A stretch of 64,000 bases of DNA. Source: Thermoleophilia bacterium UBA6103 (GTDB taxonomy: Bacteria; Actinomycetota; Thermoleophilia; UBA2241). Shown here piece by piece: positions 1-64,000 of the stretch. The translations under genes were made by a program, and so were the position numbers. The DNA lies in contig DIWP01000048.1 in the NCBI GenBank assembly GCA_002423545.1, positions 79,176 to 143,175 on the forward strand, given 5' to 3'. Each line of letters begins with the position of its first letter. Position 1 is the first letter of the stretch. The notes beneath the pieces are model-generated. The model was given only the letters and a program-made list of their open reading frames with translations. It ran no database searches and was not told the DNA's origin.

Positions 1-1
1 C

Positions 2-577
2 GTCGTCGGCGTCGCCAAGGCGTACACCACACGCGTCGGCGAGGGACCGTTCCCGACCGAGCTCTTCGACGATGACGGCGAAGCGATGTGTGAGGCCGGC
101 CGCGAGTTCGGCACCACCACCGGCCGCAAGCGCCGCTGCGGCTGGCTCGACCTGGTGGCGCTCAAGTACGCCGTGCGCGTCAGTGGCGTGACCCACCTGG
201 CCATCACCAAGCTCGACGTGCTGACCGGCTTCGACCCGATCAAGGTGTGCACGCGCTACCGCTCGATCGGCGGCGACGCGCACGTCGACGGCGGCCGGCC
301 GGACAGCGCCGGTCCCGACGCGGGCACCGTCTTCGAGGAGTTCCCGCTCCGTCAGACCGACTTCCACCACGCCCGGCCGCTGCACCAGGAGCTGCCCGGC
401 TGGAGCGAGGAGATCCGCGACTGCGAGGAGTGGGCCGACCTGCCGCAGGCGGCGCGCGACTACGTGCAGTTCATCGCCGACTTCACGCAGACGCGCGTCA
501 AGTTCATCGCCGTCGGCCCCGGTCGCGACGAGACGATCATCCTGCCGCGCAGCATCGGTCGCGGCGGGGCGGTCTGA
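2..577 (+). CDS. purA: adenylosuccinate synthetase, C-terminal part (5' end lies outside the window)
   Basis: The frame is open from the window edge. The translation VGVAKAYTTRVGEGPFPTE...GREFGTTTGRKRRCGWLDLVALKYAVRVSG...ITKLDVL carries conserved PurA core motifs. Stop at 575-577. Confidence 0.93.
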   Translation, partial: VVGVAKAYTTRVGEGPFPTELFDDDGEAMCEAGREFGTTTGRKRRCGWLDLVALKYAVRVSGVTHLAITKLDVLTGFDPIKVCTRYRSIGGDAHVDGGRPDSAGPDAGTVFEEFPLRQTDFHHARPLHQELPGWSEEIRDCEEWADLPQAARDYVQFIADFTQTRVKFIAVGPGRDETIILPRSIGRGGAV

Positions 578-749
578 CGTCGCACCCGGACCCGGTACAC
601 CCACCTGCCATCGTGGCGCCGGCCGCCACAGGCAGCCGGCGCCACGACCGGCGGCAGCACGTCCGGCGCCGCCCGACACGGTGTTCCGCGGCGGCGCAGT
701 GCCGCGTGCGCTTCGTCGTGCAGAGCGCTGTCCGTGCTTGACGCGCGGG

Positions 750-755
750 TATAAT
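750..755 (+). promoter_or_regulatory. candidate -10 hexamer TATAAT upstream of ORF 808-1281
   Basis: A perfect TATAAT in otherwise GC-rich intergenic DNA, 52 nt upstream of the GTG at 808. The adjacent TTGACG (738-743) is only 6 nt away, so it is not a canonical -35 partner. Confidence 0.3.
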
Positions 756-807
756 CGCGAGCGAGGGTGGGTATCGCCCACTCCGGCCGTCCCCGTCGCT
801 CTCGCTG

Positions 808-1281
808 GTGACCACGGTGGAACAAGCGACCGCAGATCAGGCGCGCCGCTCACGCAGCGTCGCGGCCCTGCTTGCGCTGCGTTGCAGATGCCGGCGGCTC
901 GACTACGAGCGGCTCTCGCAGGCGGCCAGGGATTCGCGTGACGTCCTCTGCCGCCTGAAGGGCACCGTCCACTTCGTCAGGCGCGAGCCCTTCGATGATC
1001 CCGGCGACCACAGCGCCACCGGCGTGGTCCCGCTCCCGGAGAGTCCAGCACCGGGCAGCCGGCGGGAGCGCATGCGGCTGATCGTCTCGGTCACCAAAGA
1101 CCGGCTGGGCAAGCTCTGGCAGGACGATGTGATCGTCGAGTGCGACCGGCACGAGCCGGTCGACTGCGGCGACCTGGTGACCATCTGGGGCCGCTGCGCC
1201 GGCACTCACTCGTTCGTCTGCAGCGGCGGCTGGACGTGCACCGTGCCGCGCATCCTCGCACTCCGCCTGCGCAAGCGCTGA
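808..1281 (+). CDS. hypothetical Cys-rich protein (157 aa, 8 Cys)
   Basis: Strong third-position G/C bias in this frame, read codon by codon. GTG start. A perfect hairpin follows directly. No family recognised. Confidence 0.5.
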   Translation: MTTVEQATADQARRSRSVAALLALRCRCRRLDYERLSQAARDSRDVLCRLKGTVHFVRREPFDDPGDHSATGVVPLPESPAPGSRRERMRLIVSVTKDRLGKLWQDDVIVECDRHEPVDCGDLVTIWGRCAGTHSFVCSGGWTCTVPRILALRLRKR

Positions 1282-1294
1282 GCCGCGCCGTCCG

Positions 1295-1326
1295 CGGGCG
1301 GGAGCTGCGCTCGCAGCTCCCGCCCG
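1295..1326. terminator. perfect 14-bp stem / 4-nt loop hairpin between convergent genes
   Basis: CGGGCGGGAGCTGC-GCTC-GCAGCTCCCGCCCG, lying between the stop at 1281 (+) and the stop at 1373 (-). There is no U-tract, as is common for GC-rich terminators. Confidence 0.6.
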
Positions 1327-1372
1327 TCGTCCCTCACTGAAGGAGACCGGTCCCTCGTCCCTCGACGACGAG

Positions 1373-3163
1373 TCACTGCTTCACGGTCACCCACGTGGAC
1401 CACACGGCCTCCGGTACCACGTCCTGGTCGGGGGTGCTCACCTCGCCGGCCGGCTTGTACATGGCGAGCACGAGCTCGCTGCCGGGTCCGGTGGCGCTCC
1501 ACTTCATGGTCACGATGCCCGGTGCGCCCATGGCATCGCTCTCGGGCTCAAAGGTCGGGTCTCCGTCCTGGATGAGGATCGCGTTGTCGGGCGTGGCGTC
1601 CATCCACTCGTAGCCGGTGGTCGGATTGCCGGGCAGCTTGACGGCCAGCGTGTCGCCGGCCTTGAGCTCCACCGGCTCACCGGGCTTGGTGATCACGGCC
1701 TCGAACGTCTTGTGCCGAGCACCTTTGGCGACCGCCGCCCGGAACGCGAACGTCGACTCGGGGGCCTGGCCCTGCGCGGCGTGCAGCAGGATCGGCGTCG
1801 TGCCGCCGGCGCCCACCGCCTCGAAGGTGAGCGTGACGATGCCGGCAGCGCCGGGCTCGGAGCTCTCGGCCGTGAACTTCGCCTGACCGACCTGCTTGAG
1901 CACGCCGCCGTCGATCGACTCGACGACCCACTCGTACGCGGTGCCGGCCTGACCCTTGAGGTGGACCTGCAGCCTGTCACCGACGTGCAGCGGCACGAGC
2001 GGCGCCGCCTTCTTCTCGAGCGCCCTCACGACGATCGGCTGCTCGGGAGCGACGCTCTGGAACTTCCATTCACGCGAGCGCAGCGGGCCGGTGCTGCCGC
2101 TGTTCTGATCGTGGTAGGCGGCATCGAGCGTGATGTCGCCGGCGCCCTTGACGGCGAACGTATACGTCAGGGTACCGCCGGCGCCCATGGCATCGCCGTC
2201 GGGCTCAAAGTCCGGCTCGCCCTTCTGGACCAGCGCCCCCTCCGGGGTCGCCTGCATCGACCACCCATAGCCTGTCGTGGGATTGCCCTTGACGACGACC
2301 TCGAGCGTGCCGCCTTCGACCAGATGCGTCACGACGCCGCGCTCGGCCGTCGTGGCGTCGACCTGCACCGTACCCGGCTTGGCGCTCGGCACCACCTCGG
2401 CGGTGACGGCGTAGACGCCGGCGATGCGATTGCTGCCCGGGGCGCGCAGTGAGAAGACGACCGTCGCCTGGCCGGCGGCGGCGCCCTTGAACGAGAACGT
2501 GGTCAGGTCCGGCGCGCCGGGCTGCTCGCCCTGCGCGCTCACCTGCGGCTGGCCCGTCTGAGCGAGAGCACCGCTGCTGACCTCGTCGACCTGCCAGACG
2601 TAGCCGGTCGAGGCGGACGCTCCGTGGAGCGTCACCTCCAGCGTGTCGCCTTCATGCATCATCGCCGTCTCGGAGATGTAGCTCTCGTTGATCTTGACAC
2701 GTGCGGCGCGCGTGCCCTCCTGCACGTCGATGTAGACCGTCGAGACGTGCGCCGGGGTCGTATCGTCCTTTCCGGGGGGCATCTCCTTGAGCACCACCAG
2801 GGCGCCGCCGGCCTTGACGGCCTTGAGGGGGATGGTCACCACGCCGGAGGCGCCGTCCAGGTCGCTCTCGGCTTTGAACGTGGGCTCGCCCGCCGTCTCG
2901 ACGACGCCGCCCTCGTCCAGATCCGCCTGCCACATGTAGCCGGTGCTGGGATTGCCGGGCAGTGAGATGTCGATGATGTCGCCGACGTGCACGCTGAGGG
3001 TCTTGGCCTCTGCCGCCGTGCTCACCTCGACGGTCACCGTGCTCGCCTTGGGTGACGGGGTCGATGCGGCGCCTTCGTCGGACGACCCGCAGCCGACCAG
3101 ACCCAGTGCCAACACGGCCAGCGCCCCGCAGGCTGCCGCCGCTCCCAACAGCTTGTACCTCAT
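1373..3163 (-). CDS. secreted lipoprotein with five tandem chagasin-family (MEROPS I42) peptidase-inhibitor domains
   Basis: 596-aa ORF. The N-terminal signal peptide has the lipobox LVGC. There are five repeats of about 110 aa, each with the I42 loop signature: GNPSTGYMWQ, ASASTGYVWQ, GNPTTGYGWS, GQAGTAYEWV, GNPTTGYEWM. Confidence 0.8.
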   Translation of the reverse strand: MRYKLLGAAAACGALAVLALGLVGCGSSDEGAASTPSPKASTVTVEVSTAAEAKTLSVHVGDIIDISLPGNPSTGYMWQADLDEGGVVETAGEPTFKAESDLDGASGVVTIPLKAVKAGGALVVLKEMPPGKDDTTPAHVSTVYIDVQEGTRAARVKINESYISETAMMHEGDTLEVTLHGASASTGYVWQVDEVSSGALAQTGQPQVSAQGEQPGAPDLTTFSFKGAAAGQATVVFSLRAPGSNRIAGVYAVTAEVVPSAKPGTVQVDATTAERGVVTHLVEGGTLEVVVKGNPTTGYGWSMQATPEGALVQKGEPDFEPDGDAMGAGGTLTYTFAVKGAGDITLDAAYHDQNSGSTGPLRSREWKFQSVAPEQPIVVRALEKKAAPLVPLHVGDRLQVHLKGQAGTAYEWVVESIDGGVLKQVGQAKFTAESSEPGAAGIVTLTFEAVGAGGTTPILLHAAQGQAPESTFAFRAAVAKGARHKTFEAVITKPGEPVELKAGDTLAVKLPGNPTTGYEWMDATPDNAILIQDGDPTFEPESDAMGAPGIVTMKWSATGPGSELVLAMYKPAGEVSTPDQDVVPEAVWSTWVTVKQ

Positions 3164-3386
3164 GTGCCCTCCTCGACTGGTGCCGGATCCGTGACTCGGC
3201 GGACAGCGACCGCCACGTCTCTTCCGGGAGGAGTATCGACCGCGTTCCGGGCCGACTTGACCGCGAGTCGCCGCGGGTCGAACGGTGCGTCTCGGCGGGC
3301 CCGCTCCTCAGCGCAGGAGAAGGTGACTCACAGGCAACGCACAGCAAAGCGCGGTAGAGTGCGTCTCACACAGAGGAGGCGCGCGC

Positions 3387-4076
3387 GTGGAAGACAAGAC
3401 CCGCATCCTGGTCGTCGACGACGAGGCAAGCATCACCGAGCTGCTCGGGCTGGCCCTGCGCTACGAGGGCTTCGAGGTCGCGACGGCGGCCGACGGCCGC
3501 CGGGCCCTGGCCGCCGCCACCGACTTCCGTCCGGAGCTGATCGTCCTCGACATCATGCTGCCGGACTACGACGGCTTCGAGGTCGCCCGCCGTCTCAGCG
3601 CCCAGGGGCAGCGCATCCCGATCCTCTTCCTCACCGCCAGAGACACCACCGAGGACAAGGTCCGCGGGCTCACGCTCGGCGGCGACGACTACGTCACCAA
3701 GCCGTTCAGCATCGAGGAGCTGATCGCCCGCATCCGGGCCATACTGCGTCGCGCCGCCGGCGCCGACGAGTCCTCGCGGCTGTCGTTCGCAGACCTCGAG
3801 ATGGACGAGGACACGCACGAGGTGTTCCGGGCCGGAACGCCGGTGGATCTCACGGCCACGGAGTTCAAGCTGCTGCGCTACCTGCTGCTGAACCCGCGCC
3901 GGGTGCTCACCAAGGACCAGATCCTCGATCACGTCTGGCAGTACGACTTCGGCGGCAATGCCAATGTCGTCGAGACGTATATAAGCTACCTGCGCCGCAA
4001 GCTCGACCCGCTCGGCCCGCCGCTCATCCACACCGTCCGCGGCGTCGGCTACAGCCTGCGCCTGCCGGCGGACTGA
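3387..4076 (+). CDS. OmpR/PhoB-family response regulator
   Basis: Receiver motifs (ILVVDDE, LIVLDIMLPDYDG, VTKPF) and a winged-helix C-terminus (TEFKLLRYLL...VRGVGYSL). GTG start. Confidence 0.95.
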   Translation: MEDKTRILVVDDEASITELLGLALRYEGFEVATAADGRRALAAATDFRPELIVLDIMLPDYDGFEVARRLSAQGQRIPILFLTARDTTEDKVRGLTLGGDDYVTKPFSIEELIARIRAILRRAAGADESSRLSFADLEMDEDTHEVFRAGTPVDLTATEFKLLRYLLLNPRRVLTKDQILDHVWQYDFGGNANVVETYISYLRRKLDPLGPPLIHTVRGVGYSLRLPAD

Positions 4077-4082
4077 CCGCCC

Positions 4083-5693
4083 GTGAGGCTCCCGGCCATG
4101 ACCCTGCGCCTGCGCCTCCTCCTGGCGCTCGTGGCCCTGGCGGCGACCGGCCTGGTGATCGTCGACGTGGTGACCCACGCCCTCCTCGAGGACTACCTGG
4201 TCGACCGCGTCGACCAGCAGCTCTCCCTGGCCCGGCTGGCGACCGGCGTGGCGCTCGGCACCGGCATGGACGACATGATGGACGACCACGGCATGGACCT
4301 TGCGCGGCCGCGGCGCGGCACCGGACAGGCCATGCTGCCACCCGGCACCTACGGCGAGCTGCGCAGCTCGAACGGGGAGACGCTCGATTCGGTCACCTTC
4401 TCCTACGATGCCGGCGACGACAGCCGGCCCGACCTGCCCGAAGACTTCGACGAGCTGACCGATGACGGCCGGCGCAGGGCGCTCCTGACGGTCGATGCCG
4501 AGGGTACGACCCATTCGCGCTACCGCGTCCTGGTGACGCCGATCGGGGTCGCCGACGCAGACCTGATAGTGGCCGTCCCGCTCACCGAAGTCGACGAGAC
4601 GCTCGCCCGGGTGATGTGGATAGAGATCGTCGTCACGCTGGCGGCGCTGGTGGCGCTCGGCGGCACCGCCTGGTGGCTTGTGCGCCGCGAGCTGCGACCG
4701 CTCGACCGCATGGCCACCACGGCCGGCGAGATCGCCGCCGGCGACCTCTCCCAGCGCGTGCAGCCGGCCGAGCGGACCACCGAGGTCGGTCGTCTGGGCC
4801 TGGCGCTCAACGAGATGCTGGCCCAGATCGAACGCGCCTTCGCCGCCCAGGAGGCGTCGGAGCAGCGGCTGCGCCGCTTTCTCGCCGACGCCTCTCACGA
4901 GCTGCGCACGCCGCTGACCTCGATCCGCGGCTACGCCGAGCTGTTCCGGCGCGGCGCCGGCGAGCGTCCCGAGGACCTGGCGGTCTCGATGCGCCGCATC
5001 GAGGACGAGGCGCGGCGCATGGGCGTGCTCGTCGACGATCTCCTGCTGCTGGCCCGCCTCGACGCCGACCGGCCGCTGGCTCAGGAGACGGTCGACTTCG
5101 CCGCCCTGGTCGCCGACTGCGTCCGCGACGCCACGGCCGCCGATCCGGAACAGGGGATCTCCCTGGCCGGCCCCGACCGGCTGCTCCTCACCGGCGATGC
5201 CGACCGCCTGCGGCAGGTCGTGATGAACCTGCTCACCAACGCCGTCCGCCATACGCCGCCGCAGACGCCGGTGGAGGTCCGGCTGGAGCTGGACCGAACG
5301 GCCGCGTCCCGGACCGGGACCGCCGCCCAGGACCAGTCCCGGGCGGACGGCACCCCCCCGGCCGGCACCGCCGTCCTGACCGTCCGCGACCACGGCCCCG
5401 GCCTGCCGCCGGACCAGCTCGACCGGGTCTTCGAGGCCTTCTATCGAGTCGACACCGGCCGCGCCCGGGACACCGGCGGCTCGGGGCTCGGGCTGGCGAT
5501 CGTCAAGACGGTCGTGGAGGCACACGGCGGCGCGGTCGTCGTCGAGTCGGCTCCCGGCGAAGGGGCCGCCTTCGTCGTGCGGCTGCCGCTGCGGCCGGAT
5601 CCCGCAGGTGACGACGGTCGAGCGCCGGCAGAGGACGAGTCCGGACCGGTCCCTCCCGACTCGTCATTGCCCGCCTTCGGCGAGCGCGGATAG
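4083..5693 (+). CDS. sensor histidine kinase (two TM segments, HAMP, HisKA, HATPase_c)
   Basis: H-box FLADASHELRTPLTSIRGY, N-box LLTNAVRHT, and G-boxes DHGPGL and GGSGLGLAIV. It starts 7 nt after the regulator stop. An alternative ATG lies at 4098. Confidence 0.93.
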   Translation: MRLPAMTLRLRLLLALVALAATGLVIVDVVTHALLEDYLVDRVDQQLSLARLATGVALGTGMDDMMDDHGMDLARPRRGTGQAMLPPGTYGELRSSNGETLDSVTFSYDAGDDSRPDLPEDFDELTDDGRRRALLTVDAEGTTHSRYRVLVTPIGVADADLIVAVPLTEVDETLARVMWIEIVVTLAALVALGGTAWWLVRRELRPLDRMATTAGEIAAGDLSQRVQPAERTTEVGRLGLALNEMLAQIERAFAAQEASEQRLRRFLADASHELRTPLTSIRGYAELFRRGAGERPEDLAVSMRRIEDEARRMGVLVDDLLLLARLDADRPLAQETVDFAALVADCVRDATAADPEQGISLAGPDRLLLTGDADRLRQVVMNLLTNAVRHTPPQTPVEVRLELDRTAASRTGTAAQDQSRADGTPPAGTAVLTVRDHGPGLPPDQLDRVFEAFYRVDTGRARDTGGSGLGLAIVKTVVEAHGGAVVVESAPGEGAAFVVRLPLRPDPAGDDGRAPAEDESGPVPPDSSLPAFGERG

Positions 5694-5770
5694 ACTGACG
5701 GGCGCGGCACACCGGCGCAGCCGGCCTCTGCCGCGCCCGGCTTCCGTCCCGTCCCTCCCGGAGGTGCTGC

Positions 5771-7105
5771 ATGAAGGTCCTGGTCGTCGGCGGCGGCGGC
5801 CGCGAGCACGCACTCGTCCACGCCTTCGCCTCCTCCTCGCTGCAGCCCACGCTCTTCTGCGCCCCCGGCAACGCCGGCATCGCCGCCGAGGCCGAGTGCC
5901 TGCCGATCGGCGCCGAGGACATCGACGAGCTCCTGCGCTTCGCCTACAAGGAGAAGATCGACCTCACAGTGGTAGGTCCGGAGGCACCGCTCGTAGCCGG
6001 GATCGCCGACGCCTTCACCGCTCACGGCCTGCTCACCTTCGGCACCGACCGCGCCGCCTCACAGCTCGAGGGCAGCAAATCGTTCGCCAAGGATGTGATG
6101 TACGAGGCCAAGGCGCCGACCGGACGCTTCCGGCGCCACGACAATCTCGACGACGCCCTGCGCTGTCTCGAGGTCCAGGACACATACCCCCTGGTGATCA
6201 AGGCCGACGGTCTCGCCGCCGGCAAGGGAGTCGTCATCGCTCACGACTTCGAGGAAGCGCGCCAGGCCGTCGAGGAGAACCTCCGGCACCACCGGTTCGG
6301 CGGCGCCAGTGACAGCGTGCTGATCGAGGAGTATCTCACCGGCTCCGAGGTCAGCCTGCTGGCGCTCTGCGACGGCCGCACGATCCTGCCGATGGCTCCG
6401 GCCCAGGACTACAAGCGCATCTTCGCCGACGACGAGGGACCCAACACCGGCGGCATGGGCAGCTACTGTCCGGTACCGGGCTTCGGGCCGCGTGAGATCG
6501 ATTTCATCGTCGAGACCGTCTACGAGCCGGTCATCGAGGCGCTGCGCCGGCGCGACATCACCTTCCGCGGCGTCCTCTACGGGGGCCTGATCATCACAGA
6601 TGACGGCGCCCGGGTCCTCGAGTTCAACTGCCGCTTCGGGGACCCGGAGACGCAGGCCATCCTGCCGCGCCTGCGCAGCGACTTGCTCGAGGTCTGCCTG
6701 GCGACGGCTCGCGGCGAGCTGGCCGGGGTGCGGCTCGACTGGCATCCCGACGCCTGCGTCTCGGTCGTGATGGCCTCACGCGGCTATCCTGAGTCGAGCT
6801 CCAGGGGCGACGTGATCAGCGGCCTCGAAGACGCCGCCGGACTCGAGGCGGTCGATGTCTACCACGCCGGCACCACCTTCGGTGACGTCTGCAGCGACGG
6901 CACCCGGCCGATCGTCACCGCCGGCGGCCGCGTGCTGGCGGTCAGCGCGCTCGGCGAGACGTTCGCGGCGGCGCGCGAGCGCGCGTACCAGAGCGTTGAG
7001 CGCATCGCCTTCCCGGGCATGCAGTCCAGACCGGACATCGCCGCGCGCGCGGTGCGCGCCGAGCAGGACGACTGGAGCCTCTTCCCGCCCGGCTGGGCCG
7101 GCTGA
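5771..7105 (+). CDS. purD: phosphoribosylamine--glycine ligase
   Basis: MKVLVVGGGGREHAL...FGTDRAASQLEGSKSFAKDVM...VIKADGLAAGKGV...EFNCRFGDPE. GGAGG lies upstream of the ATG. Confidence 0.97.
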   Translation: MKVLVVGGGGREHALVHAFASSSLQPTLFCAPGNAGIAAEAECLPIGAEDIDELLRFAYKEKIDLTVVGPEAPLVAGIADAFTAHGLLTFGTDRAASQLEGSKSFAKDVMYEAKAPTGRFRRHDNLDDALRCLEVQDTYPLVIKADGLAAGKGVVIAHDFEEARQAVEENLRHHRFGGASDSVLIEEYLTGSEVSLLALCDGRTILPMAPAQDYKRIFADDEGPNTGGMGSYCPVPGFGPREIDFIVETVYEPVIEALRRRDITFRGVLYGGLIITDDGARVLEFNCRFGDPETQAILPRLRSDLLEVCLATARGELAGVRLDWHPDACVSVVMASRGYPESSSRGDVISGLEDAAGLEAVDVYHAGTTFGDVCSDGTRPIVTAGGRVLAVSALGETFAAARERAYQSVERIAFPGMQSRPDIAARAVRAEQDDWSLFPPGWAG

Positions 7106-7293
7106 GCAGGCAGGAACGGCGGCACGTCGATGCGTCTCGCGACGCGCCCTGCGGACTCGTGTCGAGACGCGCAGCGCCACCCCCGACAGAGCGTCACGAG
7201 ACATCGTGATCACGTCACGCCACCATGGACGTCCAGCTACGGACATCCAGGCAACGACACCGCCCGGGACCGCCGGGACGAGAAGGAGCAGAG

Positions 7294-7743
7294 ATGGATG
7301 AGACACGGACCGAGGTCGAAGCGCTGATGGCCGACATGGACGCCAGCCCGGTGCTGGTGGGCATCGTGATGGGCAGCGAGAGCGACCGTGAGGTGATGCA
7401 GCCGGCCTCGACGGAGCTCGAAGAGCGCCGTATCCCCTTCGAGGTCAACGTGCTCTCGGCACATCGCACCCCCGACAAGGTCGCCGAGTACGCGCGCGGC
7501 GCCCAGGCGCGCGGGCTCAAGGTCATCATCGCCGGAGCCGGCAAGGCGGCGGCGCTGCCCGGCGTCATCGCCGCGTACACCAACCTGCCGGTGATCGGCG
7601 TGCCGATCAAGACCAGCGACCTCGGCGGACTCGACTCACTGCTGAGCATCGTGCAGATGCCGCCCGGCGTGCCGGTCGCCTGCGTGGCCATCAACGGCGC
7701 CCGCAACGCCGCCATCCTGGCGGCGAAGATCCTCGACGTCTGA
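7294..7743 (+). CDS. purE: 5-(carboxyamino)imidazole ribonucleotide mutase
   Basis: [10 protein letters not shown]...LSAHRTPD...[14 protein letters not shown]...PVIGVP...[12 protein letters not shown]. The start at 7294 is preceded by GAAGGAG. The ORF is open from 7225. Confidence 0.93.
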
Positions 7744-7782
7744 GCCGCGCGCCGGCTCGCCGCGGCCGACCGGACCGACGGT

Positions 7783-9150
7783 CTAGCGCCGCGGGACCCG
7801 GCCGACGTTCAGCCACGCCGTGGCCACGGTCGCGGCGGCGACCGTGGCGGCGGCGATACCTAGCGTCCACGACACCCCCAGGGACGCGGCGACGTGACCC
7901 CACACCGCACTCCCCAGCGCTGCCGTCAGGTAGAGCGCCGCCAGGCACGCAGCGAGCATGCGCGCCCGCATGGCATCCGGCACCGCCGTCTGCACGGCCA
8001 TGCAGAGCAGGACGATGACGCCGGTCCAGGCCGCCCCGATGACGACCATGGCGACGACGATCGCAGTGATCGACGAGCAGAGGGCCGGAACGAGCATCGC
8101 GGCGGCGCACGTCAGCGTCAGCGCCGTCACCGCGATGCCGGTCGGGCGCCGTCGCAGGAGGCGCAGGACAAGCACGACGCCGCAGATGCCTCCCAGCCCC
8201 GAGGCCGCCTGCAGCAGTCCGAAGCCCGCCGGCCCCAGATCGAGCGGTCCGCGCGCCACGACGACCAGCAGCGACCAGATGGCGCTGGCCCCGAAGGCCA
8301 GCGCGCCGACGCGCAGTGCGGCGTTGCGCACGGTGGGCGTCAGCGCCGCCGTGTGGACACCGGCGCGCAGGGCGCCGCCGACCCGGGCCGCCGTGACCGC
8401 CTCCGCCGCCCGTCTCGCAGGCATGCGCCCCACCGATGCCGCGGCGGCAAGAAAGGCGCCGGCGTCGGCGCAGAGCGCGGCGGCGATGCCGGCGCCGGCG
8501 ATGATCAGGCCGCCGAGCGATCCGGCAGAGGCGCGGCCGAACCACTGATGACCGGCGTGTGCGGCGCCGGCCGTGACGCCCCCTGTGAGACCGCTGCCGG
8601 CGCCGCCGGCAGCCAGGGCCGGCCAGCCGGCCGCCAGCACGCCGTGACCCAGCCCCATCGCGCCGGCCACGAGCAGCAGGAGCACCGGGCCCACGACTCC
8701 GGTCAACACCAGCGTGGCCAGTATGACGGCGATGAACGCGAGCACCACCGACGTTCCGCGCACAAGACGTCGCATGTCGACCAGGTCCACCAGCGCCGCC
8801 GAGATCAGCACCGCGATACAGACACCGAAGGTGATCACCGCCTGCACGCCGGCCAGGAGCCGGGCATCCCGGGTGAGCTCGGTCATGAGCCAGGCAGCCG
8901 TCGTCTCCTGCAGCCACGCTCCGACGGCAGCCAGGATCGCCGCCGGCCAGAGCCAGCCGACGCCGCTGCTCCGGTCTCTGCCGGTGCCGGCGGCACGGGT
9001 CGCGGTATCTGCCGCGGTACGGCTCACCTCGCCATCACCTCTCCGTGGCGTCTCTGCGCCACACGACGTTCTCCGGCGCGTGCGCCCAGTGGAAGGCTGC
9101 CGCCCGGCCGAGGACCCCGTGTCGGCGGGCCGGCTCACACAAGAGCTCAA
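7783..9150 (-). CDS. MFS-type transporter
   Basis: Polytopic Ala/Gly/Leu-rich protein with about 12 hydrophobic segments. The first ~60 aa are Arg/Ser-rich, so the true start is probably downstream of 9150. Confidence 0.72.
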   Translation of the reverse strand: MSSCVSRPADTGSSAGRQPSTGRTRRRTSCGAETPRRGDGEVSRTAADTATRAAGTGRDRSSGVGWLWPAAILAAVGAWLQETTAAWLMTELTRDARLLAGVQAVITFGVCIAVLISAALVDLVDMRRLVRGTSVVLAFIAVILATLVLTGVVGPVLLLLVAGAMGLGHGVLAAGWPALAAGGAGSGLTGGVTAGAAHAGHQWFGRASAGSLGGLIIAGAGIAAALCADAGAFLAAAASVGRMPARRAAEAVTAARVGGALRAGVHTAALTPTVRNAALRVGALAFGASAIWSLLVVVARGPLDLGPAGFGLLQAASGLGGICGVVLVLRLLRRRPTGIAVTALTLTCAAAMLVPALCSSITAIVVAMVVIGAAWTGVIVLLCMAVQTAVPDAMRARMLAACLAALYLTAALGSAVWGHVAASLGVSWTLGIAAATVAAATVATAWLNVGRVPRR

Positions 9151-9260
9151 CGACCGGCGGTCCGCTTGCTATGCTCGACCGCACAGTGCCGAATCTTGAC
9201 CCCGGCCGGCGGCCGGTAGCCGCCGACATGCTTCGACCGCAGACGATGAAGGGATGTCAG

Positions 9261-9638
9261 ATGAGCAAGACCCCGTACGCCGCCGCCGACGCCGCCCCGC
9301 CGGTCGGTCCCTACTCGCCGGCCGTCGGCAGTGGCGAGCTGCTCTTCCTGTCGGGACAGATCGCCCTCGACGCCGGCGGCGGAACGGTGGGCGAGACCGC
9401 CGCCGAGCAGGCCCACAAGGCTCTCGAGAACATGCGTTCGCTGCTGGCGGCCGCCGGTCTGGACATGGACGCTGTGCTCAAGACGACGATCTTCCTCACC
9501 GACATGGCCGACTTCGCCGCCGTCAACGAGGTCTACGCCGGATTCTTCACGCCACCGTTCCCGGCCCGGTCGACGGTCGCCGTGGCCGCCCTGCCGAAAG
9601 GACTTCGCGTCGAGATCGAGGCCATCGCCCAACGCTGA
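9261..9638 (+). CDS. ridA: RidA/YjgF-family reactive-intermediate deaminase
   Basis: PPVGPYSPAV..GELLFLSGQIALD...LKTTIFLTDMADFAAVNEVY...PARSTVAVAALPKGLRVEIEAIA. ATG at 9261. Confidence 0.9.
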   Translation: MSKTPYAAADAAPPVGPYSPAVGSGELLFLSGQIALDAGGGTVGETAAEQAHKALENMRSLLAAAGLDMDAVLKTTIFLTDMADFAAVNEVYAGFFTPPFPARSTVAVAALPKGLRVEIEAIAQR

Positions 9639-9761
9639 CAGGCCGGCGGCCGCGACCCGACATGCACGGCCATAGCCGTCGTGTCGAGCTTTCGCGCCCG
9701 CTCATACGCTCGGTGAACGCATCAGCGACACGGACTCCCGCCGACGGGGAACACTGCGGGC

Positions 9762-10142
9762 ATGAGCAAGCGTGCCGTCACATCGCATCTGGCCGGCGGA
9801 ACAGGCGGGCCGTTCCCAGCGGCCGCCGACACGGGCAAGCACGTGTTCGTGTCGATGCAGCTGCCGGTCGACGCTCACGGCAGACTGGTGGACGGCCCGG
9901 CGGCACAGCAGGCGTCCCGGGTCCTCGAGAACATCCGCCTGCACCTGCAGGTCGTCGGGCTGCGTCTCGACGACATCGTGCAGATGACGTTCTACCTCAC
10001 CGACCTTGCCGATCTGCAGCCGGTCGACGCGGCGCTGGGCGCAGCCTTCGCGGCGCCGCTGCCGACCCGCACCGTGGTCGCCGTCGCCGACCTGCCGGTG
10101 GGCGCGGCGGTCGGTGTCGAGGCTGTCGCCGTCCGCTACTGA
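9762..10142 (+). CDS. second RidA/YjgF-family protein
   Basis: Same fold signature (VFVSMQLPVD...MTFYLTDLADLQPV...PTRTVVAVADLPVGAAVGVEAVA). A tandem paralog of the preceding gene. Confidence 0.82.
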   Translation: MSKRAVTSHLAGGTGGPFPAAADTGKHVFVSMQLPVDAHGRLVDGPAAQQASRVLENIRLHLQVVGLRLDDIVQMTFYLTDLADLQPVDAALGAAFAAPLPTRTVVAVADLPVGAAVGVEAVAVRY

Positions 10143-10440
10143 CGGTCCGGCGACGGCCGTCCGGCGTCGCGGACACGGCCGACGCTGCGTCCGGCGCCTC
10201 ACGAGAGCAGGACGCGGCAGCGGTCCGGCGCGGACCGGTCGGGAGGTCCCTCGACGGACCGGAGGAGCGTCCACTGACGGCCCGGCGGCGGCCCCGCGGT
10301 CACCGCGGACGTTCGGCACGTGACGACCGCGAGTGGCAGGCGGCCGTCGCGGCAGGCTGTGAGAGAATCGCCGGCAGCAGGGCATCGCCCGGCGCCGTGA
10401 CCACCGCTCGTGGCGCCGGACCACGACCGGAGGCGTCGAG

Positions 10441-11748
10441 ATGATCGAGCGTTACACCTTGCCCGAGATGGGCGGAATCTGGACCGACGAGGCGAGGATG
10501 CACGCCTGGCTGCAGGTCGAGATCGCCGCCGTCAAGGCCTGGGCGCAGCTCGGCAAGGTACCACCGGAGGCGGTCGCCGAGATCGAGGCCCGGGCCGACT
10601 TCGACGTCGCCCGCGTCAACGAGATCGAACAGACGACCAACCACGACGTCATCGCGTTCCTCACCAACGTCGCCGAGCACGTCGGCGAGTCGAGCAAGTA
10701 CATCCACTACGGCATGACGAGCAGCGACATGCTCGACACCGGCCTGGCGCTGCAGATCAAGGCCGCCGGTGAGCTGCTGCAGCGGGACCTCTCGGCACTC
10801 GGCGTGGTGCTCAAGCGCCGCGCCCTGGAGTACCGCGACGCGGTGCAGGTGGGCCGCACCCACGGCGTGCACGCCGAGCCGATCACCTTCGGCATGAAGC
10901 TCGGCATCTGGGCCTTCGAGGCACGCCGCGACCTCGACCGCCTGCGGCACGCCACGGACGAGGCCGCCGTGGGCAAGATCAGCGGCGCCGTGGGCGCCTA
11001 CAACCACATCGACCCGCGCGTGGAGGAGCTGGTCTGCGGCGAGCTCGGCATCGGCTTCGAGCCGATCTCCAGCCAGGTGGTCCAGCGCGACCGGATCGCC
11101 TGGTTCCTGAACGCCGTCGCCGTCACCGGGGCAAGCATCGAGAAGATGGCCATCGAGGTCCGCCATCTGCAGCGCACCGAGGTCCGCGAGGCCGAGGAGG
11201 CGTTCGGCAAGGGGCAGAAGGGCTCCTCGGCGATGCCGCACAAGCGCAATCCGATCCTCAGCGAACGCATGGCCGGCTGCGCCCGCGTGCTGCGCGCCAA
11301 CGCCATGGTCGGCCTGGAGAACATCGCGCTCTGGCACGAGAGGGACATCAGCCACAGCAGCGCCGAGCGCATCGTGCTGCCGGACAGCTGCATCCTGCTC
11401 GACTACATGCTGCAGAAGTGGACGAAGCTCGTCGACGGGCTGATCGTCGACACCGAGCGCATGCGCGCCAACCTCGACCTCAGCCACCGGCTGGTCTTCA
11501 GCGAGGCGATGCTGCTGGCGCTCATCGACACAGGCATGCTGCGCGAGGACGCCTACAGGGTGGTGCAGGAGAGCGCCATGACGGCCTGGCAGGAGGGCCG
11601 CGACTTCGGCGAACTGATCGCGGCCAACCCGGGAGTCCAGGCCGTGATGAGCGCCGACGAGGTCGCCGCCGTGCTCGACCCGGGCCGCCACGCCGCCGGG
11701 CGCGACGTGATCTTCGGCCGTCTCGAGGCGCTCTCGTTCGACGACTGA
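10441..11748 (+). CDS. purB: adenylosuccinate lyase
   Basis: MIERYTLPEM..IW......GRTHGVHAEPITFG...GSSAMPHKRNP (fumarate-lyase signature). Confidence 0.97.
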   Translation: MIERYTLPEMGGIWTDEARMHAWLQVEIAAVKAWAQLGKVPPEAVAEIEARADFDVARVNEIEQTTNHDVIAFLTNVAEHVGESSKYIHYGMTSSDMLDTGLALQIKAAGELLQRDLSALGVVLKRRALEYRDAVQVGRTHGVHAEPITFGMKLGIWAFEARRDLDRLRHATDEAAVGKISGAVGAYNHIDPRVEELVCGELGIGFEPISSQVVQRDRIAWFLNAVAVTGASIEKMAIEVRHLQRTEVREAEEAFGKGQKGSSAMPHKRNPILSERMAGCARVLRANAMVGLENIALWHERDISHSSAERIVLPDSCILLDYMLQKWTKLVDGLIVDTERMRANLDLSHRLVFSEAMLLALIDTGMLREDAYRVVQESAMTAWQEGRDFGELIAANPGVQAVMSADEVAAVLDPGRHAAGRDVIFGRLEALSFDD

Positions 11749-12081
11749 CCGCAGGGGCTGCCGAAGGGAGGCTCACCGGTCTGCCGGTCTGCACCTTCGA
11801 CGCTGGCTTTCCAGCATCTCGGCGTCGAGACACAGGCACCCGGCTGACCGTCGGTGGCCCCGTCGGTCAGACATCGCCGAGGCCGACGCCGCCGGCCGAC
11901 AGGAACCATGCCTTCTTCTGCAGCGGCGTGAGCTTCACCCGACCGCCCGCGGCAGAGCTGGTGTGCACGGATCTCTCCTCTCATCGGAGACCCCGGGACG
12001 TCCCCTACCAAGGCGCCCGTGATCTGTGTTCTCCTCTCGGCGACTGCTGCGCCGCCGGCGCTGCGGCGCTTCGACCCTCTC

Positions 12082-13347
12082 TCAGATCGGATCACGCAGG
12101 ATCGGGCAGCTCATGCAGTGCCCGCCGCCACGACCGCGGCCAAGCTCGAAGCCCGGCATGGTGAGGACCTCGATGCCGGCATCGCGCATCTTCTGCACCG
12201 TGTACGTGTTGCGCTCGTAGGCCACCACCACGCCCGGCTCGAGCGCCAGGGTGTTGTTGGCGTCGTCCCACTGCTCGCGTTCCTGCTCATACCTGTTACC
12301 GCCGGTGGAGACCACACGCAGCGGACCCACGTCGAGCGCATCCGTGACGGCCTCGATGAAGCCGGGCTCCACGGTGACGTCGAAAGCGCCCTCCTTGTCC
12401 GCCGGGCGCAAGCTGATGGCCGTGATGTTGTCGGTCACCTGCGTGTACGCGGTCACGACGTCACGGTCGAGCATCGTGAAGACCGTGTCGAGGTGCATGT
12501 GGGCGCGGTCGCGGCCCATGCCGCAGGCGATGACCCGCTCCACGGCTGCCGCAGCGAACAACTGCCTGGCGACCGCTTCGATCATCTCCCACGAGGTCCG
12601 CTCGCTCATGCCGATGAGGACGGTGCCGTTGCCGATCGGCTGCACGTCGCCGCCCTCCATGGAGGCATGGCCGAAGTCGGTGGCGTGCAGACGCGCATGC
12701 TCGTCGAGCCCCGGATACCAGAAGTGGAAGCCGGCGTCGGCGAACATGGGGTGGAACTTGTAGATGGCCAGCATGTTGAAGGCCTCGCGGCGGCGGGCCG
12801 GCCAGTACATAGGATTCACCGTGACGCCACCGTAGATCCAGTCAGACGAGTCGCGCGTGAACAGGGAGTTGGGCAGCGGCGGCAGGATGAAAGCCGCCGC
12901 ATCCCGGCCGACCCAGGCGGCCCCCAGCGAGCGGCCGGCCAGCGCCGACACGTCGACTCTGGTCTCGGCCACCGTGAGGCCGCCGGTGAGGTGCTTGGCG
13001 AGCTGATCCGGCTTCATGGCCTCCAGATAGGCGCCGATCTCGTCGACCAGCGACCAGCCGACCGTGTACGGCGTGCAGACCTGACCGATGATCCATTTCC
13101 TGGCCTCTTCGCCGGCCGCGAAGGTCTCGGTGAGCAGATCGTGGACGTCGAAGACCTCGATACCGCGGTCGCGCATGATCTTGACGAACTGGTCGTGCTC
13201 CCACTGCGCGCGTTCCACCCAGATGACATCGTCGAAGAGCAGGTCGTCGTGGTTGGCGGGAGTCAGCCTTTTCTGTGAGAGGTCGGGCCGGCAGACGATG
13301 ACCTTGCGCAGCTTGCCGCACTCCGACTGGACGCTGTAGGTTGCCAT
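12082..13347 (-). CDS. arcA: arginine deiminase
   Basis: [14 protein letters not shown]...FTRDS... and C-terminal [13 protein letters not shown] (catalytic Cys). The ATG at 13347 gives MATYSVQSE. The ORF is open to 13380. Confidence 0.96.
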
Positions 13348-13426
13348 CTCGTCTCTCTCCTTCTCTTGACGTCGGCCCACCCCGGTAGACCTCGACTCCT
13401 GACGACCCTGCCCGTCGCCCGTTCGA

Positions 13427-14341
13427 TCACTCCGGCACTACCTGCGTGCCCGCGTCGCCCTCCACGATCCGCTCGATGTCTTTGAGCGCCCCGATCGCCG
13501 CTCTGTTGCCGGTGGCGTCGACGAAGTGGCACGCCGCCTCGACCTTCGGCCCCATGGAACCGGCCGGGAAGGAGTACCGGGCCAGCTCGGACGGGGTGGT
13601 CCTGCCCAGCCGCCGCTGTTCCGGCGTACCCCAGTCGAGGTAGACGCCGTCGGCATCGGTGGCGACCACGAAGACATCGGCCTTCAGGTCGCGCGCCAGC
13701 AGCTCGCTGGCCCAGTCCTTGTCGATGACCGCCTCCACGCCGAGCAACGTCCGCGTCCCGTCGGCCGAGTAGGCGGTGGGGATGCCACCGCCGCCGGCGC
13801 AGATGACCACCGTGCCTTTCTCCAGCAGCCAGCGGACGGTGCGGATCTCGAAGATGCGCTTCGGCTTCGGCGAGGGCACGACCCGTCGCCAGGCGTCGCC
13901 GTCCTGCTTGAACGTCCACCCCTTCTCGGCGGCGAGCGTGTCGGCCGTAGCCTTGTCGTAGACCGGGCCGACGAACTTGGTCGGGTCCTTGAAGGCCGGA
14001 TCGTCGGGGTCCACCTCGATCTGCGTGAGCAGGGTCGCGAACGGGGTCTCGAAGGGCAGCAGGTTGCCGAGCTCCTGCTCGATCATGTAGCCGATCATGC
14101 CTTCCGTCTGGGCATCGAGGACATCGAGCGGGTACGGTTCGACGGCCGTGTAGGCCTGCGACTGCAGCGCCAGCAGGCCCACCTGGGGGCCGTTGCCGTG
14201 ACTCAGCACCAGCTGGTGCTTCTCAGCCACCGGGACCAGCTGCCGACAGGCCACGCGGACGTTCTCACGCTGCATCTCGGCGGTCATCGGCTGGCCGCGC
14301 TGCAGCAGCGCGTTGCCGCCGAGCGCCGTCACCACGAGCAT
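13427..14341 (-). CDS. arcC: carbamate kinase
   Basis: [17 protein letters not shown]...THGNGPQVG...ICAGGGGIP...VIDKD. Confidence 0.96.
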
Positions 14342-14429
14342 CTCGATCTCCTCTCGTCCGCGGGTCTCGGATCTCGATCCGGAGCACTCATGCCTGCATC
14401 CTCGGTCGCTGCCGCCTCCGCGACGCCGC

Positions 14430-15431
14430 TCACGCCCCCAGCGTGGCGACCATCACCGCCTTGATCGTGTGCATGCGGTTCTCGGCCTCGGCGAACACGA
14501 TGGAGGCCGGCGACTCGAAGACCTCCTCGGAGACCTCCATGCAGTCGATGCCGTACTTCTCGAAGATCTGCTCACCCACCTCGGTCTGGCGGTTGTGGAA
14601 AGCCGGCAGGCAGTGCATGAACTTCGTGTCGGGGTTGCCGGTCTTCTTCATCACGTCGGTCGTGATGCGGTACGGCGTGAGCAGCTCGATACGCTGCTGC
14701 CACACGTCGTCTGGCTCGCCCATCGAGACCCAGACGTCGCTGTAGAGGAAGTCCGCGCCCTTGACCCCCTCGGCCACGTCGTCGGTGATCGTCAGGCGGG
14801 CGCCGGTCTGGCCGGCGATCTCCCGGCATTGGGCCACCAGCTGCTCGCCGGGCCACAACGACTTCGGCCCGCAGAGACGCACGTCCATGCCGAGCTTGCA
14901 GCCGCCGACCATCAGCGAGTTGCCCATGTTGTTGCGCGAGTCGCCGAGGAAGCAGTAGGCGATCTGGCGCAGGGGCTTGTCGGAGTGCTCGGTCATGGTG
15001 AGGATGTCGCAGAGGATCTGGGTGGGGTGGAACTCGTCGGTGAGGCCGTTGTAGACAGGCACGCCGGCGTACTCAGCCAACTCTTCGACCACGTCCTGGC
15101 CGAAGCCGCGGTACTCGATGGCGTCGTACATGTGGCCGAGCACGCGGGCGGTGTCCTTCATCGATTCCTTGTGGCCGATCTGCGAGCCGCTGGGACCCAG
15201 GTAGGTGACGTGCGCGCCCTGGTCGTAGGCGGCCACCTCGAAGGCGCAGCGGGTCCGCGTGGAGCTCTTCTCGAAGATCAGGGCGATGTTCTTGCCCTTC
15301 AGCCGCGGCTCTTCGTAACCGCCGTACTTGGCAGCCTTCAGGTCGGCGGCCAGCTTGATCAGGAAGCGGATCTCATCGGGCGTGAGGTCGAGCAACTTGA
15401 CGAAATGGCGGTCACGCAGATTGAAGGCCAT
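14430..15431 (-). CDS. arcB: ornithine carbamoyltransferase (catabolic context)
   Basis: [23 protein letters not shown] motifs. Lies between arcC and the carrier gene. Confidence 0.96.
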
Positions 15432-15514
15432 GGCGGTCCCCTCCTCGAGTCGGTCTCGATCGAAGCGGCGCGCACTCCGTCACGGTGCACGCCTCATGCA
15501 TATATGTATGCATC

Positions 15515-17041
15515 CTATGCGATGGCCGCCGCCAGGCCGAGGACGGCGAAGTTGATGACCATGAGGATCGCCAGCAGCGGCCACAGGAAGCGCCAGAGCG
15601 TCCCGTAGCCGACCATCGCGATGGCGATGCCGCCCATGACCACGGCGGACGTGGGCGTCACCAGGTTCACGATGCCGGAGGCCGACTGGTAGGCGGTGAT
15701 CAGCAGCGCCGACGAGACGCCGGCGAAGCCGGCCAGCGGGGCGAAGATGGGCATGGTCACCGCGGCCAGCCCCGAGGTCGACGGGATCAGGAACGACAAC
15801 GGGATGTAGAGGATGTAGATGATGGTGATGAAGGCGATGCCGCCGACGCCGCCGACGGCCTGCTCCGACCAGTAGAGCACCGTGTCGGTGATGTTGCCGT
15901 TGTTCATGATGACCGTGACGCCGCGGGCGATGCCGATGATCAGCGCCACGCCCAGCAGGTCGCTGGCGCCGGAGACGAACGAGCCGACGAGCTTCTCCTC
16001 CGAGAGTCCGCCGGCGATGCCGATGAGGATGGCGAAGGCCAGGAACGAGGCGGTCATCTCGGGGAACCACCAGCCGAGCGTGGGAAACGGGATGTGCAGG
16101 GCGTCCCACGGCACGATGCCGTAGATCATGACGATGAACGCCAGAGCGAACAGGGTGATGACGATCTTGCGTCGCAACGTGAACTCGCCCAGAGCGTCGT
16201 CGCCGTCGCTCTCCACCAGGTACTTCTTCTCAAGCTCCGCTTTCTTGTCGAAGACCAGCGAGCGGGTGGGGTCGTCCTTGACGCGCTTGGCGTAGCGCAT
16301 CACGAACAGGATGCCGGCGACGAGGCTGAGGACCAGGATGATGATGCGCGGCAGGGCGCCGTCGCTGATCGAGACGTCGGCGAACCCGGAGGCGATGCCG
16401 GTGGCGAACGGGTTGATCGTGGAGCCCATGGTGCCGATGCCGGCGCCCAGGAGCAGTATCGCCGAGGCGACCAGGGAGTCGTAGCCGGCGGCCAGCATCA
16501 CAGCGATGATCAACGGATAGAAGGCGAGCGTCTCCTCCGCCATCCCGAACGTGGTGCCGCCGAGTGCGAACAGGACCATGAGCACGGGGATCATCCACTT
16601 CTCGCGCCCGCGCATCTTCTTGACCACCCTGGCGATGCCGGCGTTGATGGCGCCGGTCGTCATGGTCACCCCCAGAAAGCCGCCGATGACGATCACGAAG
16701 AACGCGACCCCGATGGCGCCGAAAAGGGTACCCACGGTGTCGCTGTTCGTGTTGATGGCGCCCTTGTCGTCCTCCAGGCCGTACGTGCCGGTGATCGGCG
16801 CCCGCAGCGTGTCGAAGAAGGGGTTCTGCGGCGTCTGGTCCACCCGGTGATAGGTGTCCGGAACGGGCTCGCCGTCCTTGTTGTACTTATAGCTGCCGGC
16901 CGGGATGACGTAGGTGAGGATCGTCATGACGACGATGAGCAGGAAGAGGATCGTGTACGCCGTCGGGAACTTGAAGTGGTGCTTTCGCCCGGGCTCCGGC
17001 AGCGGTCCCACCGAGTCACCCGAGCCCGTATCACCCGACAT
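15515..17041 (-). CDS. YfcC-family polytopic carrier, putative arginine/ornithine antiporter of the ADI operon
   Basis: 508-aa membrane protein of the YfcC / C4-dicarboxylate-anaerobic-carrier type. It is the first gene of the arc operon. GAGGAGGG lies upstream of the ATG. Confidence 0.88.
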   Translation of the reverse strand: MSGDTGSGDSVGPLPEPGRKHHFKFPTAYTILFLLIVVMTILTYVIPAGSYKYNKDGEPVPDTYHRVDQTPQNPFFDTLRAPITGTYGLEDDKGAINTNSDTVGTLFGAIGVAFFVIVIGGFLGVTMTTGAINAGIARVVKKMRGREKWMIPVLMVLFALGGTTFGMAEETLAFYPLIIAVMLAAGYDSLVASAILLLGAGIGTMGSTINPFATGIASGFADVSISDGALPRIIILVLSLVAGILFVMRYAKRVKDDPTRSLVFDKKAELEKKYLVESDGDDALGEFTLRRKIVITLFALAFIVMIYGIVPWDALHIPFPTLGWWFPEMTASFLAFAILIGIAGGLSEEKLVGSFVSGASDLLGVALIIGIARGVTVIMNNGNITDTVLYWSEQAVGGVGGIAFITIIYILYIPLSFLIPSTSGLAAVTMPIFAPLAGFAGVSSALLITAYQSASGIVNLVTPTSAVVMGGIAIAMVGYGTLWRFLWPLLAILMVINFAVLGLAAAIA

Positions 17042-17363
17042 GGTCCGCCCTCCTCGCTCTCCGACTCAGATGCCGCACGCCATGTTCTGCATGCCGGCAC
17101 GAGCACCGCGTCAGGATGCCGGGAGCATCCGGTGAGTCCGATCCGTAGCCTGACCGGGCCCCGCGGCGTACTGCCTGTGCCGCTCCGCCGAGTGATTCGA
17201 CAGTTGGCGGCCGGGACTTGACTTTTCGTTTTCGGCGCCCGACCTCCGGCCCCTGTCCCGACGACGCCGGGATTCTGCTGAAGGTCTCCAGTCCAACTGC
17301 CGATACCTTCCACGACAGCAGTCCGCCGTGCTTTCAGCCGGCGGCGGCCCCGTTCGGGATCTC

Positions 17364-17397
17364 GTGGGCGACCGCGGCCGCGGCCGCGGTCGCCCAC
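17364..17397. repeat. perfect 34-bp palindrome
   Basis: GTGGGCGACCGCGGCCGCGGCCGCGGTCGCCCAC equals its own reverse complement (checked base by base). It ends 22 nt upstream of the ATG at 17420. Confidence 0.9.
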
Positions 17398-17419
17398 TGT
17401 GCGTCGAGGAGGATGCGGG

Positions 17420-18265
17420 ATGGCGATCTGCCCGGGTTGTGGAAAGGAGATCCGCGACGACATCTGGGTCTGTGGGCACTGCGGCGCCCTGGTCGCCGGT
17501 GGTGCACCGTCATCTCCCGGCGGGAGATACGGCGGCGCCGGCGCGGCCGCCGGGTGGTCTGCCTCGGCGGGGCCGACGGCCGACCCCGCCGCGGGGGTGG
17601 CACCATCTGTCGCCGGCGGCGCGCTGGCCTATGCCGGGCCGCCGGCCGGCGGCGCGGGGCTGCCGGGGGGCGCGATCGGGTTCGGCGAACAGCCGCTGCC
17701 GAGCGCTGCGCCCGCCGCGCCACGGAAGGCCGAGAGCCGCGGCGCCTCCCGCTCCGTCGTCATCGCGGCCATCGCCGGCTTCCTTGCCGTGGCCGCCATC
17801 ATCGCCGTCTGGTTCTTCGTGTTGCGCGGCGGAGGCGGCGACATCAGCCCCTATGTAGGGCAGTGGCAGATCACGGTGCCGGGCACCGCCATGGCGCAGA
17901 CGCTCACCATCGCCGATGTCGACGGTCAGGCCGAACTCACGATGGCAGTCTCGCAGATGGGACAGACGGCCGGGCAGATGCCCGGACAGATCGCCGGTCC
18001 GTACAAGATGGAGCTCGACGGCGACCGCCTGTACACGACCTTTGAGCCCACAGACGACGCCAGCGAGGAACAGAAGGCGGCGGCCGAGATGATCACATCG
18101 GCGTTCGGCGCCATGGTCGACGATTTCAAGATGGTGTTCACACGCGGCTCGAGTCCCGACGTCCTCACCCTGTCGATCGAGGGCGACCTCAAGAACGGCG
18201 TCGGGAGCCTGGCGGCGCTCGGCGGGCAGGAGACCCAGCTCAGCCGGGTGCCGGAAACGCAGTGA
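17420..18265 (+). CDS. zinc-ribbon / single-TM protein with an extracytoplasmic domain (hypothetical)
   Basis: N-terminal CPGCG...CGHCG ribbon, an Ala/Gly/Pro linker, a TM helix (VVIAAIAGFLAVAAIIAVWFFVL), and a C-terminal domain of about 150 aa. GAGGAGGA lies 6 nt upstream of the ATG. Confidence 0.6.
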   Translation: MAICPGCGKEIRDDIWVCGHCGALVAGGAPSSPGGRYGGAGAAAGWSASAGPTADPAAGVAPSVAGGALAYAGPPAGGAGLPGGAIGFGEQPLPSAAPAAPRKAESRGASRSVVIAAIAGFLAVAAIIAVWFFVLRGGGGDISPYVGQWQITVPGTAMAQTLTIADVDGQAELTMAVSQMGQTAGQMPGQIAGPYKMELDGDRLYTTFEPTDDASEEQKAAAEMITSAFGAMVDDFKMVFTRGSSPDVLTLSIEGDLKNGVGSLAALGGQETQLSRVPETQ

Positions 18266-18343
18266 CACCGTGATCCGGCCGCGGCGCGGCGACTGTGCCG
18301 GCCGCGCGAAGCCGCTCGCGGCGACGCTCGCCCGACGATGTCG

Positions 18344-19210
18344 TCAGCCGGCGGACGCCCCGCTGCGGCGGCGCAGATAGGCGCGCGCCTGCTCGCGCAG
18401 CCGCTCGCGGCCGAACGGCGCGCCGTGCCCCGCATACACGGTCTCGACCGGCAGCTCCAGCAGACGCCGCATCGTGGCGCAGTAGTCGGCGATGCTGGAG
18501 CCATCCAGCTCGTCGAGCAGCGCCCCCCTGTAGATGACGTCGCCGGCGAAGAGCGTCCCCGACAGCTCCTCCCAGAGTCCGATCGAACCCGGTGAGTGCC
18601 CGGGCAGATGGAGCACCCGGAAACGGTGATCGCCGAGGTCGACCATATCGCCCTCGCCCATCTGCAGCGCCGGCACCGCCGGGACGACGGTGTGCTCCGC
18701 AGGCCGAAAGCCCGCCGTCGGCAGCGCCGAGATCAGCAGACCGTCGCGCGGCACGCCGGCAGCCGACGCAGCGGCGGGCACAGCCCCTCCGGCCAAGACG
18801 TCTTCGGCCTCCCCTGCCGCCAGTGCCTTCCACAAGTCAGGCGAATACTCGTCGGCCAGCAACGGGTGCCAGTCGCTCTCGTCACTCAGCCAGGCCGCCT
18901 CGGCGGGATGCACGATCCGCGGCCAGAACCGATGGGCGCCGCCGTGGTGGTCGGCGTGCACGTGCGTGAGAAACAGCAGAAGCGGCCGCTCGCCGGCGAG
19001 GCCCCAGCCGGCCAGCGTCGCCAGCAGATCGCCGAGACCCATGCCGGCGTCGACGAGCAGGTCTGACTCGCGGCCGCGGACGTGCCAGATGTTGGCCTGC
19101 ATCAGGTCGTGGACGTGCGGCTCCCAGATCCGTGTGATGCCGTCGGCGACCTGCTCGGCGGCGAACCACTCCTCGGCCACCGGAAGCTCACGCCCGCCGC
19201 CGTGGGTCAT
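18344..19210 (-). CDS. MBL-fold metallo-hydrolase
   Basis: HxHxDH motif (LTHVHADHHGG), a later HLPGHSPG, and a C-terminal YAGHG. The ATG at 19210 is preceded by GGAGG. The ORF is open to 19255. Confidence 0.85.
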   Translation of the reverse strand: MTHGGGRELPVAEEWFAAEQVADGITRIWEPHVHDLMQANIWHVRGRESDLLVDAGMGLGDLLATLAGWGLAGERPLLLFLTHVHADHHGGAHRFWPRIVHPAEAAWLSDESDWHPLLADEYSPDLWKALAAGEAEDVLAGGAVPAAASAAGVPRDGLLISALPTAGFRPAEHTVVPAVPALQMGEGDMVDLGDHRFRVLHLPGHSPGSIGLWEELSGTLFAGDVIYRGALLDELDGSSIADYCATMRRLLELPVETVYAGHGAPFGRERLREQARAYLRRRSGASAG

Positions 19211-19255
19211 CGGGGTGCCTCCACAGCCATCACCGTTCGGCGCCGGCCGCGCCAC

Positions 19256-19549
19256 TCAGCTCGCCCCAGGTCCACGACCGCGCAGCTTCTCCATCTCCGC
19301 CTGGACATCGGCCTCGCTGACCTCTTTGCGTCCAAAGACGTCCCAGGCGTTGAAGGCCAGGCCGATGCCCCAGCCGATCATCACCCACATCGGCCAGAAG
19401 TAACCGCGGCTGGTCAGGTACCAGACAAGCACCAGGAACACGTTGACGATGACGTACGCGACCAGGTGCCCGTAGAAGTCCTTGCGCTTCTTGATGCGCT
19501 TGACCGCCGCCTCACGCAGCTGCTCGTCGGTCATCATGCCGTCGGCCAT
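19256..19549 (-). CDS. 2TM-domain small membrane protein
   Basis: KRIKKRKDFYGHLVAYVIVNVFLVLVWY....FWPMWVMIGWGIGLAFNAW pattern. The ATG at 19549 is preceded by GGAGGG. Confidence 0.6.
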   Translation of the reverse strand: MADGMMTDEQLREAAVKRIKKRKDFYGHLVAYVIVNVFLVLVWYLTSRGYFWPMWVMIGWGIGLAFNAWDVFGRKEVSEADVQAEMEKLRGRGPGAS

Positions 19550-19686
19550 CGTTCCCTCCAGGTCCGCACCGCGTCCGGTGCATACTATCGGCAACACGTC
19601 GCGCATCCCATGTGCGATGATGACGAAGCACCAAAGATCGCGGCGGCCGCTCAGCGGCGGCGCCGCCTCGCGCAACGGAGGGATCG

Positions 19687-20595
19687 ATGACAGACGTCGC
19701 CAACGCCCCGTCGGACGCACTCTTCGAGTCGCACGAGCCCGACCTTGAGCTGCTCGGTCGTGGCAAGGCGCGAGACATCTACCGGCTCGACGGCGGTGAT
19801 CTGCTCATCGTCACCAGCGACCGCATCTCGGCGTTCGACGTCATTCTGCCCACCCCCATCCCGGGCAAGGGCGTGGTCCTCAATGAGGTCTCCAACTTCT
19901 GGTTCGAGGCGACCCGGCATCTCATCGCCAATCACATCGTCGATCCCGACCCCTTCGCCGGCGTCGCCGGCAAGGAGCACCTGCGCGGGCGCTCAGTCGT
20001 GGTACGCCGGGCTCGCTCGCTGGCCATCGAGGCCATCGTGCGCGGCTACATCACCGGCTCCGGCTGGGCCGAGTACAAGGGCCGCGGCACCGTCTGCGGC
20101 ATCGGACTGCCGGCCGACCTCGAGGAGAGCCAGCAGCTTCCCGAGCCGCTGTTCACCCCGTCGACCAAGGCCGAACAGGGCGCTCACGATGAGAACATCA
20201 GCTTCGCGCAGGCCGCCGACATCGTCGGCCGCGAGACGGCCGAGGCCGTCCGCGACGCCAGCCTGTCGCTCTATACCTACGCTGCCGCCTACGCGCGCGA
20301 GCGCGGCATCATCATCGCCGACACCAAGTTCGAGTTCGGCTACCTCGACGACGGCTCGCTGATCCTCATCGACGAGGCGCTCACGCCGGACTCGTCCCGG
20401 TTCTGGCCGCTCGACGGCTTCGCCCCCGGCCGCTCGCAACCCAGTTTTGACAAGCAGTACGTTCGCGACTACCTGGAGAGCCTCGGCTGGGACAAGCAGC
20501 CGCCGGCGCCGGAGCTCCCCGAGGACGTCGTCCGCCGGACGGCAGAGAAGTACCGCGAGGCGCAGCGGCGGCTCACCGGACAGGAGGGTGTGTGA
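19687..20595 (+). CDS. purC: phosphoribosylaminoimidazole-succinocarboxamide synthase
   Basis: GKARDIY......LLIVTSDRISAFD...ADTKFEFG...LIDEALTPDSSRFW. Confidence 0.97.
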   Translation: MTDVANAPSDALFESHEPDLELLGRGKARDIYRLDGGDLLIVTSDRISAFDVILPTPIPGKGVVLNEVSNFWFEATRHLIANHIVDPDPFAGVAGKEHLRGRSVVVRRARSLAIEAIVRGYITGSGWAEYKGRGTVCGIGLPADLEESQQLPEPLFTPSTKAEQGAHDENISFAQAADIVGRETAEAVRDASLSLYTYAAAYARERGIIIADTKFEFGYLDDGSLILIDEALTPDSSRFWPLDGFAPGRSQPSFDKQYVRDYLESLGWDKQPPAPELPEDVVRRTAEKYREAQRRLTGQEGV

Positions 20596-21158
20596 TGGCC
20601 AGCGACGAGCAGCGTCAGACCGACACGGGAGCGGAAGGCGCCGACTGGAGTGCGACTGCGACCGGGAGCTCGAGCAGCGACGAGCCGGCGTCTCTCGACA
20701 AGACCGCCGTCCTGAAGCTCCAGGCGGGCCGGGCCGATGTGCGCATGAGCGCCGTCGGCCTCCTCTCGACCGAGAGCGCGCAGCTCAAGATGAGCCCGGC
20801 CGCCCTGACGTACGCGCGCGGGCCGGTCGAACTCAAGCTGTCGTCGGCCAGCATGCTGGTCACCGGCGGCGACGTCAACGTGCAGTACGGCGGCGCGCAG
20901 ATCCTCGCGGCCGGCGGCGACGTGCGGCTCGCCACGGCGGCCGCCGGGGCGGTGGTCGCCCGCGAGGTCCGCGTGGAGCGCGGCCTGGTCGGCATGCTGG
21001 TGGCCCGCAACGCAGAGCTGGCCGACGGCGCCCGCGTCATCCTGCGCCCGTCCGGCGCCGCCGCGCTCGGCGCCGGCTTCGCCGGCGGTCTGCTGCTCGC
21101 GGTCGCCTTCCTCTGGCGGCTCCTGGCCGGCGGCCTCAAGCGGTCGGACGACGATTGA
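20595..21158 (+). CDS. hypothetical repeat-rich protein with a C-terminal membrane anchor
   Basis: High GC3 in frame. The start (GTG 20592 or ATG 20595) overlaps the purC stop. Recurrent short segments of the type A..V.L..S.A.LV.GGDV suggest a beta-solenoid or bactofilin-like fold. C-terminal TM helix GFAGGLLLAVAFLWRLLAG. Confidence 0.5.
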   Translation: MASDEQRQTDTGAEGADWSATATGSSSSDEPASLDKTAVLKLQAGRADVRMSAVGLLSTESAQLKMSPAALTYARGPVELKLSSASMLVTGGDVNVQYGGAQILAAGGDVRLATAAAGAVVAREVRVERGLVGMLVARNAELADGARVILRPSGAAALGAGFAGGLLLAVAFLWRLLAGGLKRSDDD

Positions 21159-22017
21159 CACGCGCCGAGCCGGCCCGCCACACCAGGCCGTATCGCGGCG
21201 CGAAGATGTACGCCACCAGGAAGAACCCGGTGGCCACCAGCACCACGGCCGCACCTGAGGAGACGTCCAGGTAGTAGCTGACATAGAGCCCGATGACGCT
21301 GGAGGCCACGCCGAGCAGCGCCGAGACGAGCATCATGCGCACCAGACGACGGGTCAGCAGGTAGGCGGTCGCCGCCGGAGTCACCAGCAGCGCCACGACC
21401 AGGCCGACGCCGACCGTGCGCAGAGAGATCACGATCGTGACCGCCAGGAGCAGCAGGAGCACCGTCCGGTAGACGCCCGGTCGCTTGCCGAGCGTGTGCG
21501 CCAGCAGCGGGTCGAAGGTGACCAGCAGGAACTCCTTGAACAGCAGGACCACCGTGGCCAGCACCATGACGGCCAGGCCGCCGCTGATGAACAGGTCCTC
21601 GCGGCCGACGCCGAGCAGGTCGCCGAAGAGGATATGCGTGAGATCGGTGGCGTAGGTCCGCACGGTGCTGATGAGCAGGACGCCGAGGGCCAGGGCCGCC
21701 GCGAAGAGGATGCCGATGGCGGTGTCTTCGCGGATCGTCCCGTGCTGCGCGAAGGCGCTGATGCCGAGGGCCACCAGCACGGCCGCGACCAGCGCGCCCA
21801 GCAGGGTGTTGGTCCCGGCCAGGTAGGCGACCGCGATGCCGGGCAGCACCGCGTGCGCCAGCGCGTCGCCGAGGAACGCCATGGAGCGCAGCACGACGTA
21901 GCACCCGAGCACGGCGCACACCACGCCGACGATGACGGCGGCGATCAGCGCCCGCTGCATGAAGGGGAGAGTGAACGGCTCCGTCAGCCAGTCCATCGGC
22001 GCCGTCCCTCGCAGCAC
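21136..22017 (-). CDS. znuB: metal (Zn/Mn-type) ABC transporter permease
   Basis: ABC-3 family pattern (FMQRALIA..., multiple TM helices). Last gene of the zur-znuA-znuC-znuB operon. Confidence 0.88.
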   Translation of the reverse strand: MLRGTAPMDWLTEPFTLPFMQRALIAAVIVGVVCAVLGCYVVLRSMAFLGDALAHAVLPGIAVAYLAGTNTLLGALVAAVLVALGISAFAQHGTIREDTAIGILFAAALALGVLLISTVRTYATDLTHILFGDLLGVGREDLFISGGLAVMVLATVVLLFKEFLLVTFDPLLAHTLGKRPGVYRTVLLLLLAVTIVISLRTVGVGLVVALLVTPAATAYLLTRRLVRMMLVSALLGVASSVIGLYVSYYLDVSSGAAVVLVATGFFLVAYIFAPRYGLVWRAGSARVNRRPTA

Positions 22018-22808
22018 TGATCGACGACGAGCATGCCGTCCAGCATGATCGCCCCGCCTCCAAACGCGGCCTGCACGTTGTCGGGGCGGAAGACGTCGGC
22101 CGGTGCGCCGTAGGCGACCAGTCGCCTGTTGAGCAGCGCCACCAGCTCGAAGCGTTCGCTGGCCAGGCGCAGGTCGTGGGTCGACACCAGAGCGGTGACT
22201 TCGCGTGCGCGCAGGTCCTCCAGCACCGACAGGACGCTCTCCCGTACGGCGGCGTCGACCCCGGTGAACGGCTCGTCCAGGAGGAGCACGTGCGGCTCCT
22301 GGGCCAGTGCGCGAGCCAGGAACACTCGCTGCTGCTGGCCGCCGGAGAGCTCCGCGATGGGGCGGTCGGCGAGCGGCGCCAGATCGAGGCCGGCCAGCGC
22401 CTCGTCCACCGCGGCGTGGTCCGCCGCCCGCAGGCGCCGCAGCGGACGTACGCGTCCGTAGCGCCCCATCGCGACCACGTCGCGCACGCTCACCGGGAAC
22501 CTCCAGTCGACCTCCTCCCGTTGCGGGACATAGGCGATCGGGTCCTCCTGGTCGTTCGGCGGCCGCCCGTGGATGCTGATCCGGCCGCTGCGCAGCGGCA
22601 ACAGGCCGACGAGCGCCTTGAACAACGTCGACTTGCCGGCGCCGTTGGGTCCCACCACGGCGACCTGGGCGCCGTGGGGCACCGTGAGCGAGACGTCGAG
22701 AAGCGCCGGCGCCTGCCTGCCGTACGAGACGCTGGCGGCCGTGAGCGTCAGCGACCCGTCGCGAGGCGGACCGCCTGCAGACCCCTCTGAGTGCCGGCCA
22801 CGACTCAC
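21984..22808 (-). CDS. znuC: metal ABC transporter ATP-binding protein
   Basis: Walker A GPNGAGKST, signature LSGGQQQR, Walker B LLLDEP. Its GTG start overlaps the znuA stop (GTGA). Confidence 0.9.
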   Translation of the reverse strand: MSRGRHSEGSAGGPPRDGSLTLTAASVSYGRQAPALLDVSLTVPHGAQVAVVGPNGAGKSTLFKALVGLLPLRSGRISIHGRPPNDQEDPIAYVPQREEVDWRFPVSVRDVVAMGRYGRVRPLRRLRAADHAAVDEALAGLDLAPLADRPIAELSGGQQQRVFLARALAQEPHVLLLDEPFTGVDAAVRESVLSVLEDLRAREVTALVSTHDLRLASERFELVALLNRRLVAYGAPADVFRPDNVQAAFGGGAIMLDGMLVVDQCCEGRRRWTG

Positions 22809-23887
22809 GGCTTCAGCGCCTCCACGATGCGCTCGGTGTTGTACCTCATCATCTCGAGATAGCTCGGCGCCACGCCGTCGGTCTCACTGAGCGAACCGGT
22901 GTACAGATCGTCGACCACGGCGATGCCGGTGTCGGCGGCGATCTGACTTGCCAGCCGCGGGTTCTCGCCTGTCTGCACGAAGATGGCCGGCACTCCTTCG
23001 CGCTCGATGGTCTCCAGCAGCTCGGCGAGGTCTCTGGCCGTCGGCGCCGAGCCGGTGCTGACGCTGGGTATCACGGCGCCGACCACATCGAACCCGTAGC
23101 GGTCGGCCCAGTAGCCATGACTCGCGTGGTTCATCACCAGCTTGCGTCGCTCCGCCGGCAGCGCCGCCACCTGCTCGCTCGTCCACGCATCCAACTCGGT
23201 CAGCTCCCGATCGAACGCCTCCGCGCCGGCCGCATATTCGGCCGCGTGGGTCGGGTCGGCCCTCTCGAAGGCGGCCGCGATGTTCTGGACGTACGTCCGC
23301 ACCAGCACGGGATCGAGCCAGAAGTGCGGATCGGCCTCACCCTCGTGCGCCTGCTCGTCGGCGTCCTCCTCTGCCTCCTCGGCATGTTCCTCGCCGTCGG
23401 CCACGTGACCCGGCTCGCCGGGAGCGGGAGTCCGCGACGTGAGGCCCTCTGACGCCACCACGATGCTGCTCTCATCGACGTCGTTCAGGTAGTCCTCGAG
23501 GTCGCCTTCCAGTCCGGCGCCGTTGACGATCACCAGATCGGCGCCGACGATGCGCCTGAGGTCACCCGGCGTGGGTTCAAACGAATGCGGATCGGTGCCC
23601 GGAGGGATGAGGGCTTCGATCCGGAAGCGGTCGCCGGCGACCTGTTGGGCGATGTCGGCCAGCACGCTCGTGGTCGCCACGACCTTGAGACCCTCGCCGT
23701 CCGACGGACCACCGACCGAGCCGACTGAGCTTCCGCCGCAGCCCAGCAGCCAGGACGCCAGGCCTGCCAGCGCCAGTCCCGTCAGCATCACGATGGTCCG
23801 GCGTCCCGCCCTCGACATCCGCCGTCCTGCGGCGTCCGTGCGCCCGCCGCTGCCGTCCACCGGACCTGTTGCCTTCGTTGGGCTCAC
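22805..23887 (-). CDS. znuA: metal ABC substrate-binding lipoprotein with a His/Asp/Glu-rich loop
   Basis: Lipobox LLGCGG. ZnuA/TroA-type fold motifs. The acidic His-rich insert GHVADGEEHAEEAEEDADEQAHEGEADPH is typical of Zn-specific ZnuA. The start is either GTG 23887 (overlapping the zur stop) or an internal ATG. Confidence 0.85.
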   Translation of the reverse strand: MSPTKATGPVDGSGGRTDAAGRRMSRAGRRTIVMLTGLALAGLASWLLGCGGSSVGSVGGPSDGEGLKVVATTSVLADIAQQVAGDRFRIEALIPPGTDPHSFEPTPGDLRRIVGADLVIVNGAGLEGDLEDYLNDVDESSIVVASEGLTSRTPAPGEPGHVADGEEHAEEAEEDADEQAHEGEADPHFWLDPVLVRTYVQNIAAAFERADPTHAAEYAAGAEAFDRELTELDAWTSEQVAALPAERRKLVMNHASHGYWADRYGFDVVGAVIPSVSTGSAPTARDLAELLETIEREGVPAIFVQTGENPRLASQIAADTGIAVVDDLYTGSLSETDGVAPSYLEMMRYNTERIVEALKP

Positions 23888-24429
23888 GGCGTACCTGCCC
23901 TTCTGCCGGATGACGTTTGCTTCGGCGCGGGGTGGGAGCGGTGATCCGGCGACGCATCGCCTCGCCGCTTCAGCCGGCAGTCCCGGCAGACTCCGCTGAA
24001 CTGAAGGAAGTGGTCGTCGATGCTGAATCCGGTCTCGGCGGCCGCCGCATTCGCCACGGGTTCGATGTGGCAGTGGGTGAATTCTTCGGCGCGCCCGCAG
24101 AGGGTGCAGACCACGGTGTGACCGTGCTTGTGGCCGGCAGCCACGAAGGCTTCACACCGCTGCTGCCCGTGCACACGTCGCACGACACCGACGTCGGCCA
24201 GCGTATCGAGGGCGCGGTAGACGGTCATGAGACCGATCTCCGGCCGGACCCTGCGCGCACGATCGTGGACCTGCGCCGCCGTCACCGGCTGGTGAGCACC
24301 GAGCACGGCCTCTGCGACAGCACGACGCTGCGGCGTGTAGCGCATGCCACGCACACCCAGTCGGCGCCCGACCTCGTCGAGCGCCTCCCTGAGGTCGGGG
24401 CCCGCCTGGGCCCGGCTCCGGATCGCCAT
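23884..24429 (-). CDS. zur: Fur-family metalloregulator, probably Zur
   Basis: MRYTPQRRAV...LMTVYRALD...HGH..VC..CG....H... C-terminal CRDC (structural CxxC pairs). First gene of the znu operon. The ATG at 24429 is preceded by GAGGAGG. Confidence 0.86.
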   Translation of the reverse strand: MAIRSRAQAGPDLREALDEVGRRLGVRGMRYTPQRRAVAEAVLGAHQPVTAAQVHDRARRVRPEIGLMTVYRALDTLADVGVVRRVHGQQRCEAFVAAGHKHGHTVVCTLCGRAEEFTHCHIEPVANAAAAETGFSIDDHFLQFSGVCRDCRLKRRGDASPDHRSHPAPKQTSSGRRAGTP

Positions 24430-24551
24430 CAGGCAGCCTCCTCGCCGACGGGGATCCCCGGGACAACGACAGCGCCGGCCGCTCGCCCGGGCGCCGTCCC
24501 CGCGGTGCCCACGGCAGCGCGCGATGATCCTCTGGACCAGAGGATCATAAC

Positions 24552-24570
24552 GGTAACGATTATCATTATC
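24552..24570. promoter_or_regulatory. Fur/Zur-type operator
   Basis: The reverse complement GATAATGATAATCGTTACC matches the classical 19-bp Fur box GATAATGATAATCATTATC at 17/19 positions (my count). It is the only AT-rich island in the zur/qor divergent intergenic region. Confidence 0.6.
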
Positions 24571-24688
24571 AAGAAGCTCCCAGCGCACAGCTCCCGCAGA
24601 TGGACAAGCGCGACCGACGCGCGTAGCTTGAACGGCAGGACAACGCGCAGTGGAGGGCGCCGCGCGAGGAGACCGGGGGAGGAGCACG

Positions 24689-25672
24689 ATGCGAGCGATC
24701 GTCGTCAGTGAGCTCGGCGGGCCCGAGGTGATGCACATCGAGGAGCTGCCGACGCCGGCGCCCGGTCCGGGCGAGCTTCTCGTCCGGGTCAAGGCAGCCG
24801 GCGTCAATCCAGTCGACACGTACATCCGGGCCGGCGTCGGCGCGCGGCCGGCCCTGCCCTACACGCCGGGCGACGACGGCGCCGGCGAGCTCGCCGGCTT
24901 CGGTGAGGGCACCGAAGAGAGCGGCCGGAGAGCCGGAGACCGTGTCTACCTGAGCGGATCGCTGACGGGGACCTACGCCGAGTACGCCGTCTGCCGACGG
25001 GACCAGGTGAACCCGCTGCCGTCGCGAGCAAGCTTCGTCGAAGGGGCGGCGATCGGTGTACCGTACCTCACCGCGTACCGGGCCCTGTTCCAGCGCGCCG
25101 CCGCGCGGGCCGGCGAGACCGTCCTGGTCCACGGCGCCACCGGCGGCGTCGGTCTGGCGGCGGTGCAGCTCGCCGCCGCCGCGGACCTCACGGTCATCGC
25201 CACCGGGGGTAGCGACGAAGGCCGTCGTCTGGCACTGGCCAACGGCGCCTCCCAGGTGCTCGATCACGGCGCCGCCGATCACTTCGATGCCGTGTTCCAG
25301 CTCACGGATGACCGCGGTGTCGACGTCATCCTCGAGATGCGCAGCGACCTCAATCTGGGCCGCGACCTGCCACTGCTGGCCGGCGGCGGCCGGGTGGTGT
25401 GCATCGGCAACCGCGGCTCTCGCAACGAGGGTCAGGTGGCCGTGAACGCCCGGGACCTCATGCGCTGCGACGGTGTCATCCTCGGCATGCTGCTCCCCAA
25501 CGCCGACATAGAGTCGCTCGCGGCCGCTCACCGAGCACTCGACAAAGGGCTGGCGGCGGGCGAGTTGCGGCCGGTCGTGACTCGCGAGCTGCGGCTGGAA
25601 GAGGCAGCCCGTGCGCATCGCGAGGTCATGCAGTCGCCGAGCCTGGGTAACATCGTTCTGTTGACGGAGTGA
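24689..25672 (+). CDS. qor: NADPH:quinone oxidoreductase (zeta-crystallin-like MDR)
   Basis: MRAIVVSELGGPEVM...VKAAGVNPVDTYIR.G......PYTPG.D.AG...VLVHGATGGVG. GGGGGAGGA lies upstream of the ATG. Confidence 0.9.
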   Translation: MRAIVVSELGGPEVMHIEELPTPAPGPGELLVRVKAAGVNPVDTYIRAGVGARPALPYTPGDDGAGELAGFGEGTEESGRRAGDRVYLSGSLTGTYAEYAVCRRDQVNPLPSRASFVEGAAIGVPYLTAYRALFQRAAARAGETVLVHGATGGVGLAAVQLAAAADLTVIATGGSDEGRRLALANGASQVLDHGAADHFDAVFQLTDDRGVDVILEMRSDLNLGRDLPLLAGGGRVVCIGNRGSRNEGQVAVNARDLMRCDGVILGMLLPNADIESLAAAHRALDKGLAAGELRPVVTRELRLEEAARAHREVMQSPSLGNIVLLTE

Positions 25673-25708
25673 ACGCTACGGCGTCAACGGCGCCGGGGAG
25701 GTAGGACG

Positions 25709-26107
25709 ATGACCGAGAAGACCTACACGGAACGCATCAAGGTGGCCGGCGACCAGATACTGTCGGTCGTCAGGACGGTCATCCACGAAGGCAACGTCCG
25801 CCGGCTGATCATCCGCAACGAGGACGACCGGGTCCTGATCGAGATCCCGGTGACCTTCGGCGTGGTCGGTGTCCTGGTGGCGCCGGTGGCGGCCGCTCTG
25901 GGCGCCATCGCCGCTCTGGTGACCCACTGCACCATCGAGATCGAACGCGTGGGCGAGCCACCCCGGCCGTCGACGTCCGGTGAGAAGCCGGCAGGGGAAG
26001 CGGCAGCGTCCGCCGAGCAGCCGGCGGAAGAAGCGGCCGCGGATGAGGCGGCGGAGAAGGCAGACGCGGACGAGCAGGTCTCCGGCGCAGCGGCAGACGT
26101 CACGTAA
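25709..26107 (+). CDS. DUF4342-like small protein
   Basis: YTERIKVAGDQILSVVRTVIHEGNVRRLIIRNEDDRVLIEIPVTFGVVGVLVAP pattern, followed by an acidic, Ala-rich tail. Confidence 0.65.
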   Translation: MTEKTYTERIKVAGDQILSVVRTVIHEGNVRRLIIRNEDDRVLIEIPVTFGVVGVLVAPVAAALGAIAALVTHCTIEIERVGEPPRPSTSGEKPAGEAAASAEQPAEEAAADEAAEKADADEQVSGAAADVT

Positions 26108-26159
26108 GCTGAGGCCGAGGGGCGTCGACCGGCGGCCTGGCCACCGGCGGCACCCGCGT

Positions 26160-26181
26160 GGATCGCCGTCGTCGGCGATCC
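26160..26181. terminator. 9-bp stem hairpin between convergent genes
   Basis: GGATCGCCG-TCGT-CGGCGATCC. Confidence 0.35.
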
Positions 26182-26197
26182 CTGGTCGCGGCGGGAG

Positions 26198-27133
26198 CTA
26201 GCTCAGCAGCCCCTCGATGATGAGCTCCACGGCATCGTCTTCGGTGAGGCCGCGCGACATGATGGTCTGCAGCTGACGGGAGTCGACGCTGCCGATGGCA
26301 GCCTCGTGCGTGACGTGCGCCTTCGGATGGCGCACCTCGACGATCGGAACGGCCCGTGCCACCGCCTGCTCCTGCACGATCTCCTTACAGTCGACGTGAC
26401 CGCGGGCGTACGCCGCCGCGGCCGTGATCGTGTTGAAGACCTCGGCGCGGGCCGTGTCGCGCAGGGCCATGTGGCTCTGCAGGACGGCCCTTGCATACTC
26501 ACCCACCAGGTGGCCGGTCTCGTGGATCACGATGCTGTCGGCGCCGCGACCGATCAGGCGGGCGATCATCTCCAGCACCGCGTGCGCCTCGCAGGTGACC
26601 TCGTAGTCGATGTCCATGGCGCCGACGCGCCCCTTGAGGAGCTCGAACTCGGTGCGGAAACGAGCCCCCTCACCGAGATGCACCTTCGCTTTGGGCACCA
26701 CCAGCACGCCGCCGTCGGGTCCGTGCACGTGACGCTCGAAGTAGCGGTACTCGGCGCCGGGCTCGACGCGGATCTCGGCGTCCATGGCATGGGTGACGTC
26801 GACCGCGTTGGGGAACGTGCAGTGGGCCAGCACACTCGCCGAGGCCTCTTCGCGGATCTCCACGTCCATGACGATGTGCTGCATCCCGGTCTGCGGCAGC
26901 AGGCCGAAGCACATGTGGACCGGCTTGAGGAGTCGCGTGCCGCGTTCCACGACGATGTGCGCCTCGATGCCGTCCTCGATCTCCTGCGTCTCGATCTGGA
27001 GCCCGGGCACGAGATGGGCGCCGACGACCTCATTGCCGTGCACCTCGAGATGGGCCACGTCGTCGCCGGCGGCATGGCCGCCGAACTCGGCGACAGAATC
27101 GAGCAGGCTGCGAGCCAGGTCGACGGCGCTCAT
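26198..27133 (-). CDS. short SufB/SufD-family Fe-S cluster scaffold protein
   Basis: 311-aa SufBD-type beta-helix protein with the C-terminal pattern HEAAIGSVDSRQLQTIMSRGLTEDDAVELIIEGL. Its ATG overlaps the upstream ATPase stop (ATGA). Confidence 0.82.
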   Translation of the reverse strand: MSAVDLARSLLDSVAEFGGHAAGDDVAHLEVHGNEVVGAHLVPGLQIETQEIEDGIEAHIVVERGTRLLKPVHMCFGLLPQTGMQHIVMDVEIREEASASVLAHCTFPNAVDVTHAMDAEIRVEPGAEYRYFERHVHGPDGGVLVVPKAKVHLGEGARFRTEFELLKGRVGAMDIDYEVTCEAHAVLEMIARLIGRGADSIVIHETGHLVGEYARAVLQSHMALRDTARAEVFNTITAAAAYARGHVDCKEIVQEQAVARAVPIVEVRHPKAHVTHEAAIGSVDSRQLQTIMSRGLTEDDAVELIIEGLLS

Positions 27134-27906
27134 GCGGGTGCTCCTTCATCGTCCTGCAACGCGACACCCAGCTCGGCCGCCTCCTCCGCCACCGGCATGT
27201 TGGTGTGATCGCACGGTATGCAGCGATTCTCGAAGTAGCCGCTGATCTTCTCCACCGACCCCTTGTCCAGGAGCCGGCCGTTGCACATGAGGAAGGCGTG
27301 CTCGGCCTGACGCAGCACGGCCATGCTGTGGGTGATCAGGATGACGGTGACGCCGCCGGACTTCATCTCGCGCAGCGTCTCGAAGATGCGCTCGAGCGCT
27401 TCGACGTCGATGCCGGAGTCGGGCTCGTCCATGAGCACGATGCGCGGCCGCATAGCGAGGATAGAGGCCAGTTCGATGCGCTTGCGCTCGCCGCCGCTGA
27501 GCGTCTTGTCGACGGCCCTCTGCATGTACTTGTCGGGATCCAGCCCCACCTTCTCCAGAGCATTTCGGACGGTGGCCGTACCCCTGTCTCTGGCGCCGGC
27601 GGCGATGAAGCGATCCACGCGCAGACCCTCGAAACGGGCCGGCTCCTGCCAGGCCAGGGTGATCCCGCGACGGGCCCGCTCGTCGACCGGCACGTCCTGC
27701 AACGAACGGCCGTCGAGGATCACATCACCGGCGATGTCCGTGAAGCCGGGCAGCCCCATGATGACGCTCGCCAGCGTCGATTTGCCGGCGCCGTTGGGTC
27801 CGATGATGGCGTGGATGTGGCCCTCCCAGAAGTCGACCGAGAGGTCCTTGAGGATCTGCTTGTCGCCGAGAGTCAGCGACACGTCTCGTACTTCGAGTAC
27901 GCCCAT
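27130..27906 (-). CDS. sufC: SufC-like ABC ATPase
   Basis: Walker A GPNGAGKST, LSGGERKR, VLMDEPDSGIDVEAL, ITHS. C-terminal extension with CIPCDH. Confidence 0.88.
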   Translation of the reverse strand: MGVLEVRDVSLTLGDKQILKDLSVDFWEGHIHAIIGPNGAGKSTLASVIMGLPGFTDIAGDVILDGRSLQDVPVDERARRGITLAWQEPARFEGLRVDRFIAAGARDRGTATVRNALEKVGLDPDKYMQRAVDKTLSGGERKRIELASILAMRPRIVLMDEPDSGIDVEALERIFETLREMKSGGVTVILITHSMAVLRQAEHAFLMCNGRLLDKGSVEKISGYFENRCIPCDHTNMPVAEEAAELGVALQDDEGAPA

Positions 27907-27939
27907 GAGCCTGGTCCCTGTTGGAGAGTGGCTGTCCGC

Positions 27940-28104
27940 TCAGCCCTCGTAGGGCTCGAACATGTCCTTCTCGACGCCGCAGTCGGGGCAGACCCAGTCG
28001 TCCGGCAGGTCGTCCCAGGCCGTGCCCGGATCGACGCCGTTGTCCGGATCCCCGACCTCGGGATCGTAGATGTAGTCGCACACCGTGCAGATCCACTTCT
28101 GCAT
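27940..28104 (-). CDS. rubredoxin
   Basis: 54 aa: [23 protein letters not shown]...[17 protein letters not shown] (two CxxC knuckles). GGGAGAA lies upstream of the ATG at 28104. Confidence 0.92.
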
Positions 28105-28282
28105 GAGGTTCTCCCTTCGACCGACCTGCGCCGTCGCCGGAGCGCGGGCACAGGACGTGGACGTGCGCGGACATTGTACACGCGTCCAACGGTCGCCATC
28201 CGTCGGTTGCGGACAGACCGCTGTGTTCGTCACACTCTCCTCACCGCCAGACCCGGGAGCCTGCCAGCAGGAGTGTGCCATC

Positions 28283-29566
28283 ATGTCGACGACCGCACAT
28301 CAGACCAGCGAGACCGTCCCCTGGCGCCGGCGGCCGGGGCTTGAGGCGATCGGCGGCCGTCTGGCGATCGCCGGACGCGATGCCGAACAGCTGGCTCGCG
28401 AGCACGGCACACCCCTGTACGTCTTCGACCTCGAGTACGTCCGCGAGCAGCTCGTCGCCCTGTGCAGCGCCCTCGAGAGAGCCGGCGTGCGGGGCCGTGT
28501 GCGCATCGCTCTCAAGGCCCTGCGCGACCCCGAGTACCTCGCCGTGGTCCGTTCGCTCGGCACGCCCGGCGGACCCGACGGCGTCGGCATCGACGCCTGC
28601 TCGCCGGGCGAGGTGGAGCACGCGCTCGCCAACGGCTTTCTGCCGCAGGAGGTCAGCGTCACCGCCACCAACCTCAGTGAGGCCGACTGCCGAACGATCC
28701 TGCAGCACCCGGTGCACGTCAACGCAGATCTCATCACACAGGTCGAGCGCATCGGACGGCTGAGCCCGGGACGGTCGATCGGCCTGCGCCTCAACCCGCG
28801 GGCGGGGGCGATCAACCGGCGTACCAGCCCGACGACCACCGTCTACAGCGGCGAACGACCGACCAAGTTCGGCATCTACCTCGAGGACCTGCCGGCCGCC
28901 GTGGAGGCGGCCCGGCGCCACGGGCTGCGTCTCGACACGGCCCACTTCCACGTCGCCAACGGCATCCTCACCGAGGATCTGCCCGACTACGAGAGGGCGG
29001 TCGCGGCGATGGCCGTGATGGTCGAACGCATGCTCGAGCTGGGGTGCACCATCCGCGAGATCAACGTGGGCGGCGGCCTCGGTGACTCGGCCCGCAGCTA
29101 CGTGACGCCGCTCGACCTCGATGCCTGGGCCGGCATCCTGAAACGCCACCTCGGCGACTTCGACGCGGTCATAGCCTGCGAGCCCGGCGAGTTCGTCGCC
29201 ATCGAGAGCGGCGTGCTGCTCGCCGAGGTGGTCACCGTGGAGCGCCGCCTCGGTCATCTGTTCGCGGGACTCGACGTGGGGTGGAACGTGATCAACCACC
29301 GCTTCGTGTACGGCCACGACATGGACCTGGTGCACTGCGCCAGGGCCGACGCCGCACCTGCCGACAACGTGACGTTCAGCGGCAACATCAACGAGGGGCC
29401 CGACCTCTTCGCCGACGATCTGCCGTTCCCGCCGGTCGAGGAGGGCGACATCGTCGCCATGCTCGGCACCGGCGCCTACTCGGTCACCAACTACCACGCC
29501 CACTGCCTGCGGCCGCCGGCCGGCATCGTCTTCTTCGCCGACCGGCTGCCGGTCGGCCGGCAGTAG
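28283..29566 (+). CDS. PLP-dependent decarboxylase, diaminopimelate/ornithine decarboxylase fold (LysA-like)
   Basis: [13 protein letters not shown] (PLP Lys), CSPGE, a GGG loop (INVGGGLG), and EPGEF. ATG at 28283. Substrate not assignable from sequence alone. Confidence 0.82.
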
Positions 29567-29662
29567 CGGGGACATCGGGGGTGTGCGGCGCGAGCGGGCG
29601 GTGTGGACTACCGGCGACGCGCACCGCGTGCTCTCGACCATGCCACCGGTCGACGAGACCCG

Positions 29663-32377
29663 TCAGCGGACCACGAACACCGCGCTCTGGGCGCGCCGCT
29701 GCGCGTTGCCGGCCAGGTCACGGGCCAGCACACGGATCGTGTACGTGCCGCGCCGCAGCGTACAGCGGAAGCGGAAGGTGTCGCGGCGGTTCGTCTTCCG
29801 CCGGCCGGCGTCGTAGGTCGCGACGACCGCGCCGCGGCTGTCGCGGACCTGCAGCCGGACGCGGGCCTGGCGGGCACTGAAGCCGGGGTCGCTGACTGTG
29901 AAACGGACCTTGGCGGTGCGCCCGCGCCGCACCCGGGTACCGCTCAGGACCCGCGTCGTCGGCCGGCGAGTGTCGATGTTGACGGTGAAGCGGCGCAGCT
30001 TCTCGACGTTACCGCTGTTGTCGTAGGACCGGAACCAGACATACCTCCGCCCATCGCGGGCGTGTGAGCGTCTGGCCGCGGCGACCTCGACTCGCGTGCT
30101 GCGCCGGAACGCGCCCGTGGACGACGATCCCACCCGCAGCTCGGTGCGGGCCACGTTGGACCCCACGTCGGTAGCGACGAGCCTGAGGTTCACCGGTCCG
30201 TTCCACCAGCGGCGGGACGGGGAGACGCGGGTGCGCGGCGGCTCGGTGTCCGGGCCGGCCACAGTCCCGTACACGCGCAGCGTCCAGCGGACAAAACGGC
30301 CCCGATCGCCACGACGCAGGTCCCGCACCCGCAATCGCCACGTACCTGTGGATGACTCGCCGAAATGCCGGGCGCTGCCGAAGCGCCAGCGTGAGAAGCC
30401 CGGACTGCCGTCCACGCTGTCCGGCAGCGCCGACGGCGACAGGATGCTGCGAGTACCGGACGGGGCGATCAGCGTGACCTCGAGGTCGTGCCAGTACTCG
30501 TGCGGAGCGTCGAGCACCACCTCGACGTACTCGGTGGTCAGCCGCGGGCGCCCGGCACCGAGGCCGATCGCGCTCGTGACGCCCACGGTGGAGGCGTCGG
30601 GGATCGTGCGTTGCGGCGACGCCGACGCCGTCACGATCGTCTCCGGGCCGAGCGGCCGCCAGCTTCTGGCGGCCGCGACGGCCGCCGCCGCGTCGACGCG
30701 GCCGTAGCCGTACGTGTGGCTGATGTGGTACCCGGCAGCGTTGTTCGACCAGTCCTTGTGTCCGGGTTCGATCTTCTGTGCCGTGGTCATCAGGACGGCC
30801 TGCACATCGCGCCACGTCAATGACGGATCCGCCTGCAACAGGAGCGCAGCGACACCACTGACCAGCGGCGCCGCGGACGAGGTGCCGCCGAAGCCGCTGT
30901 AGTTGTCCCCGCTCGTGTAGCCGGCGCTGCCGGTGAGATCGGTGGTCAGCACGTCGCGGAGCGTCCCCGGGACACCGTCGCTGGACGGCGCCACGACCAT
31001 GAGAGCGGCGCCGTCCTCGGAATACGGTGCGATCCTGCCCAAGTTGGTACTGGCTCCGACGGCGAGCGTGTAGCGCGAGTTGGCGAAGCCGTCGTAGTTG
31101 ACGTTGTCGAGCTCGGCGCGGCCGTTGCCGGCCGCCCAGACGTAGACGATGCCGAGGCCGCCGCGGCCGTTGGTCACGCCGTCCTTGAGCGCCGCCTCCG
31201 TGAGCGGGCCCGGCGCTTCGAGATGGCGGTCGTCGAGCGGGCCCCAGCTGTTGCTGGAGACATCGACGATGTCGCGGTTGCCGGCATCGGGCCGCACCGC
31301 CGCCAGGGCTTCGGCTTCCACGGCGTCACTGTCCACGCCGTCGATGAGGAAGCGGTAGCCGATGAGACCGGCCGAGGGGGCGGCGCCGCTGACACCGAGA
31401 CCGTTGCCGCCACGCGCGGCGGCCACGCCGGCACAGGCCGTGCCGTGCCACTGGGCGGCGCTCGAAGATCGGCTCGGAGACGGGTCGGCGTCGCCGTCGG
31501 CCCAGTCCCACGAACGCCCCGGCACCACGTTGGGCGCCAGGTCGGGGTGGGCGATCTCGAGGCCGTCGTCGGCGATGGCGATCACCTCGTAGGGTGAGCC
31601 GCGCAGCGGCACGCCGTCGACCGTCTGGTCCCAGACGGTGGTCACGTCGATGTCCTCGCCGGCTTTGCCGGAGCGCTGCCCGACATTGCGCAGATGCCAC
31701 TGCTGGCCGAAGAGCGGGTCGTTCGGTATCCAGCGACGCGCACGAGTGCGCAGGAACGACGGCGCCGCCCATTCGACCAGTGATGATGCCGACAGCCGCT
31801 CGATCGCCCGCAGCTCGTCGAGAGGCGCGACGGCACGATAGAGGTACGTCCGCGCTGAGAATGCGAACCTCCTGACGCGGGTGAGCCCCAGCCGGCGGAC
31901 GACTGCCGCACGTGCCTGCGTGCTCGATCCCGACCGGAAGCGCACGATCAGCTCGCCGACGCTGACCAGCCGCGTCTGCTCGCTTCTCTCTCCCTGATAG
32001 AGGACCGCCGCAGATCCGTCACCGGCGCCGGCCCGCAGCCTGGCGCGCAGATCGTCGAGATCCCCCGCCGGCGGCGCCAGGGGGGTGATGCGGATACGAT
32101 CCACGCCCCGTTCGCTCACTATCGCGAGCTCGTCGAGGGCGATCCACGCCGACTGCACGCTGCCGTCCTCGCTCCACGACACGACGGGGCCGCCCGGCTC
32201 CGCGCTGCCGGCCTTCTGCGAGACATCGGCTTGCGCGCCGCCGGCGGTGAGGGCGAGGAACGACGCGGCCGCCAGCACGGCCATGCCGCAGACGGCGCTG
32301 AGCACCGTGAGACGGCGGCGGATGCGCGTGCCGCGACGACCGCCGGCAGTGGATGTCCTGTCGCCGTGGCGACTCAC
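29663..32377 (-). CDS. secreted S8 (subtilisin/kexin-like) serine peptidase with a P-domain and C-terminal Ig-like repeats
   Basis: Signal/TM segment at the N-terminus. Triad contexts IADDGLE (Asp), HGTACAG (His) and GGTSSAAPLVSG (Ser). A proprotein-convertase P-domain-like segment (LEVTLIAPSGTRSIL). Arg-rich beta-sandwich repeats at the C-terminus. Confidence 0.88.
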   Translation of the reverse strand: MSRHGDRTSTAGGRRGTRIRRRLTVLSAVCGMAVLAAASFLALTAGGAQADVSQKAGSAEPGGPVVSWSEDGSVQSAWIALDELAIVSERGVDRIRITPLAPPAGDLDDLRARLRAGAGDGSAAVLYQGERSEQTRLVSVGELIVRFRSGSSTQARAAVVRRLGLTRVRRFAFSARTYLYRAVAPLDELRAIERLSASSLVEWAAPSFLRTRARRWIPNDPLFGQQWHLRNVGQRSGKAGEDIDVTTVWDQTVDGVPLRGSPYEVIAIADDGLEIAHPDLAPNVVPGRSWDWADGDADPSPSRSSSAAQWHGTACAGVAAARGGNGLGVSGAAPSAGLIGYRFLIDGVDSDAVEAEALAAVRPDAGNRDIVDVSSNSWGPLDDRHLEAPGPLTEAALKDGVTNGRGGLGIVYVWAAGNGRAELDNVNYDGFANSRYTLAVGASTNLGRIAPYSEDGAALMVVAPSSDGVPGTLRDVLTTDLTGSAGYTSGDNYSGFGGTSSAAPLVSGVAALLLQADPSLTWRDVQAVLMTTAQKIEPGHKDWSNNAAGYHISHTYGYGRVDAAAAVAAARSWRPLGPETIVTASASPQRTIPDASTVGVTSAIGLGAGRPRLTTEYVEVVLDAPHEYWHDLEVTLIAPSGTRSILSPSALPDSVDGSPGFSRWRFGSARHFGESSTGTWRLRVRDLRRGDRGRFVRWTLRVYGTVAGPDTEPPRTRVSPSRRWWNGPVNLRLVATDVGSNVARTELRVGSSSTGAFRRSTRVEVAAARRSHARDGRRYVWFRSYDNSGNVEKLRRFTVNIDTRRPTTRVLSGTRVRRGRTAKVRFTVSDPGFSARQARVRLQVRDSRGAVVATYDAGRRKTNRRDTFRFRCTLRRGTYTIRVLARDLAGNAQRRAQSAVFVVR

Positions 32378-32533
32378 GCCGTGATCGCCCCTCCCTGGTC
32401 ACGACTGGCGTACGATGATCTCCTGCCCGGATCCGGCCTCACTGTACTCCGAGCGCCGGTGCACACAAAGCCGGGCACGTTGCCGGGAGCCCACGATGAG
32501 GCGGATACGTGTATCCAGGAACGACGGCGAGCC

Positions 32534-33274
32534 TCAGGAACCCACGCTCGAGCCGGTCCCGCCGCGCACGGTGACCGGCGCGTCGGCGGGATAGCCGCGC
32601 TCCTCCCAGTATCCCTCGATCATGCGGTCGGTCAGCTCGATGCGACGCACGAACTTGACGCTCTTGTACGCCAGCTGCGAAGGGACGACGAGCCGCACCG
32701 GACCGCCGTGGTCGGGCGACAGACGTTCGCCGTCGAGCGTATCGGCGAGTATCGAGTGCGGCTCCTGCAGTTGCTCGAGCGGCAGGCAGTCGACGTACGA
32801 GCCGTCGTAGGCGTGGAAGATGGCGTGCGTGGCGGCAGGTCTGGGGCCGGCGCGCGAGATGACCTCCATCGGCCGCACACCACCCCAGGGGACGTCCTGG
32901 ACCGTCCAGCCCTCCACGCACGGGAAGTCCACGGTCTCCTCGAAGCGTGGCAGGGCGCTCCACGCCGCATGGTCTATCCGCAATGGCGTCTCCACCATGC
33001 CGTCGACCTCGATGACCCACTGCTCCAGAGTCTCGCCCGGCACGTCATCGACGGTCCGTACCGGGAACAGACCGCCGGCCTTGAGCCGCTGGGCCGCGCG
33101 CCCGCCGATGGGCGACGAGCCGCTGCCGCCGGCGAACAGACGCTGCAGACCGACCAGGGCCGCGGCGACGCCGCCGAGCGACGCCAGGAACCACTTGCGG
33201 CTGACCCGCATCTGCCGGGCCCGCTCCCGATCGTCGACCTCTTCCCGCTGCTCATGCTTCCGGTCCATTGACAC
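32534..33274 (-). CDS. molybdopterin-dependent oxidoreductase (sulfite-oxidase/MsrP-like catalytic domain)
   Basis: Tat-like leader (SRKWFLASLGG). FPCVEGW, GGPVRLVVP and YKSVKFVRRIEL motifs. Confidence 0.78.
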   Translation of the reverse strand: MSMDRKHEQREEVDDRERARQMRVSRKWFLASLGGVAAALVGLQRLFAGGSGSSPIGGRAAQRLKAGGLFPVRTVDDVPGETLEQWVIEVDGMVETPLRIDHAAWSALPRFEETVDFPCVEGWTVQDVPWGGVRPMEVISRAGPRPAATHAIFHAYDGSYVDCLPLEQLQEPHSILADTLDGERLSPDHGGPVRLVVPSQLAYKSVKFVRRIELTDRMIEGYWEERGYPADAPVTVRGGTGSSVGS

Positions 33275-33337
33275 CGCCTCCGCGGTCGGATGTAGAAGAC
33301 TTGCACAGTCTTCTTTATACCCGACGGCCGGCGATCC

Positions 33338-34045
33338 TCACTGGTTCTCGAGCAGCTCCTCGGCCGGCACGTCCCGGACCACGCAGGCCGGCACGCCCAT
33401 GAGCACCTTACGCGGCGGCGCGTCCTTTGTGACCACGGCGCCGGCGGCGATGAACGCCTCTTCTCCGATCTCGATGCCGGGACAGAGCACCACGCCGCCG
33501 CCGACGCGGGCGCCGCGGCGGATGGTCGCCCCCTTGATCAGCTCGTGGCGCTTCTCGGTGCGGCCCATGAAGTTGTCGTTGGTGGTCTGCACGCAGGGTG
33601 CGATGAACACGCGGTCCTCGATCTCCATGTACGCCGTGATGTAGGCATTGCTTTGGATCTTCGTGAAGGCGCCGATGTGCGTGTCGTTCTCCACGCAGGT
33701 GCCGCGACCGATGACCGCACGCTCGCCCAGCACGCAGCGTTCGCGCACGCTCGCCAGGTCGCCGATGATGCAGCGCGGTCCCAGCATGGCGGCACGGTAG
33801 ACCACGGCGCCGGTGCAGACCACCGTGCCGGGACCGACGGTCAGCGGCGGCAGCTCGCCCCGCTTCGCCGTCGAGGCGGGAGACAGTGACGGCGCCTTGC
33901 CGAGGACGACGTTGTCCTGGATGAAGCAGCCGTCGCCGATGACCGTGCCGTCGTGGACGACCACGTTGGCCCCGAACGTGACGCCGGCGCCGATCGTGAC
34001 GTCGTCGCCGAGCGTGAGGTTGAGACCGAGGTCGGATGGCTTCAT
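33338..34045 (-). CDS. left-handed beta-helix (hexapeptide) sugar N-acetyltransferase, WbpD/WlbB-like
   Basis: Continuous hexapeptide repeats ([LIV]G..) across the protein. ATG at 34045. Confidence 0.82.
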   Translation of the reverse strand: MKPSDLGLNLTLGDDVTIGAGVTFGANVVVHDGTVIGDGCFIQDNVVLGKAPSLSPASTAKRGELPPLTVGPGTVVCTGAVVYRAAMLGPRCIIGDLASVRERCVLGERAVIGRGTCVENDTHIGAFTKIQSNAYITAYMEIEDRVFIAPCVQTTNDNFMGRTEKRHELIKGATIRRGARVGGGVVLCPGIEIGEEAFIAAGAVVTKDAPPRKVLMGVPACVVRDVPAEELLENQ

Positions 34046-34145
34046 GGCGTCTCGCTTTCCTTTCGCGCGGGCATGGACCACGCGTCCCCGGAGCGGCGCA
34101 GCGCCCTGCTCCGCACCCACGTGATCGCTCCGTGCCGGCGCGGTC

Positions 34146-35171
34146 TCAGGCCGAGAGCTCGTCGATGCGCACCGGCCGGCCCGCCTCGCGCAGCGAGCGC
34201 TCCATCGCCTCGAGGACGCGCACCACGTTGAGCCCGTCGTGGCCGTCGCTGATCGGCTGGCCGCCGTCGGCGATGCAGTCGAGGAAATGCTGGCATTCGA
34301 TGCGCAGCGGCTCGTCGTTGGGGATGCGCGGGATGTGGATGTCGCCGAAGCGCAGCGAGATGTACTCGCCGTACGACTCGTACTGCGCCTTGTACGCGCC
34401 CTTGTCGTAGATCGTGACCTTGCGGTCGCTCTCCATATCGTCGAACACGACCATCTTGTCCGACCCGACGACCGTGACCTTGCGCGCCTTGTGCGGGTCG
34501 AGCCAGCTGACGTGCATGTGGCCGACCACGCCCGACGGATACCTGATGTAGCCGAAGACCACGTCCTCGACGCCCGGCTGCAGATAGCACTCGCCGTGCG
34601 CGCTCACCTCCATGGGGTCCTCGCCTGTCAGGTAGTTGATGACGTAGACGTCGTGTGAGCCGAGGCTCCAGAGGGCGTTCTCGTCGGCGCGCACCTTGCC
34701 CAGGTTGAGGCGGTTGGAGTACACGTAGTACGTGTCGCCCAGCTCGCCGTCGTCGAGCAGCCCCTTGACCGTGCGCAGGGCGGGATGGTACTCGAGCAGA
34801 TGGCCGGACATGAGCAGCCGGTCCTTCTCGGCGGCCAGCGCGACGAGCTCTTCCGCGTGCGCCGCCTTGAGCGTCATGGGCTTCTCGATGAAGGCATGCT
34901 TGCCGGCCTGCAGAACGCGCTTGCCGAGCTCGTAGTGGGTCGGCACGGAGGTGGCGACGACGACCGCGTCGACCGACTCGTCGGCGAGCACCTGCTCGAG
35001 GTCGTCGGTCACGACCGTGCGCGGGAACAGCGCCGCGGCCTTCTCCCGGTTCTCGGCGACGAGGTCGCAGGCATACGCAAGCTCGGCGCCGGGCAGGCGG
35101 TCGAAGTTGCGGGCCAGGTTGGGGCCCCAGTAGCCGAGGCCGGCGACGGCGACGCGGATCGGTTCAGTCAC
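34146..35171 (-). CDS. Gfo/Idh/MocA-family nucleotide-sugar oxidoreductase (WbpB-like)
   Basis: N-terminal Rossmann VAVAGLGYWG and the EKP motif (FIEKPM). Confidence 0.88.
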   Translation of the reverse strand: MTEPIRVAVAGLGYWGPNLARNFDRLPGAELAYACDLVAENREKAAALFPRTVVTDDLEQVLADESVDAVVVATSVPTHYELGKRVLQAGKHAFIEKPMTLKAAHAEELVALAAEKDRLLMSGHLLEYHPALRTVKGLLDDGELGDTYYVYSNRLNLGKVRADENALWSLGSHDVYVINYLTGEDPMEVSAHGECYLQPGVEDVVFGYIRYPSGVVGHMHVSWLDPHKARKVTVVGSDKMVVFDDMESDRKVTIYDKGAYKAQYESYGEYISLRFGDIHIPRIPNDEPLRIECQHFLDCIADGGQPISDGHDGLNVVRVLEAMERSLREAGRPVRIDELSA

Positions 35172-35185
35172 TCTGGGTCTCCTGT

Positions 35186-36448
35186 CTACAGCTTCCAGAC
35201 GGTCGCCGAGCCGGGGATGCCGGCGGTGGCGTTGCGCAGGTCGACCACCAGTGGCGCCTGCGAGACGATCTCACGGTAGTCGATCGCCGAGTGGGCGGTC
35301 ACGATGACGACCACATCCTGAGCGGCCAGTGTCGCGCGGTCGAGCGCGATCGACTCGAGGCCGAAGTCGGGCAGCCGGCTCACGAACGGGTCGTGGTAGG
35401 CCACGCAGGCGCCACGCTCCTGAAGCCGGCGGATCACCTTGAGCGCCGGCGACTCGCGCAGGTCGTCGATGTCTGCCTTGTACGCGACGCCGAGGACGAG
35501 CACGTTGGCGCCGTTGAGGCTCTTGCCGCGGGTGTTGAGCGCCCGGTGGATCTTCTCGACGCAGAAGTACGGCATGTTCTCGTTGACCTTGCCGGCCAGC
35601 TCGATGAACTCGGTCCAGAAGTCGTATTCGCGCGCCTTCCACGAGAGGTAGAAGGGGTCGATGGGGATGCAGTGGCCGCCGAGGCCGGGACCGGGCTGGA
35701 ACTTCATGTAGCCGAACGGCTTGCTGGCGGCCGCCTCGATGACCTCCCACACGTCGATCTGCATACGGTCGCACAGCATCGCGAGCTCGTTGACGAGAGC
35801 GATATTGACGCTGCGGAAGATGTTCTCGAGCAGCTTGGTCATCTCGGCGACTTCCGGCGTGGAGACCGGCACCAGGTGGTCGATGGCCGTGCCGTAGACC
35901 TCGAGCGCGCGGGCCGTGCAGGCTTTGGTGAGGCCGCCGATGACCTTGGGCGTGGTCCTGGTGGTGTAGTCGATGCGGCCCGGATCGACGCGCTCCGGCG
36001 AAAAGGCGAGGTGGAAGTCGACGCCGGCGGTGAGGCCGGAGCCGTCCTCGAGGATGGGGACGAGCACCTCCCGCGTGGTGCCCGGATAGGTGGTGCTCTC
36101 GAGCGTGACGAGCTGGCCTGGGCGCAGATGGGGAGCCAACTCCGTGGCGCCGGCGCGGACGATCCTCAGATCGGGCTCGCGGTTGGCGGTGAGCGGCGTC
36201 GGCAGGCAGATGATGTCGGCGTCGCAGTCGCAGGTGGCGGCGTAGTCTGTGGTGGCGGTCAGGAGGCCGTCGTCGACGACGCGCCGCAGGTCTTCAGACG
36301 ACACGTCCTGGATGTAGCTCTCGCCGCCGTTGATCTGCGCGCAGCGGTCGGCGTCGACCTCGATGCCGACCACTTCGACGCCGGCCTCGGCGAAGACCAG
36401 GGCCAGCGGCAGGCCGACGTAGCCGAGCCCGATGATGGCGATCCTCAC
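35186..36448 (-). CDS. UDP-N-acetyl-D-glucosamine/mannosamine 6-dehydrogenase (WbpA/WecC family)
   Basis: MRIAIIGLGYVGLPLA...GPGLGGHCIPIDP (catalytic Cys) ...GVAYK. Confidence 0.92.
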   Translation of the reverse strand: MRIAIIGLGYVGLPLALVFAEAGVEVVGIEVDADRCAQINGGESYIQDVSSEDLRRVVDDGLLTATTDYAATCDCDADIICLPTPLTANREPDLRIVRAGATELAPHLRPGQLVTLESTTYPGTTREVLVPILEDGSGLTAGVDFHLAFSPERVDPGRIDYTTRTTPKVIGGLTKACTARALEVYGTAIDHLVPVSTPEVAEMTKLLENIFRSVNIALVNELAMLCDRMQIDVWEVIEAAASKPFGYMKFQPGPGLGGHCIPIDPFYLSWKAREYDFWTEFIELAGKVNENMPYFCVEKIHRALNTRGKSLNGANVLVLGVAYKADIDDLRESPALKVIRRLQERGACVAYHDPFVSRLPDFGLESIALDRATLAAQDVVVIVTAHSAIDYREIVSQAPLVVDLRNATAGIPGSATVWKL

Positions 36449-36539
36449 GGGTGGGACTCCTTGTCTGATGAGCGGCGCCGGCTGCCGGCTGTCGTCCGTC
36501 CGCCGCGGCGCCGACCGGAGAAGGACAGACGCAGGGATT

Positions 36540-37613
36540 CTATCCGAAGACGTCGGCGATGACGGCTGCTATGCGCCGGCCGGCGTCGCCGCCGCCGTAG
36601 CAGTCGGGCGCGTCGTCGCCCGGCGCCGCGGCGGCCAGCGCCGCGGCCAGCCGTTCCGGATCGGCGTCGACCAGGACGTTCCAGCCATACTCCAGCGTCT
36701 CGACCCACTCGCTTGTGTCGCGCATGGTCACGCACGGCGTGCGCAGCATGAACGCCTCCTTCTGCATGCCGCCGGAGTCGGTGGCCACCGCCCGGGCGTT
36801 CCGGATGAGCGCGAGCGACTCGAAGTAGCCGACCGGCGGCGTGACGCGCACCGCGTCCCCCAGGCTCTCGAGCAGTCGCTCGCGCGCCAGCGTCGCCCGC
36901 GTGCGCGGATGGACGGCGAAGACGACCGGCTGCTCCAGATGGGCCAGCACGCCCACGATGGCCGCCAGCCGGTCCGGCGAATCGGCGTTGACCGGCCGGT
37001 GCACGGTGGCGTACACGTACTCACCCGGCGCGACTGCGAAGCGCTCCAGCACCTGCGCCTCGAGGGCCGGCGTGAGCGCCCGCAGCGCCAGGTCATACAT
37101 GACGTCGCCGACCAGGTGCACGCCGTCGACGATGCCCTCCGCCGCCAGGTTCTCGACGGCGACCGTCGTGGGACAGAACAGCAGCCGTGACAGACGGTCG
37201 GTCAGCACCCGGTTGACCTCCTCCGGCATGCGACGGTCAAAGGAACGCAGGCCCGCCTCGACGTGGGCGACCGGCACGTGGACCTTGACGGCTGCCAGCC
37301 CGGCGGCCAGCGTCGAGTTGGTGTCGCCGTAGACCAGCACCAGGTCGGGGCGGCGCTCGGCGATGGCGGCCTCGACGCCGACCATGATGCGGCCGGTCTG
37401 CTCGGCGTGCGTACCCGACCCGACGCCGAGCGAGATGTCGGGCGCCGGCAGGCCGAGCTGCTCGAAGAAGACGCCGGCCAGCTCGTGGTCGTAGTGCTGG
37501 CCGGTGTCGAGCAGCACCTCATGGGCGACCGCTCGGAGCGGTGGCGAGACGGCGGCGCACTTGATGTACTGCGGCCGGTTCCCGACGACGGTGAGCACAG
37601 AGGTCGTTGCCAT
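36540..37613 (-). CDS. wecB: UDP-N-acetylglucosamine 2-epimerase (non-hydrolysing type)
   Basis: GNRPQYIK..., VYGDTNSTLA, HVEAGLRS, TDSGGMQKEA. Confidence 0.92.
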   Translation of the reverse strand: MATTSVLTVVGNRPQYIKCAAVSPPLRAVAHEVLLDTGQHYDHELAGVFFEQLGLPAPDISLGVGSGTHAEQTGRIMVGVEAAIAERRPDLVLVYGDTNSTLAAGLAAVKVHVPVAHVEAGLRSFDRRMPEEVNRVLTDRLSRLLFCPTTVAVENLAAEGIVDGVHLVGDVMYDLALRALTPALEAQVLERFAVAPGEYVYATVHRPVNADSPDRLAAIVGVLAHLEQPVVFAVHPRTRATLARERLLESLGDAVRVTPPVGYFESLALIRNARAVATDSGGMQKEAFMLRTPCVTMRDTSEWVETLEYGWNVLVDADPERLAAALAAAAPGDDAPDCYGGGDAGRRIAAVIADVFG

Positions 37614-37666
37614 GGCCCGGCATCATACCGGACCGCCTGTGGTAGCGTTGCCGACGGAGCGACCTG

Positions 37667-38884
37667 ATGGACGATCACGAGAGACAGGCTCTGCCGCTGC
37701 CCGACGAGCCGGATCTGGGCCAGCGACTCGCCACGTGCCTGAGCAGCAGCCGGCTCTTCTCGCTCGATCTCGGCGACGTGCTGCAGGAGACCGCCGCCCT
37801 GATGGCTGAGGTCCTGCCCGGCGTGGACGTCTCGGTCCTGGCCTTCGATCACCCCAGCCGCGCCGGCGACATACGTCTCGACGATCGGACGACGGCGCTG
37901 ATCGACGATGCGCGAGCCACCAGAGCGACCGCCCTCGACGAGGCGGGGCGGACCATCGCCGTGCCCCTGTGCGTGCGTCACCAGCAGCGCTCCGAGCCGT
38001 CCCGGGCGGCGGTCGGCACACGGGTCGTCGGCGTGGCCCTGCTCGAGGCCGGGTCGCCGCTGTCGCCGGCCTCGCTCTCGCTCGCCGAGCTGCTGGCCGA
38101 CCGCGCCGCGGTCGCGGTGGAGCACGCCACCATGTACCAGACGCAGGCGCAGATCGCCCAGCAGCTGCAGCGCCGCCTGCTGCCGGTCGAGGCGCCGCAG
38201 ATCGACGGGCTGGAGATCGGCGTCTTCTTCCGCTCCCGCACCGAGGGTGCGCTCATCGGCGGCGATTTCGTCGATTTCGTCACGCTCAGCCCGCACCAGA
38301 TCGCCGTCTCGATCGGCGACGTCTCCGGCAAGGGCGTCGCGGCCGCGGCTTTCACGGTCATCACCAAGTACGCGCTGCGCGCCATCATCGCGACACTCAG
38401 CTGGCCGACCTGGCCCGGGGAAGCTCTGCGCGATCTGCACAACGCACTCCAGGGCCAACTCGATCAAGACGGTTATGTCACGGTCGGCCTGGGGCTCATC
38501 GACGCCTCGCGCGGCACGCTGAGCCTGGCGAGTGCCGGCCACCCATCGCCGTTCCTGCTACGCGAGGGCGCCGCGCGCCAGCCTCTGATCATCACGGCGC
38601 CGGCGATCGCCTTGGCCGACCAGTCGGAGCTGGAGCCGTTCCCGACCGAGCGCATCGAGCTGCAGGCCGGCGACACGCTGCTGTTCTACACCGACGGGCT
38701 CAGCGAGCTGCGCAACGACGAGGGCGAGTTCTACGACGAGCGTTGCCTGGCGACATCCCTGGCCGACTTCGGCGGCATGAAGCCACAGCAACTCGTGGAG
38801 GCTCTCTACCTGGATGCCGTCAGCTTCAGCGTCCGCCCCCCGCACGACGACGTCGCCCTGGTCGCCGTGCGCCTTGCCGGCTGA
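37667..38884 (+). CDS. GAF-domain PP2C/SpoIIE-family serine phosphatase
   Basis: N-terminal GAF-like half. C-terminal GGDFVDF, GDVSGKGVAAA, SAGHP and LFYTDGLSE. Confidence 0.85.
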   Translation: MDDHERQALPLPDEPDLGQRLATCLSSSRLFSLDLGDVLQETAALMAEVLPGVDVSVLAFDHPSRAGDIRLDDRTTALIDDARATRATALDEAGRTIAVPLCVRHQQRSEPSRAAVGTRVVGVALLEAGSPLSPASLSLAELLADRAAVAVEHATMYQTQAQIAQQLQRRLLPVEAPQIDGLEIGVFFRSRTEGALIGGDFVDFVTLSPHQIAVSIGDVSGKGVAAAAFTVITKYALRAIIATLSWPTWPGEALRDLHNALQGQLDQDGYVTVGLGLIDASRGTLSLASAGHPSPFLLREGAARQPLIITAPAIALADQSELEPFPTERIELQAGDTLLFYTDGLSELRNDEGEFYDERCLATSLADFGGMKPQQLVEALYLDAVSFSVRPPHDDVALVAVRLAG

Positions 38885-39158
38885 AGTGGGGACCCGTCGC
38901 CGTCCCGCCGGCGTCGGCGACGACGCTCAGTCCCGCCGACGGACCGAGATCCGTTCGGTGTCCGCCCCCGCCCCCCCGCGCCGGCCCGTGCTGCGCGCGG
39001 ACCACAGGTGGTGCCACGGCGGTCAACGGTTCCCCCCTCCAGGCCCTCAAGTCGGAGCGTCGCGCGCCGATGAGTGCTGACACGGAGCGGAGCCTGGCGG
39101 CCGCGGCGCACCGTGCGCCGCGGCACAGGGCAGCGTGAGCCATCCAGAGGGGAGCGGG

Positions 39159-39602
39159 ATGAACGCGTTGCCGGATGATGATATGGGCCGCAGCATGCTG
39201 CGCCGGCTGGCGCGAGATGAGGCCGGCGGCGTGCGCGGCATCGTGTTCTTCCTTGCTCTTCTGGCGATCGCCACGGTCGTGGTCCTCGACGTGGTCGCCG
39301 TCTACGGCGCCCAGCGCGCCGTCCGGGAGGACGTCGGCACGGCGGCCCGGCTGGCCGTCGCCAGCTACCTCTCGCGCGCCAGCGATGAAGCGGCCCGCGA
39401 GGAGGCCGCCACGTACCTCGACCGCAACGACATGCGCCTGCTCGACTTCCGCCTCGACACCTCGCAGGGCGTCGTCGCCTGCACCGTCTCGGGGCAGGGT
39501 TCGGCCGACACCTTCGTCCTCAAGTACCTGGCGCGACTGCCCAGGGTAGGCGGCTGGTTCAAGGAGAAGCTCCGGCCGGAGGCGACGGCAGCGACGATGT
39601 GA
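39159..39602 (+). CDS. hypothetical membrane-anchored protein (TadE/TadG-like architecture)
   Basis: The ATG at 39159 is preceded by GGGGAGCGGG. One N-terminal TM helix (IVFFLALLAIATVVVLDVV) followed by a domain of about 100 aa. This is a weak family guess. Confidence 0.45.
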   Translation: MNALPDDDMGRSMLRRLARDEAGGVRGIVFFLALLAIATVVVLDVVAVYGAQRAVREDVGTAARLAVASYLSRASDEAAREEAATYLDRNDMRLLDFRLDTSQGVVACTVSGQGSADTFVLKYLARLPRVGGWFKEKLRPEATAATM

Positions 39603-39618
39603 GCGCCGGAGGCAGGCG

Positions 39619-40689
39619 TCAGCGGCTCACGCTGAGGCGGCTGCGGACCGCGTGGCGCTCGATGCCGAGGTCGACGATGCGGTCGATCAGCGCCGGCGAC
39701 TGCACGCCGGCCGCCGCCCACAACAGCGGGAACGCGCTCATGTGCGTCATGCCGGGTATGGTGTTGATCTCGTTGACGAGCACCTCGCCGCCGGGCTCGC
39801 GCACAAAGAAGTCGCAGCGCGCATAGCCCGAGCAGTCGACGGCGCGGAAGGCCGCCACGGCGAGCTCGCGGACCCGCGCCGTGACCTCGTCCGACAGCGG
39901 CGCCGGGATCTTCATGGACATGAGGCCGTCGGTGTACTTGGACTCGTAGTCGTAGTACTCGTGCGCCGGCACGACCTCGCCGGGCACAGACGCTTCCGGA
40001 GCGGCGTTACCGAGCACCGCGCACTCGACCTCGCGGCCGGCCACGAACGCCTCGACGATGACCTTGCGGTCGTAACGCCAGGCCAGTTCCAGAGCGGACA
40101 CCAGCTCCGCCCGGTCGTGCGCCTTGGTCATGCCGACGCTGGAGCCGAGGTTGGCCGGCTTGACGAAGACCGGGTACGAGAACCGCGCCTCGACGCGTTG
40201 GACCAGAGACGCCTGATCGGCCGCCGCATCGCGGGCGACGAGATAGTCGACCTGCGGCAGCCCGTAGGCGGCGAACGCCGCCTTCATCAGCTCCTTGTCC
40301 ATGCCGACCGAGCTGGCCAGTACGCCGGCGCCGGCGTACGGCAGGTCGGCCATCTCAAGCAGGCCCTGGATGGTCCCGTCTTCACCGTAGGTGCCGTGCA
40401 GGATCGGGAACGCGAAGTCGAGAGCGATGCGCGCCCCGGCCGCCGTCTCGAGGCCGGGGCGGGTGGGATCGGGAAGCAGCGCCACCGGGTCGCAGGACGA
40501 GCCGTCGAGGCCGTCGCGGAGCGTCGTGTCGAGGTCTTGCGGCAGGACCCAGGCGCCGGATCGCAGCAGACCGACAGGGACGACGCGGTACTTCTCGGGA
40601 AAGAGGTTGTCGGCCACGAAACGGGCCGAGGCCAGCGAGATCTCGTGCTCGGCCGAGCGGCCGCCGAAGATGAGCGCCAGGGTGATCAT
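39619..40689 (-). CDS. ddl: D-alanine--D-alanine ligase
   Basis: MITLALIFGGRSAEHEISL.SA...., FVKPANLGSSVG, YDYESKY, and EINTIPG near the C-terminus. Confidence 0.95.
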   Translation of the reverse strand: MITLALIFGGRSAEHEISLASARFVADNLFPEKYRVVPVGLLRSGAWVLPQDLDTTLRDGLDGSSCDPVALLPDPTRPGLETAAGARIALDFAFPILHGTYGEDGTIQGLLEMADLPYAGAGVLASSVGMDKELMKAAFAAYGLPQVDYLVARDAAADQASLVQRVEARFSYPVFVKPANLGSSVGMTKAHDRAELVSALELAWRYDRKVIVEAFVAGREVECAVLGNAAPEASVPGEVVPAHEYYDYESKYTDGLMSMKIPAPLSDEVTARVRELAVAAFRAVDCSGYARCDFFVREPGGEVLVNEINTIPGMTHMSAFPLLWAAAGVQSPALIDRIVDLGIERHAVRSRLSVSR

Positions 40690-40831
40690 CGCCGGGTAGC
40701 TTACCTGCGGTCCCGGGGCGGTGCCACTCTGGTCGGTGTGCCGGTCCGGCCGGTCGGCCGCGGGACGGACGCGCGGCCGCAGGACGGACGTGCGACGAGC
40801 CGGCGCGCGACGCTGCGGTAGGATGCCGTCC

Positions 40832-43075
40832 ATGGAGACCCTGCCCCGACTCACCGCGCGCTCCCTGGCCGCCGCCATCCGCATCGCCGGGGCCGGCCAG
40901 GCCAGCAGCCTGCCCGGCAAGACGGTCAACAAGCTCTTCCCCGGCTACCTCACCGCCCACGCCTCCCGTCTCACGGAGGGGCTGGCGCTCGTCACCGGCA
41001 CCAACGGCAAGACGACCACGGCCAACATGGCGGCGCGCATCCTCGAAGACGCCGGCCGCGACATCGTCCACAACGCCGAGGGCGCCAACCTGCTCTCGGG
41101 CATCGCGACCGCCTTCACGCGACACCCGGACGCCCGCTTTGCCCTGCTTGAGGTCGACGAGGCCGTGGCGCCGCTGATCTCGCGGCGGCTGCGGCCGCCG
41201 GATGTCGTCGTCCTCACCAACCTCTTCCGCGACCAGCTCGACCGGTACGGCGAGGTCGACCGGCTGGCGACCGGCTGGCTGGAGATGTTCCGTGACACGC
41301 CGGGCACGCGGCTCGTCGCCAACGCCGACGATCCGCTGGTGGCGCACGTCGCGCTCGAATCGGGGCTGCCGGTCGTGTTCTTCGGCGTCGAGAGCGCCGC
41401 CGCCGACGCACGGCATGAGGTCAGCGACGTGACGGTCTGTCCACGCTGCGCGGCGATGCTCGAGTACGACGCGCGCTGGCTCTCGCAGCTCGGTGAGTAC
41501 CGCTGCCCGAGCTGCGACTTCGCGCGACCGCCGCGCGATCTGAGCGCCGACGTGGGTCCGCTGCGTGCCGGCGCGCCGATCGCCCTGCACGGCCTTGTCG
41601 AGGCGCCGCTCGACCTGCTGGTGCCGGGACTGCACAACGTCTACAACGCGCTCGGCGCACTCGCGCTGGCCCTCGACCTGCGCGTCCCCACCGCCGGCGC
41701 GCTGCACAGCCTCGCCCGCTACCAGCCGGTCTTCGGACGCTGGAGCTGCGTGCGTCGCGGCCTCACGACCGTACGGGTCAACCTCGCCAAGAACCCGGCC
41801 GGCCTGAACCAGTCGCTGCGCACGCTGCACGAGGTCCCGGGACCGCGTGCCATCGTCCTCATCCTCAACGACAACATAGCCGACGGCCGCGACATCTCCT
41901 GGATCTGGGACGTCGACATGGAGGAGCTGCTGCCCGAGGCGGACCTGCTGGTCACCACCGGCACCAGGCGGCGGGAGATGGCGCTGCGCCTCAAGTACGC
42001 CGGCGTCCCGGCCCAACGGATCGAGACCGTGGACAGCCTGGCGGCGGCGCTGCGCTCGCTGGAGGCCCGCGGCCATCACGCCATCTACGTCCTGCCCACC
42101 TACACGGCGCTCAAGGAAGTGCGCCGGACGCTCCTGGACTGGGAGACGGTCGCCGCCGGACCGCAGGACCCTGCGCGCAGCGACGGCGGCGCGGTCGAGG
42201 CCGCGCCGCGCGCGGCTGTCGTGACAGCCGGTCCCGAGCCGGGCGGCCGGGCGATCGCTCCGGCACAGGCCGCTGCCGCCGTCATCCGCGCGGTGCACCT
42301 GTACCCCACCACGATGAACACCTACGGCGACCGCGGCAACGTCGCCGCCCTCACCCGGCGGGCACTGTGGCGCGGCACGACCGTGACGTGGCACGACGTC
42401 GAGATCGGCGAACCCGCTCCGGAGCATCCCGACCTCATCTTCATGGGCGGCGGTCAGGACCGCGTGCAGCACTCGGTCGCCGACGACCTGGCGACCAGGC
42501 GAGAGTGGCTCACCGCTGCCGTCGCCGACGGCGCCGTGCTGTTCGCCGTCTGTGCCGGCCTGCAGCTCCTCGGCCGCCGCTACGTCGCCGCCGACGGCAG
42601 CGAGCTGGCCGGGCTGGGCCTGCTTGACATGGAGACGGTCGCCGCCAGGCCGGGGGAGTGGCGGCTCATCGGCAATGTCGTCATCGAGGTGCCCACGCCC
42701 GACGGGCCACACCTGGTCGCGGGCTTCGAGAACCACGGCGGACGCACCCACCTCGGCGCCGTGCGTCCGCTCGGACACGTCCTCCATGGACGCGGCAACA
42801 ACGGTCGCGACGGCACGGAAGGGGCCCGCGACGGCACCGTCATCGCGACCTACCTGCACGGCCCTGCCTTGCCCAAGAACGCCTGGCTGACCGACGAACT
42901 GCTGCGACTGGCCCTGCGGCACGCCGGCCACGACACCGCACCGGCGCCGCTCGACGACGCGTTCGAAGGCGCAGCCCAGGCCGAAGCGGTCGCGGCCGCC
43001 CGGCGCGAACACGCCCAGCGCGACAACATGTGCTGGCGCCTGCTGAGTCACACGCCGCTGCGACGCGGCAGCTGA
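40832..43075 (+). CDS. murT-gatD: fused MurT (Mur-ligase-like) / GatD (class-I glutaminase) lipid II isoglutaminyl synthase
   Basis: The N-terminal ~435 aa carry GTNGKTTT, a Cys4 ribbon CPRC...CPSC, DNIADGRDISWIWD and LPTYTAL. An Ala/Pro/Gly linker follows. The C-terminal ~240 aa carry MNTYGDRGN, FAVCAGLQLLG, GFENHGGRT and TYLHGPALPKN. All lie in one uninterrupted frame. Confidence 0.87.
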   Translation: METLPRLTARSLAAAIRIAGAGQASSLPGKTVNKLFPGYLTAHASRLTEGLALVTGTNGKTTTANMAARILEDAGRDIVHNAEGANLLSGIATAFTRHPDARFALLEVDEAVAPLISRRLRPPDVVVLTNLFRDQLDRYGEVDRLATGWLEMFRDTPGTRLVANADDPLVAHVALESGLPVVFFGVESAAADARHEVSDVTVCPRCAAMLEYDARWLSQLGEYRCPSCDFARPPRDLSADVGPLRAGAPIALHGLVEAPLDLLVPGLHNVYNALGALALALDLRVPTAGALHSLARYQPVFGRWSCVRRGLTTVRVNLAKNPAGLNQSLRTLHEVPGPRAIVLILNDNIADGRDISWIWDVDMEELLPEADLLVTTGTRRREMALRLKYAGVPAQRIETVDSLAAALRSLEARGHHAIYVLPTYTALKEVRRTLLDWETVAAGPQDPARSDGGAVEAAPRAAVVTAGPEPGGRAIAPAQAAAAVIRAVHLYPTTMNTYGDRGNVAALTRRALWRGTTVTWHDVEIGEPAPEHPDLIFMGGGQDRVQHSVADDLATRREWLTAAVADGAVLFAVCAGLQLLGRRYVAADGSELAGLGLLDMETVAARPGEWRLIGNVVIEVPTPDGPHLVAGFENHGGRTHLGAVRPLGHVLHGRGNNGRDGTEGARDGTVIATYLHGPALPKNAWLTDELLRLALRHAGHDTAPAPLDDAFEGAAQAEAVAAARREHAQRDNMCWRLLSHTPLRRGS

Positions 43076-43113
43076 GAGCGCCGCGTCGCGAAGCGGCAGC
43101 GTCCGCAGTCCGG

Positions 43114-44421
43114 TCAGAGATCGGCGCGCGCCAGGATGACGGCGACCGCGTCCTGCGCCAGGCGCGCCCGATACGAGGCGAGCGGCCTGCCGTTCATGAG
43201 GATCGAGAACACGACCCCCTCCCGGCCGCTCGTGGTGACGTAGCCGGAGAGGCAGCTCGAGACGCTCAGCGTGCCGGTCTTGGCGTGGACGTTGCCGGCC
43301 GCCGCCGAACCCCGCATGCGCAGGCGGAGGGTGCCGTCGCGGCCGGCGACGGCCAGAGAGCTCCAGTACATGTCGAAGTCGAGCCGGCCGCTCATCGAGA
43401 CCAGCAGCCGGGTGACGGCCAGCGCCGAGAGTCTGTTCGAGTAGCTCAGGCCGGAGCCGTCCGACACCCTGACCTCCCGCGCCGGCACCCCGGCCTGCAC
43501 CAGGTGCCGGCGGACGACGGCAGCTCCGGCGGCGGTACTGCCGCGGGCGCCGAACTCGCGCCCGAGCCCCTTCAGCAGCATCTCGGCGATCGTGTTGTCG
43601 CTCGGCTTGCCCATCAGCCGCAGGACGCGCCACAGCGGCGCCGAGAGCTCGGTGGCCACCACCGTCGCGGTGCGCGGGGTGCGGCCCAGCCGTACCCCGC
43701 CCGCGACCGGGACGCCGGCGGCCTTGAGCGCCGTGCGCAGGGCGACGGCGCTGCGCAGCGCCGGCTGCGACACGCGCCCGCCGCCGGCATACCCCTGATC
43801 GACTGCCAGCGCGGACAGCGACCCGCAGTTGGCCGCCAGGCCCGCGTGCCACGAGGGCGCGCCGCGGCGCCGGTCGAAGTAGGTCTCGTCGGCCACGATG
43901 CGGCCGGTGATGCGTCGTATGCCGGCCTTGCGGATGGCCCGGGCCAGACGCGCCACCGAGGATGTGCGCACGTGGAACACCCGGCGCTGGTAGCCGGCCG
44001 TGGAGAACGTCGGGTCGCCGTAGCCCTTCAGGAACAGGTCGCCACGCAGCACCCCGTTCTCATCCGGTCCGACGCCGCCTGTCAGGGCCTCGGTCCTGAA
44101 GCGGTGATCGGCGCCCCAGAGCTGCAACGCCACGGCGGCGGTCGCAAGCTTCTGGTTGGAGGCCGGCACCAGGGCGCGGTGGACGTTGCGCGCGTAGACC
44201 ACGCGACCCGTCTCGAGGTCCCAGACACACACCGCGGTCCCCGACCCGTTGACGCCGTGACGGACCAGCGCGGCCGAGATCTGGCGGGAGAGCGAGGCGC
44301 CGGCGGCGACGGCAGGCCCGGCGGCGAAGCCGAGCAGGACGGTAGCCGCAAGGACCACGGCACAGGCGGAGAGCCGCCGGTGGCGCCGACCCCATGACTG
44401 CCGACCGACCGGGCGGCTCAT
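43114..44421 (-). CDS. dacB: D-alanyl-D-alanine carboxypeptidase/endopeptidase (PBP4, S13 family)
   Basis: SxxK (ASNQK), SxN (PSDN) and KTG (HAKTGT). N-terminal signal/TM segment. Confidence 0.9.
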   Translation of the reverse strand: MSRPVGRQSWGRRHRRLSACAVVLAATVLLGFAAGPAVAAGASLSRQISAALVRHGVNGSGTAVCVWDLETGRVVYARNVHRALVPASNQKLATAAVALQLWGADHRFRTEALTGGVGPDENGVLRGDLFLKGYGDPTFSTAGYQRRVFHVRTSSVARLARAIRKAGIRRITGRIVADETYFDRRRGAPSWHAGLAANCGSLSALAVDQGYAGGGRVSQPALRSAVALRTALKAAGVPVAGGVRLGRTPRTATVVATELSAPLWRVLRLMGKPSDNTIAEMLLKGLGREFGARGSTAAGAAVVRRHLVQAGVPAREVRVSDGSGLSYSNRLSALAVTRLLVSMSGRLDFDMYWSSLAVAGRDGTLRLRMRGSAAAGNVHAKTGTLSVSSCLSGYVTTSGREGVVFSILMNGRPLASYRARLAQDAVAVILARADL

Positions 44422-45254
44422 CGGCCGGCCGCGGCCGGCCCGGCGCTGCAGCGCCGGGCGATCAGTGCCGCCGTCGCCCCGGCGCCGACGCCGTTGTCGA
44501 TGTTCACCGCCACGAGCCCCGGGACACAGCTCTGGAGCATGCCGAGAAGGGCCGCCTCACCGCGGCCACCCAACCCGTAGCCGACCGAGACCGGCAGGCC
44601 GATGACCGGTGCGTCCACGAGTCCGGCGACGACACTCGGAAGGGCGCCCTCCATGCCGGCCGCCACCACATACGCCGCCACGCCGGCGGCGATCATGCGC
44701 CGCAGCGGTCCGCCGAGCCGGTGCAGCCCGGCGACGCCGACGTCGTAGGCGCTCAGGACCTCGACGCTCATCTCGCGCGCCACCGCGGCGGCCTCCTCAG
44801 CGCGAGCCACGTCGCTGGTGCCGGCCGCCAGGATCCCGATGGCGCCGGCTCGCGGCGGCGCCACGTAGTCGGGACCGTGGACGGTGACGATCCCCGAGCG
44901 CTCGTCGTAGCGCACCTCGCCCAGCCCGGCCGCGCCGAGCAGCTCCGCCTGCGCGGCACAAGCGGAGCTGCAGAGGACGGCGCCACAGCGCTCCACCAGG
45001 ACGCGGGCGACGGCGACGAGCTGCTCGCCCGTCTTGCCGGCCGCGTAGACCACCTCGGGCACCCCCGTCCGCGCCCGGCGACCGATGTCGAGGCAGGCGA
45101 AATCGTCGACGTACTCGAGCGCATGCGCATCGAGCTCCGCCCGTGCCTGCCGAGGCGTGGTGCGGCCCGCCGCGACCGCCTCGAGCAGCCTGTTCAGGTC
45201 ATCGCCGGGTGCGCTGCCACCGGCGGCGTGTGCTCCATCTTTGGCATCCATCAT
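44418..45254 (-). CDS. larB: nickel-pincer cofactor biosynthesis protein LarB (PurE-like carboxylase/hydrolase)
   Basis: GVPEVVYAAGKT, AAGTSD, AAGMEGALPSVVAGLV..PVIGLP.SVGYG and AVNIDNG. Its stop overlaps the dacB start (ATGA). Confidence 0.85.
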   Translation of the reverse strand: MMDAKDGAHAAGGSAPGDDLNRLLEAVAAGRTTPRQARAELDAHALEYVDDFACLDIGRRARTGVPEVVYAAGKTGEQLVAVARVLVERCGAVLCSSACAAQAELLGAAGLGEVRYDERSGIVTVHGPDYVAPPRAGAIGILAAGTSDVARAEEAAAVAREMSVEVLSAYDVGVAGLHRLGGPLRRMIAAGVAAYVVAAGMEGALPSVVAGLVDAPVIGLPVSVGYGLGGRGEAALLGMLQSCVPGLVAVNIDNGVGAGATAALIARRCSAGPAAAGR

Positions 45255-45437
45255 GTCGGGGCAGAATGTACCAGTGTAAGCGGTCGAGAGTCACGGCCCG
45301 GCCGTCAGCGGCCGATAGAGAAAGTGGCGCCGAGCAGGTAACGCGACGGCGTCGCGGAATCACGTGCTTTCGAGTATGCTTTTTTGCTGCGACGCAACCA
45401 CGCAAACGAACACCGCGTCGAGAGGTAGCTGGGCCAG

Positions 45438-46988
45438 ATGGATGTGCCGCCGTCCACACGTTCCGGGCGCACCGTATATCGATCGCAACCGACGCCGCCG
45501 CGTAAGCGGCGTACGTCGCTCTGGCTCGTCATCGGCCTCGTGGCGGTGGCCGTGGGCGCCACCGCGGCGTGGCAGTTCGCGACCGCCCCCAGCATCGGCG
45601 CCCTCTCGCCCGAGCCGGGGACCTTCACCTCAGACCACACCGTCCCGGTCAAGGTGCGCGTCAAGGGCATGTCCAGCCTCAAGGACGTGGTCGTCAAGGT
45701 CAATGGCAAGGACGTCACCGACGAGGTGACGTTCAACGCCGACGACCTGGTCTACACGGCGTCCGATCTCCCCGACGGCACCCACACCATCTCGGTCAGC
45801 GCCGGGACCTCCAACCTCTACCGCCACTCCATCGAGCGTACCTGGGAGTTCACCGTCGACACCAGGGAACCGAAGCTCCACTGGGTCGACCCCAGGAACT
45901 CGTCGATCTTCACCAGCGAGTCGTTCGACGTGACCGGCGAGACCGAGCCCGGCGCCATGGTCACCGTCACCAGCATACCGGGACGGCCCAGCGTCGAGGC
46001 CGACGAGAGCGGCCGCTTCAGCCTCCCGGTCACGTTGCCGGACGGCAAGTACAAGCTCGACCTCACCGTCCGCGACGCGGCCGGCAACACCAAGACGGCC
46101 AGTCGTCGCATCGGCATCTCCACCCGCGGTCCGCTGATCACCGTCGCCGAGAAGCAGCGGGTCGACGTGCCCGACCCCACCATCAAGGTCGGCGTCCACG
46201 ACCCGAGCGGCCGGCCGCGACTCGTGGTCACCGTCGACGGCGAGCAGGTGTTCGACGAAAAGGTCGGCAAGGTCACCGAGCTGACGATCGGGCCGCTTGC
46301 CGAGGGTACCCATGAGGTCGTGTACACGGCCACCAGCGCCGCCGGCCAGACGGCCAGGCATGTCGAGGAGTTCGTCGTCGACAGCACCGAGGAGCTCGGC
46401 ACGGCGACGTTGTCGGCCGGGGCAATCGGGAACGACGTGCGCGAGCTGCAGAAGCTCCTCATAGAGAACGGCGTCTACAAATACGAGGCCAGCGGCGTCT
46501 ACACCCCGGGTACCACGGCCGCCGTCGAGCGCCTGCAGCGGCGCCTCGGGCAGGAGATCGACGGCATGGCCGGGCCCAGGGTCATCGCCGCTCTGCACGG
46601 ACGCATCGTGGTCGACCAGTCCGAGTGCAAGCTCTACCTGTACTCGAAGGGCAAGCTGCAGAAGACGTATCCGGTCGCCGTCGGACAGCCGGCGTGGCCC
46701 ACCCCCAACGGCGACTGGGAGGTCGTCGTGATGGCCAAGGACCCCACCTGGATCCCGCCCGACTCGCCGTGGGCCAAGGGCCTCGAGCCGGTGCCGCCGG
46801 GTGCCGGCAACCCGCTCGGCACGCGCTGGATCGGGCTCAGCGCGTCGGGTGTGGGCATCCACGGCACGCCGGCCAGCTACTCGATCGGATCGCGGGCTTC
46901 ACACGGGTGCATCCGCATGTACATCGCCGACGTCGAGGAGCTCTACGAGTACGTCGAGGTCGGCATGCCGGTGATCATCCGCGAGTGA
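45438..46988 (+). CDS. L,D-transpeptidase with N-terminal Ig-like domains and a PG-binding domain
   Basis: TM anchor, then beta-sandwich repeats, a PG_binding_1-like segment (GNDVRELQKLL...), and a YkuD domain ending IHGTPASYSIGSRASHGCIRM. Confidence 0.9.
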   Translation: MDVPPSTRSGRTVYRSQPTPPRKRRTSLWLVIGLVAVAVGATAAWQFATAPSIGALSPEPGTFTSDHTVPVKVRVKGMSSLKDVVVKVNGKDVTDEVTFNADDLVYTASDLPDGTHTISVSAGTSNLYRHSIERTWEFTVDTREPKLHWVDPRNSSIFTSESFDVTGETEPGAMVTVTSIPGRPSVEADESGRFSLPVTLPDGKYKLDLTVRDAAGNTKTASRRIGISTRGPLITVAEKQRVDVPDPTIKVGVHDPSGRPRLVVTVDGEQVFDEKVGKVTELTIGPLAEGTHEVVYTATSAAGQTARHVEEFVVDSTEELGTATLSAGAIGNDVRELQKLLIENGVYKYEASGVYTPGTTAAVERLQRRLGQEIDGMAGPRVIAALHGRIVVDQSECKLYLYSKGKLQKTYPVAVGQPAWPTPNGDWEVVVMAKDPTWIPPDSPWAKGLEPVPPGAGNPLGTRWIGLSASGVGIHGTPASYSIGSRASHGCIRMYIADVEELYEYVEVGMPVIIRE

Positions 46989-47098
46989 GCGCCCCGGCGC
47001 CCTCGCCCCGCCGCCGGCCACGCTGACCGGGACCGACCTCGCCGCAGCTCGCCCTCATCTTCGTCTCGTCGCTGCTCATCGCCTATTCCGGTGCCCTC

Positions 47099-47683
47099 AT
47101 GCCGGGCCCGATGCTGGCCGTGGTGCTGGCCGAGAGTCCCCGACAGGGCGTGCGAGCCGGTCCGCTGGTCGTGCTCGGTCACGCGCTGCTCGAGCTGGCG
47201 CTGCTGGCCGCCCTGGTCGTCGGTCTCGGTTCGGTCCTCGAACGGCCGAGCGTGCAGACGGCGCTGGCGCTCGTCGGCGGCGCCATGCTGCTCTGGACGG
47301 CCGCCGGAGCGTTCCGCTTCGTCGTCCAGAACCGCGCCGGCCTCGACTGGCGCACCGACGAGCGGCCGAGCGGCCGCTGGCGTACCGTGTTCGCCGGTGT
47401 CTGGACGAGCCTTGCCAACCCGTACTGGACCATCTGGTGGGCCACGATCGGTCTCGGCCTGCTCACGAAGGCGTATGTCCTGGGCGTCGCCGGCCTGGCC
47501 GCCTTCTACGTCGGCCACATCATCGGCGACCTCACCTGGTTCACAGCCGTGAGCGGCGCCATCGCCGCCGGCCGGCGGTTCATCACGCCGCGCGTCTACA
47601 CGGTCATGCTGGCGGTCTCGGCCGTGCTGCTGCTGGCGATGGCGGTCTGGTTCCTCGTTTCCGGTCTGCGCGGACTCGGCTGA
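47099..47683 (+). CDS. LysE/RhtB-family amino-acid exporter (start codon problematic)
   Basis: The PGP motif and 5-6 TM segments are present. The first canonical ATG at 47099 would cut off TM1, which is encoded in frame upstream (see findings). Confidence 0.78.
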   Translation: MPGPMLAVVLAESPRQGVRAGPLVVLGHALLELALLAALVVGLGSVLERPSVQTALALVGGAMLLWTAAGAFRFVVQNRAGLDWRTDERPSGRWRTVFAGVWTSLANPYWTIWWATIGLGLLTKAYVLGVAGLAAFYVGHIIGDLTWFTAVSGAIAAGRRFITPRVYTVMLAVSAVLLLAMAVWFLVSGLRGLG

Positions 47684-47691
47684 CACTGCGG

Positions 47692-47741
47692 AGACGAACG
47701 GGCGGGGGCGCCGCAGAAGCGGCGCCCCCGCCCGTTCGTCT
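47692..47741. terminator. perfect 23-bp stem / 4-nt loop hairpin between convergent genes
   Basis: AGACGAACGGGCGGGGGCGCCGC-AGAA-GCGGCGCCCCCGCCCGTTCGTCT. Confidence 0.7.
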
Positions 47742-47763
47742 GATCTCAGACTTCTCCTGTCGC

Positions 47764-48189
47764 CTACTCCAGCTCGGCGACGCCCTCCGGCTCCTGCACC
47801 CGCTCCAGCTCCATGCCGAGCAGGAAGCCGACGAACGCCATCAGCAGGCCGGGGATCGCCCACACGATGACGCCCCACTTGGGATCAGGGCTCATCGCCA
47901 CGCCGAGGCACGCCAGCATGTCCAGCGCCACGATCATGACGCCCGCCACGACGAAGCGCGTGGGAATGAGCAGAGCGCCGATGATGGTGAGTCCGCCGAT
48001 CGCCAGCGCGATGATGCCGGTGATGGTGGCCGCACCACTCATGTCGAACGGCGAGCCGATCTCCATCTCCTCGACCCACACACCGAGCCAGTCCTTCTCG
48101 ATCGACGGCTGGGAGACGAGCAGCCAGATACCTATGCCCAGGATGCAGAGGCCGGCGAGCCAGGCCAGGACCATCGCTGTCTTACGCAT
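47764..48189 (-). CDS. small 4-TM membrane protein (hypothetical)
   Basis: 141 aa with four hydrophobic segments. The ATG is preceded by GAGGAGG and lies 4 nt after the APC permease stop, so the genes are probably co-transcribed. Confidence 0.55.
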   Translation of the reverse strand: MRKTAMVLAWLAGLCILGIGIWLLVSQPSIEKDWLGVWVEEMEIGSPFDMSGAATITGIIALAIGGLTIIGALLIPTRFVVAGVMIVALDMLACLGVAMSPDPKWGVIVWAIPGLLMAFVGFLLGMELERVQEPEGVAELE

Positions 48190-48192
48190 GGC

Positions 48193-49605
48193 TCACACCT
48201 CCTCGGCGGCAGGGGCGGGCAGGGGCAGGGCTCCGGCCGCGTCCCTGGAGACGGTGAGCGTGTCCGGCAGCTCGACGCCGTGGTACTTGCTCTTGAAGAG
48301 GAGGTACGCCACCGGGCCGCTGAGCACGCCGACGCAGCCGCCGACGAAATAGGCCCAGCCGTTGGTGACCAGCGCCACGATGGCGATGCCGAAGAACGGC
48401 ACGAACCAGAGCGCCAGCGCCCAGGTGGGCAGCGGGATCCGGAAGCGCCGATCCAGATCGGGCTCCTTGACACGCAGCACGACCATGGCGGTGAGGATCG
48501 TCATGTACGCGAACATGAGCAGGAAGACGTCGATGACGATCAGGAACTGGAACGATCCGAGGATGAGCACCGAGTTGAGCAGCGCCATGAACAGGATGGA
48601 GCGGTACGGCGTGCCGTACTTCGGGTGCTCTTTCCCGAACCAGCGGAAGAACAGCTTGTCTTTGGACAGGACATAGGCCGGTCGCGAACCGGTCGCCAGG
48701 TACCCGGTGAACAGGCCCAGGTTGCCGGCGATGAGCGCGGCGATCAGCAGGCCGGCGACGGCGCCGCCGCCGACCACCCTGCCCGCCTCGATGAAGTCGA
48801 TCGAGGTGCTGGTGCCCTCGGTGTTCCAGTTGGACCAGTCACCGACCGCTGCATAGCCGGCCGCCGTGGTGAGCACGTAAAAGGCGATGACGAGACCCAT
48901 GTTGATGAGCAGCGCCCGCGGGATGACGTATTGCGGGCGCTCTATCTCACCGGCCAACTGGGACATCGACTCATAGCCGGAGTACATCCACATCGCGACC
49001 GCGAGTCCCAGACCCATGGCGCCCCAGAACGACTCTCCTTCGGCGATGAACGGGCTGAACGGATTCACCTGGGCCTTGGCGAAGCCCAGGATCACCAGCG
49101 TCACGAACGGGACGATGACGATCACCTGGATGACGGTCAGCACCCAGCCGGTGATATCGATGCCGCGGATGTTGACGTACGCGAAGATCAGGATGATGAC
49201 GAAGCCGATGAGCCAGCGTACCCAGCCGGGCATGTCGAACCAGCCGGCCACGTAGTCGAGGGTGAGCGCCACGTACACGGCGGTGTCGACGTAGAGAGAG
49301 AGCTGCCACCACCAGCCGGCCTGGAAGCCCCAGAACTCGCCCATGCCCCGGCGCACCCAGCGGTAGAAGCCGCCCTCCTCCGGCAGGGCGGAGCCGAGCT
49401 CCGCGGACGTGAGCGCCATCGGCAGCGCCCAGAAGAAGGGCAGCACGAGGAGCATCAGCAGCGTGAGCCCGGGGCCCGAGGAGCCGATGATGTCCTCCAT
49501 GCCGAACGACCCCGAGCACGTGAGCGTGAACATGACCGCCACGGCGGTGATCATGCGCATCTTCACGCGCTTGAGGCCGACGGCGGCAGTAGAACCGTTC
49601 GTCAT
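48193..49605 (-). CDS. APC-superfamily amino acid/polyamine/organocation permease
   Basis: About 12 TM segments with an APC-type pattern (SAELGSALPEEGGFY.W). The ATG at 49605 is preceded by GGGGAGG. The ORF is open to 49623. Confidence 0.88.
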   Translation of the reverse strand: MTNGSTAAVGLKRVKMRMITAVAVMFTLTCSGSFGMEDIIGSSGPGLTLLMLLVLPFFWALPMALTSAELGSALPEEGGFYRWVRRGMGEFWGFQAGWWWQLSLYVDTAVYVALTLDYVAGWFDMPGWVRWLIGFVIILIFAYVNIRGIDITGWVLTVIQVIVIVPFVTLVILGFAKAQVNPFSPFIAEGESFWGAMGLGLAVAMWMYSGYESMSQLAGEIERPQYVIPRALLINMGLVIAFYVLTTAAGYAAVGDWSNWNTEGTSTSIDFIEAGRVVGGGAVAGLLIAALIAGNLGLFTGYLATGSRPAYVLSKDKLFFRWFGKEHPKYGTPYRSILFMALLNSVLILGSFQFLIVIDVFLLMFAYMTILTAMVVLRVKEPDLDRRFRIPLPTWALALWFVPFFGIAIVALVTNGWAYFVGGCVGVLSGPVAYLLFKSKYHGVELPDTLTVSRDAAGALPLPAPAAEEV

Positions 49606-49797
49606 AGAGCCTCCCCTCTGCATTTCGAAGACGAAGGACTGTGGGGGTGCGAAAACAGCAGCCCCAGTCGGGGCAAAATGCTACCAATCGTGACAACTTG
49701 TGGCAGCCTCCGCCGCGTCCAGCGTACCGCCTCCCCACGCGCCACAATGTCCTCCCACCCGCGCGGGAGCGGTGGCCAAACAGGAACGTGGCCGGGA

Positions 49798-51228
49798 TCA
49801 GCCAGAGCGCGCCCGCCGGGCCAGCATCTCCAGCTCCCGCTCCACATCGTCGCCGAGTGGCGCCGGCGTATGGGTAGCCAGCAGGTCCTCCGCCTTCTGC
49901 CGAGCCTCCGCGATGATGTCGGGCCGGCCGGCCGTTCCCCAGGCCTCCCACGAGTCGCGGAAGCCGAGCTGCGGCAGGTACCACTCGCCGTCACGGACGT
50001 TGCGTCGCGTGGAGGCCTGGCCGAGGAACGTCCCGCCCGGGCCCACCTTCTCCATCACGTCCGTCAGCCAGCGTCCCTCGTCGGAGGCGACACCGTCCAT
50101 GGCGCGCCGGCAGAGCCGGTAGACCTCGACGTCGATGATGAGCTGCTCCATGTTGTAGACCGTGGCGCCGGCCAGCAGGCCGGGTCCGACGAGGATGTCC
50201 GGCCACGCCAGCGACGCCAGGAGCGACGTGGCCGCCTTCTCGTAGGCCGCCTGCACGCCGGGCACGTACTGGTCGGTGCCGCCGCCGGACGACTCCACCG
50301 GCAGCCGGTACCAGCGCGCCATCTCGGTCGCACCGGCATTGAGGACGGCGCCCTCGATGGCGCCGGCGAAGTAGCGGCCGGTCCGTGGCTCCATGACGGC
50401 GGTCACCGGCGCGTAGATGAACGGCGTGCCCGGCTGCGCCGCCTGGATCAGGCAGAGCGTGCCGAGCGTCTCGGCGTTGGCCGTGACAAGCGTCGCGAGC
50501 AGGCTGCCGGGAGCGGTGGCGCCCATGAGCGGCATCGGCATCACGGCCACCGGGATGTCCCAGCCGCGCAACTCGAGCCAGGCGTCGGTGTGCGGCCCTT
50601 CGACGACGAGCGGTGAGGCCGGCGTGATGAGGAACGAGAACGGATGACGGCGGCGGACCTCGTCGCGACCCCCGAACACCACGTCGAGCACCTCGAGGAG
50701 CGCCTGTGCCGCCGCCGGCGTGTCGAACGAGTCCTGCGCGTGCTTGGTGAACAGGCGGAAGAGGTCGGCGAAGTACTCGAGGTAGTCTGCCGTCTCCATG
50801 CCGGCTTTGCCGACCTCGACCATCGACCAGTAGAGCCCGATGTCGTCGATGGCATCCTGCAGGCGGGTCGAGTCGACCCAGTCGAGGTGCGTCGGCTCGC
50901 GCAGCTCGTCGAGGGCGGTGTGATACACCCTGGTGGCACCGCCGTCGGCGAGCAGTGTGAAGCCGCCGGCGTTCAGCGGCAGCTCCCAGCCCTCCCGCCG
51001 GCCGCCGAGGCTGAAGCTCTTTGGGGCCAGACGCAGCGACTCCTCCAGCATCCGGCGCGGGATCCGCACCCGCCGGCGGCCCTCGTCGACGCCCGCGCCG
51101 GCCTCCTGCATCAGCCGGCGTGCCTCCCGTGAGTCGACGCGCATGCCGATGTCTTCGAGGACCTGCGCGGTGCGCTCGTGCACCTGCTCCCGCTCCGCAT
51201 CGGACAGCACACGCATCTGCGTCAGCAT
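49798..51228 (-). CDS. MttB-superfamily (trimethylamine methyltransferase-like) protein, non-pyrrolysine type
   Basis: COG5598-like N-terminus (LSDAEREQVHERTAQVLEDIGMRV....A..L..EAGA.VD). About 476 aa with no in-frame stop. The ATG at 51228 is preceded by GGAAGG. Confidence 0.85.
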   Translation of the reverse strand: MLTQMRVLSDAEREQVHERTAQVLEDIGMRVDSREARRLMQEAGAGVDEGRRRVRIPRRMLEESLRLAPKSFSLGGRREGWELPLNAGGFTLLADGGATRVYHTALDELREPTHLDWVDSTRLQDAIDDIGLYWSMVEVGKAGMETADYLEYFADLFRLFTKHAQDSFDTPAAAQALLEVLDVVFGGRDEVRRRHPFSFLITPASPLVVEGPHTDAWLELRGWDIPVAVMPMPLMGATAPGSLLATLVTANAETLGTLCLIQAAQPGTPFIYAPVTAVMEPRTGRYFAGAIEGAVLNAGATEMARWYRLPVESSGGGTDQYVPGVQAAYEKAATSLLASLAWPDILVGPGLLAGATVYNMEQLIIDVEVYRLCRRAMDGVASDEGRWLTDVMEKVGPGGTFLGQASTRRNVRDGEWYLPQLGFRDSWEAWGTAGRPDIIAEARQKAEDLLATHTPAPLGDDVERELEMLARRARSG

Positions 51229-51381
51229 GGTGATCACCTTCCGGCGAGGGTCGGGACGCTGCGATTATGCGCCGACCGGCAGGGGCGCCGCCAACCTCGG
51301 CAGCGCCGTTTTGGCCAAGAATCGGCCCCCTGCGACCGCCGGAGCGTCGCCCGGTCACGACGACGGCCCGTCCCCGGGTGT

Positions 51382-52089
51382 TCAGCGCCGGGGCAGATCG
51401 TCGGCGAAGCGCCGCCACAGGTCGCGCCGCCCGGCGACGCCGAGCTTGCGCTGCAGCGCCCGGGCGTGCGCGCGCACGGTCGTGCGGCTGACGACCAGAC
51501 GCTCGGCGACCTCATCGTCGGTGAACCGGGCGAGCACCAGCGCCAGGACGTCGACCTCCCGTACGGTGAGGCCGAACGCCGCCAGCCGCGTCGGCCACGA
51601 CAGGAGCTCGAGCTCGTCCTGCCGCTCACCCGGCCACAGGATGGCTGCGGCGGCGCAGCCGTGCACCAGATGCATCTCGGCCGTCAGACGATCGCGCAGC
51701 GTGTACACGACGGTCTGCCGGGACACCGTCCCTGTGGCCCCGCAGACCGCCGGGTCGGCACCCCCTGTGCCCCGCACGGCCGTCCGCGGCAACGACCGAT
51801 CGACCTTCCCGGAGCGGCACGCGCACTCCGAGCCCGGCGACGGGCGAGGCGCTCTGAGCAGCGGGCAGGCGGCGACCGCCTCGAGTCCGTGGATCCCGAC
51901 CAGCTGCAGGCGCACCGGTCGAACCGTCCCCGACCCGTCGCACGACGGAGCCTGCCCCCAGCTCTCGACGAGCGTCGCGGCGGCCCTCTCCGCACAGCGG
52001 CGGATGAGCGTGTCGGACTCGACCACCTCCGCCGACACGACGCTGTCCGCCGCACGGCTCATCCGCATGGTACTGTTCGATCCACCCAC
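51382..52089 (-). CDS. LuxR/GerE-family transcriptional regulator
   Basis: C-terminal HTH LTVREVDVLALVLARFTDDEVAERLVVSRTTVRAHARALQRKLGV. The N-terminal ~165 aa are unassigned. Start uncertain. Confidence 0.7.
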   Translation of the reverse strand: MGGSNSTMRMSRAADSVVSAEVVESDTLIRRCAERAAATLVESWGQAPSCDGSGTVRPVRLQLVGIHGLEAVAACPLLRAPRPSPGSECACRSGKVDRSLPRTAVRGTGGADPAVCGATGTVSRQTVVYTLRDRLTAEMHLVHGCAAAAILWPGERQDELELLSWPTRLAAFGLTVREVDVLALVLARFTDDEVAERLVVSRTTVRAHARALQRKLGVAGRRDLWRRFADDLPRR

Positions 52090-52114
52090 ATCACGGCGAC
52101 CAAGGGAGGGCGTG

Positions 52115-52471
52115 ATGCCGATAATCGAAGAAGCGATCGTGCTCGACGTACCGGTGGACGTGGCGCTGAGCGAGTGGAACGACTTCGTCTACCGACGCCT
52201 CATCGGCCACTACTCGATCGGCGCCCGTGCCGTGGAGTGGAAGGCGGTCGACGACGCCGAAGAGGCGGGCAACGTCTGGTTCGAGGACGTCGACGGCGAT
52301 CACAGCCGAGTCGTCCTGCGCATCGACTACGATCCCTCCGAGCTCGAGCCGGGCAAGCCCGACCCCGAAGGTACCATGCGGGCCGCCATGGCAGAGGACC
52401 TCAAGAAGTTCAAGACGTTCGCCGAGGACGCCGCCAAGGGCGACGTCTCCGGCGCCGACCGGGCCGTCTGA
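52115..52471 (+). CDS. small acidic hypothetical protein (possibly SRPBCC-like)
   Basis: 118 aa. The ATG is preceded by AAGGGAGGG. Good GC3 bias. The family is only guessed. Confidence 0.5.
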   Translation: MPIIEEAIVLDVPVDVALSEWNDFVYRRLIGHYSIGARAVEWKAVDDAEEAGNVWFEDVDGDHSRVVLRIDYDPSELEPGKPDPEGTMRAAMAEDLKKFKTFAEDAAKGDVSGADRAV

Positions 52472-52603
52472 GGACGGCGGCCGGCGCCTTGCGGCCTCGG
52501 CCGGCTGCACGGAGCGCCGGCTGTCGCTGAACGCTGTCTGGCTCATGCCGGCACGGTAGCCGAGCGCTCGCCCGACGCATAGCAACCAGCGGTGACCATC
52601 TGC

Positions 52604-52636
52604 GAGCCGCGGGGTGACACCTTCACCCCGCGGCTC
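52604..52636 (+). terminator. 14-bp perfect stem hairpin followed by a T-rich tail
   Basis: GAGCCGCGGGGTGA-CACCT-TCACCCCGCGGCTC, then GTTGTCTTGTTG. Confidence 0.55.
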
Positions 52637-52800
52637 GTTGTCTTGTTGCCGCTCACGAGCACAGCGGCAGGCGGCGGCGTGCAGCCGCGTGACCGCAGGC
52701 GGCAGGCAGTCGCCCGCGAACGCCCGGCGTGGGTTTCGACGCCTCCGCGACAGCGATAGTCTGGTGAGAGCACGACCGCGACCGGAGGGAGACACTCGCC

Positions 52801-54630
52801 ATGATCGAACGGCTGGCCACCTTGCCGGCGGTGGGCGACGAGGGTCGCCCGTTCGCCATCTCGCCCGACGGCGCCACGGTCGCGTTCCAGTGGTACCGCG
52901 ACGGCGACTGGCAGATCTACCTCCTCGACCTCTTCGCCGACGCCGAGCCGGTCAGGGCGGCCGCCTTCGACGACGAGTGCACCTGCCCGCTGTTCTCGGC
53001 CGACGGCCGCTACCTCTACTTCTCTCGCGACGACGCCGGCTCCGAGCGTTTCGACGTCTACCGGCTGCCGCTGACCGCCGGCCGGCCGGCCGGCGAGCCG
53101 GAGAACCTCATGCCCGACACCGACAAGCTCTCGCCGCTGCCGGACTTCGATCTCTCGCCGGACGGCCGCACGCTGGCCCTGTCGGTCGATCACGGTGCCA
53201 GCTACGCCGCCGCCCTGCTGCCGGCCGAGCCGTCTCCGGGCGCCGCCGACCTGCGCATCCTGGTGGACCACTACTTCAACGACTGGACGCCGCGCTGGTC
53301 CCCGGACGGCCGCCGCCTTGCCTTCCACACCGACACGCACGGCCAGGACTCGGCCGTCTACATCCACGACGTGGAGACCGGCTCGTGGCAGGTGATCGGC
53401 GGCGAGGCGACGCCGCTGCAGGCCGTGCTGGCCTGGGCCGGGCCGGTCTGGTCGCCGGACGGCCGTCGCCTTGCCTTCCACGGCGGTCCCTTCGATCACG
53501 CCGCCATCGGCATCTACGACATCGCGACGGAGGGCGTCGGCTGGGTCTGGGCCGGCGACGCCGACGCCCACGGCGCCACCTGGTCGCCGGACGGCCGCCA
53601 TGTCGTGTTCCTCCTGGACGAGGGCGTCGAGACGACCCTCTGGTCGGTCGACCTCGTCACCCAGCAGCCACACTGTCTGAGCCACCTGCCGGGCAACCAC
53701 TACGCGCCGGCTTTCCTGCCCGACGGCAGCGCCGTGCTGGTCTGCCACAGCGCCCCCGAGCGGCCTACCGAGCTGCTGCGCGTGCCGCTCGACTCTCAGC
53801 AGGACACCGTCCAGCTCACCGACGGGCTGCCCGACGATCTGGCGGAGTACCCGTTCGTCTCCGGCGAGCTCGTCTGGTTCACCAGCCGCGACCACCTCAC
53901 CGAGGTCCCCGGACTGCTCTGCGAGCCCGACGATCCGAACGGGTCGGCGGTGGTGATGGTCCACGGCGGCCCCACCTGGCATCACTCCAACGAGTGGGAC
54001 GCCCTGCGGCAGGCGTTCCTGGCCGCCGGCGTCACCACTATCAGTCCCAACTTCCGCGGCTCCGACGGCAACGGCCGCGCCTGGCAGCTCGCCAACCGCT
54101 TCATGATGGGCTACGGAGACCTCTGGGACACCGTCGCCGCGCACGACTTTCTCGTCGAGCTCGGCTGCGATCCGACCCGCATCGCCGTCACCGGCCGCAG
54201 CTACGGCGGCTTCATGACCATGGCCTGCCTCACCTACTGCCCCGACCTGTGGGCCTGCGGCGTCGCCGGCGTCCCCTTCTTCGACTGGATCGACGCGCAG
54301 AAGGACCCGGCGATCCGCGACGACCTCGTGTGGTGGGACCGCGAGAACAACGGTGATCCGGAGAAGGACCGCGACCGTTTCGTCGACCGTTCGCCCTACT
54401 ACCATCTGGACCGCATCAGCGCGCCGGTGCTGATCCTCGGCGGCGAGAACGATCCACGCTGTCCGCCGACGCAGATCGCCGAAGTGGTACGGCAGCTCAG
54501 CGAGCGCGGCGTGGAGTGCGACTCGCTCGTCTATCCGGGCGAGGGGCACGGCATCTCGAGCTTCGCCAACCGCCTCGACTACGACACGCGCACCGTCGAG
54601 TTCATCCTCAAACACCTCGGGGTCGGCTGA
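52801..54630 (+). CDS. S9-family serine peptidase (beta-propeller plus alpha/beta-hydrolase)
   Basis: The N-terminal half has recurrent SPDG/WSPDGR propeller blades. The C-terminal half has the GRSYGG nucleophile elbow and a late GEGH. Confidence 0.9.
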   Translation: MIERLATLPAVGDEGRPFAISPDGATVAFQWYRDGDWQIYLLDLFADAEPVRAAAFDDECTCPLFSADGRYLYFSRDDAGSERFDVYRLPLTAGRPAGEPENLMPDTDKLSPLPDFDLSPDGRTLALSVDHGASYAAALLPAEPSPGAADLRILVDHYFNDWTPRWSPDGRRLAFHTDTHGQDSAVYIHDVETGSWQVIGGEATPLQAVLAWAGPVWSPDGRRLAFHGGPFDHAAIGIYDIATEGVGWVWAGDADAHGATWSPDGRHVVFLLDEGVETTLWSVDLVTQQPHCLSHLPGNHYAPAFLPDGSAVLVCHSAPERPTELLRVPLDSQQDTVQLTDGLPDDLAEYPFVSGELVWFTSRDHLTEVPGLLCEPDDPNGSAVVMVHGGPTWHHSNEWDALRQAFLAAGVTTISPNFRGSDGNGRAWQLANRFMMGYGDLWDTVAAHDFLVELGCDPTRIAVTGRSYGGFMTMACLTYCPDLWACGVAGVPFFDWIDAQKDPAIRDDLVWWDRENNGDPEKDRDRFVDRSPYYHLDRISAPVLILGGENDPRCPPTQIAEVVRQLSERGVECDSLVYPGEGHGISSFANRLDYDTRTVEFILKHLGVG

Positions 54631-54764
54631 CCACCGACAGACGGTCCGCACCCTCAGGAAGGGGTGGGCCGGTAGACGCTGTATGGCGTAGACTGAAGGC
54701 GTCCCCCTGCGCGCCCGTGGCGGCGCCGTTCCCGGAGGGACAAGGCGGCCGACCGGGAGAGCGC

Positions 54765-55019
54765 ATGAACGTACGCGTCTATGTAACGCCCAAGCAGGGC
54801 ATCCTCGACCCGCAGGGCGCCACCGTGGAACGCGCCCTGCCGGCGCTCGGCTTTCAGGGCGTCAAAGACGTCCGCATCGGCCGCTTCATCGAGCTCACGC
54901 TCGACATGCCGCAGGGAGCCACGCCGGAGGCAGCGGACGCACTGGTCGACGACATGTGCAAGCGTCTGCTGGCCAACCCGATCATCGAGGACTACACCTA
55001 CGCCATCGATGAGGGCTGA
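54765..55019 (+). CDS. purS: phosphoribosylformylglycinamidine synthase subunit PurS
   Basis: 84 aa: VYVTPKQGILDPQG..VERAL..LGF.GV..VRIG..IEL... Confidence 0.92.
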   Translation: MNVRVYVTPKQGILDPQGATVERALPALGFQGVKDVRIGRFIELTLDMPQGATPEAADALVDDMCKRLLANPIIEDYTYAIDEG

Positions 55020-55022
55020 GCT

Positions 55023-55811
55023 GTGAGCGCCGCCACGGAGCCGGTGCGGTTCGGCCTCGTCGTCTTCCCCGGCTCCAACTGCGACACCGACGCCTTCCAG
55101 GCGGTCGCCACCTTCCCCGGCGCGACCGCCCGCTACCTCTGGCACAAGGACACCGGCTTCGACGACATCGACGCCGTCATCCTGCCCGGCGGCTTCTCCT
55201 ACGGCGACTACCTGCGCTGCGGCGCCATCGCCCGCTTCAGCCCCATCATGGATGCCGTGCGGGGATTCGCCGGCGACGGCGGCCTGGTACTGGGCATCTG
55301 CAACGGCTTCCAGATCCTCGCCGAGGCCGGCCTGCTGCCCGGGGCGCTGATCCGCAACACGTGCCTCACGTTCGTCTGCCGCTACGTGAACCTGCGCGTG
55401 GAGACGACTGCCACGCCGTTCACCTCGGCCTGCACACCGGGCGAGCGACCGCGCATCGTCGTCAAGCACAACGAGGGCAACTACACCGCCGACCCGGAGA
55501 CACTGGCGCGGATGAAAGCGAACGACCAGATCGTGCTGCGCTACGTGGACGCGGCCGGTGAGCCGACCGACGCGGCCAACCCGAACGGCGCCGTGGAGAG
55601 CATCGCCGGCGTCTGCAACGAAGGGCGCAACGTGTTCGGCATGATGCCGCACCCCGAGAACTCCGTCGAGGACGGCCTGGCCGGCGGCACAGACGGCCGC
55701 TGCATCTTCCGGTCGATGATCGACCACGTGCTCGCGGCACGCGCCGCACACGGCGCCGGAGCGGGCGGCGACGCGAGTCGCCCGGCCGCCGCCGCTGGAG
55801 GCGCCCGATGA
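55023..55811 (+). CDS. purQ: phosphoribosylformylglycinamidine synthase glutaminase subunit
   Basis: VVFPGSNCD, LPGGFSYGDYLR, GICNGFQIL and MPHPE. Confidence 0.96.
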   Translation: MSAATEPVRFGLVVFPGSNCDTDAFQAVATFPGATARYLWHKDTGFDDIDAVILPGGFSYGDYLRCGAIARFSPIMDAVRGFAGDGGLVLGICNGFQILAEAGLLPGALIRNTCLTFVCRYVNLRVETTATPFTSACTPGERPRIVVKHNEGNYTADPETLARMKANDQIVLRYVDAAGEPTDAANPNGAVESIAGVCNEGRNVFGMMPHPENSVEDGLAGGTDGRCIFRSMIDHVLAARAAHGAGAGGDASRPAAAAGGAR

Positions 55812-58222
55812 GCGCCGACCAGAGCGGCCGCGCCGGCACGCCGGGCATCCGCCTGCACGCTACGCTTGCCGACGCCGTCAAGCTCGGCCTCACCGAAGAC
55901 GAGTGGCACAAGCTCTGCGAGATCCAGGGCGGCGAGCCGACGTATCCCGAGCTCGCCATCTACTCGCTCATGTGGAGCGAGCACTGCAGCTACAAACACT
56001 CGCGACCGATCCTGGGGCGCTTCCCCACCAGCGGGCCGCGCATCCTGCAGGGCCCGGGCGAGAACGCCGGCGTCATCGACATCGGCGAGGGCTGGGCCGT
56101 GGCCATGAAGGTCGAAAGCCACAACCACCCCAGCGCCGTGGAGCCGTTCCAGGGCGCCGCCACCGGCGTCGGCGGCATCATCAGGGACATCTTCACGATG
56201 GGCGCCCGACCCATCGCCAGCCTCGACAGCCTGCGCTTCGGCGAGATCGAGGGCGAGGAGAACGCGCGCCAGCGCTACCTCTTCGAGCACGTCGTCGGCG
56301 GCATCGGCTTCTACGGCAATTGCATCGGCATCCCCACCATCGCCGGCGAGGTCTACTTCGAAGACAGCTACGCCGGCAACTGCCTGGTCAACGCCATGTG
56401 CGCCGGCCTGGTGCGGACAGACAAGATCGTGCGCGCCAAGGCGGCCGGCATCGGCAACCTGGTGGTGCTCATCGGCGCCAAGACGGGGCGCGACGGCATC
56501 GGCGGCGCCAGCGTGCTCGCCAGCCAGGAGTTCGATGAGACGCTGGAGGAGAAGCGCCCCAGCGTCCAGGTCGGCGACCCGTTCACGGAGAAGAAACTGA
56601 TCGAGGCCTGCCTCGAGCTGCTCGACGGCAAGCTGGTCGTGAGCATGCAGGACCTCGGCGCCGCCGGCCTCACCAGCTCCTCCAGCGAGATGGCCAGCAA
56701 GGGCTTCGTGGGTCTGGACATCCACGCCGACCGCGTGCCGCTGCGCGAAGCGGACATGGAGCCGTGGGAGATCATGATCAGCGAGAGCCAGGAGCGCATG
56801 CTGAGCATCGTGGAGCCGGCGCGGCTCGACGACGTGATCGAGGTCTGCACGCGTTGGGACCTCGACGCCACGGTCATCGGCGAGGTCACCGACACGAAGC
56901 TGCTGCGCATCCTCTGGCACGGCGAGCAGGTCGGCGCCATCCCGGCGCGGCGGCTGGCCGACGAGTCGCCGGTGATCCGCACGCCATCGGTGAAGCCGGC
57001 GTATCTGGCCGACGAGCCGGTCGACCCGGAGGCGGTGGCGGCCGGCGATGACACGTTCGGCCTCCCCGCCGGCACCCCGGTCTACCCGGCTCCGGCGGCC
57101 GGCGACGAGGGCCTCGGGGCGGCGCTGCTGGAGCTGCTCGCCGCCCCGAACATCGCCTCCAAGCGCTGGGCCTACGAGCAGTACGACTACATCGTGCAGG
57201 CCAACACGGTGCAGATACCGGGCAGCGACGCCGCCGTGCTGCGCGTCAAGGACACGCCGCTCGGCATCGCCTTCGCCACCGACTGCAACGGCCGTCACTG
57301 CTACCTCGACCCGCTGCGCGGCGCCAGGGCGGCGGTCGCCGAGGCGGCCCGCAACCTGAGCTGCGTCGGCGCCCTGCCGCTGGCCGTCACCGACTGCCTC
57401 AACTTCGGCAACCCCGAGAAGGGCGAGATGTACTGGACCTTCGAGCAGGCGGTCGAGGGCATGGCGCAGGCCTGCGAGGCACTCGAGACGCCGGTCGTCT
57501 CCGGCAACGTGAGCTTCTACAACGAGAGCTTCGGCAACGCGATCTATCCGACGCCGGTGGTGGGCATGCTGGGCCTGCTCGACGACGTCTCACTGACCGC
57601 CGACCACCGCTTCAAGGACGAGGGCGACGTCATCCTGCTGCTCGGCCCCGACACGGCGGCGCTGGACGGCTCCGAGTACCAGAAGGTCCACTTCGGGCGC
57701 GTCGAGGGCCGCATCCCCGACGTCGACCTCGACCTCGAGAAGCGGCTGCAGGCCGCCGTCCGCGACGGCGTGCGGCGCGGCTTGCTCACGAGCGCCCACG
57801 ACTGCGCCGAAGGCGGCCTGGCCGTGGCCCTCGCCGAGTGCGCCATCGGCAGCGGCGCCACCGGCGGGCTGCGCACCGACGACCCCGACACCGCCGTGCC
57901 GCGCTTCCTGGGCGCCGAGGTCGAGCTGCCGGCCGCCTCGTCCGGCTCCGCGGCCACGGAGGGTGATGCGGCCGCGCCGTCCGCCGCCGCCGGCCGCACG
58001 GACATCGCCCTCTTCGGCGAAGGCCCGTCGCGGGTGATCGTCACGCTGGCCGAGACCGACCTCGACGCCTTCCTGACGCTGCTCGACGGCGTGCCCTGGG
58101 CCAACATCGGGCGCGTGACAGGCGAGCGGCTCGCGGTTACCATCGGGGGCATCGAGGCGTTCCGCCTGCCGGTGCGACGCCTCTGCGAAGCCTACGAGTC
58201 GCTGCCCCAGCGCCTGCACTGA
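55808..58222 (+). CDS. purL: phosphoribosylformylglycinamidine synthase subunit PurL
   Basis: WSEHCSYKHS, ESHNHPS and GGIIRD. Its ATG overlaps the purQ stop (ATGA). Confidence 0.97.
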   Translation: MSADQSGRAGTPGIRLHATLADAVKLGLTEDEWHKLCEIQGGEPTYPELAIYSLMWSEHCSYKHSRPILGRFPTSGPRILQGPGENAGVIDIGEGWAVAMKVESHNHPSAVEPFQGAATGVGGIIRDIFTMGARPIASLDSLRFGEIEGEENARQRYLFEHVVGGIGFYGNCIGIPTIAGEVYFEDSYAGNCLVNAMCAGLVRTDKIVRAKAAGIGNLVVLIGAKTGRDGIGGASVLASQEFDETLEEKRPSVQVGDPFTEKKLIEACLELLDGKLVVSMQDLGAAGLTSSSSEMASKGFVGLDIHADRVPLREADMEPWEIMISESQERMLSIVEPARLDDVIEVCTRWDLDATVIGEVTDTKLLRILWHGEQVGAIPARRLADESPVIRTPSVKPAYLADEPVDPEAVAAGDDTFGLPAGTPVYPAPAAGDEGLGAALLELLAAPNIASKRWAYEQYDYIVQANTVQIPGSDAAVLRVKDTPLGIAFATDCNGRHCYLDPLRGARAAVAEAARNLSCVGALPLAVTDCLNFGNPEKGEMYWTFEQAVEGMAQACEALETPVVSGNVSFYNESFGNAIYPTPVVGMLGLLDDVSLTADHRFKDEGDVILLLGPDTAALDGSEYQKVHFGRVEGRIPDVDLDLEKRLQAAVRDGVRRGLLTSAHDCAEGGLAVALAECAIGSGATGGLRTDDPDTAVPRFLGAEVELPAASSGSAATEGDAAAPSAAAGRTDIALFGEGPSRVIVTLAETDLDAFLTLLDGVPWANIGRVTGERLAVTIGGIEAFRLPVRRLCEAYESLPQRLH

Positions 58223-58342
58223 CAGCACCGAAAGCCTCCAAAGGACCGTGGTGACACAGCTCCGGTATCGATCGTCGAGCGCGATGACCGCAGATCCTCC
58301 ACCGCCCGGCGCCACGACCGTACCCGTCCACACGGAAAGCGC

Positions 58343-59773
58343 GTGATAGACGACCGCCTCAACGACGCCTGCGGCGTCTTCGGCATCTACGCACCGGGAC
58401 TGGATGTCGCCCGACTCACGTATTTCGGCCTCTACGCTCTACAGCACCGCGGGCAGGAGAGCGCCGGCATCGCCGTCGCCGACGACGACGGCCAGGTCAC
58501 CGTCGTCAAGGAGCTGGGCCTGGTCTCCCAGGTCTTCGACGAGCGCACGCTCGCCTCGCTGACCGGCAACCACGCCATCGGCCACGTCCGCTACTCCACC
58601 ACCGGGTCGACGCAGTGGCAGAACAGCCAGCCGCTGGTGCGACCGCGCAACGGCTCGGTCATCGCCCTCGGCCACAACGGCAACCTGGTCAACACCACCG
58701 AGCTGCGCAAGGAGCTGCTCGACCAGGGCGTCCAGTTCAGCTCGGCCACCGACACCGAGGTCATCACGGCACTCATCGCCCAGACGGTCGACGGCGACCT
58801 GATGGCAGCCACCAAGGCGGCCGTGGCGCGCATCCGCGGCGCCTTCAGCGCCACGCTGCTCACGTCCGACGCCGTAGCCGGCTTCCGCGATCCCTACGGC
58901 GTCCGCCCGCTCTGCCTCGGCGAGCTGGAAGGCCACCACGTGCTGGCCAGCGAGTCGGCCGCCTTCGACATCCTCGGCGCCCGCTTCGTCCGCGAGGTCG
59001 AGCCGGGCGAGATCGTCCTCATCGACAAGGACGGGCTGCGCAGCGACCGCGTGGAGCTGGAAGGCGCGCGACCGGCCATGTGCATCTTCGAGTTCATCTA
59101 CTTCGCCCGCCCCGACAGCACGCTCAAGGGCCGCACGCTGCACGAGTGCCGGCAGGAGATGGGCCGGCATCTGGCCCGTGAGGCCCCGGTCGAGGCCGAC
59201 CTGGTGATCCCGGTCCCCGACACAGGCATCCCGGCCGCCATCGGCTACTCGCGCGAGTCGGGCATCCCTTATGCCGAGGGCCTCATCAAGAACCGCTACG
59301 TGTACCGCACGTTCATCCAGCCCGACCAGCAGCTGCGCGAGGTCGGCATCAAGATGAAGCTCAACCCGCTGAACGCCGTCATCGAGGGCAAGCGCCTGGT
59401 GGTGGTCGACGACAGCATCGTGCGCGGCACCACCACCGGCAAGATCGTCGACATGCTGTACGGCGCCGGGGCCAAAGAGGTCCACCTGCGCATCAGCTCG
59501 CCGCCGCTCTGCTATCCCTGCTTCTACGGCATCGACATGGCCACCAGGGCCGAGCTGGTCGCCGCCAGCCACGACGTGGAAGAGATCCGCCGCATGGTCG
59601 GCGCCACCTCGCTGCACTACCTTACGCTCGAGGGCCTGCAGGCCAGCACCGGCCTGCCCAAAGAGTACTTCTGCCGCGCCTGCTTCGACGGCGACTACCC
59701 GATCGAAGTGCCGGAGGAGCTGGCCATGTGCAAGATGCGCTTCGAGGGCGGCGGGGCCGACTGCGTGCCGTGA
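58343..59773 (+). CDS. purF: amidophosphoribosyltransferase
   Basis: N-terminal CGVFGI, HRGQESAGI, DSIVRGTT, and C-terminal Cys ligands (CFYGID...CRACFDG). Confidence 0.97.
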   Translation: MIDDRLNDACGVFGIYAPGLDVARLTYFGLYALQHRGQESAGIAVADDDGQVTVVKELGLVSQVFDERTLASLTGNHAIGHVRYSTTGSTQWQNSQPLVRPRNGSVIALGHNGNLVNTTELRKELLDQGVQFSSATDTEVITALIAQTVDGDLMAATKAAVARIRGAFSATLLTSDAVAGFRDPYGVRPLCLGELEGHHVLASESAAFDILGARFVREVEPGEIVLIDKDGLRSDRVELEGARPAMCIFEFIYFARPDSTLKGRTLHECRQEMGRHLAREAPVEADLVIPVPDTGIPAAIGYSRESGIPYAEGLIKNRYVYRTFIQPDQQLREVGIKMKLNPLNAVIEGKRLVVVDDSIVRGTTTGKIVDMLYGAGAKEVHLRISSPPLCYPCFYGIDMATRAELVAASHDVEEIRRMVGATSLHYLTLEGLQASTGLPKEYFCRACFDGDYPIEVPEELAMCKMRFEGGGADCVP

Positions 59774-59908
59774 CCACGGACCACGTGCTACACTGAACCT
59801 GTGTCGTCCGCGGGAGTCGACTCTGCGCTCTGCACCCGACGGACCTGACACAGGGCAGGCCCGGCGGCGCTCGCACTCCGCGTCCTCACACCGCGCCAAG
59901 GAGATCTC

Positions 59909-60139
59909 ATGGCCAACGTGACCCTCGCCATCGACGACGGCCTGCTCAGAAGAGCCCGGGTGAAGGCGGTCAATGAGAACACCAGCGTGAACGCGGTCGT
60001 CCGCGACTTCCTCGTCCGCTGGGTGGACGAAGAGGGCGAACGGGCGGCGGCGGTGCACCGTCTGCGCACCGTTCTCGATGCCACCGAGTATCGATCAGGG
60101 GGCGTCAAGTGGACGCGCGACGAGCTGCACGAACGATGA
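59909..60139 (+). CDS. vapB: ribbon-helix-helix antitoxin (VapB-like)
   Basis: 76 aa: MANVTLAIDDGLLRRARVKAVNENTSVNAVVRDFL. Its stop overlaps the toxin start (ATGA). Confidence 0.75.
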   Translation: MANVTLAIDDGLLRRARVKAVNENTSVNAVVRDFLVRWVDEEGERAAAVHRLRTVLDATEYRSGGVKWTRDELHER

Positions 60140-60615
60140 CCGCCTCATTGCTGCCGAGGACGCGTGTCGCGCAGAAGGCGTTCTTCGACACCAACGTCCT
60201 CGTCTACGCACATGATGCCAGCGCCCCGCGCAAGCGAGACATCGCTCGCGCGCTCCTGTTCGATCACCTGGGCGCCGGCAGCCTCTGCGTCAGTACGCAG
60301 GCGCTCTCCGAGTACTACAGCGTGCTCACCACCCGAGGAGAGGTGAGGCTGGGGGCGGAGGCAGCGGCCTGGCTCATCGAGCAGCTGCCGGCCGGTGTCG
60401 TCTTCGCGCCGTCGCTAGATACGCTGAGGGCCGCGGTCAGACGCAGTGCCGGCGGCAGCCTCTCGATCTGGGACGGCCTCATCCTCGAGACGGCGCGTGA
60501 GGCCGGAGCCGGGCTTCTGTACACCGAAGACCGTCGTCTGCTGGCGGCGGTCGACGAGGCACGCGACGGCATCACCGCGCTCGACCCGTTCCGCGAGCAG
60601 GGCGTGGCCGACTGA
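60136..60615 (+). CDS. vapC: PIN-domain toxin (VapC-like ribonuclease)
   Basis: Conserved acidic residues lie in FFDTNVLVY, LSEYY, IWDGLILE and YTEDR. Confidence 0.83.
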   Translation: MTASLLPRTRVAQKAFFDTNVLVYAHDASAPRKRDIARALLFDHLGAGSLCVSTQALSEYYSVLTTRGEVRLGAEAAAWLIEQLPAGVVFAPSLDTLRAAVRRSAGGSLSIWDGLILETAREAGAGLLYTEDRRLLAAVDEARDGITALDPFREQGVAD

Positions 60616-60692
60616 CGCCGCCGGATGGTCTGATAGGCTGCGGCCGACGGGTGCCTCGCGGCTCGTCACGCACATCACGGCAGGGGGCTGCA

Positions 60693-61865
60693 ATGCATGA
60701 AGACCGGCCGCACAAGCATTCCCACGAACACGGTGAGGGGCACGTGCACAGTCACCAGCACGTGCACTCCCACGCGCACGCTCACCCGCATCGACACGAC
60801 GACCACACCGCCGGGCTCACGTACAGCGAGTCGGGCGTGGACGTGGCGGCCGGCAATGAAGCGGTCCGGCTGCTGAAAGAGCGCCTCAAGAGCACGAAGA
60901 ACCCACTCGTGCTGGAGGGGATCGGCGGCTTCGGCGGCATCATGCGCATGCCGCCGATCAAGGACGCCGTCTTGGTCGCCGGGGCGGACGGAGCCGGCAC
61001 CAAGACGATGATCGCCCGCGAGATGGGCGTCTGGCACACGGTCGGCATCGACGCCGTGGCCATGAACGTCAACGACGTCTCGGCCTGCGGCGCCGTCCCG
61101 TTCTTCTTCCTCGACTACCTGGTCGTGGCGAAGCTGATCCCGGAGCGGGTAGCGGCGATCGTGAGCGGCGTCGACGAGGGCTGCCTGCGCGCCGAGTGCG
61201 TGCTGCTGGGCGGCGAGACCGGCGAGCACCCCGGACACTTCTCGCACCCCGACGACTTCGATCTGGCCGGCTTCGCCGTCGGCCTCGCCGCCCGCCACGA
61301 GCTGTGGGGACCCGGCAAGGTCCAGGCCGGCGACGTCGTCCTCGGTCTGGCCTCCACCGGCGTCCACTCCAACGGCTTCAGCCTCGTGCGAAAGCTGCTC
61401 GCCGAGCGCGGCATCGGCCTCGACGACCGCTTCCCCGGCTCCGAGAGCCGGGAGGGCGGCGCGCAGAGCATCGGCGACGTGCTGCTCACACCGACCGCCG
61501 TCTACAGCCCGGTGCTGCACGACCTCGGTCACGCCTGCGACGTCCATGCGGCCGCCCACGTCACCGGCGGCGGCTTCCCCGACAACGTCTCACGGGCGCT
61601 GCCGGACGGTCTGGCCGCCGAGCTCGACCTCTCGGCCTGGCAGCCACCGCCGGTGTTCGCCTGGCTGCGCGAGGCCGGCGTCGCCGACGACGACATGCTC
61701 GCCACGTTCAACTGCGGCGTCGGCATGGCCGTCGTCCTCCCTGCCGGCGAGCTGCCCGTGGCCCTCGACACCATCAGCCGCGGCGGGCACACGGCCTGGC
61801 AGATCGGCGAGGTGGTGACCCGCGGCGACGGCGCCGCCGTGCGCTATCGGGGCTCGCTCTGGTGA
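60693..61865 (+). CDS. purM: phosphoribosylformylglycinamidine cyclo-ligase with a His-rich N-terminal extension
   Basis: The core starts at LTYSESGVDVAAGNEAV and continues GGFGG, DGAGTK, DYL and GGETGEHPG. It is preceded in frame by 38 aa containing 16 His. The ATG at 60693 follows AGGGGG. Confidence 0.92.
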   Translation: MHEDRPHKHSHEHGEGHVHSHQHVHSHAHAHPHRHDDHTAGLTYSESGVDVAAGNEAVRLLKERLKSTKNPLVLEGIGGFGGIMRMPPIKDAVLVAGADGAGTKTMIAREMGVWHTVGIDAVAMNVNDVSACGAVPFFFLDYLVVAKLIPERVAAIVSGVDEGCLRAECVLLGGETGEHPGHFSHPDDFDLAGFAVGLAARHELWGPGKVQAGDVVLGLASTGVHSNGFSLVRKLLAERGIGLDDRFPGSESREGGAQSIGDVLLTPTAVYSPVLHDLGHACDVHAAAHVTGGGFPDNVSRALPDGLAAELDLSAWQPPPVFAWLREAGVADDDMLATFNCGVGMAVVLPAGELPVALDTISRGGHTAWQIGEVVTRGDGAAVRYRGSLW

Positions 61866-62836
61866 AGAGCGTCGACCTCATCGGCTGCGGGGCGCTCAAC
61901 CTCGACCTCATCTATCGTCTCCCGGCCGGCTTCGCGCTCTGGGACAGGCTCCCGCCGCGCGGCGCCGAGACAAGCCTCGACGACGCCCAGCGGGCCGAGA
62001 TCGATGAAGCTCTGACCGAGCTGCAGCCGTTCCGCTCCGGCGGCGGTCAGGCCGCCAACGTCGTCTACGGCCTCTGTCGCCTCGGGCATAGCGCCGTCAT
62101 GATCGGCCGTGTCGGCGACGACGCCGAAGGCGAGCTGCTGCGCGACGAGCTGGGCCTGCAGGCGACCCAGCACGTCACGCGCGCCGGTCACAGCGGCCGT
62201 GTCTACGTGCTGCTCGACGAGGGCGGCGAGCGCCGCAACCTGGTCTGGCCGGGCACCAACGACGACTTCGGCCCGGCCGACCTGCCACGCAAGCTCCCGC
62301 GGGCACGCTTCGCCTACCTCACCTCGTTCGTCGGCGACGCGCCGCTGGAGGGCCAGTTGGCCCTGCTCGAACGGCTGCCGGCGACCACGGAGGTCGCGTT
62401 CGATCCCGGCGAGCTCTACGCCGGCAAGGGCGTCAAGCGGTTCATGCCGCTGCTGCAGCAGACCGCGTACCTGTTCGCCACCGAACAAGAGCTGGAGCTG
62501 CTCTGCGGCGTCCAGCTCGAGCGGGCCATCGAGTTCCTGGTGAACCTCGGCGTCGGGACGGTGGTCTGCAAGATGGGCGAGCGCGGCGCCCGGCTGGTCT
62601 CCCGGCACGGCGAGATCTACGTGCCGCCGTCGCCGGCCGCGGTGGTCGACGTCACCGGCGCCGGCGACCTGTTCGCCGCCGGGTTCATCGGCGCCCTGCT
62701 GGAAGACCTGCCGCTCGAGTCGGTCGGACGACTGGCCGCGTGGACGGCCTCACGCGGCATCGGCGGCCTCGGCCGCAGCGCCTACCCCGACGCCGCCGCC
62801 TGGCATGAGCAGGTGGAACTGGAGCGCTCGCTGTGA
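61862..62836 (+). CDS. PfkB/ribokinase-family carbohydrate or nucleoside kinase
   Basis: GGGQAANV, the anion-hole motif DVTGAGD, and ~324 aa. Its GTG overlaps the purM stop (GTGA). Confidence 0.83.
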   Translation: MKSVDLIGCGALNLDLIYRLPAGFALWDRLPPRGAETSLDDAQRAEIDEALTELQPFRSGGGQAANVVYGLCRLGHSAVMIGRVGDDAEGELLRDELGLQATQHVTRAGHSGRVYVLLDEGGERRNLVWPGTNDDFGPADLPRKLPRARFAYLTSFVGDAPLEGQLALLERLPATTEVAFDPGELYAGKGVKRFMPLLQQTAYLFATEQELELLCGVQLERAIEFLVNLGVGTVVCKMGERGARLVSRHGEIYVPPSPAAVVDVTGAGDLFAAGFIGALLEDLPLESVGRLAAWTASRGIGGLGRSAYPDAAAWHEQVELERSL

Positions 62837-63744
62837 GCAAGGAGCCCAAGCAGACGACCGGGTCGACGCCTGCACCGGCGTCCGGTGAGCATGCGCCCGG
62901 CACACACGCGCCGGCCGGACCGCCGCCGCGCATCGGCTGGCTGTCCAGCGGCCGCGACCCCGCGGCTCGCACCCTCCTGAGAGAGGTCATGGAGCGGGCC
63001 GCGCGCGATCAGCTGCCGCTCCACATCGCCCTCGTCTTCTGCGACCGGGAACGCGGGGAGTCGGCCGAGAGCGACGCCTTCCTCTCTCTCGCGGCTCACC
63101 TCGATCTACCGGTCGCGACACTCTCGTCGGCGGCGTCCTGGGAGGCCTTCCGGGCCGGCGCGCCACAGACCACCGACGTCGATCGGAACGCCTGGCGGGC
63201 CGCGTTCCATGAAGAGGCACTGCGTCTGCTCGAGCCCCATCAGCTCGACGTCCTCGTCCTGGCCGGCTACATGCTCATCGTCAGCCCGGCGATGTGCGCC
63301 CGTCATGCCATGCTCAATCTGCATCCGGCGCTGCCCGGCGGCCCCACCGGGAGCTGGCAGGAGGTCATCTGGGAGCTGCTGCGCCGCGGCGCCAAAGAGA
63401 CCGGCGCCATGATCCATCTGGTCACGCCCGATCTGGACCGCGGACCGGTGGTCTCGTTCGACCGCTTCCCGATACGGGGCGGGGCCTTCGATCCCCTCTG
63501 GGAGGCGTTCGGCAGCAAGGTGACTGCCAGAGGACTGGACACGATCATGCAAGAGGAGGGCGAGGCGGAGCCGTTGTTCGCCCTCATCCGCAGCACCGGC
63601 GAAGCTCGCGAGATACCGCTGCTCTACCGCACCGTGGCGCAGTTCGTCCTCGGCCGCCTGCGGGCCGCCCACGGGCATGTGCTGAGCTCCACCCCGCTCC
63701 CCATGGACCTGACCGCCGAGGTCGAACGGGAGGTCGGCACGTGA
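62833..63744 (+). CDS. formyltransferase-fold protein, atypical long PurN-like
   Basis: The N-x-H and H..D catalytic contexts are retained (LNLHPALPGGPTG; GAMIHLVTPDLDRGPVV). There is an extra Pro/Ala-rich N-terminus and a C-terminal extension of about 90 aa. Its GTG overlaps the kinase stop. Confidence 0.72.
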   Translation: MSKEPKQTTGSTPAPASGEHAPGTHAPAGPPPRIGWLSSGRDPAARTLLREVMERAARDQLPLHIALVFCDRERGESAESDAFLSLAAHLDLPVATLSSAASWEAFRAGAPQTTDVDRNAWRAAFHEEALRLLEPHQLDVLVLAGYMLIVSPAMCARHAMLNLHPALPGGPTGSWQEVIWELLRRGAKETGAMIHLVTPDLDRGPVVSFDRFPIRGGAFDPLWEAFGSKVTARGLDTIMQEEGEAEPLFALIRSTGEAREIPLLYRTVAQFVLGRLRAAHGHVLSSTPLPMDLTAEVEREVGT

Positions 63745-63920
63745 CCACCGTGCTCGACGGGAAGGTCGGCGCGTGATCACCGTGCTCGACGGGGAGTTCG
63801 GCGCGTGACCACCGTGCTCGACGGGAAGGTCGGCGCGTGAATACCGTGCTCGACGGGAAAGTCGGCGCGTGACCAACGCGGTCGAGAGAGATCGGCGCGT
63901 GACCGCCGCCGAGTCACCGC
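63709..63920 (+). repeat. 32-bp tandem repeat (about 6 copies) built from a gene-junction module
   Basis: The unit GTGACCACCGTGCTCGACGGGAAGGTCGGCGC occurs at 63741, 63773, 63805 and 63837. A 30-bp variant lies at 63869. Diverged copies lie at 63709 and 63899. Confidence 0.92.
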
Positions 63921-64000
63921 GCATCCCGGCATCCGGCGACCCCGCACACCCTGCAGCCGACGCCCGCGAGCCCTACGACCGCGCAGCCGACGACCGCGCA
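63869..64000 (+). CDS. 5' end of an unidentified ORF that runs off the window
   Basis: The frame is open from GTG 63869 (or in-frame GTG 63899) to the window end (44 codons, Ala/Asp/Pro-rich). It starts inside the last repeat copies. Confidence 0.3.
   Translation, partial: MTNAVERDRRVTAAESPRIPASGDPAHPAADAREPYDRAADDRA

Follow-up and report, generated by a model that had tools for sequence, protein, structure and literature searches.

Tandem duplication of a short DNA segment can place repeats between two genes of an operon. Within a coding sequence, a repeat with a period of 32 nt would be destructive, since 32 is not divisible by three. The window analyzed here, a 64,000-nt stretch of Thermoleophilia bacterium UBA6103 contig DIWP01000048.1, contains such an array, which raises the question of how it arose and how its flanking genes came to tolerate it. 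In our view, the array is probably a locus-specific minisatellite (VNTR) that originated from tandem duplication of a 32-nt segment ending at a stop–start overlap, and it has been tolerated since each copy restores the coupling junction.

The array sits between a formyltransferase gene and a HAD gene in a plus-strand purM-PfkB-formyltransferase-HAD run (Table 1). The formyltransferase was called as a gene in seven public contigs, and it scores 63.5 bits against the TIGR00639 PurN model, under the cutoff of 150.1; the HAD gene runs past the window to approximately position 65302, as mapped from an independent contig (L001). TRF analysis of the 64-kb window revealed one array at 63710–63908 (period 32, 6.3 copies, 84% matches, score 256), followed by a next-best tandem-repeat score of 87. 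With head-to-tail repeats of a 32-nt period, the array belongs with the minisatellites, whose units measure at least 10 nt. The B-type units are laid out as GTGA, the core CCGTGCTCGACGG, a purine box, and TCGGCGC, and this signature is also present in the relatives L009/L015 and L014/L031/L034. Relative to unit 1 (63741, 32/32), the units at 63773, 63805, and 63837 are identical at 29/32, 32/32, and 29/32 positions, respectively. A 30-nt core allowing ≤3 mismatches occurs four times in the window and in none of 100 shuffles; outside the array, further copies were found neither in the 64-kb window at this stringency nor in the additional 10 kb from L001, so that the search covered approximately 74 kb (window plus L001 extension). 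Copy 0, the end of the formyltransferase coding sequence, holds GGGAGG, the strongest SD-like box in the array, and its local alignment to the units gave a score that beats all 2000 shuffles; judged from these alignments, copy 0 is the repeat template. TRF and unit alignment bore out the unit positions and the 30-nt variant at 63869 that a sequence-only reading of this DNA had listed, as well as its count of identical positions in copy 0. A CRISPR array, in which repeats of ~23–47 nt are separated by unique spacers of similar length, was ruled out, as the units are contiguous without spacers.

Table 1. Features of the formyltransferase–HAD junction (positions are those of the 64-kb window)
Feature	Position	Strand	Basis and remarks
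PurN-like formyltransferase, divergent, 303 aa	62833..63744	+	ORF; Pfam PF00551, E=4.7e-16; stop TGA 63742-63744
Copy 0, final 32 nt of the formyltransferase coding sequence (LTAEVEREVGT)	63709..63740	+	24 of 32 positions shared with unit 1
Four head-to-tail 32-nt B-type units (63741, 63773, 63805, 63837)	63741..63868	+	TRF, unit alignment, core search
Mini-ORF 1, VTTVLDGKVGA*	63741..63776	+	Translation; SD -11.0 kcal/mol; start overlaps formyltransferase stop, stop overlaps next GTG
Mini-ORF 2, VITVLDGEFGA*	63773..63808	+	Translation; SD -7.2 kcal/mol
Mini-ORF 3, VTTVLDGKVGA*	63805..63840	+	Translation; SD -7.4 kcal/mol
Mini-ORF 4, VNTVLDGKVGA*	63837..63872	+	Translation; SD -7.2 kcal/mol; stop overlaps GTG 63869
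30-nt A-type unit (GTGACCAACGCGGTCGAGAGAGATCGGCGC)	63869..63898	+	Likeness to copy 0: 0/2000 shuffles reach the score
EhaR-like HAD phosphohydrolase, start homologous to that of relatives (GTGACCGCCGCC...) and N-terminal extension	63899..64000	+	Comparison with L008; SD -4.9 kcal/mol
In-frame 15-nt tandem repeat within the HAD N-terminal extension	63953..64000	+	TRF; L001 11121-11182, 4.1 copies

An array of this kind might be an assembly artefact in which one junction was spuriously expanded, an objection that the sequence-only reading had itself named. Assemblies at k=31 are indeed unable to resolve the array: five Logan contigs terminate inside it, exactly at a shared 31-mer, because k=31 assemblies meet this 31-mer in an array whose exact internal repeat is 37 nt long. 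In addition, L003, with identical flanks, lacks 64 nt (units 2–3), a state that collapse at k=31 could give, as units 1 and 3 share an exact stretch of 37 nt. However, L001, a MEGAHIT k141 contig that shows a single mismatch to the window over 11,168 nt, carries the identical array; the longest exact repeat inside the array is merely 37 nt; the copies differ mutually at three positions; and the relatives carry 1–2 units in 2–3 independent assemblies each. Moreover, the Logan break consists of two different predecessors of the shared 31-mer, which needs at least two units in the reads. The array is thus real and identical in two independent assemblies, and the chance that it was created by assembly is practically nil. 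A putative short allele would be distinguished by the 47-mer GGTCGGCAC-GTGACCACCGTGCTCGACGGGAAGGTCGGCGC-GTGAAT (copy-0 end, unit 1, and start of unit 4), which is exclusive to it, whereas the long allele has the same prefix followed by GTGATC. A caution for annotation and assembly follows, namely that k=31 assemblies break or collapse at the junction array.

Translation of the array showed that the mini-ORFs are 11 residues each, that every TGA overlaps the following GTG, and that all of them begin and end in GTGA. A purine box is visible 7 nt upstream of each GTG, and at every array boundary, stop and start are spaced as in a coupling junction (-4 to +3 nt, preceded by an SD-like sequence). 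According to the gene table, a GTGA overlap is also found at the neighboring purQ/purL, purM/kinase, and kinase/formyltransferase junctions. This architecture agrees with what had been proposed from the sequence: four complete 11-codon ORFs with stop/start overlaps, a GTGA and a purine box in each unit 7 nt before the next GTG, a first GTG overlapping the formyltransferase stop, and a frame from GTG 63869 that stays open to the window end, which L001 continues into a 477-aa HAD-family protein. The SD match weakens along the array, with duplex energies going from those of mini-ORFs 1–4 (Table 1) to -4.3 kcal/mol at GTG 63869 and -4.9 kcal/mol at GTG 63899. For the internal units (-7.2 to -7.4 kcal/mol), they are within the range of the organism's real gene starts and in approximately the top 10% of random positions.

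A copy-number comparison, as the sequence-only reading had proposed, was carried out in relatives with conserved purM-PfkB-formyltransferase-HAD synteny. The junction is a plain 4-nt NTGA overlap with zero units in three lineages (L008/L027, L037, and L038), whereas there is one 32-nt unit in L009/L015, two units (33 + 32 nt) in L014/L031/L034 (three independent assemblies), and five units (4 × 32 + 30 nt) in the window and L001. Inserted units therefore number 0, 1, 2, or 5 across four lineages with flanking DNA 91–93% identical, a copy-number difference that makes the array a VNTR. A scan of genome contigs with the formyltransferase query returned only distant relatives (32–47% identity; archaea and others), and a DNA pattern for the PMDLTAEV codons matched nine loci in metagenome contigs, two of which are relevant (L027, the L008 contig, and L031, of the L014 type), the others being chance matches. 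When the units were aligned to the local coding-sequence end in the window, L009, L014, and L035, only 0–8 of 2000 shuffles reached the score; the conclusion that the units are duplicates of the local formyltransferase end is strongly supported by these comparisons. L035/L036 carry a 28-nt duplicate of their own junction that shares the lineage-specific CAAGTCGACG, a sign that this junction was duplicated separately in that lineage. The microhomology TGACCGCCG occurs twice in L008, exactly 32 nt apart, and T-S-ACC recurs at 32 nt in the outgroup L038; the same segment may duplicate repeatedly because this microhomology (T-S-ACC) is conserved at that distance. L008 is nested in the clade on an NJ tree whose branch support is negligible, and its zero-copy state is likely a loss of units. 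These results strongly favor the slipped junction duplication that had been suggested as one possible origin, given the derivation of the units from the coding-sequence end, the copy-number series, and the L035 event. In all three unit-bearing clade lineages (window, L009, and L014), the chain of ORFs runs without a break between the formyltransferase stop and the HAD start. In L010 and L035, whose spacers are non-repeat or short, a mini-ORF starts on the upstream stop and ends 4–6 nt before the downstream start. The 62-nt spacer of L010 was also considered as a degenerate old unit, for which the alignment gave no support (270 of 2000 shuffles reach the score).

The VNTR reading can be laid out as a sequence of events. 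The ancestral state is a plain NTGA overlap. In it, the conserved Leu-Thr codons (C-T-S-ACC) located 11 codons before the stop and NTG-ACC at the downstream start form a pair of short matches at a distance of 32 nt, which may offer a substrate for replication slippage or unequal exchange. The duplicated segment holds the upstream stop, the downstream start, and the SD box, which makes each copy a self-contained 11-codon cistron, and the flanking genes remain undamaged because the segment brings these three elements with it. Coupling works best when stop and start lie -4 to +3 nt apart and is mostly gone beyond ~30–40 nt, and a spacing of -4 is the commonest in prokaryotes (PMC12548453, review). 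Ribosomes leaving the formyltransferase would terminate and reinitiate unit by unit at the favorable -4 spacing, a relay that may keep some translational coupling over a gap of 124–154 nt, otherwise too long for coupling. Each added step probably sheds ribosomes, and the predicted net effect is a mild copy-number-dependent drop in HAD translation, with no designed switch. Copy number rises and falls among lineages (0, 1, 2, and 5), and a unit that loses 2 nt, such as that at 63869, joins the HAD reading frame and extends the protein at its N-terminus.

The same chain of ORFs admits two functional readings, which the divergence of the units bears upon. The mini-ORFs are complete, with a start, an SD-like box, and a stop, and could encode functional micropeptides. 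However, their variants comprise nine nonsynonymous and three synonymous changes (site ratio 2.46), a pattern free of purifying selection, and the peptide thus shows no conservation. Its sequence also changes from copy to copy and from lineage to lineage (L009, for instance, has VTAVLHGGVGA), L014 joins two units in a single 22-codon ORF, and the ORFs are missing in L008. The micropeptide idea, rejected on the nine-to-three variants, is hardly conceivable.

According to the second reading, the array is an adaptive tunable relay or attenuator, in which serial termination–reinitiation sets the HAD:formyltransferase ratio, and selection keeps the GTGA and SD features of each unit and favors particular copy numbers. 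Its appeal lies in the stop-overlapping start and upstream SD-like box of every unit, in internal SD energies that match those of real gene starts, and in a chain that stays unbroken in the window, L009, and L014, even with the 30- and 33-nt indel variants. The weak SDs at the window's true HAD starts (-4.3 and -4.9 kcal/mol vs. -12.6 kcal/mol before the HAD start in L008) would fit HAD translation that depends on reinitiation, and MIRU copy number has been reported to affect neighboring gene expression (PMC4338821). However, the B-type units are 84–88% identical between lineages (hand count), as compared to 84–89% at third codon positions of the flanking genes, which suggests that they drift at an approximately neutral rate; with ~32 sites per unit and three lineages, this comparison is also compatible with weak selection. 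No part of the unit varies more than the purine box (GGCGGGG in L009, -6.3 kcal/mol). The conservation of GTGA carries no statistical weight, since with six substitutions in 128 sites the chance of none in 16 GTGA sites is ~0.45 by our own estimate, and two of the three possible indel lengths preserve the chain by chance. In addition, L008 seems to have lost its units again, which leaves it with zero copies, and there is no confirmed polymorphism within a population. Of the relay or attenuator proposed earlier, the architecture stands, with an ORF chain intact in all unit-bearing lineages, but a sign of selection is lacking: unit divergence equals that of third positions, the peptide is unconstrained, and the SD decays. 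We consider an adaptive relay unlikely. The B-type unit has nevertheless persisted across ~8% DNA divergence, and the intact ORF chain could reflect selection for coupling.

Alternatively, the array might be a cis-acting nucleic-acid element (a series of protein-binding sites, a structured RNA, or an attenuator), with the ORF pattern being incidental. Each unit contains short inverted repeats that can be read directly from the sequence (CCGT-N5-ACGG and GGTC-N7-GACC), and the CCGTGCTC-ACGG core and the TCGGCGCGTGA segment vary least across lineages. However, the folding energy of the array is no better than that of shuffles (z = -0.85; 43/200 shuffles as good), Rfam gave no match at E ≤ 1, and a scan of the array for promoter-like or terminator-like sites found nothing. 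The unit simply copies the end of a coding sequence, and three lineages with the same operon lack units. A cis-acting element is therefore very unlikely.

The locally born VNTR has a close counterpart in the mycobacterial MIRU-VNTRs, which reportedly go back to Supply et al. in 1997. In these intercistronic tandem repeats, small ORFs couple to the flanking gene with a spacing of -4 nt (PMC12548453, PMC3184786), and the sequence-only reading, which was not aware of a described element of this kind, needs correction accordingly. MIRUs are 40–100 bp long, dispersed at ~40–50 loci, and thought to transpose with tetranucleotide direct repeats (PMC3184786); their ORFs are thought to let insertion occur with minimal impact on downstream translation (PMC12548453). 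Like MIRUs, the array consists of tandem, gene-oriented units inside an operon of a high-G+C actinobacterium, the small ORF of each unit (here, every mini-ORF) overlaps the neighboring cistrons at -4 nt, and copy number varies between lineages. Judged by the MIRU descriptions used for comparison (PMC12548453, PMC3184786, PMC3635867), the array differs in its period (32 nt vs. 40–100 bp), in having its unit at only one junction in ~74 kb rather than a family at tens of loci, and in units that copy the adjacent coding-sequence end (0/2000 shuffles) and were thus born in place, not inserted. [quoted passage not shown] Homology of the array to MIRUs is unlikely because of this local origin; the MIRU-VNTR is the closest known analogue, which the array resembles in mechanism without being a member. 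When the literature was searched for other intercistronic tandem repeats derived from a gene junction, nothing beyond MIRUs came up.

Similar parallels hold for other systems. Each boundary of the array is a GTGA stop/start overlap, as in ordinary NTGA (-4) coupled gene pairs, but here the junction is repeated five times in series with 11-codon cistrons, and there is no direct gene-to-gene join. In bicistronic-design leader cistrons, or "delivery" uORFs, a short functionless ORF ends on the target start codon and hands the ribosome over (PMC12548453). The mini-ORFs likewise have no function of their own and end on the next start codon; however, such leaders are single and engineered or individually evolved, whereas the array is a natural series of tandem duplications, the need for which is putative. 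Phase-variable repeats mostly have units of 1–8 nt and act through promoter spacing or frame shifts. Like bacterial intergenic VNTRs and contingency loci, the array is a slippage-prone repeat whose copy number could alter the expression of an adjacent gene, but unlike contingency-locus repeats, its 32-nt junction unit by construction disturbs the frame of neither flanking gene. The array is no new kind of regulator; it is a new case close to known intercistronic repeats. It provides a natural case in which a repeat that is not a multiple of three survives inside an operon because what is repeated is the stop/start junction. In close relatives, one junction carries 0, 1, 2, or 5 units, an allelic series that is a test bed for the efficiency of serial reinitiation and the reach of coupling.

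The downstream end of the array bears on the HAD start. In L008, the HAD start GTGACCGCCGCCGGCTCATCGCGC directly overlaps the formyltransferase TGA, and the start homologous to that of the relatives is GTG 63899, not GTG 63869; both GTGs share one frame. Gene callers set the HAD start at the GTG of the A-type unit (L001 11037), which is in frame with the downstream gene as the unit length is a multiple of three and which, if used as a start, adds 10 codons (VTNAVERDRR). This annotated start at 63869 is probably a captured repeat unit. Junction duplication is also a suggested, though unproven, route of origin for MIRU-type elements with coupled mini-ORFs and for N-terminal gene extensions. A broader reading joins this route to the relay: ribosomes would pass four to five 11-codon cistrons to a HAD start stripped of SD strength, copy number would set the enzyme ratio, and duplication of NTGA junctions would be a general birth route for MIRU-like minisatellites and N-terminal extensions, with the 30-nt unit at 63869 as a caught intermediate of the latter; taken as a whole, we find it improbable. 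The HAD N-terminus itself was tried as a further relative of copy 0, with a marginal likeness (74/2000 shuffles reach the score). Within the HAD coding sequence, repeats recur every 15, 30, or 39 nt, each a multiple of three, and period 32 is found only at the junction array. The 15-nt repeat of the HAD extension is part of the same repeat-prone stretch as the junction array.

The tandem array described in the sequence-only reading, at the junction between a PurN-like formyltransferase gene and an EhaR-like HAD phosphohydrolase gene (HAD), was confirmed. A TRF search of the whole 64-kb window placed a single array at this junction, and the runner-up repeat in the window scored only 87. The units at 63741 and 63805 are identical, and those at 63773 and 63837 each differ from that pair at 3 of 32 positions; the match of 24/32 between unit 1 and copy 0, the last 32 nt of the formyltransferase coding sequence (CDS), was reproduced. 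A 30-nt core, searched with ≤3 mismatches, occurs four times in the window, always within the array, and 0 times in 100 shuffles. Three-frame translations returned the four 11-residue mini-ORFs as listed earlier: each ends in a TGA that shares bases with the following GTG, the GTG of the first overlaps the formyltransferase stop, and the frame from GTG 63869 stays open to the window end.

That the array might be an assembly artefact, a concern raised with the original observation, was checked and ruled out by an independent contig, by repeat length, and by the break points of Logan contigs. The exact upstream protein sequence is present on seven public contigs, including L001, a 27-kb MEGAHIT k141 contig of the same lineage that shares 11,168 nt with the window with one mismatch and carries an identical array. 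Because the longest exact repeat within the array is 37 nt, any assembler with k > 37 can resolve it. Five Logan contigs (k=31) all end 25 nt past the stop codon, where the next 31-mer is common to units 1 and 3, and these read sets therefore contain more than one unit. Another contig, L003, reads across this locus and retains only units 1, 4, and 5, which makes it 64 nt shorter, with flanks identical to L001; the short form reflects either a true deletion, between the identical units 1 and 3, or a collapse of the assembly graph.

We then compared the same junction in ten lineages, nine of them at the DNA level. In local alignments, the units scored against their own CDS end above 1992–2000 of 2000 shuffles, which, together with the junction states of the relatives, indicates that they are duplicates of the junction segment. 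The single unit of L035/L036 is a copy of its own lineage's CDS end, private CAAGTCGACG included, and the junction appears to have been duplicated independently there. A "B-type" signature, CCGTGCTCSACGG, is common to the window, L009, and L014 and absent from the other fetched loci; the B-type copy is therefore older than the split of these three lineages and was amplified in the window lineage. In a neighbor-joining tree, whose internal branches are essentially unsupported, the zero-copy L008 nests within the clade, which suggests secondary loss.

Features of the junction, its relatives, and neighboring genes (window positions unless a contig is named; anti-SD values are duplex energies in kcal/mol, random positions −2.9 ± 2.5).
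Feature	Position or locus	State or value
Tandem array	63710-63908	period 32, 6.3 copies, 84% matches, score 256
Formyltransferase gene	62833-63744	Formyl_trans_N domain, E = 4.7e-16
Copy 0	63709-63740	CDS end
30-nt unit variant	63869	
Junction	L037, L038	formyltransferase ~68-70% identical; direct stop/start overlap ATGA
Junction	L008/L027 (clade member)	overlap GTGA; HAD opens GTGACCGCCGCC..., homologous to window 63899
Junction	L016	6-nt spacer
Junction	L010-L013	62-nt spacer; similarity to CDS end not significant
Junction	P0127 locus	11-nt gap
Junction	L035/L036	one unit, 28 nt
Junction	L009/L015	one 32-nt unit GTGACCGCCGTGCTCCACGGCGGGGTCGGCGC, GTGA on each side
Junction	L014/L031/L034 (three independent assemblies)	33-nt unit, then 32-nt unit
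Junction	window, L001	4 x 32 nt, then 30 nt
Anti-SD	63741	−11.0
Anti-SD	63773	−7.2
Anti-SD	63805	−7.4
Anti-SD	63837	−7.2
Anti-SD	63869	−4.3
Anti-SD	63899	−4.9
Anti-SD	L008 HAD start	−12.6
Anti-SD	L014 HAD start	−10.8
HAD start, as called	63869 (L001 11037)	GTG
HAD start, homologous to L008	63899	GTG
HAD N-terminal extension repeat	63953-64000 (L001 11121-11182)	15 nt x4.1
HAD internal insertion repeat	L001 11884-11961	39 nt x1.9
HAD N-terminal extension repeat	L014 1092-1181	30 nt x3
Glutamate-synthase-like gene repeat	L001 17635-17730 (outside window)	in-frame 15 nt x6.4, score 143
Conserved cluster	61862-63744 and L001 9030-12470	5' of purH
PurM-like gene start	60693-60810	His-rich N-terminal tail
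GCACGC repeat	60758-60790	6-nt repeat
Small ORF and PIN-domain pair	59909-60615 (L001 7077-7783)	purF-purM interval
Short formyltransferase call	L034 566-1039 (GCA_016866025.1, VGNS01000373.1)	157 aa

The zero-copy junctions suggest how such units could arise. In L008, TGACCGCCG is present twice at a spacing of exactly 32 nt, once within the Leu-Thr-Ala codons that precede the stop by 11 codons and once at the HAD gene start; T-S-ACC recurs at this spacing in the outgroup L038. The second codon of an NTGA overlap is necessarily A-initial (review PMC12548453); here it is ACC, the same as the conserved upstream Thr codon. Microhomology spaced at 32 nt is what slippage or unequal exchange would be expected to act on, and we infer slippage as the mechanism of unit duplication. 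Given units that copy their own CDS end and a series of 0, 1, 2, and 5 units, the earlier suggestion of a VNTR born from slipped duplication of the junction is the best-supported reading, and a likely one. On this reading the repeat is tolerated, and is probably partly transparent to translation, since it iterates the coupling junction. The 10 extra HAD codons between the two candidate starts (63869-63898) appear to be a captured 30-nt unit, which may illustrate how junction duplication can give rise to an N-terminal extension.

To what extent the units are under selection bears on the other proposal of the sequence-only reading, a tunable relay or attenuator that sets HAD expression by serial termination-reinitiation. 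Among four clade members, flanking coding DNA is 91–93% identical and third codon positions 84–89%; B-type units, counted by hand, are 27–28/32 identical between lineages (84–88%) and thus evolve about as fast as third codon positions. Distinct variants in the mini-ORF frame comprise nine nonsynonymous and three synonymous changes against a site ratio of 2.46, indicating that the peptide is unconstrained. Few parts of the unit vary as much as the purine box (GGCGGGG in L009). GTGA is intact at every internal boundary of the window array, which carries no weight because the probability that none of 6 substitutions in 128 sites falls within the 16 GTGA sites is ~0.45 by our own calculation.

The relay is mechanistically plausible, and the ORF chain from upstream stop to downstream start is unbroken in all unit-bearing clade members: L009 has a single 11-codon ORF with a GTGA at each end; the 33-nt first unit of L014 yields one 22-codon ORF, which passes through an internal TTGA and stops at the GTGA where HAD begins; and the window has four 11-codon ORFs and then the 30-nt unit, which is in frame with HAD. 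In L035 and L010, a mini-ORF begins on the upstream stop and ends with TAG 4–6 nt before the HAD start. However, chance alone keeps the chain in two of three possible length classes, stop codons are infrequent at 70% G+C, these observations are post hoc, and no selection signal supports the relay, which we therefore regard as unlikely. The anti-SD duplex energies give the first mini-ORF of the window the best ribosome-binding site and HAD a poor one, a weakness that would fit HAD relying on reinitiation, or its expression simply having decayed. Coupling is best at −4 to +3 and is reported to be largely lost past ~30–40 nt (PMC12548453); since the HAD start lies 124 nt (63869) or 154 nt (63899) from the formyltransferase stop, coupling, if kept, must pass via the mini-ORFs.

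RNA folding of the region was no better than that of shuffles (z = −0.85), there was no Rfam match at E ≤ 1 for the array region, and no promoter-like or terminator-like site was found in the 4 kb around it; a CRISPR array was ruled out, as the units lack spacers. The earlier statement that no such element had been described stands only in part. Mycobacterial MIRUs come closest among described elements: they measure 40–100 bp, occupy ~40–50 loci with polycistronic transcription, contain ORFs that overlap adjacent genes, and bear signs of transposition (PMC3184786). Their copy number has been reported to affect the expression of neighboring genes, though the results are mixed (PMC4338821). The array resembles MIRU-VNTRs in architecture, but its unit is 32 nt, is not dispersed within the 74 kb examined, and derives from the adjacent gene rather than from insertion, and membership was rejected on these grounds. 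Searches of open-access text turned up no other intercistronic repeat described as derived from a gene junction. The array is best described, from these comparisons, as a putative MIRU-like intercistronic minisatellite born in situ, and its main interest lies in the natural series of 0, 1, 2, and 5 units, on which serial reinitiation could be tested.

In-frame tandem repeats abound in the adjoining HAD CDS of this clade, with 15-nt and 39-nt periods in the window lineage and a 30-nt period in L014. As these are all multiples of three, the 32-nt array stands apart as lying outside both reading frames, tolerated only because each unit supplies its own stop and start. A further strong in-frame repeat lies in the glutamate-synthase-like gene, and minisatellite expansion within coding sequence seems to be a general tendency of this genome.

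The formyltransferase scores 63.5 bits against the PurN equivalog (cutoff 150.1), so "PurN-like" is a fair label and canonical PurN is not; homologues at 45–47% identity occur in archaeal Methanomassiliicoccales. Completed from L001, HAD encodes a 477-aa protein with weak HAD-superfamily matches, whereas its homologues are mostly 345–366 aa and are labeled by JGI "energy-converting hydrogenase A subunit R" or "predicted HAD superfamily phosphohydrolase". The order purM, PfkB-family kinase, divergent formyltransferase, HAD is kept in all relatives fetched, and close homologues carry names that suggest uncultured Actinobacteria. The PurM-like protein carries a His-rich tail of ~37 aa, HKHSHEHGEGHVHSHQHVHSHAHAHPHRH, partly encoded by the GCACGC repeat, which might bind metal; zur/znu genes had been mentioned in the same window. 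A toxin-antitoxin-like pair of a small ORF and a PIN-domain gene lies inside the purine operon, also in L009, L010, and L016, with a 34-aa ORF in its place in L008. In the MAG contig L034 the formyltransferase is called short, whereas the near-identical gene of L014 encodes 278 aa; the L034 assembly probably contains a frameshift or a sequencing error.
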